From positions 1,284,831 to 1,348,830 of the forward strand of contig CM082578.2 of NCBI GenBank assembly GCA_040954595.2: a DNA stretch of 64,000 nucleotides. The letters run 5' to 3'. A model generated the notes under the pieces. That model worked only from the letters and a program-made list of their open reading frames with translations. It did not search any database and was not told where the DNA came from. The stretch comes from Balanoglossus misakiensis (lineage: Eukaryota; Animalia; Hemichordata). The translations under genes and the position numbers were made by a program. How positions within the stretch are numbered: the stretch's first letter is position 1; every line of letters begins with the position of its first letter. Below, piece after piece: positions 1-64,000 of the stretch.

Positions 1-716
1 CCCGGACAAGTGAAAAATAAAAGTCTTTTGTCCGACGGACAAGTGACCTTTACCCTGTACTAAACGTGCGAGATCGTGGTTTACACCATGGTGATTACTT
101 GTACCGTCTGCCAAGTACAATGGATGACCTTACGACCTTTATCTACAAAGTTGCAAACTTAGTTTACGGACGCGCGTTTGACTTAGATACATTTTAGTTT
201 TTACCTACAACATTGTAACATGTTGATGGCCTATGAGACTAGGGCCTATGCTTAAACATCTGCTTCTGAAACCATGCTGAAACTGACTGATCGCCACCAT
301 ACATCAGCAGTCCTAGGTTTTGTTGAAAAGACATCTTCTGATGGGAGTTTCAATATAGATTTCACTGCATATTTCTGGATTTAGACTGGGTTAAGACAGT
401 ATTATTCCTATTGCATGCTTACATCAAAGGGTCACTCACATGCCCATTCAAGGAGGGGCATTTTATTTTTCAATTCAAATATGTCTTGGATTTATAGAAT
501 TTTTTGACATATTGCCACTTTTTAGCTTGGAAATTCTTATGAATTTTTCAAAGGCCAATATTGCAGTATTGCACATGCACGCCGAAATACACATACTGTA
601 TGGATATGAAAAAATTGTCAAATTGAAGGGCAAGTGTAATTTTCTGAAGGACAAGTGAAATTGTAAAGTCACTTGCCCTGTGGCAAGTGAATTTGTGAAA
701 AAAATTTCGAGGCCTG
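1..716. mobile_element. Non-autonomous hAT-like DNA transposon (other end just outside window)
   Basis: Ends ...aaaatttcgaggcctg (revcomp CAGGCCTCGAAA, hAT-type CAGG end); repeated subterminal GGACAAGTG/CACTTG motifs at 1-50 and 630-690. TSD cannot be checked. Confidence 0.5.
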
Positions 717-1359
717 CAAATGGCTGAATTTCATAATTGGATTTCATAATTTTGCCGTAATTCAGTTATGAAATGTGGAGAAACTCAGCAGACCAACTTT
801 GCACCGTTATTATTCATTTTGGATTTGTTTCTCTCCTGCTAACAAAAGTGTGCTCTCACCTTATGGCATGAACATGCATTGAATTCTGAGGAAAAGGGGA
901 TTAATACTTGAGTGTATTTACAAAGACAAACAAGCTCACTGGTAGCATTTAAAGGGGAAGTCCGGTTCAGCTACATAATTGGGTAGCTTTGAGGTCATTC
1001 TTTCAGAAAAAAACATTGTGTAGAAATTATGCATAAATCAGCTGAACAGTACTTCCCTTTTAATATTTCCAAGCAAGGCAATTGGTTTACTGCAACAATT
1101 ATTACTTTGAAAACACAGTGTAAAACAACAATCATGATATACCGGTAAATGTTACTTTAATAGATAGTCATACTTATATAAGCATGACTGTCTATGTTGG
1201 TCTGTAAGTTGTATTTGAAAGAAAAGTTTCATGTACGAATAGTACGAAGATTGACATTTAGTGTTCTATGTAATGGCTATAGTTTGTCATTCTATAAAAA
1301 CATATATTAATTTGTGTGTACTTCACCAATATTCTCTTCTTATTCCTAATCTTGTACAG

Positions 1360-3192
1360 CCGTGACGTGTATTGTACCCAACATTTCCAACCCAATCCCT
1401 ATTCCAAATCCACGTGAAGGATCCCTAGTCTGGAACATAGAGGAAACTGGTGATATTCTGGTGGAGTTCAATAGCACCATTACATTCTATTGTTTGGAGG
1501 GTTTTCAACTGAATGGACAGTCCACTCTGTTGTGTACAGTGGAAGGCCAGTATGATGCGGACTTTCCAACTTGCACACGTAAGTCAATATTTTTTTTTTT
1601 AATCAGAAAACCTTGATATTATTATACATCTGGCATCGAGAACAATAGAATTTGGCGTATGGAAGTTGTGTGTGGTTGAACGTTGATTCACTACATATCT
1701 ACATGTAGAATAACACAAACGGTGTCTTGTATTAAATATAATTAATGGAAAAAGGGCAGCGAGAGAGAGACTTTGTCCCTTAAAAAGTGATTACAGATTT
1801 ATCCCAGGCTCTTCCTTCAACTCAACTCTACGTGTATTTTCTACAGCTGCTGTCTGCAGTGAACCAGAGAGTATTGATCATGGCAGCTACGAGGTCAACG
1901 ATCCCAACTACAACTATCAGAGTGAAGTGACCTATAGTTGTGACATTGGATACAACTTATATGGTAGCCATGTCAGAGTGTGTACCTACAGCAGTCAAGA
2001 TGGTGATTACCGATGGAATTCCTCTCCTCCTGTCTGTCAACGTAAGTAACAGGAATGAATAATGCTATACCTTATATTCCTTAGAATTCTTTTGCATTCA
2101 ATAGATTGCAATACGCATTAAAGTTATGTAGCACTCTTTGATCAACAGTTGACACTACAGCATGAGCTTTCGGGAACATGTAGTCCCCTTCTTCAGATGC
2201 ACTCGTGGAAGATTCCAAGCTCATGCTGTAATTTCAACTGTTGATCAAAGAGTGCTACATAACTTTAATGCATATTGTACCGAAGATCACCACGGCAAAA
2301 CTCTGAATTGTCATTCTATAGATTCTATCATTTCTATAGAATTCAATAGAAACAGGCTTCAATACTTCAAAGAAAATATGTGCGCTATATAAGAACTCAC
2401 TATTATTATTTCTAGGTGTTGACTGTGGTTTGTTGACTGCGATTGAAGATGGCTCATGGGAATAGTGATGGCACTTGGTATGATAGTGTTGCTACACTCC
2501 AGTGTAACATGGCATATGAAGCACTTGGTAACACCAGGAGATATTGCACTGAAGATGGAACATGGAATGGCACCAGACCAAGATGTGTTGCTCAGGGTAA
2601 CGTAGAAAAGAATATTTCTTTCAGAGAAGCAATCACTTCTGTTTGATAATAGTTATACTCTGATGAAATTCATGACATTCACACACAATGTGTTGTTTGA
2701 ATACAGTGTAAAATGGGGAATTTTTGGGCCAGAAATTTTCGCAATATCAAAAAAGGCGACTGTTACACTTCGACTACTACTTTTTCACTTTCTTGTATTT
2801 CACTGCATCGTTATTTCCGAAAAACATTTTAAGCAACTTCGAAAACTACATACAAATATATAGATGTCCATAGAAATTATTTAAACTTATATAGAAATTC
2901 AAAAGGCTAATGAATTCTGTAGAATGATGTATATAGAATGTTTTTGTAAGGAATGACTTCTGTCTGAGTTGATGATTTAATATTGATAAGATACTTTGCT
3001 TCTTGACCTCAGGAGAATGTCAAGATCCTGGTACACCAGTCAACGGTCAGAGACATGGCAATGATTTCGACATTGGTTCTATAGTGTCATTCAGTTGTGA
3101 CTATGGATTCACACCAAGCCATCCAAACCCTTTGATGTGTGAAGGAGATGTTGTGACTGTGTTGCCAACAACACCTTCTACTACAACTACTG
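1360..3192 (+). CDS. Four sushi/CCP exons (1360-1578, 1847-2041, 2416-2596, 3013-3192); the 4th is only the N-terminal three-Cys part
   Basis: C..P...G....F.C..G+.L.G....C...G.W....P.C pattern, phase-1 introns. Exon 2416-2596 needs a 1-nt correction at tcatgggaat (~2460). Confidence 0.85.
2105..2280. mobile_element. Foldback MITE
   Basis: gcattaaagttatgtagcactctttgatcaacagttga...tcaactgttgatcaaagagtgctacataactttaatgc inverted arms of about 60 bp. Confidence 0.6.
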
Positions 3193-3401
3193 GTGTGTAT
3201 ATACTGTTGTTATAAACATCGTGGTGTGCTGAAACAGTACCGTGATAACTTCTATGTTCATGTAGTGTGATATATGGAGAAATGGTTCAGAATGCCCGCT
3301 TCCAAAACAACAGAGAGGCTTTAAAAGCTATTTGAATGTTGAAGTGAAACTTGATAAACAGAATTCAATCAGCATAACCTCTATTGCCTCCATTGTCATA
3401 G

Positions 3402-4461
3402 AAACGGAAACGGTCACAGACATGTCAACTGCAGAGCTTGGGACGACAGAAATGGATGGAACTGATAGAGCGGCAACAGAAGAGGAAGAAGTGACCACAT
3501 TGCGGATGAAAATCTCCACAGCAGCTGCAGACACAGATGTTATGAGAACCACCAAGAGAGCACAGACAGATGACATGGTAACCACAACGGCAGAAGTACA
3601 CACAGATGATGTGGCAACCACGGCGACAAAAGTACACACAGATGATTTGGTAACCACGACGGCAAGAGTACACACTGATGCTTAAACAAGAGATGCAACA
3701 GGTACGTCAAGTACAAACATCCACTGAATATCTGAAAACAATATGACAAGTTTACTTTACAGATGTCCTCTCAGTGGAAGTGATAGTATCTCATTTCTTT
3801 TAATTGTGGATTTTTGGTTTCTCATTTGTTAGCATAATGAAAAGCTGTATAATACAGGGGTCACCATGCTTGAATTTAGTCATGGCCTTGTGTAGTTGAA
3901 AAACAAACAAACAGCTGAGTCAGCATTTCTTCACCCAAAAACATTTAACGATATTTATCTCTGAATAGACTGTGGTGACCATACAATTTTATTTGACCAA
4001 TGAATTTATTTTCATTTAACTGAGCTAAATTGTCATGAAAATGACAATAGTAGTGAGTTTATATCAATCTAATCCCATGCGAAGAGACAAATGTGCACGA
4101 ATTTGCGCAGTTTACAAGTTTACGTTCTGTGTGTACATCAGTAATAGGTTGTGTAGCAAAATGTAGCAATAACATCCAAATTCCATTCCAGTCAAGTTAT
4201 TTATCATATAGTTATATTAAATAATTGATATTAAATAATCATTAGTGAGATCTATGGAATCTCACATATTTTAATGCAGAATGACTTGATTTCCATATGC
4301 AGGTTATGAGGCGCCATCAACGCAGGCAATCACTGTGACTGAAAGTAAACCAACGACAGATTCAGATAAAGAATTTACAACATCTGAAACTACTAGTGCA
4401 CCACTTTCAACTAAAATATCAACAACAAAACCATTGACACCTTCTCATGATGTATCAACAG
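3402..4461 (+). CDS. Thr-rich mucin-like exons 3402-3701 (in-frame TAA at 3683) and 4303-4461
   Basis: ETETVTDMSTAEL..., (VTTTAEVHTDD)-type repeats; AG/GT boundaries in phase 1. Confidence 0.7.
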
Positions 4462-5157
4462 GTAATTATACTGTGTATTCGTATAATTCGTATTCATATC
4501 AGTATTTGTCCTTTTATTGCCACAATTTAAGAAAGGAATATATTTTGTGGCAGAGAAATAGTAAATACTTAATACCGTATACCAGTATATCTAATTTTTT
4601 ACATTGGCAATATGGAGCAAGAAACATAGCATAGCGCTAGTCAAGTCTTGCCCCATTGTCACATATATAGTAATATACATTGCAATTACTGAACAATATT
4701 ATGGCTTCTGCTGAATGTGTGTGTGTACCGATAAACTGTGCATATTGACTGGCAGTGAGGGCAACAGCATACATTTGTTTCCCTAAGGGACTGTGAGTCA
4801 ACCCAGAACAGTCTGTTTTTAGAGGCTGAAGGCCGATGGAAACAGATTGTTTTGGGGGTAATTTGCATTCCCGAGGGGACACAAACGTATGCTGTTATCC
4901 GAACATGGCTAGTCGATATGTGTTTCAGTATCAGAAAGCAGCACAAATCAGGAAATTTCTCTGCTGTACATCATCAATTGGTCTTCATTGTAGATGGTAT
5001 ATCACCACTGTACAAGGTCCCATACCTGTAAATAAATGATAAAAGCTTACACACAAACACATTTCACCAGATTAGAAAATGTACCACACAAACCCATTTT
5101 AGGATATTAACTCTTCTTGCAGCAAAGAATATCTTGCTTGTGTTGTTGATTTTACAG

Positions 5158-8100
5158 TCAGTAGAGATTGTGGAACCTTTGAGACTTTTGTAAACGCAAC
5201 TTGTGAGAAGTACATTGAGTCACCAACTGATGGTACCTGTTCATTTGGAACATTCTACACAAGTATGGTTGCTGGTATGGACAATTTTCAAGATTCACAT
5301 GTAAGTATACTATAAAGTTAGTTCTTGAAAGTCTATGTACCGGTAAATGTTTGGCTCCAGTGTCAATACTGACCAGATTGTCTCCAATTTCTCATTGTGA
5401 TTTGTAACATTGTTATGAATGATTTTATTTTGTCTTGTTTTATGTGTTGCACTGTATTTTTTTAAATTTCTCACCCAAGATTGATTTAATCACTAAATGT
5501 ACTTGAAAAAAACTGCATACTGTAGTATTTCCAGTGTTGTCTAAAGGAGTTTTTTGGTTTGTGTAATTGCAGGTTTGCGGGCAATGCCTGAACGTGATTG
5601 GTTCAAATGATGTATCTGTAGTTGTCCGGGTAACAGACATGTGCATGTACCCGTACTGCATTAGTGATGAAGATGGTCTGGTTCTAAGTCAGGATGCTTA
5701 CAACATCTTGTCAGATGGTGAAAGTCCTTCATCTCTTCTTGTATCCTACTCAGTTGTTGCCTGTCCTGAGGATGTCTCTATCAAGTTCAAGGTTTGTGAA
5801 ACAACACAATTATTCACTAATTTAGATACCCTTTTCTTTAATTGCTACTTAAAAGTAAATATTCACCTGTAGTTGTCACATCACTGCAAAATTGTTTGAA
5901 ACCTCACTAGCCACATTTTAAATAGTATTTGTAAGATTGAAGTTAAAATTGTCAGGAGTGGTCCATCTGTTTCTTTACTGGAAGTTTAGATCTCTTGGAA
6001 ATCAAACCAGTCTCAACTGATTTGGACTAGGGCAGATCCAGTGGGGACTAGGACATTGACAATAATGTGTTGCTCTATAAACCCTGTGCAGCCCAGCGCG
6101 CCCTCAGACGTCCAATATCGGAGAAACCAAATCGTCCGTAAACGTCCGATGATTCCAGAACATCGGGCGATTCAAAAAGTGTGGGATACGTAACGGTTTC
6201 CTGTGAAATACGTGTTATCTTTTTCTAATGACGTATTAAACATATGATAGGCTCCCATTTCCCGCCAAGAAAATATCATGTGACCATTTGAACTTTTGCC
6301 CCTATCAACGATTGAAATCTCCAGGGACGCGCTGCCAACTATTTTTAGACAAATTATTCACGTCTTCTGAATATATAAATATCGGGAATTGTGACAGGAA
6401 AGTTATCAGGTTATGGATCCTGGAAGAGCAAATGCCGAAATTATGAGAATATTTCTAGAAGACGATGATGACGAAGAAGAATTTTTAGGGTTTGAAAATA
6501 TCGAAACAGCGAGCGACATCGATGTTCGCGAGCTCGATGAAGCCCTGTGTGAAGTTTTGAATTTTGAGACGGTCGCCGATGAATTGCAACCGGAAGTACC
6601 GGACGATTTACGCAACATCCCCTGGTCATCGGACCTCGAGGGTTTTGATTTGCCTCCGTTTCTTGTTGCGGAATCTGGTCCGAACCACCGTTTAGAAGTG
6701 GGTGCGCAGCCAGTGCAGTTTTTCCAGCAGTTGATTCCCCAATACTTCATGCAACAACTTGCCGACGAGACGAACCGGTATGCTGCACAATGTCAACAAG
6801 TCCGTGGACCAGATAAGTATTGGCATGAAACGAAGCCGGACGAAATACGGGCTTTTATTGCTGTGAATATTTTGATGGGAATTCACTCTTTGCCGGAGGT
6901 TAATGATTATTGGTCCACTGATGACAGATTGCAGGTACCAGGAATCGCAAAGATCATGCCAAAGAACAGATATAAGAAACTATGCCAGTACTTTCATGTA
7001 AACAATAATGACCTTGATTTGCCCCGAGATGACCCCGATCGCGATCGTATGTTTAAAATCCGGCCGCTGTTAGACATCATTCACCTGTCGTTTCCTGCTA
7101 ATTATGTGCCATTTCGAGAGCTGTCAATTGACGAGGCCATGGTCAGATTCAAAGGACACAGCTACATGATACAATACATGCCGGCAAAACCAGTCAAGTG
7201 GGGATTCAAGATCTGGATGATTGCCTGCCCCCGTACCGGCTACTGCCTCAACCTTGCCCCATATACGGGAAAGAAGGACGGACAGGTTGCACAGAAAGGG
7301 CTAGGATATTCCGTGGTGTGGAATCTTTCTCACATGTACCATAACATGGGACATATTTTATTCTTTGACAACTTTTTTAGTTCAGCCAGACTGGCTTTGG
7401 ATTTACTCGGGGAGGGGACATTTTGCTGTGGCACTGTTCGGCCGAACAGAGTGGGTTTCCCTGCAGACCTCCGCAACGTCAAGCTGGGCTTGAACCAGTC
7501 GGCAGTTCGCCAGTTTGGGAAGTTGGTTGCGACGTCATGGGTTGACAAGCGCACGGTGAATACTCTGTCAACATCATCACAACCAGAGTCAACCACTGTG
7601 AGGCGGAGAGGTGGAGAAATTTCCTGCCCGAAGAGTGTCATCCAGTACAACCTGTTCATGGGAGGAGTGGATTTGTCTGATCAACTGGCAACTTATTATC
7701 CACTCGGCGGCAAGCATTACAAATACTGGAAATATCTATTCTGGTCCATCATGAATAGAGCTATTTGTAATGCTTGGATCATGTATAAAGTTGCTAATAC
7801 ACCATCCCCAAAGCAACGATACAGGCAAAAAGATTTCCGCCTTGACCTTGCTACGCAGTTGGTAGCAGGATTCAGTGGCAGGAAACGACCTGGTCCTCCG
7901 CCGGCTGTTCCAGTTCTTCTGCCAGCATCGATCTCCGCGGAAAACCTACCAAGCCCTGACCTGGTGCGGCTGGAGAATGCCAGAGGCAAGAAGAACTGTG
8001 TGCTATGTGCTCAACTGGGAAAGAGAGCAAAGTCTGGAAGAGGAATACAGACATCGTGGATGTGTGCCAAGTGTAAGGTGGCTCTGTGTAAAGTTGACTG

Positions 8101-8944
8101 CTTCATCAGGTACCACGCCGTTCAGCTGACTGGCACCGGACGTTAATGCCAGTGACTGTGTGTTGACAGCCAAAACTGTAAAGGAACTAATGGATTGTAA
8201 ATAGACTGTATATACGTTTTTATAATTATGTTTTATTCGAAGTTGTTGAAACTGAAAAGTGTTTAAAATTCGCCCCCAACAGTTCATACAGGTAAAGTGT
8301 AATTGAATTTATTTGCTTTCATTTTCATTTTAGCATCATTTGAAAGCATATTTTTTTAGCTTTCATATAAATATTTGTTGCTATAGTCAATTTTTAGCTC
8401 ATTTTTTGTTATATTGAATAAAAGAAATCACTGTCAGTCATTGAATAATATTTTCTAATTTGAGTGGAAAGTTCTGGTCTCCACTGTGTATTGTTATGCA
8501 AATGAGCTGGGCTGCATAGGGTTAATTTCAAAATATTATGACCGACTAGGGACTGTCATTCATTTTTTGAGTGTACCACATTTTGATTGATTGATTTGTT
8601 GATTTAGTTTGCAGAGAGCATTTCTGCATCATTCAGCTTATTAATATTGGATCATCGTTACCCTGTCACCACTGTGGAAGTCCACACAACTGGTCCCTGG
8701 ATTACTCTAGACAGACTCAGTGATAACTTATTTGAACCACCCATTGGTTCTGGTGATATACAAGCCCCTCTCAATGTCAAGGTCTATTCGGTGTCTGGTA
8801 AAATTAACTACAGGGTTAGAGAGTTTCATTTTGGTGGGATTATTGACACCTCCAAGCAATTTCAACATTGTGAGGATGATGAGCTTGAAGTTACTACACT
8901 TCCAGACTTTGGAATAGTTACAACAATCGAGAGTACGCTTGAAG
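5158..8944 (+). CDS. Expansin-like module 1 (exons 5158-5300, 5573-5791, 8608-8944): DPBB domain plus CBM63-like domain
   Basis: Spliced translation has GTCSFG, CGQCLNV, VVVRVTDMC, GLVLSQDAYNIL, VSYSVVACP, ILDHRYPVTTVEV, WITLDRLSDNLF, PLNVKVYSVSG, colinear with bacterial EXLX1/YoaJ-type expansin motifs. Confidence 0.8.
6082..8521 (+). mobile_element. piggyBac DNA transposon, full length (2440 bp), intronic
   Basis: TIRs CCCTGTGCAGCCCAGC / GCTGGGCTGCATAGGG; flanks TAAA (6078-81) and TTAA (8522-25); absent from the paralogous intron at ~22410. Confidence 0.95.
6413..8146 (+). CDS. piggyBac transposase (577 aa), apparently intact
   Basis: DDD motifs SIDEAM, FFDNFF, MGGVDLSDQ; KPVKWGFK; C-terminal Cys-rich domain CVLC...CAKC...LC...CFIRYH; acidic N-terminus. 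Confidence 0.95.
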   Translation: MDPGRANAEIMRIFLEDDDDEEEFLGFENIETASDIDVRELDEALCEVLNFETVADELQPEVPDDLRNIPWSSDLEGFDLPPFLVAESGPNHRLEVGAQPVQFFQQLIPQYFMQQLADETNRYAAQCQQVRGPDKYWHETKPDEIRAFIAVNILMGIHSLPEVNDYWSTDDRLQVPGIAKIMPKNRYKKLCQYFHVNNNDLDLPRDDPDRDRMFKIRPLLDIIHLSFPANYVPFRELSIDEAMVRFKGHSYMIQYMPAKPVKWGFKIWMIACPRTGYCLNLAPYTGKKDGQVAQKGLGYSVVWNLSHMYHNMGHILFFDNFFSSARLALDLLGEGTFCCGTVRPNRVGFPADLRNVKLGLNQSAVRQFGKLVATSWVDKRTVNTLSTSSQPESTTVRRRGGEISCPKSVIQYNLFMGGVDLSDQLATYYPLGGKHYKYWKYLFWSIMNRAICNAWIMYKVANTPSPKQRYRQKDFRLDLATQLVAGFSGRKRPGPPPAVPVLLPASISAENLPSPDLVRLENARGKKNCVLCAQLGKRAKSGRGIQTSWMCAKCKVALCKVDCFIRYHAVQLTGTGR

Positions 8945-9182
8945 GTCAGATTGTGTTTCAGTTTCATAGTTTAGGTCCCGTTTGGTATATACCAGTATAC
9001 ATGTATACTATACCATGGGACCTTATGGGATCAGTTTAGTCTGTCTGTATGTATGTACTGTAAAACGGGTTATTTTCGTGATGGGAAATTTGTTTGCGAT
9101 ATCAATGGAGGCAATTGTTATTATGCGAGGATTAATTTTTGCATTTGCTTATTTTCTTCGTGTTTCATTTCTGCCAAAACAG

Positions 9183-10123
9183 ATGAGATGCAATCTACTC
9201 AGGAGGGTCCAACGACATTGCCTGGGTACATTACAACCCGGGGGCCTGAGACTGATTCCTTCACCAGTCGGTCTACAAGAACTGAAGTGACAAGTGGTAC
9301 AACAGTTTCATCTGAAGAGATCACAACTGGTCTCCACTCGACCACCCATGTTATAGTCACAGATCAGGATGAAGTCAGCTCAGCAATATCCGAGACTGTC
9401 ACAACGTCAACTCTGTCAACAACAAGCGTCAATCCAACCATACTTTCAACAGTTGAAGATGAAGAAGACACAACCACAGAAACAACATCAAGAACTGATA
9501 TAGGCCCAACTGCAACAGATGTAACAAGTGCTGAAAGAGCAACTACTGATATCAAGCCTAACCCAACAACAGTCGAGCCTGAAGTCACGCCTGATGTTAC
9601 AGAATATGAAATCAGGTCAACAGAATCAAAGACAAGAATAGTAACAGATGTAGATACAAGTACATCCCTGCCTACAACTAGTGTCCAAGAACTGACCACC
9701 AAACGCACCGAATTTCAATCGAAATCTTCAGAACCACTTTCATCTAAAATATCAACAACAGAGTCTGCAAGTGTCAATCCAACCATACTTTCAACAGTTG
9801 AAGATGAAGAAGACACAACCACAGAGAGAACAGATATAGGCCCAACTGCAACAGATGTAACAAAAGTGCTCAAAGAGGAACAACTGACATCAAGCCTAAC
9901 CCTACAACAGCTGAGCCAGTCACACCTGATGTTACAAAGTCTTTGACAACAGAATATGAAATCAGGTCAACAGAATCCAAAACAAGTACATCCCTGCCTA
10001 CAACTAGTGTCAAAGAACTGACCACCGAACGCACTGAATTTCAATCGAAATCTTCAGAACCACTTTCAACAACTAAAATATCAACAACAAAACCAGTGAC
10101 ACCTTCTCATGATGTAACAACAG
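9183..10123 (+). CDS. Ser/Thr mucin-like exon of repeat unit 1, with internal duplication and frameshift near 9862
   Basis: DEMQSTQEGPTTLPG...; gtaacaaaagtgc here vs gtaacaagtgc in the other copies (+2 nt). Confidence 0.75.
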
Positions 10124-12321
10124 GTAATTATACTACTTGTAAAAACTACGCATGTAAACTCATCTTGGGCAGCTAATGGTTGCCACAAAGAAAAAGGTCT
10201 TGTACACGTTGGTTGCAATTGCCAGCAACTGTCCAAATGCACACTATTTGGCTGAAATTCAGCAGAAGTATACAAGTCATGGAGGTGAAGAAAAATACAC
10301 CTGTTTTTCAAAAATCAGTATTGTTTATGACATATAACATGAAACCATCAATTTTTGTGCATAAATTAAGTTTTATGGTTGTGTGATTTTGATTGAACCC
10401 AAGATTACATATTGATTGAATATTAAATAATTTATCTTAATACTGGTGTTGTTGTTTTTGCAGTCAGTAAAGATTGTGATACCTTTGAGACTTTTGTAAA
10501 CGCAACTTGTGAGAAGTACCGTGAGACACCAACTGATGGTACCTGTTCATTTGGAACATTTTACACAAGTATGGTTGCTGGTATGGCCAATTTTCAAGAT
10601 TCACATGTAAGTATAGATAACGTTAGTTCTGAAAGTCCTTGTACATGATTGGCTGTGATGTCAATACTGACCAGATAGTCTCTCATTTTGAGTCATTGTG
10701 ATTTGTAACAACTTTTGTTATGAATAATTTTATTTCATCGTGTTTGTCTAAGTTTGTGTGTTGCACTGTTTTTCTTTGAAATTTCCTCAGCTTAATTTGA
10801 TTAAGCACTTAAACCAAAACCTGCAGTGTTGTCTAAAGAAGGAGTTAGTTGGTTTGTTGAAATAGTATACATGCATTTTGATACCTTCATGTGTGATTGC
10901 AGGTTTGTGGGCAATGCCTGAACGTGATTGGTTCAAATGATGCATCTGTAGTTGTCCGGGTAACAGACATGTGCATGTACCCATACTGCATGATTGATGA
11001 AGATGGTCTGGTTCTAAGTGGGGATGCTTACAACATCTTGTCAGATGGTGAAAGTCCTTCATCTCTTCTTGTATCCTACTCAGTTGTTGCCTGTCCTGAG
11101 GATGTCTCTATCAAGTTCAAGGTTTGTGAAACAACACAAGTATTAACTAATTTAGATACCCTTGTCTTAAATTGCTACTTAAAAGTAAATATTCACTTGT
11201 AGTTGTCTCATCACTGCAAAATTGTTTGAAACCTCACAAGCCATCTTCTTAACAGTATTTTTAACTCATGATTGTCTATGGGGCCGAGCCTCAACGCATA
11301 TACACAAACTTTGTGTGTGTGGACACAATGCTCTGAGTTTATCATAGGCAAATAGTGTCTCACATTTTTCTCTGTGTGAACCTGGTATGTGTCATTCATT
11401 TTGTGAGTGTATCACATATTGATTGATTGATTTGTTTATTTAGTTTGCAGAGAGCATTTCTGCATCATTCAGCTTATTAACCCTCTTGCTACCAGGGGTC
11501 AAAACCCGTTGGGCTGCCGACTCGTTACGAGACCGCCTCCTTTTCGGTGTATGTAGAATCCGGCATTCTACACCCGCTGGATTACCAGGCTTTTTGCCTG
11601 AAAATTGGGTTTTTGGAGGGTCATTTTAGCTGCTTTTGAACGTGCTAGACTTCAAGTTTGGCACAGTCCCGTGTCGGCGGGACCTCAAACAACAATTAAC
11701 CGGGTAAAAGTTGTGGGGTCATCGGGTTCGTTCCCCTGGGAGGGGAGCGTCTGTAAACGTCGTTTCGAGGCTTACTTTTACGAAAATAAAGTTAGTGTGT
11801 TAGTACACGCCACATCACGTCACAACAACGACACCATCAGTTATTAGTAGGGTACCCAGGGTGTACCGCCAGGGGTGTTCGGGCACCCCTTCCCCTGCCA
11901 CTTTCCCGTAGGGTACGAGTTAGTTCGACACGTAATGCGAACGACTGGACACTGGCGCACAGTGTTCCGCTCTACAGCCGCCTGACAACGACTCATTCTC
12001 GCACACAAGACACACACGGACGTTGTGATAACGACACGTTGGTTAGTTACGCACAGTAGACAGACGTTCATTACGGTGTTAATACGCTATAGTTTTTTAC
12101 GGTACAGGGTTGTACCGACACGGTCACAGGTAACCCGCAAGTTCTGCAGGCCCCATTGCACCATTTCGGCCAGGGGCGAGTGTCGAACCGGACGACTATT
12201 TACACAAGACCCCCGTTACTGTGCATCATATTAGAGGGATTAACACCACCACAGGTTGCCTCATAAATAGCACTTTATTTCCTAAAAAAGAGTGATTCGT
12301 GCACCGTTACAGTAACATCAT

Positions 12322-12773
12322 ACAATCCGTGTTTCAGTGTTCGCAAGTAACCTGTCCGTTTCTCACAGTCTGTGTTTCATTGTCCGTAAATGAGGCTCAG
12401 TCACCTCGTAGCCCTACTCAAGGGCATAATTTAGTGGGGGTCCACAGAAAAAAATGACTAAAGTCCGCGCAAACGGGGCTCGTTCAAGACAAGCCCATGT
12501 CACAATCCGTGTTTCAGTGTCCGCAAGTAACCTGTCCGTTTCTCACAGTCCGTGTTTCATTGTCCGTAAATGAGGCTCGGTCACCTCGTAGCCCTACTCA
12601 AGGGCATAATTTAGTGGGGGTCCACAGAAAAAAATTACTAAAGTCCGCGCAAACGGGGCTCGTTCAAGACGAGCCCATGTCACAATCCGTGTTTCAGTGT
12701 CCGCAAGTAACCTGTCCGTTTCTCACAGTCCGTGTTTCATTGTCCGTAAATGAGGCTCGGTCACCTCGTAGCC
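12322..12773. repeat. 180-bp tandem repeat, about 2.5 copies, at the transposase 3' end
   Basis: acaatccgtgtttcagtgt recurs at 12322, 12502 and 12682; unit has a GGGCTCGT-n5-ACGAGCCC hairpin and several TCCG motifs. Confidence 0.95.
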
Positions 12774-15098
12774 AATGAGTTGCTTCCCAACACGTAGGTT
12801 GAAGAACTTGTGCTTCACCTTGGTCTGGGGGTTAAGGTCTTTGAAACATACGTAAGCATTCGTCAATGCTACATCCATCAGGTACCAGGCCATGTATACC
12901 CACCAGCGGTTGTTCTTTCGCCCACAGTGGTAGTATTTTCGCTTCTGGTTAGCGCGGTCAACGCCTCCCATGAAGACGCGGTACTTCGACAAACTCAGGG
13001 GCACATTTCTCTCTTCCTCACCACTGCCAACTGTCTCCGTGTCAATTGGTGGATAAACGTTGTTCAGGATCAACACCTGTGCATTGCTATCCTGATAAGC
13101 TGCCAGGTTGATTCGGCAATCGACTCGGGTGGCTGCCTTCATTTCACCGACCTTCAGTGGAAGCTTCTTCTTTTTCCTGGTGGGAATAAGCATGGGCGGC
13201 ATACTCCGACGGTTACGTCGGTTGAAGCTTCCAACCATATACATGCCCATCTCCATCAGTTCTCTCGCAGTTAACACAGTTGTGAAGAGGCTGTCACAGA
13301 AGAGGATGTGGTTGTACCCGCAGAACGGCTGAACAAGTTCAATCGTTATTCTTTTCACCACTCCCCTCTCCTGTTTTTTCCCGTCATTCCTGTCAAGGTA
13401 CTTCACCCCCAGGTAGGGAGCAAAGTTTGCCACATAGGATGTGACAGAGTCCGCCAACTGCCATACCTTAAAGCCGTCTCTGTCTGGCTTGTGGGGAAGC
13501 CTCTGTTTGAATTTCGAACGTCCTTTGAACTTCACCATGCCTTCATCGATGGAGATTTCCTGTCCCATCTGATAGCTGTGTACGCAACTGTTTACAAGGG
13601 GCTCCATCCATGGGTTTACTTTATACATTGGGTCGTCCTGACAACGGCGTGACCGTCTGTTCGGGTCAGGGTCTCGTCTTGGATCCTTCTGGGGGTCAGC
13701 CAAGTGGAAATACCGCATCAACCTGTGGTAGCGTTGACGGGTCATGACTGACGAAATGCCAACATTATGCAGGAAAATGTCGCTGGACCAATGGTCGCCC
13801 ACAGCAGGCTTGCGGTCAATGCCCATGATGATGACAACGCCCAGGAAGGCTTGCATCTCTCTGTAATTGGTCGCTCGCCACTCAGAGTCGATTTTCTTTG
13901 CGATGTAATGCTGGTGATACGACGCATATTTGTTCGTTTCCTTCACCGCCAGAGATATCATGTCCGGTGATACAAATTTCAGGAAGTATTCCAACTCCCG
14001 TGCATGTGTTGCCATAGTAAACGTGGGTCCACGCTCTTTCTCGAACAGGGGTTCGGAAAATATCTCAGTGTCCTCATGCTGCGAAAGACGCCACTCGTCC
14101 CCATCCTTGGAGGCCTCCCGTATGGCCTCTTCTATTACGGCTTCATTCTCGGAGTCGGACTCCTCAGATGGAGTACCAGGAAATGACAGCTCGTAAAAGT
14201 TATCGTCCTCTGCCGCATCCTCATCAATGTCCGTCACGTTTCCCTCATCCTCCTCAAGGTCATCATCAGGCCGTCTATATCGGAACAAGCCTGTTTTGGC
14301 GTCCAAAATCTTTTCGGGCTTAAACTCAGGTGGACTGTAGCGCACCTTTTTTTTTACTGCTTTCTTGGATGATCCCACCTTCCCAGTGGAAGTCGAGGCG
14401 ACTGCCTGATGAGGGCTCATCTGAGCAGCAGATGGCACTTCTGGGGAGGTCTCGTGACTATCATCTGTCGTACATGGGGTCACTGGCGGGGAACTGGCTG
14501 GTTCGCCCGCCTCTGGGGTCGTCTGATCGCTCCCGCGTGGAACTTCTGTCGGGGTACTGTCTGGTTCGCCCGCCTTCGCAGTCACCTCATCACTCCTGGG
14601 TGGAGTTTCTGTCGGGGTACTGGCTGGTTCGCCCGCCTTCGCAGTCACCTCATCACTCCTGGGTGGAGCTTCTGTCTCACCGTCCGAGTCGACAACGGGT
14701 CGATCGGACTTGCGCTTACGTTTCCCGCCAGACTTCTGCTGCTTACTGGATTGTAAGTCAGCCTCTGAAGTCACCTCGTCACTCCTGGGTGGAGCTTCTG
14801 TCGGGGTACTGGCTGGTTCGCCCGCTTCCGCAGTCACCTCATCACTCCGGGGTGGAGCTTCTGTCTCATCGGCCGAGTCGACAACGGGTCGACTGGACTT
14901 GCGCTTACGTTTCCCGCCAGGCTTCTCCGTCTCCTCAAATCTGACGCTCAAAAGGCGTTTCTTTGCCTTCTTTTTCTTGGCCTTTCCCTTCCTAACAGGG
15001 GAGTCTACATCATAGCGATCGCTGCCCGTTCCACTGGATTCCGGGTTCCGAATCTTTCGGGTTGCCTTCAAAAAACTCTTTCGGTCCGTCAAACTCAT
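12723..15098 (-). CDS. piggyBac-like DDD transposase (about 791 aa from MSLTDRKS) with repetitive acidic N-terminus and no C-terminal Cys-rich domain
   Basis: ISIDEGM, FCDSLF, MGGVDRANQ, KPDRDGFK; TATAAAAG about 45 nt upstream of ATG 15098 on minus strand; AATAAA (minus) at ~12274; 20-aa repeats TEAPPRSDEVTAEAGEPAST and two GGKRKRK motifs. Confidence 0.9.
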   Translation of the reverse strand: MSLTDRKSFLKATRKIRNPESSGTGSDRYDVDSPVRKGKAKKKKAKKRLLSVRFEETEKPGGKRKRKSSRPVVDSADETEAPPRSDEVTAEAGEPASTPTEAPPRSDEVTSEADLQSSKQQKSGGKRKRKSDRPVVDSDGETEAPPRSDEVTAKAGEPASTPTETPPRSDEVTAKAGEPDSTPTEVPRGSDQTTPEAGEPASSPPVTPCTTDDSHETSPEVPSAAQMSPHQAVASTSTGKVGSSKKAVKKKVRYSPPEFKPEKILDAKTGLFRYRRPDDDLEEDEGNVTDIDEDAAEDDNFYELSFPGTPSEESDSENEAVIEEAIREASKDGDEWRLSQHEDTEIFSEPLFEKERGPTFTMATHARELEYFLKFVSPDMISLAVKETNKYASYHQHYIAKKIDSEWRATNYREMQAFLGVVIIMGIDRKPAVGDHWSSDIFLHNVGISSVMTRQRYHRLMRYFHLADPQKDPRRDPDPNRRSRRCQDDPMYKVNPWMEPLVNSCVHSYQMGQEISIDEGMVKFKGRSKFKQRLPHKPDRDGFKVWQLADSVTSYVANFAPYLGVKYLDRNDGKKQERGVVKRITIELVQPFCGYNHILFCDSLFTTVLTARELMEMGMYMVGSFNRRNRRSMPPMLIPTRKKKKLPLKVGEMKAATRVDCRINLAAYQDSNAQVLILNNVYPPIDTETVGSGEEERNVPLSLSKYRVFMGGVDRANQKRKYYHCGRKNNRWWVYMAWYLMDVALTNAYVCFKDLNPQTKVKHKFFNLRVGKQLIGYEVTEPHLRTMKHGL

Positions 15099-15582
15099 GG
15101 TCTGTAGTGGTACTGACAAAACTGTCCACGAAACACCCCTTTTATAAGCAGTCGCACATGAACCTGTGACAGGCGTTCTCCCATCTAATTGGACGCCTAA
15201 TATATAGGTACGCAAACACGTGACACAAAAATATGTCCGCAGGCAATCGGACCTATGGGGCTCTTCAAAATTCCCGCCAGAAATGGAAATCTGGAACAGC
15301 AATTTGCGTAACAATACAGAAAGTATTGATCGACCATGACGTTAAAATTTCGCATCTGTGCGGCCTAAGCAGAACTCATGTCCCCTATGTTACGCGAATG
15401 CAAGGCACACCTTTCGCCCGTGTCTGTACATACCCCTCGGTAACACGCAGCACCGAGGAACCGTTACGGCACACACCCGTCCAATTCACCAGCCTGAGTT
15501 ACAGGCATCCGCACACTGTGTCGTTCTCTAATGGTGAGTAACGCAAAACCCACCGGACCGAGAGCGTATTCGTCGGCTTTGT

Positions 15583-16360
15583 TTACGTCAAAATGCACAC
15601 CCAGTCGCTTTTTACACACTCGTGCCGCTGGCTACGCAAAGCCAAGTCCCGTCAAAACCTGTCCGATCCAATGTGTCGCGAACCGGGGTGTAAACGACGA
15701 GTCGGTCTACATCGTCGGCCGTTACGTCAAAATGCACACCCAGTCGCTTTTTACACACTCGTGCCGCTGGCTACGCAAAGCCAAGTCCCGTCAAAACCTG
15801 TCCGATCCAATGTGTCGCGAACCGGGGTGTAAATGACGAGTTGGTCTACATCGTCGGCCGTTACGTCAAAATGCACACCCAGTCGCTTTTTACACACTTG
15901 TGCCGCTGGCTACGCAAAGCCGAGGTCCCGTCAAAACCTGTCCGATCCAATGTGTCGCGAACCGGGGTGTAAACGACGAGTCGGTCTACATCGTCGGCCG
16001 TTACGTCAAAATGCACACCCAGTCGCTTTTTACACACTCGTGCCGCTGGCTACGCAAAGCCAAGTCCCGTCAAAACCTGTCCGATCCAATGTGTCGCGAA
16101 CCGGGGTGTAAACGACGAGTTGGTCACCATCGTCGGCCGTTACGTCAAAATGCACACCCAGTCGCTTTTTACACACTCGTGCCGCTGGCTACGCAAAGCC
16201 AAGTCCCGTCAAAACCTGTCCGATCCAATGTGTCGCGAACCGGGGTGTAAACGACGAGTCGGTCTACATCGTCGGCCGTTACGTCAAAATGCACACCCAG
16301 TCGTTTTTACACACTTGTGCCGCTGGCTACGCAAGCCAAGTCCCGTCAAAGCCTGTCCGT
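15583..16360. repeat. 139-bp tandem repeat, about 5.6 copies, upstream of the transposase
   Basis: ttacgtcaaaatgcacacc at 15583, 15722, 15861, 16001, 16140, 16279; near-identical units with no spacers. Confidence 0.95.
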
Positions 16361-17774
16361 ACCAAGTTTTCTTTCACGAGTAATTGTAGGCTACGAGTCG
16401 GTCGCGAAAGATATGACCTGCGACGCACGCACGCCAAGATGTCGGTCATCGGTTCGCACCATCGGCAAAAATCGTCATGTTTTCCCGAGTCGATCCCAAA
16501 ACGCACTCTCCTAAACAGGCACCCACGAGTGTGTCCGACACGTCTGGCCATCGAAAAGGTCGATACCCTATGTCGTTGTGGAACCGTCTGCTATGGAAAA
16601 CTATGCATCGCTGTCAAGTACGTTTTTGCGGACACATAAAAAACGGTCTCCCCAGGGTCGGGGGTGACCGGCGGAATTTGCCTCTAAGGATAGTGTGCTC
16701 TTTGTAGTTCAAGGCAAATAACCCTGTCGAGACTTTCCTGTCCTAACAGATTTTGCCCTCAAAACGGTAGTTCAAAGACAACCCGTTATAGCGAAGCGCA
16801 CGCAAACGCCTAGAGACTCCAGCGGGTCGGTGAATCATATCGATTCATACCGATTAGGTCATTCATCACTCGCCAACGTTCGACTTCTACCCACACCGGA
16901 AATCGGGCGGTCTGCTACGGACTCGACAGCGTTCGGGTTAATATTGGATCATCGTTACCCTGTCACCACTGTGGAAGTCCACACAACTGGTCCCTGGATT
17001 ACTCTAGACAGACTCAGTGATAACTTATTTTAACCACCCATTGGTCCTGGTGATATACAAGCCCCTCTCAATGTCAAGGTCTATTCGGTGTCTGGTAAAA
17101 TTAACTACAGGGTTAGAGAGTTTCAGTTTGGTGAGATTATTGACACCTCCAAGCAATTTCGACATTGTGAGGATGATGAGCTTGAAGTTACTACACTTCC
17201 AGACTTTGGAATAGTTACAACAATCGAGAGTACGCTTGAAGGTAAGATTGTGTTTCAGTTTCATAGTTTAGGTCCAATTTGGTATATACCAGTATACATA
17301 TATACTATACTATGGGACCTTATGGGATCAAGGTAGTCTGTCTGTCTGTATGTCTGTATGCCTGTCTGTCTATCTGTATTTATGTACTGTTAAACGGGTC
17401 ATTTTCGTGACGAAATTGTTCATGATATCAATGGAGGCAAATGTCTCGCGAGGATTAATTTTCATGATCTCTTATTTTTACTGGATAGTTATTTCTGAAA
17501 AATATTTTATGTGACTTATTATTTTCATGTATTTTGGCTATCGCATATTTCACGAAAAATTTAATGCTTGCGAAAATAACCCGTTTTACAGTATGTTTGT
17601 ATGTATGGATGGATGGATGGATGCATGCATGCATGTATGTATGTATGAATGTAGGTATGAATGTAGGTATGAATGTATATTATATTATGCAAGTAGTGGA
17701 CATTCTATGGTTTGTGAGAAATCAGAAGCGCTTATTCTTCATGTATCCTTCCTGCCAAAACAGACGAGATGCAA

Positions 17775-20333
17775 CACTGGGCAAAAAGGTTGATATACAT
17801 TCAGTATTTTTACGTATATGGACACGTAGATCAGGAATATGCGCAAGTATACAATAGTCTGCACAGTTGTACATCTACAATCTGCACCACGTATATGTGA
17901 CGTATATTCACGTATATGGAACATACCAATGTGTTAGTATACGTGCACGTATATCTATGAAGATCACGGGTGTGCACAACGCAGACCAATGCAGATCAAG
18001 TGCACACTATAAACATTCCAACGTATTTGTACACATTCTCAGTGCATATCTTCCTTGCTATTTGCATGACTGTGTTATTAGCATACGTTACATCATCATC
18101 ACAGACATTTACATTTGCATAGTTGAGTTCACGTTCCTGGTATTTTTACGTATATTTAACGCAGACCTTTCCAGAAATTACCATACATTATGTCATCATT
18201 GTTGGCAAATATTTGCAAAATAATTTTGGGGTCATATTTAAATTACCCCAAAGGTCACAATTCTGGGGTCATCCTTCATGGTCAGGATTTGACCTTTCCT
18301 TCTCATTCACCTTTGCTGTAAATTTGTTACTATTAATCTGCTTTGAGATGCAACTGCATTTCAAAGCAGATCAATAGCAACAAATTGGTAAAAGCATATT
18401 TCAAACCGATGCATTTCCTCCCATCATGCATCAACAAAAAACTGCTCACATAATAAAATTCACTTAAAAGGTTATTTTATTTAAAACATATAAAATGATT
18501 GAAGACATTACATGGACTAAGAACACAGTGTTTTGTTTTTAAATGCAAACCTAAAATCTGAAAAATAATCCTCAAAGTCTAGCTTCATTCAGTAACTCCA
18601 AAATACCATGAAAAATTTGCTTCATCTGACATCATCAGATCGCCTGCTTGCACCATGTTATCCTATTAAGATTTGTCTTCAAAATCCACCATCTTGCCAT
18701 GACTCTGTAGAAGCTGTCAAAAAGAAAAGAAAAAGAGTATTTAGTTTGGTCATCTTAAGCACTTATCTTTGACTGCAGTGCCTATGAGCTACAACTTTTG
18801 GGAAGTCTGAACCACTGGCAGTTTATATAGAGTGGGCTGTAAACACCTTCACCTGGAACACAGCGACAAGTCAGTCCGTTCTGTTTTTACCTTGTCACCA
18901 ACATGACAGTGCACTGTTTAAGTTTATAATAAACGTCCCCCATTGTTTTTAGTTTATGGGTGAAAATGTCTCATTTGCATTCAACAAATCGGGCCATGGG
19001 AAATGTCTTCACACCTTCCAAATGTATACTTTGTTATCTGTCATGGTGACAAGGTACAAAAAGCATACAGATTCAGTGTGCTGTTATCGCAACCAAGGTC
19101 AAATAGTTATGACTGAATAGTTGCTCACTATCACGCGTAAGAGCATGGTTAGAGATACCAAGTATCCAAGCTCAGTAGCAGCTAAAATATATGAACGTCA
19201 GCTATTCTGGCAATCCAGCAATCCCGCGCTTATATGCATCTTTTGTTTGTCGTCAACCATGAAACACTGCGCACACATGGAAATCAACCCAGTTTGTTTA
19301 TCTTTTGTTCTAGCTAATCCTCAAGGCCTTTGATCTTGGCCGATGTTCCGCGTCTTTTTTCTCTACGGGTTATGCTCAATGTTATAAATCATACTACACC
19401 AAATTGAATGAAAAGTCTAAGAATAAAAGAGATATACTTACTCGTTGGTTGTATCAGATGAATCTTCTATGGTTACATAAAGCTGATTGCTTTACCTGCC
19501 GCTGCAAAGTAAAACAAGGGACATTTGAGATAACAATACAAATGCTTGGTGGAAATGTCAAATTGTCAATCAAAACCTGTTTCTAGTTCTACATAGACAT
19601 GCTTGATGCACTAATGCAAACGGCAGAAATAAAAAGGACTTGGACTAACAACGAGTAGAAATAGTGTCAAAACGCAGACACATGGGTGGGGTGGATATGG
19701 ACAAGACCAAAACACGATGTATGTTTAAACTTACAAAAATCATACGATCCGGTCTTCCTTTGTTGGTGCATAGATTATCACCGCCGCATGTCGATTTTCC
19801 CTCAAAGACTTCTGTTCTGCGTCCAGACTATCAAGTTTCTGTGACAACTCTTCTTTCGCTTTGTCTGGTGTTGAAACAAACTTATGCACACGGTTGACGG
19901 CGTACAGTGACTGCCAGCGGTGCTGGTGTTTCTATGTACCGGAGGTGGACGTCGTAAAACGTCGTAAAACAACAAGCGTTTTGTGACATAAAGTGGCCGC
20001 AGAAGTGCGACCCAGATCTTTCATCAAACTTTTGAAAGCGTTTGCTTTTAAAAACGGGTGGTCCAAATAATCCTAATAATTAGCATGAATATACGTACAT
20101 ATACATGGATGTATACTGTAGGCACACTATTCGGTAGAAAATAACTACAAATACGTAGATCTGCGGAACGTATATGTAAGAGAACGTGTACATGATGTAT
20201 ACTTCACGTATTTCTACACATATCTAGCAGCTTGCATTTGTTACGTAAATGCACGTATATGAAACGTATATGTCAAATGTACAAACTTAGTAGTTTTACG
20301 TATATTGTCGTATATCAATCATTTTGCCCAGTG
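17775..20333. mobile_element. Non-autonomous CACTA/EnSpm-like element (2559 bp) inserted 11 nt into a mucin exon
   Basis: TIRs CACTGGGCAAAA..TTGATATAC / GTATATCAA..TTTTGCCCAGTG; 3-bp TSD CAA; empty site gagatgcaatctactc at 9185; subterminal (t)acgtatat repeats. Confidence 0.92.
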
Positions 20334-20336
20334 CAA

Positions 20337-20937
20337 TCTACTCAGGAGGGTCCAACAACATTGCCTGGGTACATTACAACCCGGGGGCCTGAGACTGATT
20401 CCTTCACCAGTCGGTCTACAAGAACTGAAGTGACAAGTGGAACAACAGTTTCATCTGAAGAGATCACAACTGGTCTCCACTCGACCACCCATGTTATAGT
20501 CACAGATCAGGATGAAGTCAGCTCAGCAATATCCGAGACTGTCACAACTGCAACTCTATCAACAACAAGCGTCAATCCTACGATACTTTCAACGATGGAA
20601 GATGAAGAAGACACCACAGAAACAGCAACAAGAACTGATATAGGCCCAACTGCAACAGATGTAACAAGTGCTCAAAGAGCAACTACTGATATCAAGCCTA
20701 ACCCAACAACAGCTGAGCCAGTCACACAAAAGTCTTTGACAACAGAATATGAAATCAGGTCAACAGAATCCAAAACAAGAATAGTAACAGATGTAGATAC
20801 AAGTACATCCCTGCCTACAACTAGTGTCCAAGAACTGACCACCGAACGCACTGAATTTCAATCGAAATCTTCGGAACCACTTTCAACTAAAATATCAACA
20901 ACAAAACCAGTGACACCTTCTCATGATGTAACAACAG
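20337..20937 (+). CDS. Remainder of mucin exon of repeat unit 2 (first 11 nt at 17764-17774)
   Basis: STQEGPTTLPGYITTRGPE..., near-identical to 9194 onward; donor at 20938. Confidence 0.8.
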
Positions 20938-21314
20938 GTAATTATACTACGTATAAAGACTACACATGTAAACTCATCTTGGGCAGCTAATGGTTGCCAC
21001 TCAGAATAAAAATAGCTCAAAGATACAAAAATGTACCTTTCAGACATTATGAAAAAAAGTCTTGTACATTGTTTGCAATTGCCAGCAACTGTCCAAATGC
21101 ACACTATTTGGCTGAAATTCAGCAGAAGTGTACAAGTCATGGAGGCGAAGAAAAATACGCCTGTTTTTCAAAAATCAGTATCGTTTATGACATACCGGTA
21201 TAACATTACACCCTCAATTTTTGTGCATAAATTATTTTTTATAGTTGTGTGATTCTGATTGAAACCAAGATTACATATTGATTGAATATATGTTAACATA
21301 TGTTGTTGTTGCAG

Positions 21315-22838
21315 TCAGTAGAGAATGTGGTACCTTTGAGACTTTTGTAAATGCAACTTGTGAGAAGTACAGTGAGACACCAACTGATGGTACCTGTTCA
21401 TTTGGAACATTTTACACAAGTATGGTTGCTGGTATGGCCAATTTTCAAGATTCACATGTAAGTATAGATAACGTTAGTTCTTGAAAGACTATGTACATGA
21501 TTGGCTGTGATGTCAATACTGACCGGATGGTCTGTCATTTCGAGTCATTGTGATTTGTAACAATTTTTGTTATGAATAATTTTATTTCATCTTGTTCGTT
21601 TTTGTGTGTTGCGCTGTTTTTTTTAATTTTCTCAGCTAAGATTGATATAATCGCTTTGTATTTGAAGAAACCCTGCTGGCTTTAGTACTTCCAGTGTTGT
21701 CTAAAGAAGGAGATTTTGGTTTCTGTGATTGCAGGTTTGTGGGCAATGCCTGAACGTGATTGGTTCAAATGATGTATCTGTAGTTGTCCGGGTAACAGAC
21801 ATGTGCATGTACCCGTACTGCATGATTGATGAAGATGGTCTGGTTCTAAGTGAGGATGCTTACAACATCTTGTCAGATGGTGAAAGTCCTTCATCTCTTC
21901 TTGTATCCTACTCTGTTATTGCCTGTCCTGAAGATGTCTCCATCAAGTTCAAGGTTTGTGAAACAAAACAATTATTAACTAATTAATATACGCTTGTCTT
22001 TAATTTTCACATCTTGGCAAACTTGTTTGAAACCTCCCTAGCCATTTTTTTAAGTATTTGTAAGATTGAAGTTTAAATTGTCAAGAGTATTCATCTGTTT
22101 CTTTACTGGAAGTTTAGATCTCCTGGAAATCAAACCAGTCTCAACTGATTTGGACAAGGGAAGATCCAGTGGGGACTAGGTCATTGACAATGATTTGTTG
22201 CAAATACTGTAAAACGGGAAATTTTCACGCCAGGAAATTTTCGCAATATCAAAAGAGGCAACTGTTACGCGAGGATTAATTTTGGCGTTCTTGTATTTCA
22301 CTAACTGCATCGTTAAATCACACGACATTTATTTTCACTTCTCTTTTAGATCTTGCGTATTTTGCGAAAATTTATGCTCGCGAAAATAACCCATTTTACA
22401 GTAAGTCTTGCTCTAAATTTCAAAGTATTAGGACCAACCAGGGACTGTGTTGTTCATCTTTTTAGTGTACTGCATATTGATTGATTGATTTGTTTATTTA
22501 GTTTGCAGAGAGCATTTCTGCATCATTCAGCTTATTAATATTGGATCATCGTTACCCTGTCACCACTGTGGAAGTCCACACAACTGGTCCCTGGATTACT
22601 CTAGACAGACTCAGTGATAACTTATTTGAACAACCCATTGGTTCTGGTGATATACAAGCCCCTCTCAATGTCAAGGTCTATTCGGTGTCTGGTAAAATTA
22701 ACTACAGGGTTACAGACTTTGAGTTTGATGAGATTATTGACACCTCCAAGCAATTTCGACATTGTGAGGATGATGAGCTTGAAGTTACTACACTTCCAGA
22801 CTTTGGAATAGTTACAACAATTGAGAGTACGCTTGAAG
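21315..22838 (+). CDS. Expansin-like module 3 (exons 21315-21457, 21735-21953, 22502-22838), open frame
   Basis: Same motifs and splice sites as module 1. Confidence 0.8.
22207..22401. mobile_element. Tc1/mariner-type MITE (TA-flanked); further copies or fragments at ~2703, 9058, 17387-17591, ~23000-23160, 34980-35185, 45362-45903, 49890-50078, 54076-54283
   Basis: TA-CTGTAAAACGGG...CCCATTTTACAG-TA; shared TTTCGCGA-type internal motifs. Confidence 0.8.
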
Positions 22839-23385
22839 GTTAGATGGTTTCATTTTATACAATATGTAATTAGTTTACTGTATAACATAGGTCAATGTTG
22901 CTGATGATTTCAATGGAGTGTAGCTGAATTTGTTACATTAGTTGTGATATCTGATATTGTGTTTTGCACACCAATATCTGGTACACTCTTATGCAAAATT
23001 TTCGCAAGAGGAAATGTTCATGATATCAAATGTGGCAACTGTTACGTGGCGATTAATTTTCACGTTCTGGTATTTCACTGCATCGTTATCTCTGAAAACC
23101 ATAAGCGACTTTTTTTTTCACCAGTAAATTTATCGTTCGTGAAAATTTCCTATTTTACTGTATTTTGAATAAGAAATCTCAACACCCTCATAAACAATTG
23201 CATTAAAGAAAGCAATAGAATAATAACACAATATCATTTGAATCACACACCGGGATGAGAATACCTTGAAATTGTCTCCTGCCAGGAACATTGATTCAAT
23301 ACTGTTCATGTTAGTGGAGAACAATATAACATTAGATTTCCTTGTTCTAGATTATTCAAATTGTAATGTTCATTTTTATCAACAG

Positions 23386-25882
23386 ATGAAACAACGCTGG
23401 AATATTTAACTAGTCCCTACACCGAAGGCACAGAAAAAAGCATCTCAACTGATGGATATGCCATAACTTCGCCCAGAATGACAACTGTGTTGGACACAGA
23501 CAATATACCGGCTGTGACAACTGGAAAAAGCAAGTCAACCACAACAGTTACTATGGTTACAGTAACCATGCCTGTTGTCGTGACAACAGTAGAGGCAAGT
23601 TCTGAAAAGCCTGATCAGCAGTCAAGCACAGAAGGTGAGGGTACATACAAGACAACATCTGCTCCGATCTCAAAAACAGAAATGATGTCAACAGCAGAAT
23701 CTGTGGATATTACTCCTGCAGACCAGACTTCAGAGTATGACGATGCAAGTGATGTGATGCCAACAGAGTCATGGACCACACCAGAGAAATTGTTGACAAC
23801 AAACAAAATGGACGCCACCACACCAGAGACACTTTTGACAACAAATAAAATGGACGGCACCACAGAATATTGGCAAACGGTAGAAGGCACCACAGAATGG
23901 CAAACACAAATGATAACTGATGATACTGCCACTTCCAAAAGAAGAACAACAAGAAAACATACAACTGAGACACCGATGATCTGTTAACATCAAAAGGTGA
24001 ATGTATACGAATTTCTACACTTTTCAGCATTATGAGCTCCAAAGTAAGGATGGATCTTGTTTACTTAGTTGACACGACTCTAGCTCCTGGATGACACCAT
24101 TATTTTTAGGGGGTGAGGGGTGGAAGAAAGGAGAAAACATATTCACTCCTCACTTTTTTTTCAAAGAAATGTAGGTTTACTTCCTATTATGATAAAGTAA
24201 ACTATGAATAATAAAACATTGAAAATTTGGCTTTATTGATAGAAACTTCATGTACGGGTACAGTGAAAATTTCAATTGAAAAAAAAAAAATCATAATACC
24301 TGCAATGTAAACAGTAATATAAAGTATTCATTCAATTTCATTTATACAGTATATCATGATGTCAGTACTAAACCAACTACGAAACCAGCAACAACTCTGA
24401 AAGCCACAACAGGTGGTCTTACGACCCTACCAACTCCAACTCAACTACCAGGTAAGAGATATTACCCTTAGTTTGGTTGATAACGTGTTGTACTTGAGTG
24501 ATGTCTCAAAGTGTTAAAACAAAACATCCAGAAAACTTGTTTTTGGAAGTTAATTTAAATTGCTTGTCACATGACAGTTGTGTAAACAATGGTCACACCA
24601 AAATGTTCTCCTATATTTACTTTCAGAAAATATATACTTTTAGGGGATTCTCGATAATTAACAGAACTTGATAATTAACAGAGAAATGTTTATTTCAAAA
24701 AGTGATTTTTTTTCTTGTATCTTTCATACACACCATGAAGTAATAATACAGTTAAATTTAAAATCAGAATAAACCACAAAGAGTTGAACCCATTTATGCT
24801 TTGAACAAATTGACCTGAAGAGAATAGGAGTTGTATGGGTCTGTATTTACAATTATTCGATAATTACTTTGCAGACCGTGACGTTCCTGACTACTGTGCA
24901 CAGCTTAGTGTGTCATATAATGGTAGTGGGCAGATTACAGACCAGCAATCCTGTGGCAACTACTATGGTACAGAAATAACAACACAACTTGTTAATGGTT
25001 TAACTCAACTCCTGTCTCAAGATCCATCAGGAGCATGTGTTCCTCTTGCTGGTCTGGTTACAATCAATATCGCATTATCCATAAGTCTCACCTCGCTATC
25101 GGATAATTCGGTGGGTACTCTAACTGTCTCTTTCAGTCTTGCAGAAAATCTTGTAGACTCTTTCTGGAGTCTAGAATATTACACTCAACAAATTGTTCAC
25201 TTCATAGCATTTTATCTCACATGCTCTTCAGATTGCATATCCAAAGAAAAAATGCATATTGGGAGAATATTTTCATGCAAATGTGACAACCATGCGATGT
25301 TTAATTTTGTCGATACAATCGATCGTAAACTGCTCAGCTGAAACAGTGAGCAGTCATCTTTCTTTTTTGTTTACGTGCGTTGGAGTGGGGGTGTCTTGAA
25401 ACCATCCGCATAACAGTACATACCTGTACACGGTGAGTTGGGGCGCCTTGAAACTTAAGGCGTATTAAACACGCGTTCCGTACGTACCGTTCCGTATGGC
25501 TTTTTAGTACACGCTAAATTCTATTGTTCTTGGTGCCAGATGCATAATAATAAAGCATATTAAACATAACATCTTTTAAAACAAATGCTTATAGTATGAC
25601 TGTATTTTCATTACCTGCAGCTTTTAATGGATGTGGGGCTGAACTTACTGATTGAACCCATAGACCCATTGAGCCCTGGATACGACAATGCAGAATTGTC
25701 GGGATGTGGTCTTCAACTAATCTTTTATCTGACCAACCATCCAAGTGTATTTCCAGTTTTGGTTGCCATTGACAGTTCAGACAATTGTCCAGAACTATCA
25801 TCTTCTGCAAACCCAATTCAAGAAGATGATGCAACATTCTGTTGTCCTGAAGGATATGAGCTCTTCCAGAGTGTCAGATGCA
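23386..25882 (+). CDS. Mucin exons (23386-23996, 24350-24451) and a Cys-containing ~150-aa module (24875-~25080, 25621-25882)
   Basis: Thr-rich frame shifts at ~23970. DRDVPDYCAQLSVSYNG resembles EKEVPDYCLTVGGVYNS at 28304. Expected phase-0 donor reads ATAAGT at 25081. Confidence 0.6.
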
Positions 25883-26350
25883 GTATGTATAAAATCATTA
25901 TTTTTATTCACACTAAAGTGGCGCTTATATCTCTTCTTTTCTTTTAAGGATGTACGCGCAGAACATAAACCGGAAAACTGCACGCACCCGTCTTTTTCCC
26001 ATAGGATTACATTGATAATTGCTAGAAAACTAACTTCTTCTATTGTCATTGTCACAAAATTTTCTACATAGCTCAGTCCAGTAAATATAAATTCATTGGT
26101 CACTTAAAATATAAGGGTCACCTTGCTCTATTTTGAGATAAATTGCATTAAAAAAAATTTGCCCATAGACAAACCATTGGTGAAAAATGCTGAATCAGCA
26201 GTTTTCTTCTATTATTGACTAAATTCGTGACTCTGTAATGTGTATTTCATAAACAGGCACGGTCATCAGGTAAATGCATGCTATGAGCGGTGTGTTACAA
26301 GCATGAATTAAGTATTACTTACAGAAAAAAAATTCTTCTTATTTCAACAG

Positions 26351-26449
26351 CAGCCGCAGTGGAAGTTGTGAGGAAAAGAAGGGATGCATCTGAACAGTCA
26401 TCATTTCTCACTAATGCTAAATGGAATGGCACTGCACCTGTTTGTATTG
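26351..26449 (+). CDS. Exon with RKRR furin-type site and C-terminal end of a sushi domain
   Basis: AAVEVVRKRRDASEQSSFLTNAKWNGTAPVCI; phase 1 at both ends. Confidence 0.75.
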
Positions 26450-26460
26450 GTATGTTCATT

Positions 26461-26750
26461 AGGTCAAAATAAAAAAATATGTGCAGTTCCAATTACCCGA
26501 CCTACCCTAATTATAACCCGCTGACCCTAAACGTTTTAGAGCTTCCTAAACCGGAAGTATAAAAAACAATGTCAAATATACAAAATTTATGAAAATTGCA
26601 AGAATCACGTAAGAATTATGACGTTATTCTTATACACTACGGCGGCCAGAGTAATAAAAAAAATGCAACATAAAAAAACATTCCCTACCTACCTACCCTA
26701 TTTTTGAAAACCATGTAATCAGAACAGCACAATTTAGCAATTTATCGGCC
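26461..26750. mobile_element. MITE with AGGCC-type ends; second copy in opposite orientation at 31079-31423
   Basis: aggtcaaaataaaaaaatatgtgc..ttacccgacctaccctaa matches the reverse complement of 31375-31423. Confidence 0.65.
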
Positions 26751-27133
26751 AGATTGAGTTCTTGAATGAAATCACCAATGTTGGAATTGGATTTTAATGT
26801 TTGTTTGTGTTTCATTCTAATTTGATTCTGATTGTGTTTCATTCTGATTTGATTTGATTTGATTTGATTTCATGCATTGTCTGCCTGCTTTCATTTGTGG
26901 AAATCACAAAGCTTATAAATGGTCCATCATTGGAGTGGTTGTCAACATCACTGGGAAAAAGGACGATGTTCAACTGGTTTAGCAATTGGGGTTGTCATGG
27001 AGCCACCTACAGAACAGTTCTTCTCCCAGCTGAATTCAAGATTACTATGTCGCTTTAATGGCTGGCAAGTATTGTGGTTACAAACTTGGCAGATTACAGT
27101 CTCATATCTTATGAAATATATTTTGGCTTGCAG

Positions 27134-29625
27134 ATACCATGCCACTAGACTGTCCAGACACGTACGTAATTCTTGTTGATGAAGTGGAACACAATGTGTC
27201 ATATCCAGCAGTCTCTGTTGTAGACAACCACGGAATCAGTGACGTCATATATGAACCACCAAATGGAACTGCAGTTGAAACCAGGAACTACATCACAGTG
27301 ACTGTTACTGCAACCGATTACAGTGGCAACCAGGCTCAGTGTCAATTTGATGTTTCTGTTCAACGTAAGTGTTCAGCTAAACTAGCCCACTAGTCGCTTG
27401 GTGAATTTTGAATCTCAATACTTTTGTGTGTTTGTGGTGATTTTTTGTCTTTATAATACTTTTTGTGTGCATGCTGCTTTGAGCGTTTTTCTGGTACTGA
27501 GTTGAGTTTCGAAAATAATGCAAAAAGTGGTGGCAGAGACTTTAAACATTTAGAAGTTAATATGGCATTGTTTTGAGACATTAGACATTTCACCTTTTAA
27601 CATCTCATTTTGTTATTCAGCTGATACATGTCCCGAGTGGTCACTACCTACACCAGAAGGTGGACAGAAGACTTGCACCCGTGTCATTGGAGGACCACTG
27701 GGTTCAGGATTCTCATGTGCATTGTCCTGTCAAGCTGGTTATGATTTCATTCAAGAAATTGATTCACCTGGAGGAATGTACACCTGCATAATTGGTGGAA
27801 CATGGCTACCCCATAATTACGTACCTGATTGTGTTGGTGTGTATGGGCTTCTACTGATCTATTTTTGCGTAATTGAAATTCAACTGATATCATATCAATA
27901 TTCATTAGGCCCCCAAAATAATATGTGAATGCTGATGCAGATAATAAACTTGAAGAACCAAAATAACCAACTAATTCAGTGTTACTGTTGGTTCAAATTT
28001 TCTCTGTATATTGCTGATATGTGAGGGAATTTGTGTTTTCCAGTTTGCTATGTGTGCCCTTATATAAACTGATCATTTTATAATCAGTCAATACCTACAT
28101 TTTTATAATCAGTCAATACCTACATTTTTATAATCTGTCAATACCTACATTACCGCATGGAAGATGGCACTAGTCCAGATTTGAGTGGATTAGCAAAAAT
28201 GGGATTTTTTCACCAGCTTAGTAAAGCGAAAACTGGATTGACGATTGACAATTCAACTAGTTGGCCTGAAGTTAAATTCTCTTCCATATTGATCTTTCCA
28301 CAGAGAAGGAAGTTCCAGATTATTGCCTGACTGTGGGAGGTGTATACAACTCTGTGATAACCATTCCAAGTGATACCAACCAATGTATCTCATATTACGA
28401 GTCGAGTCTGCTTGGAATTGTGCAGTCTGTTGAACCACTGTTGTCGGTCCTGTGTAACTCGATTGAAGACAGTGTTGAAGTTCAAAGTGACTATTCAACA
28501 ATGGCCATAGTAGACTCCAATCAGGTATAATTATCTGTCCTGCTGGAAAATGTTACAGTTTTATGGTGAAGAAGAAGGTTGATGTAATCCTTTATTTGAT
28601 TTCTGTCGTTACATTATTGTACAATGTGTTACCCTAAGGTTGGGTTCTCCAAGGTGTGTCATTTTTAAGAAGCATTATCTTGTTATTGGAGGGACAAAGT
28701 CTCTCGCTCGCTGCCGTTTTCCCATTAATTATGTTTGATACAAGACACAGTTTATGTTATTCTACATGTGGATATATAGTGAATCATCATTTGACCACAC
28801 ACAACTTCCATCTTGTTTGTAGGATATGAGAGTAAAAACTCGCCCAAAATGAATGAATGGTATTCATTTTTCGCGTGTTTTTTCACTGTTGCGTCTACAA
28901 GAGGATGGAAGTTGTGTGTGGTCAAACATTGATTCTCTATATATCCACATGTAGAATAACATAAACAGTGTCTTGTAATTGTATCAAACATAATCCCTTT
29001 AAATGCTCCATAATAGCTTTATCTTTTTGCTACGTTTTCAGTGTGTTTGTTTTGTGTATCTACTGCAGTTTCTTGTTCAAATACCTGAAGAATCATAAAA
29101 TGTTGAGCATTTGGCTTAATATCAACACAACATATATGTGAATGGTCAGCATTGTTATTGTGCAAAATTTAATTTCAGACTAGAATTCATTTGTCAACAA
29201 TAACAATGGCTGTTACACGCATACATGATAAGTACTGGGTATAGTAACATGCTGTTTGGAGTAGAACAAGAAATAGCGTTTGATACACGGAAGAAAATAC
29301 TGAAAAAAAGCCAAAAGTTACAGCTACTGTGTCCTTTTAACCCATTAAACCAAACTTTCTATTTGGTGTTTTTCATACCGGTAGGTGAATGCAACAGTTG
29401 CCATGAAATTACTTGCAAAGACAGACAACGCAACAAGTTTAGATCTCCAAACCTGCGGTGATAGTATAATGAGTGCAATTACAACTCAGTTCAGTCAATT
29501 CAACAGTCTCATGAAAATCGAGGCAAATGGTGCTTGTCCAGAATTGAATCTGTCAGGAGCCCCAACTAATGAGTTCTCAGGATGTTGCTGTCCATCTGGA
29601 AAGATTCTCAGTGACTGTTATTGTT
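27134..29625 (+). CDS. HYR (27134-27364), sushi (27621-27836) and Cys-containing module (28304-28524, 29385-29625) exons
   Basis: HYR: CPD...VTVTATDYSGNQAQCQFDV; sushi: CALSCQAGY...YTC..GGTW...VPDC. Confidence 0.85.
28073..28151. repeat. 25-bp minisatellite x3
   Basis: taatcagtcaatacctacattttta repeated three times. Confidence 0.9.
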
Positions 29626-29883
29626 GTAAGTATCATCAATCCAATATACCTTGAACCAAGAGTCTAAGTTTATGGTGTCAATTACTTGTCAACTTATAAA
29701 TATTTTCATCCCAACCCACTAGTGACTTATACTGGTGTACCATATGCTTCGACATCTCTCCAAGGCTTACATGCATATACACCTTACACAACAGCTTATA
29801 AACAGCATCATTATCATCACAATTTATCCTGATATAATTGTTCATAGACAGTTGCTCCGAAAAAATGCATAATTTAATTAGTA

Positions 29884-30068
29884 CAGTAAAACCTGTCTAA
29901 ACTGAACCCTGTCGAATCTGGAAACCTGTCTAAACCAAACACATTGTCCTGTCTCTTCGACATACATGTAGAACACCATGTTAAAAGAACGTCTATAAAA
30001 CCAAACACCTCTGCAAACTGAACAGTTTCTTCAGTCCATTTGGTGTTCAGTTAAGACAATTTTTACTG
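29884..30068. mobile_element. Tc1/mariner (pogo/Tigger-type) MITE
   Basis: TA-CAGTAAAACCTGTCTAAACTGAAC...GTTCAGTTAAGACAATTTTTACTG-TA. Confidence 0.75.
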
Positions 30069-30382
30069 TACTGGTATATGTGTCACTTCTGTTTCTTGAT
30101 GAGTTAAAGGGAAGAGGTTGTCCCACCGCGTGGGTGTCCTCCTTGATGAGAATATGTCCTCCAATACAAGCACAAACCCCACTGCAGTCGTCAAGACCTA
30201 CTAGGATCTTCAGTTTCTGTCATGCCCAGTCTATGCTGCGGTTGGCTGCTTTGTTATTCATCCTAAGAATTATCTATTTTCAGAGATTTGTGGATGCATT
30301 ATAATGTTTATAAACAAACAAATGTGTCGCGATGACCCCTTCACTTTAAACATCTTTGTCTTTTTAATCTGTTACATTGTAG

Positions 30383-31646
30383 TGACGTGTACAGCTGGAA
30401 CTTATGATACAGGAGATGAATGTGCTAGCTGTCCTGTTGGATCTTATCAAAATTCCGCTGGTCAAACATCATGCATTACCTGTCCATCAGGTTATAGTAC
30501 ACACGATAAACACAGCAAGAGTCAAGATGACTGTATTGGTAAGAGAAATAGTCTATAACAAATACCACATCATCTCTGATGAGCTAGCACTGTGACTGAC
30601 AGACTCGTTTATTTTATTCCACATACGGTTTTGGTAACACGTACAAACGAGATTTAAAAAAAAGCCATTACATGAATACTTTGCATGAATACTTTGAATT
30701 TTACAGATCGCACATCATGCAAACAAGGTGCTTCTGTTGGATGTAATTGTAAAAAGACTGTGTTGCTATTGACATCTCTAGATTTCAATCTTTGTATGAC
30801 GTGATGATTCAAAACTAAATAGTACATGCAGTTTATGAATATATAGTGTTTAAGGTCAAATTGTGATCTTTTTTTAACTTTTAGAGTTGTGCAAACCTGG
30901 CTATTACTCAGATGATGGTAAAGCTCCATGTACACAATGTGTGCAAGGATCTTATCAACCAGATTATGGTTCTACTGATTGTCATCTGTGCCCAAATGAC
31001 ACGTCAACACACGGGGTAGCAGTTGTAGTAGAGAGTTGCAAAGGTAGGAAGATTATTTTACAATGCCAAGTTTTTATTGGGCCCAAAAAATAGTATATGC
31101 TGTTCCGATTACATGGTTTTCAGAAATAGGGTAGGTAGGTAGGTAATGAGTTTTTTTTATTTTGCGATTTTTTTTAGCTCTCAATGTGCATTTCACATCA
31201 GAAAAAACTATAGTGTAGAAGAATGACATCATAGTCCTGCGTGATGTGCGCGATTTCGTCATAGTTCTCGCATGATTTGCGCAATTTTCATAAATTTTGT
31301 ATGTTTGACAACAGTGTTTTTTTTTACTTCTGGGTTTGTGAAGCTCTAAAAAGTTTAGGGTCAGCAGGTAATAATTAGGGTAGGTCGGGTAATCGGAACA
31401 GCACATATTTTTTATTTTGGCCTCATTTCATCTTTTCCAGGATACAACATCATATTAAAATTTCAATTTGTATTTAACTTCCAGAAAAATGCACAGTTGG
31501 CTCATATTCCAACACTGGTCTTGAGCCATGTGTACTTTGTCCCCATCACTATTACCAGAATGAGAGTGGTTCCAGAGAATGCAACCCATGTCCAACAGGA
31601 CTGCGTACAACGCATGAAGGTGCCAATAGTTTGGATGACTGTATAG
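30383..31646 (+). CDS. Three GCC2/GCC3 (ephrin-receptor-like) Cys-rich repeat exons (30383-30538, 30885-31043, 31485-31646)
   Basis: C..G.Y.....C..CP.G.YQ...G...C..CP....T...G......C pattern. Confidence 0.88.
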
Positions 31647-31790
31647 GTAGGTACATTTGGCATAAAAATTGAAGGGATTACTTATATATTGATTACATAT
31701 TCTTTTCCTATTTCTTGAGTTTCTTGCAAAAAAAAAACATATTGACCAAATTTGATCATTGCGGTTTTATGTTTACATCGTTTATTTCAG

Positions 31791-34700
31791 TTATTGATAT
31801 ATGCGAGTACATGTCGCCTTGTTTGAATGGTGGTACCTGTACCAACACTGCAGATGGTTATAGCTGTCAATGCTCAGCACATTATATTGGGTAAGCAGTC
31901 GAATATGTTCTCTTGTTATGTTAAAGTGTTTTATCATACATGCAACACCTGTATTTAACACTTTCTATTGTTCTCGCCCAGAAGATATTATACGGTATTT
32001 CACAATGTGAAAATATCGCGTCCGCGTCTCGGCGCGACAGTTCGCTGCGCGCGCGAGCGACACACGAGCCATAGGACTCTAGTGGAGAGGGGTGTTGTAA
32101 AATTCGGTTATTAGAAGCTGTAATAAAGTTTTCAAAGCTGGCGGTTTTGTCATGTTTAGTTCTTCGAAATTCTCAATGCAAAATAATTGTTAACATGATA
32201 TTTTGAAAGTGAACGTAGACAATTTTATTTAGAATGCGGATGTGCCCATCGTAATGGAAGCTGCCAACCCCCTTAAAATGATACTACGGCCCACACATCA
32301 TACGTCACAACATGGCTACTGCCGTGATCCCAGCGCCCGGTTCAAATTTGAAATTGTTTTTCTCGGCGCATTTCCGCAAATCGTACTGTTTTATAGGTAG
32401 GCATGTATGATAAAGGGGTTATTACACGAATTTTGGTCGATAACGCGACGCATTCTCGTGATGTCCGTATTTTGACTCGTTGCGCAGCGCAACTCGTCAA
32501 AATACGGACAATCATTTGAATACGACAGATATACCTAATATATATGCACCAGTATCGGCGCATTTTCGCAAATCGTACTGTTTTATAGGTAGGCATGTAT
32601 GATAAAGGGGTTATTACACGAATTTTGGTCGATAACGCGACGCATTCTCGTGATGTCCGTATTTTGACTCGTTGCGCAGCGCAACTCGTCAAAATACGGA
32701 CAATCACCCGAATACGACGCGTTATCGACCAAAATTCGTGTAATAAACCCTAATTATTTGCGCAAGTGTGCACATACATTGTACAGATATACCTAATATA
32801 TATGCACCAGTATTTATTTAAGCAATAAAACACCCCCAGCCATGGTATACCACGAGATTTTGACCAGTTCACGACATATATGCACGAGCGATAGCGAGTG
32901 CGTATATGGAGTTGTATACCATGGCTGGGGGTGTTTTATTGCTATTATATTATGCCAGTATATTGAAACTTTGCATAAAACATTTTAAAAAGGCATTTTC
33001 TTTGACTATGATATATGACTGTGGTATATGGCTTTTATATCACGGTCACATGTCGTGTCTCGACCAATCAAATAGCTTGATTTACACCATCAATATACTG
33101 GTATAATATAATTCCTTATAACAAACCTGAAAGATCCATAAAGGTTTGTAATGTTCAGCTTATGAGGAGTATGCTCAAAATCAGAGGAATTGAAAACATA
33201 TATCCCAAATTGAACAGACATATAGTCATTTGCCAGTGGCATCACAGAGATGCATCTGATCATAACTTAGTGAAATTAGATGCCATTGTCTCACAATTAT
33301 ACATTTGTATTACTACCTTCATGACTACATGTTTACGAAAACACATGGAAAGGTGTAGTACCTTTGTTCTAAGGACCACTTTCATTAAGTCATTACTGGT
33401 AATTGTACATACAAATCTCCTGAAGAACACTATCCATGGTAACATCTATGTGTTGATTAAGAATCAATTTAAGTGAAGTTAAAACACATTGGGCTGTTCT
33501 AAAACTTCAGATTTCTTCCATTATGCAGGAGTAAGACTTGCAAGTTGCAGTGTTGTATAAAAACAATTAATCTGTAGTTCTGAAATAGTGAAGGCAGGTA
33601 TTTTGGAATTGTTTTACTTTGTGCATATTTTATGGAAACTCTTTGTTTTCTTATAGAAATCAATGTGAAATCCCTGCACTGTGCAGCAGTGAGCCATGTC
33701 AGAATGGTGGCTTGTGTGAAGAATTCAACACAACAGACATACAGTATGCAACCTACAGCTGTCTATGTCTAGATGGATACTCAGGTGATCTTTGCCAGAT
33801 TGATGTGGATGAGTGTGCTTCTGATCCGTGCCAAAATGGAGCCACCTGTATTGACCTCATTGCTGATTATAACTGTACATGTGCACCTGGATATGAAGGA
33901 GGAGACTGCTCATTGGATGTCAATGAATGTGCAGATGACCCTTGTGACTTGGTTGGAACCATGCAATGTCAGAATTTGATCAACGACTTTGCTTGCCAGT
34001 GTAAAGCCGGATATACAGGAGAGCTGTGTGAAGAAAATATAGGTAATTCTTCGCAAACTTTTGTTTGAATCAAGTGTTGATCTAGGAAATTCTTGAAAGT
34101 CCCAGACTTTGGAAAATGGGAATGTTAAATACGCTGGAATGGAAAATCTTTTAGTCTTCTCCAAAATGTCATGTACGTAATTTTATCTGACAAATAGAAC
34201 TTAGTACAGTACAGTATAAACAACTGGTATTATAATTTATATCCACCTTATTCTTAAAATTAAATCTTCTTCATAATCTCATAAAATCTAAAATTTTAAT
34301 TTTTATCACAGATGACTGTCAACCAAATCCTTGTCACAATGGTGCAACGTGTCTAGATCGTGTGAACTCCTGGAGATGTGAATGTGTGGAAGGATTCCGA
34401 GGATCGATGTGTCAACATAACATAGATGATTGCCAGGACGTTCTCTGCCAAAATGGTGGAATGTGCCAAGATGAGGTCAATGGATTCACATGTGCACGTG
34501 TTTATGGCTGGACTGGTGAGTCTGTTGAATGTTTGTTGTCGTACGTACGAAAGTACATGTTTCAATTTAAAGGGACATTACCTATAACTTTTGGCTTTAT
34601 TTCCAGTATTTTTGTTCTGTGTACCAAATGTAATGTAATTTTGGACACTGAACAAAACAGCATGCTATATATGCCCAGTACTCTACTTGTCACCATAGTA

Positions 34701-37700
34701 TGTATGTGCATAACAGTCACTGTTTATTGTTGACAAATGAATGCTGGTCGGGACTTAAATTCAAATTTTGCACAGTAATAATGGTGACTTATATACACAT
34801 ATATGTTTTGGTGATAAACTAGATGCTAGGCATTTCCTTATGTGTTAAGTATTCAAACAAAAACCTGCAGTAAATACACAAAACAAAAATATTGAAAACA
34901 TACCAAAAAGTTACAGCTAATGGAGCTTTAAAATTAATAGAAAGTGATGTGCAAATTGTATTGGCAGAACATTTATATACTGTAAAACGGGTTATTTTCG
35001 CGAGCAATACATTTTTCGCAAAATATGCAAGAGCCAAAAAAACGTGAAAATAAAAAGTTGCGTAATTTTTTTTTTTTTTCGGAGATAACGATGAAGTGAA
35101 ATACTAGACCAAGAAAAGTAATCCTCACAGTTGCTTCTTTTGATATCGCGAAAATTTCCTGTCACGAAAATAACCCATTTTACAGTATTTAGATTCATAT
35201 ATTTTAAATCCCTGCATGATAATTACTTGATCACAATTCTCTTACACGGTAAGGTTTTTCAATAGTAATGTCATCTGGCATTTTATGTCCTGAATGTAAC
35301 ATACCGCTAAAACAAAATTTAATTTCTAGCGTTATTATTTTTGTAGGCTACCTTTGTCAAAACCAGACAGAACCGTGCATGCCAAACCCATGTCATAATG
35401 AAGGCGTGTGTGAAGTCCTTGTTGAAACTGAAGCATACATGTGTCATTGTTTGCCAGGATATACTGGGCAAAACTGTCAGGTTGGTCTTTTAACTTAACA
35501 TATTCACATGTTGTGATTAAGCAATTACTCCAATTATTATGGAAAAGTGAATTTTCCTTTGCAGACCAGACCCAGAGATGCTTAACTGCAACTTCTAAAT
35601 TGCAACAAACCCAGTAGTTTTCTCGTACATTTAAGAGCTGTGGGGTACTATCCATTACCATGACAACACTGTGATACAAAATACTAGTAAACTTTAAAAT
35701 GGTCATAACCTTGTTAGTTTTGTGGATAGTGTTTGAATGAAATTAAGTGTTATCTGCTGTGGAAAAAATTCTAAAACCTGATCAGTAGTAAACATAAAGA
35801 TATCTGCCCATTAAAATTTTATAAATTTATACTATAACATGTCTAATAAATTCATGTATTTTCAGGATGAAATCAACGAATGTGAGTCCAATCCTTGTGT
35901 CAATGGTGGTACTTGTAATGATTTAGTGAATGCATATGAATGCAGTTGTGTTGACGGTTTTACCGGTCTTCGCTGCGAGCAAAACATCAATGAATGTGCT
36001 CCTGATCCATGTCAGAATAGTGGCAACTGCACTGACCTCATCAATGATTACAATTGCCAGTGAGTATACATTTTTTTTTTAATCGGTACATATTGATTTC
36101 ATTCATTAGTTTTGAAAACTTGTTTTGCCAAATTTTGTGCAGAAGCACACATGCCCCCACCACGAAGAAGCTGATCCCACGTCACATCTATCTTAGCCCT
36201 TTCACCACAAATTTCAATGGTCCAGTCCAAATTCATTGTCATCTATGGTAAGGTTGGACCTCTATAGAGGGAACTGGGATGAATGGGTGAAATCTGATGA
36301 CGAGTATAGACATCCTTTTGCATGTCATGCTTGAAATTTTCCAATCATATGAGTCAGGAAGCTGAACTATCTAATTACATGTAGTAAGTTAAAGGTATAT
36401 GGTCACCTATGCTAATTTAGCTAAAGTTACCATGGTAAATTGGGATCTAGCCTGTCTCAGATTTTCAGTGGGTAGCACACGCAAAAATAGAGGGCCAGTA
36501 TGTTCTTTAGAATGCTCAAATACGCCATTTCAGCCATATATGAACGTATGTAAATTGGAAGTGACTATAAACTCAATCCTACCACTAAATACATGAAACC
36601 AGATTCAATGAGGCTGACGTACCATATCAAATTTTGTATGTTTATTCGATTATGAAAAATCAATTTGGTTGCACATAATTGGCAGGTAAAACCAGCAGAC
36701 AGATAATATATAAATAATGGACGACGCCCTGACCATTAAAGTTTGTTTATGGGCGAGGGGAAAGCCAAAAATTCATGGGCGAGGCTTCCGTGCCCATGAA
36801 TTTTGGCTTTCATCGAGCCCTAGCCCATAAAGAAACGTTAATGGTCAGGTTGGAGTCGGTTACATGTATTTCCATTATATTACCAACGAACTGAAGAAAA
36901 CCGTCAAAATTTACAAAAATGTTCCACGCAACAGACTTGGGGCCCCGGAACTTGTGTTACGCAAAATGTTGTATTCACTGAACTGTTTGTTAATATAACC
37001 ATTCAGATTTACACGCATGTAAACAAACCATTACTGAGTATTTGTGGTCAGTGACATCGTTCATCTCGACCAATTGAAATGCGACGCAAAGGCAATTGTA
37101 ATATAATGTGAAATATTCCTTTCCTACAGATGTGTACCGTAGTTGGGTATGGTGGTAAGAACTGTGATGAGGATATTGATGACTGCATTGGTGACCCGTG
37201 CCAGAATGAAGCCGAATGTATTGATGGACTGAACACGTACACTTGTAATTGTCAACCAGGTAACTAACAGATTTGGAAGATTAAATTTGAAGATTACTGA
37301 TGTACCATACAAACAGACCCTTCCGGGAATTGTATTTTTTGTCCAATACCGAAGTCATAACCCCCCAAAAGTGTGCATTTTCTTAAAAACAAGATATAGT
37401 GGAACCTGATCGGATAGCACACTACAATCATTTATACTGTGTAATGCTCAAAAATTGGCAGCTGTAGAGGTATAAATTTAGAATGGATCCAGGAAGTGTT
37501 GTGTCAACCAAAGGCTGTATGTCGTATGTTGTATGTCTATCATAAGAACCAGGAGAGGGCTGAGAATATTAATTTTGTGGTGGATGCTTTTATATCATAA
37601 TCATTCTATTTAGATTGCATCACGAATCAAGCCCAGAAATGTTTGCTGCTGTTTCCCTTTTTCATAAATTTGTTTGGCATAATCCTTTGTTTCTTCACAT

Positions 37701-37964
37701 TAACAGGGTTTGAAGGAGACTTCTGTGAACATAATATCAATGAATGTGACGAGTACCCCTGTGAGAATAATTCAACATGTTACGACACTTTAGGCAGTTA
37801 TTATTGTTTGTGTGCTAATGGATTTGAAGGCAGCCACTGTGGGACCAACATTGATGATTGCCATGGTAACATGACATGTCAAAATGGTGCCACTTGTCAC
37901 GATGGAATAATGGAATTCACATGTGAATGCCCTCCGAGGTTCGAAGGGACACTTTGTGATAGAG
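31791..37964 (+). CDS. EGF / Ca-binding EGF repeat exons (31791-31890, 33657-34042, 34312-34515, 35347-35480, 35866-36059, 37130-37259, 37707-37964)
   Basis: D(I/V)(D/N)EC...PC.NG..C.D....Y.C.C..G+.G..C repeats; one Cys>Arg (FTCARV); 2-nt TG insertion at the start of 37130 gives a TAG. Confidence 0.9.
31930..32750 (+). mobile_element. Non-autonomous terminal-hairpin element (Crypton-like end structure)
   Basis: Right-end hairpin 32608-32750 with CTCG/CTCG mismatch; left end tttatcatacatgc (31930-43) complementary to gcatgtatgataaa (32593-606) just inside the hairpin. Confidence 0.7.
32821..33112 (-). mobile_element. Non-autonomous terminal-hairpin element, reverse orientation
   Basis: Hairpin 32821-32943 with core gcaCGAGc-gata-gCGAGtgc; 32944-65 is complementary (21/22) to the far end 33091-33112. 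Confidence 0.72.
36714..37107 (-). mobile_element. Degenerate terminal-hairpin element, reverse orientation
   Basis: Hairpin ~36714-36878 (aaagccaaaattcatgggCGAG...gcccatgaattttggcttt); attatattac (36874-83) complementary to gtaatataat (37098-107). Confidence 0.55.
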
Positions 37965-38063
37965 GTAACTGTGTGCTGACCATTTGTGATCCTATTCTTG
38001 GTTTCTTTAGTAATGTTTACTGTAAAATGGGAAATTTTTGCCGCAAACTACGCGAGAGCCAAA
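37798..38063 (+). repeat. 266-bp direct duplication of host exon/intron sequence; second copy 45140-45405
   Basis: ttattattgtttgtgtgct...cgcgagagccaaa on both sides of the 7.1-kb element; 3 substitutions seen. Confidence 0.95.
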
Positions 38064-39020
38064 TGAATTTTTTTAACTTTCCTAAATCACATTTTTGTTA
38101 GTTTCATTGAAAAGTACATAGAATTTCATGAAAAATGATACCTCATTTTAAAAAATTGACCAAAGATTAAGCAAGATTGACCAATTTTTGACCTTTAAGG
38201 TCAACGACCTTTTCAAAATTACTAAAAAGCAGCATTTTCACAGCCTCATAGAATTTTACCAAAAATTGTAAACATACTTCATCATGCATTTTCCAGTAGA
38301 AAACAACCTATTAAATGTCATTTTAAAATTGAACAGCATGTTTAAAGAGGAGTTTTAGGGCAAATCACTACCAAAAAATGAAAAAAATCAATTTTGTGCA
38401 ATGTGAAAATACCAAAAATTGGCCTTTCGGGCATTTTCATAGTTCTCTAAAAAAAAAAGTTTCAAAGTTAGGAGTCTAAAACTGATTATAGTCTTACTAA
38501 ATGTTACCCTTAAAATGCCTATTTTTTTCTGTGTACAAAAAATAACTGTAACTGGGAGAAAAATGGGCCTGAAAATGCTAATTTTGCCAATTTTACCAAG
38601 TGATAAAATGTGCTAAAATTTACCAAAAATCGCAATTTTCAAATGCGCATAAAATCAAAACCATACAAGCTAATCACATGAAACTTTCAGGATGTATTCA
38701 TTTTTATTTGTTCTTTACAAATAATGAGAAATTGTTGCTATATAAGTTTCACATTTGCTTCAATAAATTCTCTAAATTTGATTTAATCTGCTAAACTGCG
38801 CCAAAATCCACAAAAATGTGACATTGTAAGTGAAGTCGAAATGACTCGTTTTAGCAGTTTTAGCATTATTTTTATATGGTTATATGGTAAGCTACATTTA
38901 AAAACTGGACTAACAAAAACTGAAGCTTGTGTCAAGGTATGTACTAGTTTTTTATTTTTCTTATTGTCAAGTTTACAATAAACAGTTCAAAGCTATTTAC
39001 AGGCTGGCATGGCGTTAGTA

Positions 39021-42000
39021 TTAAGCCATAAAAAGTTTCTTGTACAAACTGTACCTATTTTCTATGTCATCCAAGTCAGGTACTATACAACATCTACCTT
39101 TCAGAACAATGTTAAATTCTGCATGAAAAACAAATTTTGATTCTACATATTCATCAACATCAACAACAGTGGGCCACTTAAATGTATTTTTGTACCCTGC
39201 TCTCATGTATTGAACTGTAGCTAACTCTCCAGATTTAGCTTCAACAACTTCTCCAATAAAGTAGCCTTGATCATAAGCAACTGCTACAGGCACACCCTGA
39301 CGAGTAAATTCATAGTGAAAACTCCACTCAGATGCCTCATTATCAGGTAACTCATCATCTGAACAAACAAGCTCTAAATCTGATTCAGAATCTGAAACAG
39401 GGGAAATCTGATCATGCTTTCGTTTCCCACTTTCAGGCAGACTACCAGACTGTCGTGCAAAATCAGATGAATGATCATCTGCAACTGCTGCAGGATTGGA
39501 ATTTAAATAAGCAATAAAATCTGTTTTGAGACAATCAAATGACTTTCTGCCCATTATTAGCCGTTCATCTTTTCTACCTAACACTTTTGTAACATATCTG
39601 ATTTCATTTTTCAGAACACTGGTTTGTTGTGTTTTAGAGTTGGCCTTTGACAACACCTTGGCAACATCACTTGCATTCTTGCATGGCCCCCCATGACTAA
39701 ATACACATGTTGTAATGGTTTGCAGACTGGCTGCTTTTGCAACTTCTTTCTCTTGCTTTCTTTTGCGACTCTCTTCTAATCTTTCTTGTGTTTTTATTTT
39801 AACATCTTTCTCTATTACTCTATATTTTTGCCGCATTGCTGAAGCTTTTGATCGAGCAAATTTCAACAAATGTTGTTGCTCATCAAAGCCTTTGGCAAAC
39901 AACCACTCTGAGATGGTGTGATTTGTCTTCAACATTTGTATGCTTGAATGATAAAATAGTGATGCATGTCGACGTTTAAACATGCCAAAGTCAAGATCAC
40001 CAAACTCATATTCACTTACCAGATTTGTCAATTTGCAATGTTTCATTTCATTTCTCAGTTCCTGGGTGGGTTTGGAACTATACTTTCCCCCAGGGAGGAA
40101 GTCTACAAGTTGTCGTTCAGTGACTATTATAAATGATGTCATCAGGTTTTCCAATGTACTTTTAGTCAGTGGTGAAGAAATGAAATCATCAGAGAACAAA
40201 CTGTCGTAGACTTCATCCCGACGGGGATTGTATTTGTCACCAAACACTCCATTTTGGTCCTTTCCCATCAGTGATGTTGAATCCATTGCCCACTCCTTAA
40301 ATTGTTCAAGCATTGCTTGAATGTGGATGTACTGGTCAACGTATTCAACATCACTTTGCAGCATTAACCAAAATGGACCAGTCACTTTATAATACAGGAT
40401 CCCTAGGGCTCTGGTCAATGCAATTAGCTGTTGACAATTACAGTCAAGTAGAACACTTTCCAGTTTCATATTCATAGACTCAAAATAATTTGTTAGGAAA
40501 TCTGATATCTCTGTGGCATGATGAACTAAAGTGGCAGCTCCAAGAAAGAAATTATTGAAGCGGTTCATTCTAAAACTAGTTATGTATGATTTCTTTTTCA
40601 AGTTTTCACTGAGAAAGGATACCCACTTCATTCTGCAACCATTTTTTTCATCTCCTCTTGGTCCAAGCACATCACACCCAGTCCTGACAAACCGACAAGT
40701 AGCTGAACCTGAGGCCGATTTGAACCTCTGGAATTTCGATGAGGCATCACGACCTAATCCATGACCTAGCTCTGACACTAGTTGTCGTTCAATTTCCCTC
40801 AATTTTGACTCAACGGCTGTGCTAAGACCAAGAAGGAAATGGGCATTGCAGAATAGAAAGTGAGTGTCCATTTCTGTCCCAAAATATTCAGTTTTATAAT
40901 CAGTTAATAGATTATTAAAGGCTTTATTTACACTAGATCTGTCTCCCATGATAGCAAACATTTTCCCAAGGAGAGTTTTAAAAATGGTATCTCTCTCAAC
41001 ATTATCGCACTCTGAATATAAATCACTCAATTCATCAATCATAGAGATGACATTATCCAGTAATGTTGAGCTGTCCTCAACTGCCACTGGTGAAAAACCA
41101 AGAGACATGGTTTTTTTGTTTTCTAGTGTAATTTGTTTACCAATTATCTTTTTTTGATCACGCGAGGTACCATCACTGTGTAAGTCCCACCGCTCTGTCA
41201 AAGTCCCTTCCTCTGCCACTTGATATTTGGCCAAAACATGTGCCCTGTCTACAAAATTTTGTACTGTAGAAGCACTGGGGAGGTCCTTGTCATCCAAGTT
41301 TTCATCATGCAGCCACTTACTCACACATTTGATAACCTTTTTGACATTTTTGGATGATACCTCACACTCCCCTGCTAATTCCATAGAACACATTTCTAAA
41401 GCATCGGTGAATTTATTTGTAGACCCTTCCCTAGTCTGGAAAGTGCAAGCATTATGAGTTTGGCTGTTATGCAATACACCCTGAAGGTCAAGGACCTCTG
41501 CTTTTAAACCCTTTACTTCACTTGACAGTAATTTCATTTTTATTTTATTTCTCAGATTGACATGCTTATATTTACTAATTAAAGTTTGCAATCCATGGGT
41601 TTGACGCTTTAACTGTGTTATTTTCGCTTGATCAATGTTAGTGGTGTCTCTTTGTGTTTCGATCTCCTTTTCCCGTCTCTCTAACTTCTTCAGCTTTCTC
41701 AGGTTTCTTTTATAGTTCACTGTGCCTTTCACTTGTCTAAGCTCGTTTTGGATGTTTCTCACCACTTTCTCCTTTGCAACAATTCTTGCTTTCAGAACTG
41801 ACTGTTTTGTCTCTATGTTTTGAATAACTTTGGTCTTCCCTTCAATGCATTTTGACAGCTTGTTAACTTCTTTCTGCTTTTCGGTGACAAGTTCTGTCAG
41901 GGCAGAAATTTGAATCTTAAGTGTTTCAGTGGCACTGTCATCTGACAAAACACTCCTGTTACCGGATCCGGAACATTTCCTCTTTTGCTTCTGTGGTTTT

Positions 42001-43929
42001 GATGACGTCGAACTGGAAGGAGCAGCCTGACTGCAATCTACACGGAAAATCTCCTCTTTAAAGCTGGCCCCTGCATCATCATTCCGGGACTTGTTTTTAT
42101 TAAGTTTCCGGAACCTCTGTTGCACTCTAGCAATTTCTTTCTTAAGAAATTTCGAATCATGGATGGTAGACTGAAGAATAGGATTTAATGAATGCAAAAA
42201 ATGCATCAAATGCACACTGGTGAGCTTCTCGGACTGAAAAAACTCGGACAGTTCCAGCACTAAACCATTTGTCATGTGGCATTCCCTTGCTGAGGATGGT
42301 AACTCACTAAAGTCGTGCACATGCTTTCGCTGAAGGCCTACGCTTGCTGAAAACTTGCCTATGTAATTGACGTCGACTGCTATCTGATCGTAAAATTCCT
42401 TTCTTGTCTCATCTGACTGACTCAGTGCCCTATCTACAGCATCCCTGATGTGATACTGAAAGCGGTGACGAGGGTAGTGCGGAAACAGCATACTGAGCCA
42501 TGTACATGCTTTCTCCCAGGAAGAAGCAGATTCTGTCATCAGGAGATAAACTTGCAGAAGGAGCCTATTGGTAAGAGGCAACTCTGGAAGTTTATGACGC
42601 CTACCTCTACCCCTAGCTAGGAATGTAGCCCTTAGACTATGCATTGTGTCATTAACTGAAATGGAATAAAAAAAATATTTAATACTATGTCACTTCCTAG
42701 GAATAAGTACTTAACAGTAACACTTATTCATCTACCACACCAGGTCTTGAACTTACCACATGAAAACGCGTTTGCATTCATTAAATCCTATTCTTCAGTC
42801 TACCATCCATGATTCGAAATTTCTTAAGAAAGAAATTGATAGAGTGCGACAGAGGTTCCGGAAACTTAATAAAAACAAGTCACGGAATGATGATGCAGGG
42901 GCCAGCTTTAAAGAGGAGATTTTCAGTCAGGCTCTCCTTCCAGTTCCACGTCATCAAAACCACAGAAGCAAAAGAGGAAATGTTCCAGATCCGGTAACAG
43001 GAGTGTTTTGTCAGATGACAGTGCCACTGAAACACTTAAGATTCAAATTTCTGCCCTGACAGAACTTGTCACCGAAAAGCAGAAAGAAGTTAACAAGCTG
43101 TCAAAATGCATTGAAGGGAAGACCAAAGTAATTCAAAACATAGAGACAAAACAGTCAGTTCTGAAAGAAAGAACTGTTGCTAAGGAGAAAATGGTGAGAA
43201 ACATCCAAAAAGAGCTTAGACAAGTGAAAGGCACAGTGAACTATAAAAGAAACTTTAGAAAGCTGAAGAAGTTAGAGGGACAGGAAAAGGAGATCGAAAC
43301 ACAAAAAGACAAAAAATGTCGAAGTTAAAATACCAAAGACAATTAATCCAAAATTTTAAAAATACAGAGAAAATTTATTTTAATGTTCCAAGTTTTCACG
43401 TTTTTTGTGTTATCAAATATTGACCCTTTTTTGTTAATGCTGTGGAAAATTCGTTCGCTGATGCAAGTTAGCAAAAGTTTAGTAATCAACGGTCCCCCTG
43501 ATAATGAGTGACTGTGGTCAATCAACACTGGACGCCATCTTAGAGTCTAGACTGGAAATATATATCCGATGAAATAAATATGTTTTCTTACAATGCATAT
43601 GTTGAAATGTTCCCGAAAAGAGTTTACGATCGTTTTATTCTACGTCTTAGCATCATTCATATTTTTTTTCAGGTCGATATTCAAATCAGTAGTGTATTTT
43701 CGCTTGCCGAAACTCGAGACCGCTCAGCTGAAATCGGCCGTTCATTTGAGCTATCAATCCTGTGTAACACAGTAAAGTACCACAGGAACACTCACACGCG
43801 TACGATCATTTTATCTGAGTCTTTGTAAATCTGAATTCATGACAGCAAAATAAGATTGGATAGCTTTAAAATGTTTTATTTCATAACATACTCACTTATT
43901 TCAGAATATAGTGTCATTATCTCGTCCAT
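39021..43929 (-). CDS. Divergent hAT-like transposase, two exons (43929-43896 and 42655-39021), about 1222 aa
   Basis: Motifs LHSDGTS, MGDRSSVN, FCNAHFL, NRFN, TNLVSEYEFG fit the D/D/CxxH/RW-like/E order. Exon 1 MDEIMTLYSEI with GTGAGT donor at 43895 joins the TTTCAG acceptor at 42656 in frame to the 1207-aa ORF. Confidence 0.75.
42772..43310 (+). repeat. Inverted (antisense) copy of transposase exon 2 segment 41646-42197, inside the transposase intron
   Basis: + strand ORFs 42760 and 43008 reproduce transposase residues (LHSLNPILQSTIHDSK..., SDDSATETLKIQ...); 12-nt and 1-nt deletions, about 16 substitutions by eye. Confidence 0.95.
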
Positions 43930-44065
43930 TTTTGAAGGTGACACAGAACAGCGAACGGGTTCAAACGAATCGCCTATTGCCGCCATTTTCTGCTAACACG
44001 GATCTTACACGATTCGCGCATACATAGCACCCTATTCAATAGTGGCGCTCCGTGATGATCGCGGG

Positions 44066-44586
44066 TTGCCTTTCCAGAGGGCGCCGTCAATGACCTTTGG
44101 CTTTTCAGAGACGCGGTGCAAGACGTCTCTCCAAATCCGTTTGAGCTCGTGCTCTGATTGGCTAGTACCATGCAAGATGTTGCTTCAGATGATTGGCTAA
44201 TATGCCAGACAGAAGTTCCATCGCGTGCATGGATCGCGTGCACGTTCGATCAGTACGCGTAACGTCCTTGTCACGTGACGTGGCATACGTGTAGAACAGA
44301 CGTTCAGAACAACAAACGACACTTGTACTCGTAAATTATGATTACGTGTAAAATAATTCCGATTATCTCAATTTTTGGCGATCGATCTATAAAAATGAAA
44401 CCGTGAAGTAAGTAGGCAACCATGGTGATACTTCCGGTGGAACGCCATTGACGAATCAGTTACCTTCCCCTAAATCGAACGCCACTTCAGCGCTCTCATT
44501 GGTTGAACGAAACGGATTTGGAGAGACCTCTTGACCGCGTCTCTGAAAAAGCCAAAGGTCATTGAGGGCGCCCTCTTGAGAGGCAA
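44066..44586. mobile_element. MITE with about 75-bp TIRs and 9-bp TSD (Mutator-like), nested upstream of the hAT-like transposase
   Basis: TSD GATCGCGGG at 44057-65 and 44587-95; TIR TTGCCT.TC.AGAGGGCGCC.TCAATGACCTTTGGC...CCAAATCCGTTT. Confidence 0.88.
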
Positions 44587-45483
44587 GATCGCGGGTAGTG
44601 AAAAACGAAGTTCATTTTCGAAAAAATTACTAAATGAGCTTTTGAAATATATTTTTTTCGATCGAAAATGGTAAAGTTTGCGAGATTTGCGGACACTTTA
44701 AAGTTTTTGAATCAAATTTTCGCCAGGAAGTCGGTACAGTTAACAAGAAAAAAATGCACGAATCAACAGCTCTGAATTCAGAGATTATTTTAATGACAGT
44801 TAAAAGGCCCTTTGCCTTTCCAACAAGGAGCGCAAGAGGGCGATGCACGACGTAGTTGAAATTCATGATTTGAGAAGCGCGTTCGGAGCGGCCGTCACTG
44901 CCGAGATCGCGTGTGACTACACGCGTTTATGCACGTTTTTCACAAATTTTTAATATTTTCACATAAAAACCACTTATATCACCAGAAAGCTGAAATAATT
45001 TACTTTCATATAGTGCTAATTTTGTGAACATTTTCAAAACTACGGACAAGTTACAACTGTTTAAAAATTGTCATTTTTTAAATTTTTTCATCAATGGATA
45101 CATTGTACACCTCTGTGCATGCAGTGCTTGGGATACCTATTATTATTGTTTGTGTGCTAATGGATTTGAAGGTAGCCACTGTGGGACCAACATTGATGAT
45201 TGCCATGGTAACATGACATGTCAAAATGGTTCCACTTGTCACGATGGAATAATGGAATTCACATGTGAATGCCCTCCGAGGTTCGAAGGGACACTTTGTG
45301 ATAAAGGTAACTGTGTGCTGACCATTTGTGATCCTATTCTTGGTTTCTTTAGTAATGTTTACTGTAAAATGGGAAATTTTTGCCGCAAACTACGCGAGAG
45401 CCAAAATAACATGCAAATAAAACGTCGCGTAAAAAAAATTTCGGAGATAACAATGCAGTGAAATACACGAACACGAAACTTAA

Positions 45484-45830
45484 AGGGACAAAGTCTCTCT
45501 CTCGCTGCCCCTTTTTCCATTAATTATGTTTGATACAAGACACTGTTTATGTTAATGTACATGTGGATATATAGTGAATCAATGATAAACCACACAAAAC
45601 TTCCATCCCACTTGTATGATATGAGAGTAAAAACTCGCCCAAAATGAATAAATGGTAAAGAACGATTATTCATTTTGGCGAGATTTTCACTCTCCTGTCT
45701 ATAAGAGGGATGGAAGTTGTGTGTGGTTGAACGTTCATGCGCTATATATCCACATGTAGAATAACAAACAGTGTCTTGTATCAAATATAATTAATGGAAA
45801 AAAGTGCAGCGAGAGAGAGACTTTGTCCCT
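45484..45830. mobile_element. Kolobok-like MITE (TTAA TSD, AGG...CCT) nested in a TA-MITE; related copies at ~1660-1780, 28690-28990, 54832-55730, 57878-58020
   Basis: TTAA-AGGGACAAAGTCTCTCTCTCGCTGC...GCAGCGAGAGAGAGACTTTGTCCCT-TTAA. Confidence 0.85.
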
Positions 45831-46577
45831 TTAATCGTTGTGTAACAGTTGCCCCTTTTGATATCGCGAAAATTCCCTGTCGCGAAAATTTCCCATTTTC
45901 CAGTATTTATTTCCATGCTATACCATGCATATTACTTTTTACAGCCTGAATTTCATTTACCTGTATTCTTCTTTCTCAGAAATCTGTCGATCAATTTACC
46001 AATCATTGAATGTATTATATAAATAAGCAAGCAGGCTTGCTGCACAATCAGATGTATAGAGGCTTGGATCTTTCATTACATTTGCTGGTTCTTTGCTGTT
46101 CTGTTCTCGGATGTACGCCTCACTACATGTACATCTGAATCTACTCCATTGAAAATGTTGAATGTGTTTTTTCAAAAGTAACCAATCTAAAAGCAGCTAA
46201 CTTAACGCTTTTTGCTATGTGTTCTGACAGGTGCATTATGTCTTCTGTAACGAGTGCTTAGATTGGCTTGAGAAAGCACATGATTTTCTATGTGCATATG
46301 AGGTGAATATTTGAGAATAGGAAAGCAAAGAACTAGCGATTGTAAATATCAATCAAACACTACACCAGTTAGCCAGCAAGCCATCCAGGAAACAAACTCA
46401 TATGTTAGTATTTTCATTTTAGCTTGAAGTACAGTTTTATAGAACTGATAATATTCTATAGATGAAAGTACATAGTACATACCATTCCAGTACAAACAAG
46501 TAATAATAAGCTGCACATGTTTTGGTTGTAAAGCTTAGTCTAATGTTCTGTTATGTTTGCTTTTATATTTCTAACAG

Positions 46578-48114
46578 AAAAGTCATCCAATTATGATCTC
46601 TTCTTCGATGGAGCTGACTCAATGGTTGTCTCACCAACATTTAATTGCAGTCAAGACTTCAGTGTATCACTGTGGGTCAGATATAGCACCACTGATAAAT
46701 CAACACCAGGTGTCTATCTTACCATAGCATTGCAAGGATCAAGGTACTCTTTATGTTATTCTTTCTAGTCTGCAACCAATCTGATTAAAATCAGAAGCCC
46801 CCGTTCAACCTCCCGTTGTGGCCAGGCCAATCAGTACAGTTGAAAGTTCCTGCACTAAAAAAATAAATATTACAATGAAATGAAATATAATGTCTCGGGA
46901 GTTCATTTACTTCCATGTGTTCTAGTGGATGAGATAATGCTTTGTTTAGGAATTTCAAAGTGGGAAATGCAACGTTTTCTCATTGTATTTTGCATTTTCT
47001 CACGGTGGCGACCATATTCCTTTGCGGCAAAGATTTATTATTTGTCTGGTTTAAACTTGCATATGCACTCATACTTACGGTTCATAATACTTGTACATAG
47101 TTCAGTGCATACTTCTGTATGGGCTAAAGGTGGTGCAGTTTGAAAAAAATGTGATAATTTCCCAAAAGTAACAGCTGATGCACCGATTTATGTCTAATCT
47201 CTGTTTTGAATTTCTTGGCAGCTTAACCCAAGTTGATAGTACCCTTCTTGTCCTGGACAGAAGTCTATCTGTCAGTACAAATGGTGTAACCGTATCAGTT
47301 GATGACAACTCGTGGCATAATGTTGTCATGGTAATTGAAGAAGGCATTGTGGCAGTTTACTTGAATGGTGTTGCAGTAACATCACCCCTTCCATCCTGGA
47401 CAGGTATCGCTGACTCAGAAAAGTATTGTAAGTTGCTAGTGGAACTCCGAACATTTTTAACTCCTACAAAGCCATTGAAAATTGTCATCATCACATGTTA
47501 AAATTCTATATTTTCCTATACTGTCAAGTTTTCCCAAGCCTCAAGAGAAGTGAACCATTTATTTGTGAAGCAGTTATCTTGTTTATAACTTATCTGCTAG
47601 GTAGCTTGTCTTACTCCTACATGACAATACAATATCATCATAACATGTTGCGACTTACAACAAAACAGGCCAAAAAATTCAAGGGAGCAAACTATGGACA
47701 TCAGCAAAGCTATCTTCGTGGCACTTTCAAATTCAAACTTATGCGGAACGATACTGATTTTCACAGTTTATTTTTGACAACTTCTTACCAGCACTTTTAA
47801 TGAATTCATTATTCTCTTGTTTTTCAACAGCTGTATGGTAATTCTTGGTCAAAGCTATGACGAAAATGGACTCCTTGACAACTACTTTAGCTTCCATGGT
47901 GATGTTACACAGATGAATGTATACGATTATGTATTGACTCCTGTTGAAATCCAGAGTCTGGCTTTGAACTGTTCACAAAATCCACTTGGCAATCATGTCA
48001 TGTGGGTTGAAATGGATCAAGAGTTATTGGGTAGTGTGGTCAAAATCCAGCCATCAGCTTGTGGAAGTACCAGGTGCCCAATTGGTTACTCTGGTTCACC
48101 ATGCACACCTGTTG
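46578..48114 (+). CDS. Pentraxin/LamG-like domain exons (46578-46743, 47222-~47427, 47831-48114)
   Basis: FSVSLWVR, DDNSWHNVVM, VILGQ...FHGDVTQMNVYDYVLT; donor phase at ~47422-47427 is ambiguous. Confidence 0.85.
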
Positions 48115-48449
48115 GTAAATAGCCTTATTCATTACTATCAAACAATGTTATGCATAATCTGACGAGGAGAAATTGGGTCATATTCACAGAAATGATTAAT
48201 CCTAAATCCTTACTTTAACACAGCTCTCCTTGTAATGTTGTGTCTGTCCAGGGAAAACTGTGAAATTTTGAGTAGTTTTTCCTGTGTACATTCACCAGCC
48301 CCTAGCTGCTGTGTGTTGTACTCCAATCACACAGCCTGCAATCTCCCTACTTTAGGAAGTATAGGGAATCATCATCTGCCCATGCCTGTATCGCTCACTC
48401 TTTTTGTTTCTACCGTACATGTATTTAACACTGAATGTAATGATACTAT

Positions 48450-48551
48450 TCACAACCACCACCACCATCATCATCATCATAATCATCATCACCACCACCA
48501 CCACCACCATCATCATCATCATCGTCATCATCATCACCATCATCATCATCA
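48450..48551. repeat. (CAT/CAC)n microsatellite, intronic; another at ~62117-62172
   Basis: Direct reading. Confidence 0.95.
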
Positions 48552-48850
48552 GTTTCTGCTGTTCCAAGAACTAGGCTTATCATGAGTGTAATTGATCATA
48601 TCAGTTATTATGCCTATGGATACCATCTCATGACTCCTGTCTATCTTGTAGTGTTTCTTGACAGTGATCTAGTCTATTCACATGTATCAGAAAACAAGCA
48701 CTTAACAATATCTGGATTTCTCATGAATATGTGACAGATATTAACATCTAGTAGTGCATTTACCTAAATGTACCAGTGTATGCATAGGGGGGTGTGGACC
48801 AGTTGTTTAATTTACAAACATTTGTTATTCTTTCACTTTTTTTTCTTCAG

Positions 48851-49791
48851 ATAAACACGCTCCTGAAGTCATTTACTGTCCCAATACGACCCGTATAATT
48901 AGTCCTAATAGCTTGACAACAGGAGTATGGCAGGAGCCTATATTTACAGATGATGTCGCCATTGCCAATGTGACACAAACCTACACAATGGGTAAGTTTC
49001 CTATAAAATATCATTTCTGATTATAGATAATATATAACATTCACACTAACTAAGTTTTTTTTATCGGGGTGGGGTGGGGAGTTGATCTAAACAGAAACCA
49101 ACAAGCTGAGACAAATTTCCTAAGATTATGGTCAGTATGAAGCATACTGGTACAGTTTATTCTTGTGGCCGTTACTCATATATGGCTAGCACATCCTATG
49201 TGCGACAGATGATCTTGCTTCCAAGTATTAAAGCCTCAATTGCTGATACTATTACCATATGTTTATAGGCCCTTTCCTCGATCCCAAGGCAGTACAATGA
49301 AGTTAAAACTCGAAAGCATTTGTGTTTGCACGTAATTGTTTATTGGAAACAAAAGATTTGACCAACTGTTGAGCAAGGCCTTTAATCAGTAAAGTACTTA
49401 ATATTCTCCACTACTACTGGGGATACCCATACCACAAATGTTGTGTTCTCTTACAATGGGCAGTTGAATAAACGTGTGCGGCACCATATCTGTTTAGTAT
49501 ACATATCTTGTTCATGTTTATATGTACAGTCACAATCAGGAGTTGATAATATGCCTGTGTATACCCACCAGATAGCTCACTTAAATGGACCATTCTAAGT
49601 TTGAAAAGAAAATCATGAAAAACATTCAAGAAACGGAAGCTATTTTGGCTTTAGCACCCATGCCTGTAATGATGTGCATAATTTTGTTCTTACAGGTGAC
49701 ACCTTTTCCTGGGGAACTTACCAGATCAGCTATGTTGCTTCAGATACAGCTGGCAACAATGCACAGTGCAACTTTTTACTCTATGTACTGC
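48851..49791 (+). CDS. HYR domain exons (48851-48991, 49696-49791)
   Basis: DKHAPEVIYCP...WQEPIFTDDV / GDTFSWGTYQISYVASDTAGNNAQCNF. Confidence 0.88.
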
Positions 49792-50940
49792 GTGAGTGAA
49801 TTTTTTTATCATTCATACATAAACTTTACAAATTAATTAATATCTTGACAAATTGTCATCTCTACCCCTTGTTATGTCTTGTCACATACTGTAAAACGGG
49901 ACATTTTCGTGACAGAAAATATTTTGCAATATATCAAAAGAGGCAACTGTGACACGAGAATTAAATTTCCGCATTCTAGTATTTTACTAACTACTCTGGT
50001 ATCTCTGAAAAACATTTTATGCGACTTTATTTTCTTCTTCTTTTTTGCCGAAGTTTGGGAAAATTTGCCGTTTTACAGTAATATGATTGCATCATTATCA
50101 CTTTTGTCCCTATGTAACTATCAAAAATTATAACAACATCATTCAGAACATACAAGGACACTCAAACCCGTCTAAAACAAACCCTGTCTAATCGGGAAAC
50201 CTCTCTTCAACCAACAGCTTTTCCTAGTCCCTTTTACATAGAAACATGTTAATGTGTTGGTGTTCTGTTTAAAAGATTTGACTGTGTAATAAATATGGGT
50301 GTCACACATACACCATTAAGACAGTTCTGAAGCATCTCAGAATTGATACTGTCTTAAAAAAACATGTGTGGACGGTGTAAGTGGTCCTGAAACGTCTCAG
50401 ATTTGAGACGGCTCTGCCAGCCAGACCTGAGCCGGTGTAAGGATTAACACCTCTCCGCAACCCATTGTTTATGGGGCCGAGCCTCAGCGCCCATACATAA
50501 ACTTTGTGTGTGTGGACACAACATGACTCAAAGGATTAATGCTCTGTGGTTAGCACTGGCAAATAGTGTCTCAAATTTTACCCTGTGTGAACCTGGTAAA
50601 AGAGGCATTGTGCCCTAGTGGCTAGGGTTGTGGGTTCGTTACCTAGACCTGGACATTTGGGTAGTATTTGCCTGTTGGATGATATACGAGACACAGACAT
50701 TTGGGTAGTATTTGCCTGTTGGATGATAGATGAAATAAAATTAAAAATATATAGACAAATAAACTGTGTTCTCCTTTCTTTTACAGCATTTGATTGTGAA
50801 AAGCCAGCACCACCAGTTAAAGGTATTTCCATCTGTAATGAGTTTGAGTCGGGTGTGTTCTGTCAGGTGGATTGTTTACCAGGATACAAGTTTGCAAGCC
50901 TGCCAGCACCTTACTATCTCTGCCATAGTGAAGGATATTT

Positions 50941-53106
50941 TATTCTCACGTTCTACGCACGCTGGGAGTGTGAGAACAGAGTGTGAGAACAAATTGTTTA
51001 GACCTTTAGGAACATATCGGCTGTTTACGCTCGTCGATAATATTTCCGGTGAAGAACTGACACTATCGTCAATTCAGATAACGAAAGATTTCGACATCGT
51101 CATGACCGAACCAGCTGCAGCCGTCAACAGTGACGCAAATAATGACCGCCAGAGCCGTTTCGTTACGTTATCCAACGTCGACCTGGAGAAGTTTGTTGCC
51201 GAACAACAAAATCAAGAGACCGTCCGAAAAACAAACAGTCACATCGCTCTGTTGAAGCAGTTTCTGGTCGAAAATGGTGAACACAGAGACGTTTGTGACA
51301 TACCACCTATCGAACTGGACCCGTTAGTTGGGAAGTTTCTTTGCGTCGTACGTAAGGAAGATGGATCTGAATATGAGCCATCCTACTTGCGAGGTATGTT
51401 CAGTAGTGTTGAGCGACATCTGCGCTGGAAGAAATATGGTGTATCTCTAACCAACGGCCCTGAATTTTTCTCGGCGCGGGAGCAACTGAAGGCCAAACAG
51501 AAAGACTTGCGGAAACAAGGTAAAGGCAACCTCCCTAACAAGGCAGAAACCCTGAGTGATGACAACGTCAATCATTTGTATGCGACGAGACAGCTTGGAA
51601 GCCATAGCCCACGGTCCATTATTAACACTCTATGGTTTAATAATATGCTGCATTTTGGCATGCGAGCCATAAAAGAACACCGGTCCCTCTGCTGGGGTGA
51701 TATTCAGCTGAAACGTGATGACCATGGGCGAGAATACCTGGAAATGTCTCGGGAACACCAAACAAAAACAAGAACTGGTGAAAATGTCAACGATGTACGT
51801 CCCGTCAAACCGCAGATGTACGCGTTTCCGTCAAACACAGAGCGATGTCCAGTAACATTGTATAAATTATACAAATCTCTGCGACCCACTGATTTCAATG
51901 ATCCAGAAACCCCTTTCTATTTGGGCATCAAGGATGCCAACCCCAAACCATCTGAAAAGACATGGTTCAAACGCTATCCCATGGGTCCAAATACTATTGC
52001 AAACATCATGAAAAACATGTCAACAGAGAGTGGCCTAACTGAACTAGGCAAGAAACTCACTAATACCAGTGCTAGAAAGTACTTGTTGCAAAAGTTGAAT
52101 GATAACATGGTCCCACCAACACATACAATGCAAAAGAGTGCACATAAAAATGTCCAGTCCATAAATAACTATTGCAAACTCTCAGATAACCAACAGTATG
52201 CTATGTCGAACATTTTGAGTGAGAAAACAGATGTGACACAAAACTACTTTCCTACTGCTGTTGCTGGCTCATCTAATAACTATATGACACAGCAATATCA
52301 GGAAACAAAGCACACACAGAAATTGGAAGCATCCCATGTTCTGGGGTCATCTGCAATCTTCCAAAATTGTCATGTCTCAGGTGGTAATTTTAATGTGCAA
52401 GTGCACTTCCAAAGTGATACTGGGCCACCTTCCAAAAAACGACCAAGGGTGATATATTCAGATTCTGAAAGCAGTCAGGAAAATATTTAAATGTTTTGAC
52501 CAGGTGTATCAAAACATGTGAACATAATATTCATCACTACTAGAATTTTAATGACAAATTTTATAAAATGGCTTGTTTTATTTGATAAACTTTGAATTGA
52601 AAGTCAAACTTCGTTTATTCAAATGTGTTTGAAAGACAATTGCACCTTGTCAAACGGGTACACATCTACTTGTTCTGATTTTTAAAAACAATTTGTTGTT
52701 TATGTGGTTGCTGTTTTGAATTGTAACTCACTATGATGCAGATTTATATGAGAAATCTGTGTAAATAAATCTTTGCAATGTTACAGTCACAAATGTCTTG
52801 GTGTATAAAAACGTATGGATGTGTATGGTAGGAACTACATTTTCTGGGCGGAATGATACTGATCGAAGGTGGTTGATGCTGATGGGTTTTGATTATTGTA
52901 TAATAATGTTCATAAAAAGACAAATTTCTGCAATTATCGGAGGAACGTGAGAAAAAGAATCCCACACACCAATGGTCTGAGATGAAATGTCTCACACTCG
53001 TTGGAGAATTTCTGTCTCACACTCGCCTTCGGCTCGTGTGAGACAGAAATTCTCCAACTCGTGTGAGACATTTCATCTCAGACCATTGGGGGTGTGGGAT
53101 TCTATT
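50941..53106 (+). mobile_element. Crypton-like tyrosine-recombinase DNA transposon (about 2.16 kb)
   Basis: TATT direct repeat at 50941-44 and 53103-06; YR ORF; 148-nt terminal hairpin 52956-53103; 5' end 50943-53 complementary to 52943-53. Confidence 0.85.
51102..52490 (+). CDS. Crypton-type (DUF3504-like) tyrosine recombinase, 462 aa
   Basis: RKEDGSEYEPSYL core-binding motif; HFGMRAIKEH (R), TKTRTG (K), RCPV, TNTSARK (HxxR position with H>T), SAHKN (H), SINNY (Y); PPSKKRPR NLS-like. Family related to ZMYM/QRICH1/KCTD1/KIAA1958 Crypton-derived domains. Confidence 0.88.
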   Translation: MTEPAAAVNSDANNDRQSRFVTLSNVDLEKFVAEQQNQETVRKTNSHIALLKQFLVENGEHRDVCDIPPIELDPLVGKFLCVVRKEDGSEYEPSYLRGMFSSVERHLRWKKYGVSLTNGPEFFSAREQLKAKQKDLRKQGKGNLPNKAETLSDDNVNHLYATRQLGSHSPRSIINTLWFNNMLHFGMRAIKEHRSLCWGDIQLKRDDHGREYLEMSREHQTKTRTGENVNDVRPVKPQMYAFPSNTERCPVTLYKLYKSLRPTDFNDPETPFYLGIKDANPKPSEKTWFKRYPMGPNTIANIMKNMSTESGLTELGKKLTNTSARKYLLQKLNDNMVPPTHTMQKSAHKNVQSINNYCKLSDNQQYAMSNILSEKTDVTQNYFPTAVAGSSNNYMTQQYQETKHTQKLEASHVLGSSAIFQNCHVSGGNFNVQVHFQSDTGPPSKKRPRVIYSDSESSQENI

Positions 53107-53531
53107 AATCCTGAGAATCCAGACGAGGAATTCACCTTCCCTGGATGTTCAGGTGAGAAAAAAATGATTTGGTATCAGTAAAGAAATATAATCAGGTTGC
53201 ACATGCACATTCAGAAAATTCTCCAAAGAGAGAGAGTTGTGAGAGGGGGTATTCCAGCATTGAGACAATTTTCTTTTAGTTATAAATGAAAAGAGAAATA
53301 TGAGTAATGCAAATTCTTGCTTTACAGTATGTCAAGGTTGTGATTACAGGTAGATAATTTGTTAACATCATATCTGCTTACCCCAATATAAAGCTCCAGT
53401 ACATTTGAGCTATTTTCTTAATATTTTGTTCTGGGTAAGCAGCTGTAACTTTCCTGATTGGCTAAGCGGTTTCGCAGTCTAAGTCAATACATCGTTCGCT
53501 AGATTTGTTTGTTTGTATTGTTCTACTGCAG

Positions 53532-56500
53532 CTCCTGGGAAGACTCAACGTGGAGTGAATTGTGGCGTGTCATACAATTCACAGGCTGGTACATGTAACA
53601 ATGGTGTCATCCAGCAATTGAGGATCAGTTTTATGAACACTATCAACTATCTGAATGATTTGTTTGGTATTTGTGGCGGTGAATGCAACTTTGATGACCT
53701 TGAAATAACCTGCGGCGCCTCAAACCGAAGAAAGAGACAGGCTGATACTCAGCTTGTGGTTCAGTTCAGTTTCACAACCAATGCGTGAGTAGTAATTGTT
53801 ATTTTTCGAGTATTTTATTCCCCTTCTGTTCTATTGAAATGACTTTGGTGACATGTCTAGGGTACTGATCCCAGGCTGTGTGAGGACCAGCTCTGTATTC
53901 CCTATACAGCTGGTGTTTGCATTATTGCAAAATATTCCATTCATGCAAGTGAAAACAAATTATTTTGTGTCTTAACACTCAAACATTTTCAGTTTTTGGC
54001 AACCCCATCATTTCTGCCCACCTTCCTTCATGTTGCGGCATCCTGTATTCTAAAGATTCGTGCATTCGAAATATACTGCAAAACGTGTTATTTTCGCGAG
54101 CAGTAAATTTCTGCAAAACATGCGCTGGTCAAAAAAACATTAAAATAAAAAGTTGTGTAAAATGTTTTTGGAGATAATGATGCAGTTAGTGAAATACGAG
54201 AACTCGAAAATTCGTCCTCACGTAACAGTCGCCTCTTTTAATATCGCGAAAATTTCCTGTCGTGAAAACAACCCAGTTTACAGTACACACTTCTGGTTGG
54301 TATTGTAATGTGGCATATGTAAGAATTTTTTGCCTGTTGTTTTATCCATTAGCTCTGCTGATGCTGCAGCTGTAGTTATTGAAGATGCAGTCAAGAATGG
54401 TACTTTTGATACAGCTGAATATTCAGTCGACGCTGAGACATTACAAGTTGAAAGTACAATATTCTGTTCCAATGGTAGTGTTCTTGTTGGAGAAGAATGT
54501 GGTGAGTGCCTATTTCTCCTCAGTTATTATGTACTTTAACCCTTTCACTCCCAGTTTCCTCTATAGAGGTCAAACCTTACCATAGAAAACAATTGGTTTG
54601 GACTGAACCATGGTGGTGAAAGGATTAAAACTGTGTCCAAAATTAATATTATAAAAAGGTGTAGATGTTAATATGTTTATATCACCTGATATGACCTGTT
54701 AGGTGGGCCGTATTGCTGCGAGTGTGGTTGTGAGTCGCAGTGTACAAATCAAAGACAAGTGTGAGTGGTAAATACAACCCAACCAAGAGGTGATATAAGG
54801 AAATAATTGATTTGATATGCTCATACCAAGGAGGGACAAAGTCTCTTTCTCGCTGCCCTTTTTCCATTAAGGTGGCATTGCATGAAAAGTTGTGATTTTT
54901 GCCAAATTTTACTTTTTTACATAAATCGGTAGGCCTAATACTGACCCACAACCTGACTAATACGTCTTGGCGGAAATGGTGCATAATCACCCCAAAATAG
55001 CACTTTTCTGAATGAGTTCACAGCTTAACAAATAGGTGTCAACAATGCAAATAGCCGTTTTTCTCAGTTTGCATTTTCGCTGGTCTTGACAACTTTGGAC
55101 TAAAATAGCTTCGCCCTGCGTTGGCCGAATTTGCTCAAATTTTGACAGGGAATTGTGTATGACCCATCCAACAAAACGCTAGTTTTGTTTGTCGGTAAAG
55201 TGACCCTGGCGGGAATAAACTCTGATTCAATACAACTCACCGTGAATTTGATCAAATTTTCTGAAAATCTAACTTTTAAACGCTGTTACTCCTCAATGGA
55301 AGCAGATAACGCAAAACAAAATTAGCGTTTTTTTGCACGTGTACTCTAGTTTTGAATGACATATTAAGATGCATGATGCATGGTCAACTTTTTTACCTAT
55401 TTTAAATTTCATGACATAATATCAAAAAATGGGTTTTTTCACCCAAAATCGCCACCATTTCCGGGGATCAATAATATTTGCAACTCAAACAAAAGTTCAA
55501 AATCTCAGCTTCCAGAATATATATGGTTTATGGGGGTTTTAACTTTTTCTTTGATGAGAAATAGGCCTCTGAAAAAGTCTCGACGGTTTCATGCAGTGCC
55601 ACCTTAATTATGTTTGATAGAAGACACAGTTAATGTTATTCTACATGTGGATATATAGTGAATCAACATTCAACCACACACAACTGCCATCCCACTTGTA
55701 GACACAAGAGTGAAAAACTGGCCAAAATGAATGCTGTGTGTTACAATTGTAGTTGTGTTTTAAACCATTAATGCATAATGATCAGTACATGAACAATGTA
55801 TACATCTGCCTTCAACATTTTGTATTTCCACAGTATTGTGTCCTGAAGGGTCGTACCATGACACTGAGCTGAGTCAGTGCCATCCTTGTGCAATTGGATA
55901 TTATCAACCCCTTGAAGGACAAACAGCATGCAATGCCTGTCCAAATAATGGAGTCACCAGGGGAAAGAGATCATTATCCATCTTGCAGTGTTTTGGTATG
56001 TATAACAGAAGGCAATATCTCCTCCTCGTCCACAGCCATAGCCTAGTATCTAGCCGTATTTTGTCCGCTTTGCTTCCAAAACTAGCGTCTAGCCTCACTC
56101 ATGCCACTGGCCCGATAAAACCCCATACCCCTTGCCGGGAATTGTGACGTATATATCAAATTATTGTGGTGTGATCCAATATGGAAAGAATGAAAATTGG
56201 AATGTTCATCTCTTTGGTTGAAAAAATAATTTTTCAACAATGATGTCTATTGCAGAGAGGTGCGATGTTGGTCACTACTTTGACAACGGGACTTCTCAGT
56301 GCCAAAGCTGCCCCATTGGATTCTGGCAATCAGAAGAAGGAAAGTTTGTGTGTAATACTTGCCCAAAGGGAATGCTTACATTAGTTGAAGGAGCTACTGA
56401 TGAGTCACAATGTCAGGGTAGGTACTTGTGTTATTTGCTATTCTTGACAAATCAACCCTGATCTGGCCATGTGACGTACCCATGGCGTTATCATTTGTAA

Positions 56501-58236
56501 GTGACAGGCAAGCAATATTTCGGCATCCAGTAAACTTTTTTCCGAGTAGGTTTTTACTTTAGAACCGCCAGATATGTAACATATTCAACAGTTTAACAAA
56601 TTCACGTGAGTGAAAAGCAGATAATCGTGAATATCAAAAAATTAATCTTCTCATTTACAGAGGTGTGTAAATCAGTGGGAGTCCAACTTAGTGTCAATGG
56701 GTCTTGTGAGTCGTGTCCCATGGGAACCTATCGATCAAATGCTGAACTTCAGCCATCTTGTATGCCGTGCCCATTTGGCTTCACCACAAGAACAGTCGGT
56801 TCAACCTTAAGTGAAGATTGTAATGTTCGTAAGTATTATGTATACAACTTTTCATGTTGTATCTCAACTGTACTGAACTGAAAGTTGTATTATTGTGCCT
56901 CAGTTGTTCAGAATAATGATAGTCCTCCAATTTTATTCTATGCTCTTTTTCCATTCCATCAACAGCTTACTGCAATGTTGGTTGGTACTTGAATCAGGAG
57001 TCCTATAGATGTGAGAAATGCCCTGTTGGAACATATAACTTTGAATTCAACCAGGATGCTTGTCAACCATGCCCAACTGGCTACACTACAGGCAGAGAGG
57101 GTGCCCTATATGAAACAGAATGTGTTGGTAGGAATAATTTTTCATAATCATAGAACTGATAACATGCCTTAACTGTTCAATCTGACACAAACACTTCATT
57201 ATAAGAAATTTTCTTCTTTATTTAGAGTATCATTTGATATGTTGTGTGATCCAATATTTTTATATAATTTAATAATGCTCCTCTTTTAACACCTTTTCTG
57301 AAAATTTCACGGAAATAACAATATTGTAATACTGTTTTCTCAGAATTCTACATGTAGGCTATGGAATGTGATAACCATGCACTGCATCTGGGTAGTCATC
57401 TAACTTAAAGGTATACAGTCACCTCCAATTTACAAACGCCCATATATGGCTGAAATGGAGTATATGAGAGTTCTAAAGAACATATGGTGGCGCTCTTTTT
57501 TGCATGTGCCACCCACTGAAAATCTGTGATTGGCTAGATCTCCTTTTGCCATGGTAACTATAGCTAATTTTCCATAGGTGACCGTATACCTTTAACTGGT
57601 GATATGTATGAAGATCCCATAGTTTTATTTGGTGGTCAGTTAAAGACATTGCAAGAATTTTTGTTTTCTAGATGCACATGAATGTCGTCTTGGTCTGGAT
57701 GACTGTCACCCAAATGCCACTTGCAGGAATCTTGTACCAGGATATGAATGCACTTGCAAAACTGGTTTCACTGGTGATGGAATAACTTGTACAGGTATGT
57801 AACTATCTACAACTGAAATGTCAACAGAAATATGTACAGCTAAAACGTAGACACTACTGTTGATTTTATGCTATTAAAGGCACAAAGTATCTCTCTTGCT
57901 GCCCTTTTTTCCATTAATTATGTTTGATACAAGACACTGTTTATGTTATTCACCCGGTACATGTGGATATATAGTGAATCAACGTTCGACAGCACACAAC
58001 TTCCATTCCGTTTGTAAGAAATGAATCTACAAGTGGGTTTAGTTCTTGTCTAATACAAATGGTTCGTCAGGTAGAATAATGTGATGTGATTTTATTCTTG
58101 TGTCTAGACAAATGTGAAGGGTTCTGCTCAAACAATGCTGTTTGCATCAAGGACAGTGATGGCAATCCTGTTTGTGAATGTACTGATGAATATCAAGGTG
58201 AAACTTGCCGCCAGAGAATACCAATGAAAGTTAAAG
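53532..58236 (+). CDS. Cys module with RRKR site (53532-53784, 54353-54501), four GCC2/GCC3 exons (55834-55995, 56256-56417, 56661-56828, 56966-57127), two EGF exons (57672-57794, 58108-58236)
   Basis: Domain cysteine patterns and phase-compatible GT-AG boundaries. Confidence 0.85.
54871..55603. mobile_element. Kolobok-like non-autonomous element nested in another Kolobok-like MITE
   Basis: TTAA-GGTGGCATTGCATGAAA...TTTCATGCAGTGCCACC-TTAA; the host MITE sequence resumes after it. Confidence 0.88.
57409..57591. mobile_element. Kolobok-like MITE; related partial copy at ~36393-36560
   Basis: TTAA-AGGTATACAGTCACCT...AGGTGACCGTATACCT-TTAA. Confidence 0.82.
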
Positions 58237-58503
58237 GTGTGTATACATTTCTTTGTCTTTTAATAACTCAAGATTAAAAAACAATATTCACTAAAGTTTA
58301 CACATTTGTTTGATCTACATGATTACAGTTTACGTTGTCTTGAAAATATTTGTGAAAATGGTGAAACTGCAACATCTGCAGTATAACTAGATTTTTGGTC
58401 AACTAACCATTTTACAATAGTTAAGCACCATAATGAATGGTTTTCTTGCTTTTATCATAGCATATCGCCCCCGTGACAAATAGAAATATTTAAACTCTTA
58501 CAG

Positions 58504-59211
58504 ATTCCTCCGTTGACACAGCTGTCATCATTGGTGGTGTTGCGGGAGGTGTAGCGGCTGTGTTAGTGCTTGGTGTAATAATGTTACTCATGTACCAACG
58601 GTAAGTTATTTAGTACTACCAGAGTAGAATCGAGACAGCTGTAGAAATGTTGCCCATCAGAAAACTGGGAATTTACCTGTATCTTTCCATACATGCATGA
58701 GGCAACGTGAAAAATAATCTCATCTGTATCGTGGAAGCAAATTTATTCAAAGAGTTCATGCATAGACCTATTCGCGTATAGGGTAACTGCAGTGCATCAT
58801 GGTATAATTTGCGTTCAACATGCATGGCGGCTAACAAGGCAAAGTCACGCGACCAGACCGCAAAGTGTCCAACAACCACCTGCGTTATTCTACAGTAGTA
58901 ACCACATCTCAACAAATCCCACATTGATGATGTTCTTGACATTCAGGTGTGCTCTTGGAGGAAAGAAACATCCGGGCTGGGAAGAACAAGAGGCAACTAT
59001 GGATATCCATTGGTTTGATGATACAGATGATGTTGATAGCAAGGCAGGGGAAAGTGTGGAAGATGAGGAAGCCTTCAGAGAAATCTATCACTACAATCCC
59101 ATGTATAGTGGCGACAGTGGTAGTGCCAGTGGAAGTGAGGAATGGAGACCAAGCCCTCTTAAGAGTAGAAATGAACTATTTCATGAGAGTCACGGAGACA
59201 GATACTTCTAA
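58504..59211 (+). CDS. Transmembrane exon (58504-58600) and cytoplasmic tail exon (58947-59211)
   Basis: AVIIGGVAGGVAAVLVLGVIMLLMYQR; acidic tail with YNPMY, ending DRYF-stop. Confidence 0.88.
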
Positions 59212-60832
59212 TGTGCCATCTCTGTGTGTACATGTATGGTATAATTCAAATGATAACTAGAATGGTTTTCATTTTGTGAGTTGACACAGTACTGTGATAA
59301 GCTTGGTATAATCCCATAAATGATAACAATAATAGTTATGCTTTGTCAGACGACAGTACTGTGATAAGCGCACATTAAATTGGTTGGAGTGAAACAGATC
59401 TTTATTATTACACTCTTAGCAACATCTGAATGAAATGATCATAAATAATCATCTTTAAAGTATGTTGGTTATAAGGCTATATATTTTACATATTTTAAAG
59501 AATTTTCCTTAAAAATTTGTTATGACTTATTATAAGGTATTGTGTAAAGAGAAAGATATGATAATACGAGAATTCCTAAACAACAACATATTTGTGTTGA
59601 ATTTGGAGGACAAATTTAACAGTGTACCAATTCAGCTCTCCCTTTGCATGCTGACTTGCTTCTGTATTCATACATAGCAGCATTTATCCTTAACATGATC
59701 AGATAGAAGGTCTTTTCATCCAAATGCATAGATTATGAATTATTTCTCTCAATATATTCAGTGACTACCTCCCGATGTTATATATCCTCCTGAATTAGTG
59801 CTTCAAATTTTGATATTTTTCTTGATATTTTTCTTTAATTTGACTTCAACCGTCACCATTCTCCAAGACTGTAAAAGAAGGGAGATGATGATTAACTATT
59901 ATCAATTTTTTTGCCCCTTGTACTGTCTTTACAACTGGCCGTATAAATCTGATATTTGTTTGGCATGCGAATTTTGGAATATGGATGTGTATGATCACAA
60001 TTATAAGATCCTCAAAATAAAAGATCCTATCATTTCATTTGGTTAATAACCAGTTCATAGGTGAATGAAAATATAGTTACTCACTTTGAGACCTGACAAG
60101 TATTTATTCGCATATTTTTATATTATTCATGGTGTTATAGATCAATGGACATTTTTCAAATTAAATTCCTGTATATAAAATGTAGCAATGTAATGTCATA
60201 TGTGAAACCCTTAATCTTGATATTGTAATTCATTGTAGAATATGATTATATTGTGTTATTCACTCAACTTGTGCATGTATGTTTAAGATTCATGCAAAAT
60301 TACTTTTTTTATACAAACTGTTCCTTTTTGTGTTGTTCTGAGGTGACAACTCATCAACAATGAAATAAGTTTGGGAAATTTTTGAACAAAGTCATGAAGT
60401 GGAAGTACTATAAATAATTTTAATATCTGTTTGAGTTGTCCTGCCAGAAGTCAACATTTTTAGCTTATACAAATACTGGTGCAACTACAGAACAGTTGAA
60501 GAATTTCATCATTATATTTATGTTTTAATTACAAGTATATCAATTGTACCTTTTCCTTATATTAAAAGCATATTTTTATTATAATATTTAATTGAGTTCT
60601 TTGTCTACTTTTTTAAACTGACAATTTGTCAGTCATTACCATAACCCTGGAGTGTATTTCACTGTGTCCAGAGATTCTTCTGTAGTTGTTATAATAAGAT
60701 ATCAAACCAGGTCCAATAATCAATATTACTCAAGCTAAGCTAATTACCAGGTCCAGGTTTAAAAAAGAAATAAGTGAAAAACTTACAATTTCAACAGGAT
60801 CATCTTGAACCACTGCTAAGTGGTAGTACTCG

Positions 60833-61281
60833 CACAGGGGGCTGCAAACATGAAAGTTATAAATGGCGGAGTTCCTGCATTTTCCCCCAATAAACATTAA
60901 TTGATGAACAGTCTTTGTGCTTGTTTATTTTTCTGTGTTACCTCCACCTGTCTTAGCAGTTGCTAATCCAGAATACAAGCTATTGCATTTCCCATTAAGC
61001 ACCTGCTAACGACTTAATCTGCGTGCCCCATCCACGGATTTAGTGGATTAAGTAAACATCGGTCAGTTCTCACTTGGTAAGAGAATACCCAGTACTCGCT
61101 GACCGATGTTTACTTTATTAACTTAATCCGTGGATGGGGCACACAGATTAAGTCGTTAGCAGGTGATTAATGGGAAATGGGTAGCTTTTATTCTGGATTA
61201 GCAAATGATAAGACAGGTTGGGAAAACGCAGAATGGAACGTACTTCGCCATTTATAACTTTCATGTTTGCAGCCCCCTGTG
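60833..61281. mobile_element. Foldback MITE, almost entirely palindromic
   Basis: CACAGGGGGCTGCAAACATGAAAGTTATAAATGGCG...CGCCATTTATAACTTTCATGTTTGCAGCCCCCTGTG; flanks gtactcg / gtactag (possible 7-bp TSD). Confidence 0.85.
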
Positions 61282-62204
61282 GTACTAGGTGTCGGAAATG
61301 GGTAAGCACACCCTTCCAGCATGCTACACCCGTTAAGACTGACCCAAAGAGACAGATTTAAGTTGAATTTGACTTAACTAACAAATTACTGTTGCAAGTC
61401 AAATCCATATTTTGACTTTATCTCTGACTGAGCGCAGGGAGTCTGAGAGACACTCCACGTCTTCCTCTTCACAAGCAGCCCACTTCAAGTTTCAGCAACA
61501 TCCATAATAGTCCTAAAGTTGAGGTGCCAGTTAAAATTAGATGGCTCGACACAATTTTTTGGACCAAACTGGAATAGCTGCCGAAGTTTGGTATTTCAAA
61601 TGATTGTCAGGTCACCTGTTTATTATATGACTGTGAGGTTTCTAACAAAAGGGAGATGACATACAATCACAAGTGTAAATCCAATATTGAACATTACTTA
61701 AAGGGACAAATTGTTCAAATCCTCTTTTGAGCTTATTTGGTCAATTTTGTTTGATATGAAATGTGCCTATTATGCTTTTTGACTTCTTTAAACATGCTTA
61801 AATACTGGCCAATAAATAACTCCACTATGTTTGAAATTAAACCAGATAGTACAATAATACATTCCAAATGTCATCTGTGATAACATCATGCTTTGGACTT
61901 TTTTACTTTATATATTACATAACATGTTACGGAGGGGGAGAGAGAGGTGAGGAAAGGAATGTGAAAAAGGAGAAGAAAAGCAAGAGGGCGGAAATGAGAA
62001 TGTCAGGATGGAAAGGGAATGAGGGGAGGACTTTGACAGAAGGGGAGGGGAGAGACCGAATAAGTGAAGGTGAAAGAGGAAGTGGTTAGACAGGAAGAAA
62101 GGGAAATTAAAGCTCAATCACCACCACCACCACCACCACAATCATCATCATCACCATCATTGCCATCATCATTCTGGAGGCATCGTGGCCTGTATTGGCC
62201 CATG

Positions 62205-62632
62205 GGCATCATGGGCCAAAAAAACTGATTCAGTGTAAATGTGCATAAACCACACTTTTGTACGAACTCCTGTAACCGGTGACGCAAGTCGTGAGTGAAT
62301 TTGTGGGCGTGTCGCGACCTTTTCTGTGAACGTGATGCAGAGTGATATATTGATGACCCCCAGCCACCCCCACACCCTTTGGTAACACACTTCTTAAACT
62401 TTCTTTACATAGAATGGACTTCTCAAACCTTCCTTACCAAAGTTCTGATTAAAGACATCTATCTTCTAGGGTACTACCAACAGCGTTTCACGTGACTGTA
62501 GACAAGCATCAAGTACCTGTACACAGACAAGGGCGTGCGCGCGTCCACAATAATTTAAAACGAATGTTTCCACCGCCGTGTGTTTTATGCACATAAACAC
62601 TGAATCAGCTTTAATATTGTCCCATGATGCCC
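62205..62632. mobile_element. Degenerate MITE (inverted arms)
   Basis: ggcatcatggg..ctgattcagtgt..gtgcataaa.cacac versus gtgtg.tttatgcac..acactgaatcag..cccatgatgcc. Confidence 0.55.
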
Positions 62633-63697
62633 CGTGAGTTGTCAGGGTACCAAACTGACAATGCTGGAGAAAAAATGAAGTGTTGACATGCATGTTGTTA
62701 AGGGGTTTCACAATGCATGTTGCGGACGCAGGTTTCTCTTAGCAATAGAGTAGAGGCGTAATGATGGGTTGATCTTGTGATTAAGAATTTTGGCAAAGAA
62801 ACAGAAATTGTGTCATTTAGTTTTGTATTAAACCCTATTCGCGTATTTTGTGTTAAAGCACGAAATACTGCAATAATGAGATACGGTAGTATTTAACACA
62901 TATCATATATGATATAATATAGCTTTATCAATACCAGTGAATTTTGTGACGTCATTGCTGTACATTTTTTTATCTTTTATTTAAAACGCACAATGTTACA
63001 TCAACAAATCAAAACAAGAAACGAACTGAAAACTCACATCATAGCTTCAAAATTTATTACACTTTCTGGATGGTTGCATGATTCCTAAGGCTTGTATACC
63101 TTCAACCTCAATGTCACGCGGGAGGATTGGTGTTGGGAATGTAACGGGGAATTAAACTCTATCGATGTGGATAACTCGCTTGGCTAATACTGAGAGGTAC
63201 CTATATGGAATCGTGCTGACGTCCAGATACATCGACACGAACACTGGGTATTTATGGTAGCAACTGAGAATATAAGAATTTAATGAAATAAACCTACTCG
63301 ACCACTTGCGTTCTGAGGACAAGAAGGACACAAATAGTCCGCCATCCAAAAGACCGTTCCAGCATTTTATTTTTACCCGCCAAAAGACGCGGAGATATAT
63401 TTTTAGATGAATGATCCATGTTGTATGCGCCACTTGTGAATTTTTGCGAGTGAGATTCACGGGCGTATGAGCACAATTTATACAAAATATGTTTATCGCT
63501 ATTAGAAAAACGTTCGCGTAGAATCAATGACGTCATGGTAAATTTTAGCTGCATGCTCCAATAGGGATGATAGGGAGACTACTTGTTGTAGAGCACCTGA
63601 AAATGTACGTATTTCGTCACTTCCTTTTCGCGAAATTTAATTCTTAACGGCATCTTAGTTTTAAGATTTGTGATTCCTTTTTTCTTCAGTTGTACAT

Positions 63698-64000
63698 TTG
63701 CATCACGGGATACTTCTTTGTAGACTATCGAACCTTGGCATCTCAGACACAGTACTAACATGGTTTACATCTTACCTTCAATATAGATATCAAACTGTAA
63801 TCATCGAAAACACTGCAAGTTCACAATCACCTCTCGTATACGGGGTGCCACTGCCCCTCTGTTGTTCACCATTTATATAGCCCCACTTTATAGTAAACCG
63901 ATTCGTCCCCACATCCTACAATTTCATCAGTACGCCGATGATAACCAGCGATACCTCGCCTTTTCCCATCAAGATTCAACCTCTGACGTTCCTGTCTTCT
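63698..64000 (+). mobile_element. Decayed CR1/L2-type LINE reverse-transcriptase fragment
   Basis: HGILLCRLSNLGISDTVLTWFTSYL..R.Q.V...YGVP, then PLLFTIY and HQYADD across frameshifts. Confidence 0.85.

Follow-up and report, generated by a model that had tools for sequence, protein, structure and literature searches.

Cryptons of animals have been reported to be without terminal repeats (Kojima and Jurka 2011, PMC3212892), and according to a 2026 review (PMC13565253) the mechanism of their transposition is undemonstrated and a duplex circle is assumed. Points of comparison are offered by the CTX phage, integrons, DIRS elements and a group of Vibrio integrative elements. The attP(+) site of the CTX phage consists of two inverted site copies ~100 to 150 nt apart that fold back within a single strand and leave the overlap unpaired, so that the second exchange is blocked; one strand exchange, with resolution by replication, was shown there and is proposed here for the Crypton (PMC3442271). 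At the attC sites recombined by the integron integrase IntI, the bottom strand is chosen, the sequence is poorly conserved but the structure is conserved, the central spacer is unpaired and few crossover bases are conserved (PMC2727003). DIRS elements have a tyrosine recombinase and carry, near their right end, adjacent internal complements of both extremities; the elements require this internal complementary region (ICR), and their intermediates consist of antisense DNA in single-stranded form (PMC7192593). In the strand-biased integrative elements of Vibrio, which also use a tyrosine recombinase, one specific strand is circularized and a 6-bp crossover is found at one end after insertion (PMC9345347). 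Counterparts of these layouts are seen or proposed in the element analysed here.

This element, of ~2.16 kb, lies on the plus strand at positions 50943 to 53105 of the window, by which we mean the whole 64,000-nt (64-kb) stretch of Balanoglossus misakiensis DNA that was analysed. It has in common with the CryptonA elements of animals (PMC3212892) and with the fungal Glomhoppers (PMC13465315) one DUF3504 open reading frame (ORF), the lack of an extra domain and a length of about 2.1 to 2.3 kb; an animal host, a short direct repeat and non-autonomous relatives are further points in common with animal CryptonA (PMC3212892). To the published CryptonA description the window element adds a terminal hairpin, a one-strand pattern of G.A pairs and GNA loops, and an internal copy of the joined ends. 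CTX differs in its use of the host XerC/XerD and a fixed dif target, whereas the Crypton has its own single enzyme and a loose T/TAT target; the Crypton has no virion single-stranded DNA, and sheared G.A blocks are not mentioned for CTX in the available text of PMC3442271. In attC, extrahelical bases select the strand and one palindrome is complete, whereas the Crypton site is split between the ends and is marked by G.A and GNA motifs, and its enzyme is Cre-like. The Crypton hairpins contained no R boxes with GTT/AAC and no conserved extrahelical bases, their crossover being of CTAT type and their conserved defects being symmetric 2x2 loops rather than single bulges. The attC-like site proposed in the initial annotation was accordingly upheld in part: a strand-biased imperfect hairpin with an unpaired central spacer is found in both systems, as a sequence pattern in the Crypton, but the layout is nearer to CTX attP(+) and extrahelical bases of the attC type are absent. 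Compared with DIRS elements, the Crypton has no reverse transcriptase, RNase H, gag or long terminal repeats, and its internal complement is short (11 to 30 nt), has a mismatch at the joint and runs on into the terminal hairpin. The Vibrio elements have four genes, and according to the available text their att sites gave no sign of a folded structure (PMC9345347).

The word "hairpin" was absent from the available text of PMC3212892 and its supplements, of the Glomhopper paper (PMC13465315) and of PMC5753468. A description of a Crypton terminal hairpin was not found in the literature searched, as far as its text was accessible, and Repbase, Dfam or subscription papers may hold one. The same search returned no account of a folded-strand mechanism for these elements; the initial annotation had called an attC-like mechanism not known to be described for a eukaryotic tyrosine recombinase. 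The superfamily is a known one, while its family-wide end structure and likely mechanism, as read from sequence, were not found in print.

By every feature tested (domains, ORF layout, ends and host), the element was classed as a CryptonA-type DNA transposon. It carries a single intact DUF3504 tyrosine recombinase ORF and sits inside a host exon, on the plus strand. Excision of 2162 nt in silico restored a 204-nt, phase-1/phase-1, in-frame exon from a cysteine-rich 5' half (50787 to 50943) and a 3' half that terminates at a GT donor (53106 to 53152), in a host gene encoding pentaxin and ephrin-receptor-like repeats. The contigs of relatives lost their match at the same ends. A 4-nt direct repeat, TATT, was present on the left (50941 to 50944), where it may represent target microhomology, and again on the right (53103 to 53106), within a 3' end of a type that recurs in relatives; because of this repeat at both ends, the limits of the element are ambiguous by up to 4 nt. 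A repeat search detected no long terminal inverted or direct repeats in the element and no end-to-end terminal inverted repeat, the short direct repeat of the ends being TATT. Evidence of mobility came from the interruption of a spliced in-frame exon and from the occurrence of related ends with different flanks in the same sequencing runs. Some contigs of run X1 skip the element but were not taken as a clean empty site: they skip 2165 and 2167 nt rather than exactly 2162 nt, with a short side of 28 letters, and were treated as a diverged allele or paralogue.

The initial annotation had described a Crypton-like recombinase, and this description was borne out by the DUF3504 match, the catalytic residues and a Cre-like predicted fold. 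The ORF (51102 to 52490, plus strand) is intronless, encodes 462 amino acids and was the one long ORF of the element. Only two Pfam families were matched, PF12012 (DUF3504; 95.3 bits, E value of 5e-27, cut-off of 29.7) and PF00589 (Phage_integrase; 30.2 bits); no GCR1_C, peptidase, DDE, reverse transcriptase or HUH domain was detected in the element by the ORF and Pfam scans. A homologue search yielded 118 proteins, the top two named being acorn-worm proteins with 68% and 65% identity. Alignment indicated that the catalytic residues R188, K222, R325, H348 and Y357 are kept. The first position of the H-x-x-R motif is T322, which is probably a natural variant, since T was also found in 9 of 26 aligned proteins (H in 16 and D in 1, by eye). 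An AlphaFold model had a mean pLDDT of 81 and a disordered C-terminal tail, and its best structural match among those listed was Cre (Z of 20.4, rmsd of 3.4 A over 304 residues), followed by QRICH1 (Z of 16.5, rmsd of 16.6), XerA (Z of 15.7, rmsd of 14.1) and an integron integrase, 2a3v (Z of 15.1, rmsd of 4.0). The predicted fold is thus nearer to Cre than to IntI (Z of 20.4 versus 15.1), which counts against the folded-strand model proposed below. Compared with the window ORF, contigs from the same sample carried three silent substitutions within the recombinase part, two missense ones at and just beyond the end of that part, and a 6-nt insertion in frame; this is as expected for an ORF that is still under selection.

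Downstream of the ORF, pairing and folding analyses reproduced the near-perfect 148-nt hairpin of the initial annotation (52956 to 53103), with its two CTCG/CTCG mismatches, basal bulge and TTC loop. There were 67 Watson-Crick pairs in runs of 12, 29, 23 and 3, interrupted by a 1x2 loop near the base (52968 versus 53090-53091) and by two 2x2 loops in which TC faces TC (52998-52999 versus 53059-53060 and 53023-53024 versus 53034-53035), and the tip was TTC at 53028 to 53030. A repeat finder returned the arms as 52969-53027/53031-53089 and 52953-52970/53089-53106, together with an inverted pair at 50940-50953/52943-52956. The folding energy was -77.6 kcal/mol for either strand (z of about -19), which none of 200 shuffles equalled. 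Read base by base, the bottom strand has tandem G.A/A.G within CGAG/CGAG blocks and a C-GAA-G tip, as had been claimed. The outer block (52997 to 53000, partner 53058 to 53061) and the inner block (53022 to 53025, partner 53033 to 53036) are predicted to form tandem sheared G.A pairs on the minus strand, and the triloop lies at 53027 to 53031 of that strand; it is for the bottom strand of the hairpin that a continuous helix is predicted. Nuclear magnetic resonance studies have described stable sheared-G.A hairpins formed in DNA by CGAG blocks (PMC10085684) and an unusual stability of c-GNA-g loops in DNA (PMC3201870). Contigs of two public runs, X1 and X2, crossed the hairpin with zero differences inside it, which indicated that it is not an assembly error; the two runs are of one sample, possibly that of the assembly itself. 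An Rfam scan gave only generic miRNA-hairpin matches, far below gathering scores.

The energies computed for the two strands of the window copy were almost equal, -77.0 kcal/mol for the top strand and -77.3 for the bottom (0.3 kcal/mol apart), under a nearest-neighbour model that has no terms for sheared G.A pairs or GNA loops. For this reason, strand specificity rests on the published stability of these motifs and not on the computed fold. The perfect runs of 23 and 29 bp would fold either strand, which counts against a strand-specific model; both strands of the window copy would form the long stem, and they would differ in their shape and in how the tip nucleates the fold.

A commoner family in the same organism shares both element ends, as seen in contigs of runs X1, X2 and X3. 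A T-to-G change at 53029, which converts the bottom-strand tip to GCA, was present in 10, 18 and 1 contigs of these runs, respectively, and fits a GNA tip because the middle position is the one that such a loop tolerates. No changes at 53033 to 53036 or 53058 to 53061 were listed in the contigs of the three runs, and a single change was found at 53024 (2 contigs in X1 and 2 in X2). In one X3 contig, all three of the listed outer right-arm changes were matched in the left arm (by eye).

Relatives in other sources were collected by a profile scan. It contributed 80 loci from metagenomes, out of 253 confirmed, and 3 loci from genome collections, L083 being a weak match; locus searches with a single protein detected no relative in metagenome or viral contigs. 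Of the 51 loci for which 450 nt or more of downstream sequence was available, 24 had a long hairpin, defined by a strand-symmetric score of at least 60, and in L045 and L071 the best hairpin belonged to a neighbouring element. The other 27 loci had no strong hairpin, some through contig edges or deletions within the hairpin and others without explanation, which counts against the folded-strand model. With the window copy, 25 hairpins were available, and they formed 17, 10 and 7 clusters at 90, 80 and 75% identity; the window hairpin was 48 to 61% identical to the other 24. These loci are not independent, as they amount to 7 to 17 clusters, one of which contains 18 of the 25 hairpins. Among 74 2x2 loops, 49 were GA/GA on the bottom strand, 4 were GA/GA on the top strand, 5 were near variants and 16 were of other types. 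Bottom-strand GA/GA was found in 22 of 25 hairpins and in 6 of the 7 clusters at 75% identity, while all four top-strand loops occurred in L004 and L034, both of which have inverted inner parts. A c-GNA-g tip (GAA, GTA or GCA) was present on the bottom strand in 12 of 25 hairpins; the remaining tips were g-GTA-c, TTT, CTTG or TCTT loops or were deleted. Many tips were zippers of 2-bp steps and G.A tandems that were not folded by Watson-Crick pairing alone.

A strict blind count, which demanded 8 pairs outside and 2 inside a tandem mismatch, was made over 82 loci. Bottom-strand GA/GA was found at 21 sites in 15 loci and its mirror at 4 sites in 3 loci, against 3 sites in total for the ten remaining tandem types; upstream sequence yielded 2 sites and ORFs yielded 0. 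A loose count with 4 outer pairs was non-discriminating, being swamped by composition (GA, 57; AA, 53; TT, 54), although 52 of the 57 loose GA sites had a Py-GA-Pu context. G.T wobbles numbered 34 on the bottom strand versus 18 on the top strand. The nearest-neighbour energy was lower for the bottom strand in 20 of 25 hairpins, with a mean difference of 1.45 kcal/mol. Alignment of 15 hairpins from the largest cluster showed changes on both sides in 22 of 46 pairs; homogenization of arms can mimic such covariation, as exemplified by a perfected pair in L062 and by the inverted inner parts, with a top-strand zipper, of L004 and L034. The initial annotation had envisaged that the mismatches might not be conserved among copies; GA/GA and GNA were instead retained on one strand across unrelated stems. 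Its claim of a strand-specific hairpin was sustained by this one-strand pattern across relatives and not by the window copy, whose two strands have near-equal energies.

The second component of the end structure is a split palindrome. The 5' terminal arm (50943 to 50953, plus strand) was verified as the reverse complement of 52943 to 52953 at 11 of 11 positions (rough chance of 3e-6 for that position). This complement forms part of an internal inverted copy of the joined ends (52943 to 52969, plus strand), comparable to an ICR, in which 52943 to 52953 pairs with the 5' end and 52956 to 52969 pairs with the 3' end. An extra base and an A.A mismatch (T.T on the bottom strand) lie opposite the crossover and would leave an unpaired patch. 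In a circular fold of the element, 50945 to 50953 paired with 52943 to 52951 and the stem continued across the joint on both strands. The initial annotation had stated that this pairing spans the junction only after circularization; continuity across the junction does need a circle, but the pairing itself is possible in a linear strand. A weaker local partner for the 5' arm was present at about 50964 to 50990.

Across relatives, 23 loci could be tested for an internal copy. In 15 of them, the sequence immediately 5' of the hairpin base resembled the reverse complement of a stretch upstream of the ORF more closely than did any of 20 shuffles; the other 8 were not significant, and the positive result for L062 is probably due to chance. 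In 11 positive loci, the internal copy matched its own 5' end at 11.2 of 12 positions and the ends of other loci at 7.8. The covariation analysis put forward with the initial annotation therefore favoured the split palindrome: comparison of the loci showed that an 11-nt stretch next to the base of the hairpin, complementary to the 5' end, is found again in other families and covaries with that end, and that a hairpin with an internal mirror copy of the joined ends is, at the level of sequence, a conserved design across families. In L030, the 3' end directly abuts the element's own 5'-end sequence, constituting a natural head-to-tail joint that is complementary to the L030 internal copy. The window element and L030 are alike in this region: a paired base adjoins the 5' arm, an A.A mismatch (T.T on the bottom strand) follows it and the lengths beyond are unequal. 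Among the contigs listed for the three runs, all of a single sample, none had a circle joint; rare forms are lost from contigs, so that this absence is without weight. No RNA record carrying the element was listed either.

A CTAT-type spacer was observed at 22 of 27 3' ends (by eye) and before the 5' end in 0 of 14 left flanks. The two positions preceding the 5' end were A and T, respectively, in 7 of 14 left flanks each, which is not strong microhomology by itself. On either strand, the cuts made by tyrosine recombinases fall at the 5' boundary of the spacer, and a spacer kept at the 3' end of the element points to a cut in the bottom strand, the same strand as that of the G.A pattern. This cut-polarity argument is weak because the arms could be clearly assigned in only 4 of 13 loci: an arm-spacer-arm dyad in the joined ends was clear in those four (7 to 8 of 9 positions) and reached 5 of 9 in the window element, and the mean dyad score at joined ends was no higher than at other centres.

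Overall, we consider it highly probable that the bottom strand adopts a fold as DNA at one stage or another. A further proposal, toward which we incline slightly, is that the recombinase inserts the element as this folded bottom strand, at a site like those of CTX phage and attC, by one strand exchange and replication. The bottom (antisense) strand would be released as a circle, either copied out in single-stranded form or extruded from a duplex circle. The GNA tip and the sheared G.A blocks would zip it into a continuous helix and the internal copy would meet the joined ends, a fold that would create a duplex-like site with a spacer paired at its first base and unpaired after it. The recombinase would then exchange the bottom strand only, with a target sharing about 1 to 3 bases (T, often TAT), the unpaired patch would block a second exchange and replication would resolve the intermediate, so that the spacer would always be left at the 3' end of the element. 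This folded-strand model is supported by the bias of GA/GA to one strand, the GNA tips, the covariation of the stem and of the ends and the joint in L030, and the distribution of CTAT-type spacers is as a bottom-strand-only cut would give. We infer a single-stranded circle and cleavage of the folded strand rather than of a duplex joint. The chances are about even that animal CryptonA as a whole is a eukaryotic counterpart of CTX phage and integron cassettes, with a folded antisense strand marked by G.A and GNA motifs, a split site, one exchange and minimal target homology.

Other explanations of the same structures were weighed. Folding of the bottom strand could serve no more than to bring the two ends of a single-stranded copy together for joining, in the manner of DIRS, with the recombinase acting on a duplex joint after second-strand synthesis. 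We regard this as unlikely, although the internal copy does have the layout of the DIRS ICR, with the complements of both extremities adjacent (PMC7192593), the predicted fold of the enzyme is Cre-like and a duplex circle is the published proposal (PMC3212892, PMC13565253). Furthermore, the joined ends of some families are inverted arms around a 6- to 7-nt spacer, as are loose ends in X3, which derive from two different contigs. A ligation splint should complement the joint, yet a mismatch is found there in both the window element and L030; if both strands were exchanged between spacers that do not match, the spacer should now and then end up on the left, where none of the 14 flanks had it; and reverse transcriptase is not encoded. 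It is less likely again that the hairpin is some other DNA signal (a priming site or origin, a host-bound cruciform or a handle for copying out one strand) and that the recombinase cuts duplex ends. The G.A blocks lie 30 to 70 nt from the crossover, which is too distant for a core site, strand-biased circularization by a tyrosine recombinase acting without folded sites is documented (PMC9345347) and the inverted apices in L004 and L034 show template switching at forks inside the hairpin. A signal of this kind does not account for the covariation of the hairpin base with a 5' end that lies 2 kb from it, and the strand-biased bacterial elements need four genes, whereas the window element has one. 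A protelomerase or rolling-hairpin model was also considered and was rejected: flipped hairpins made up 2 of 25 rather than about half, and there was no protelomerase among the 50 structural matches listed.

A role as RNA, whether in an antisense transcript with tandem G.A pairs or in an RNA intermediate copied by a reverse transcriptase acting in trans, appears improbable. A sense transcript would yield the bottom strand as its first-strand cDNA, and the excess of bottom-strand G.T wobbles would fit such a role. Against it, the c-GNA-g triloop is a DNA motif (PMC3201870), GT-AG introns are kept in the relatives L063 and L066, and Rfam provided no match beyond the generic ones. A putative polyadenylation signal, AATAAA, precedes the hairpin in the window element (52764 to 52769, plus strand) and in 17 of 23 loci, though this is weak evidence in AT-rich DNA. 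The least probable explanation, with very little in its favour overall, is that the palindrome is a neutral by-product homogenized by template switching, in which mismatches merely cap the length of perfect palindrome. Perfected or inverted copies do exist (L062, L004 and L034), and perfect-pairing runs stay at 9 to 35 bp across hairpins. A palindrome would be interrupted by a mismatch of whatever type, yet a single one of the twelve tandem types dominates, on one strand and in a Py-GA-Pu context, and two other long hairpins in the 64-kb window do not have the G.A pattern; we consider this reading largely refuted.

The window copy is intact, intronless and autonomous, with ends defined by an exon, and is a good substrate for a decisive experiment. 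Its ends are delimited, a substrate can be proposed for its intact enzyme, and both the strand and the place of the cut are predicted, which makes Crypton mobility testable at the bench. If insertion of the folded bottom strand were confirmed, it would place a tyrosine recombinase acting on folded single strands in animals and would give a biological role to sheared G.A and GNA DNA. It would also supply a rule for finding and delimiting non-autonomous Cryptons and a clue to the DNA-binding ancestry of ZMYM, QRICH1 and KCTD1, and could offer a tool for integration of single-stranded donor DNA without a double-strand break.

Two relatives showed individual features. A 228-nt interruption in L081 was read not as an intron but as the insertion of a palindromic element flanked by a duplication, and in L066 a G.A hairpin tip was located at the contig end, with no match to an internal copy there. 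Within the window element, the motifs that the initial annotation had seen at both ends were recovered as GTGAGA/TCTCAC cores at the 5' end and in or beside the 3' hairpin (50944, 50970, 50983, 52947, 52990, 53015, 53038 and 53063); of two further cores, one is internal to the ORF (52219) and the other lies in the flanking DNA (53153). A pair of 13-nt direct repeats in subterminal position, each with a GTGAGA core (50966 to 50991, plus strand), could pair loosely with the 5' arm and, judged by their sequence, are likely to be extra binding sites for the recombinase.

Alterations to the hairpin were detected in several of the related recombinase loci. In L004 (2093-2262) and L034 (1089-1224), the inner part of the hairpin was inverted, such that the G.A zipper and the GCA tip were present on the top strand. 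An assembly flip was an unlikely source of the inversion in L034, as the adjoining perfect arm extended for only about 12 bp. The CGAG block had been turned into perfect pairs in L062 and in the first hairpin of L045. A short relative in one contig of sequencing run X3 (record 19, aligned to window 53015-53081) apparently lacked one 25-nt left-arm unit and kept both right-arm units; this relative would have a branched and not a rod-like fold if the left-arm unit is missing. Two further long hairpins in the window (18321-18386 and 60986-61179), which served solely as controls, did not contain tandem TC/TC loops. A long inverted repeat at window 41645-43311, with arms of 378 and 157 nt matching at 97%, is probably a TIR transposon.

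Separate short hairpin elements with tandem G.A loops were observed near or within recombinase loci (L011, 61-143; L019, 3691-3804; L048, 1734-1837; L070, 4667-4771; L071, 4668-4772; and L082, 1239-1321). Most of these elements started with AACAATTA, and they are probably non-autonomous Cryptons. A head-to-tail joint occurred naturally in L030 (2360-2410), where the 3' end of the element directly abutted its own 5'-end sequence.

A shorter second inverted repeat, with a CCAAT box in the loop and palindromic TCAC cores, was noted ∼70 to 300 nt upstream of the ORF in L011 (743-827) and L018 (2823-2894) and also in L021, L032, L036, L044, L046, and L050. These repeats are possible autoregulatory sites. 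CCAAT was absent from the 5' 160 nt of the window's element. The recombinase genes of some relatives were interrupted by GT-AG introns at a common position (L063, 387-532; L066, 1286-2355), and that of L081 contained a palindromic insertion with a flanking duplication (2342-2569). Both L081 and L082 were located in bacterial MAG records, which probably reflects host contamination.

At window 50787-53152, a large gene with pentaxin and ephrin repeats was disrupted by the insertion, which lay within one of its coding exons (204 nt). Diverged versions of this exon, with an 8-nt deletion at 50897 and inexact skips, were detected among the contigs, and hence the host gene may be multicopy. A high-copy repeat (window 50300-50600) was situated immediately 5' of the exon.
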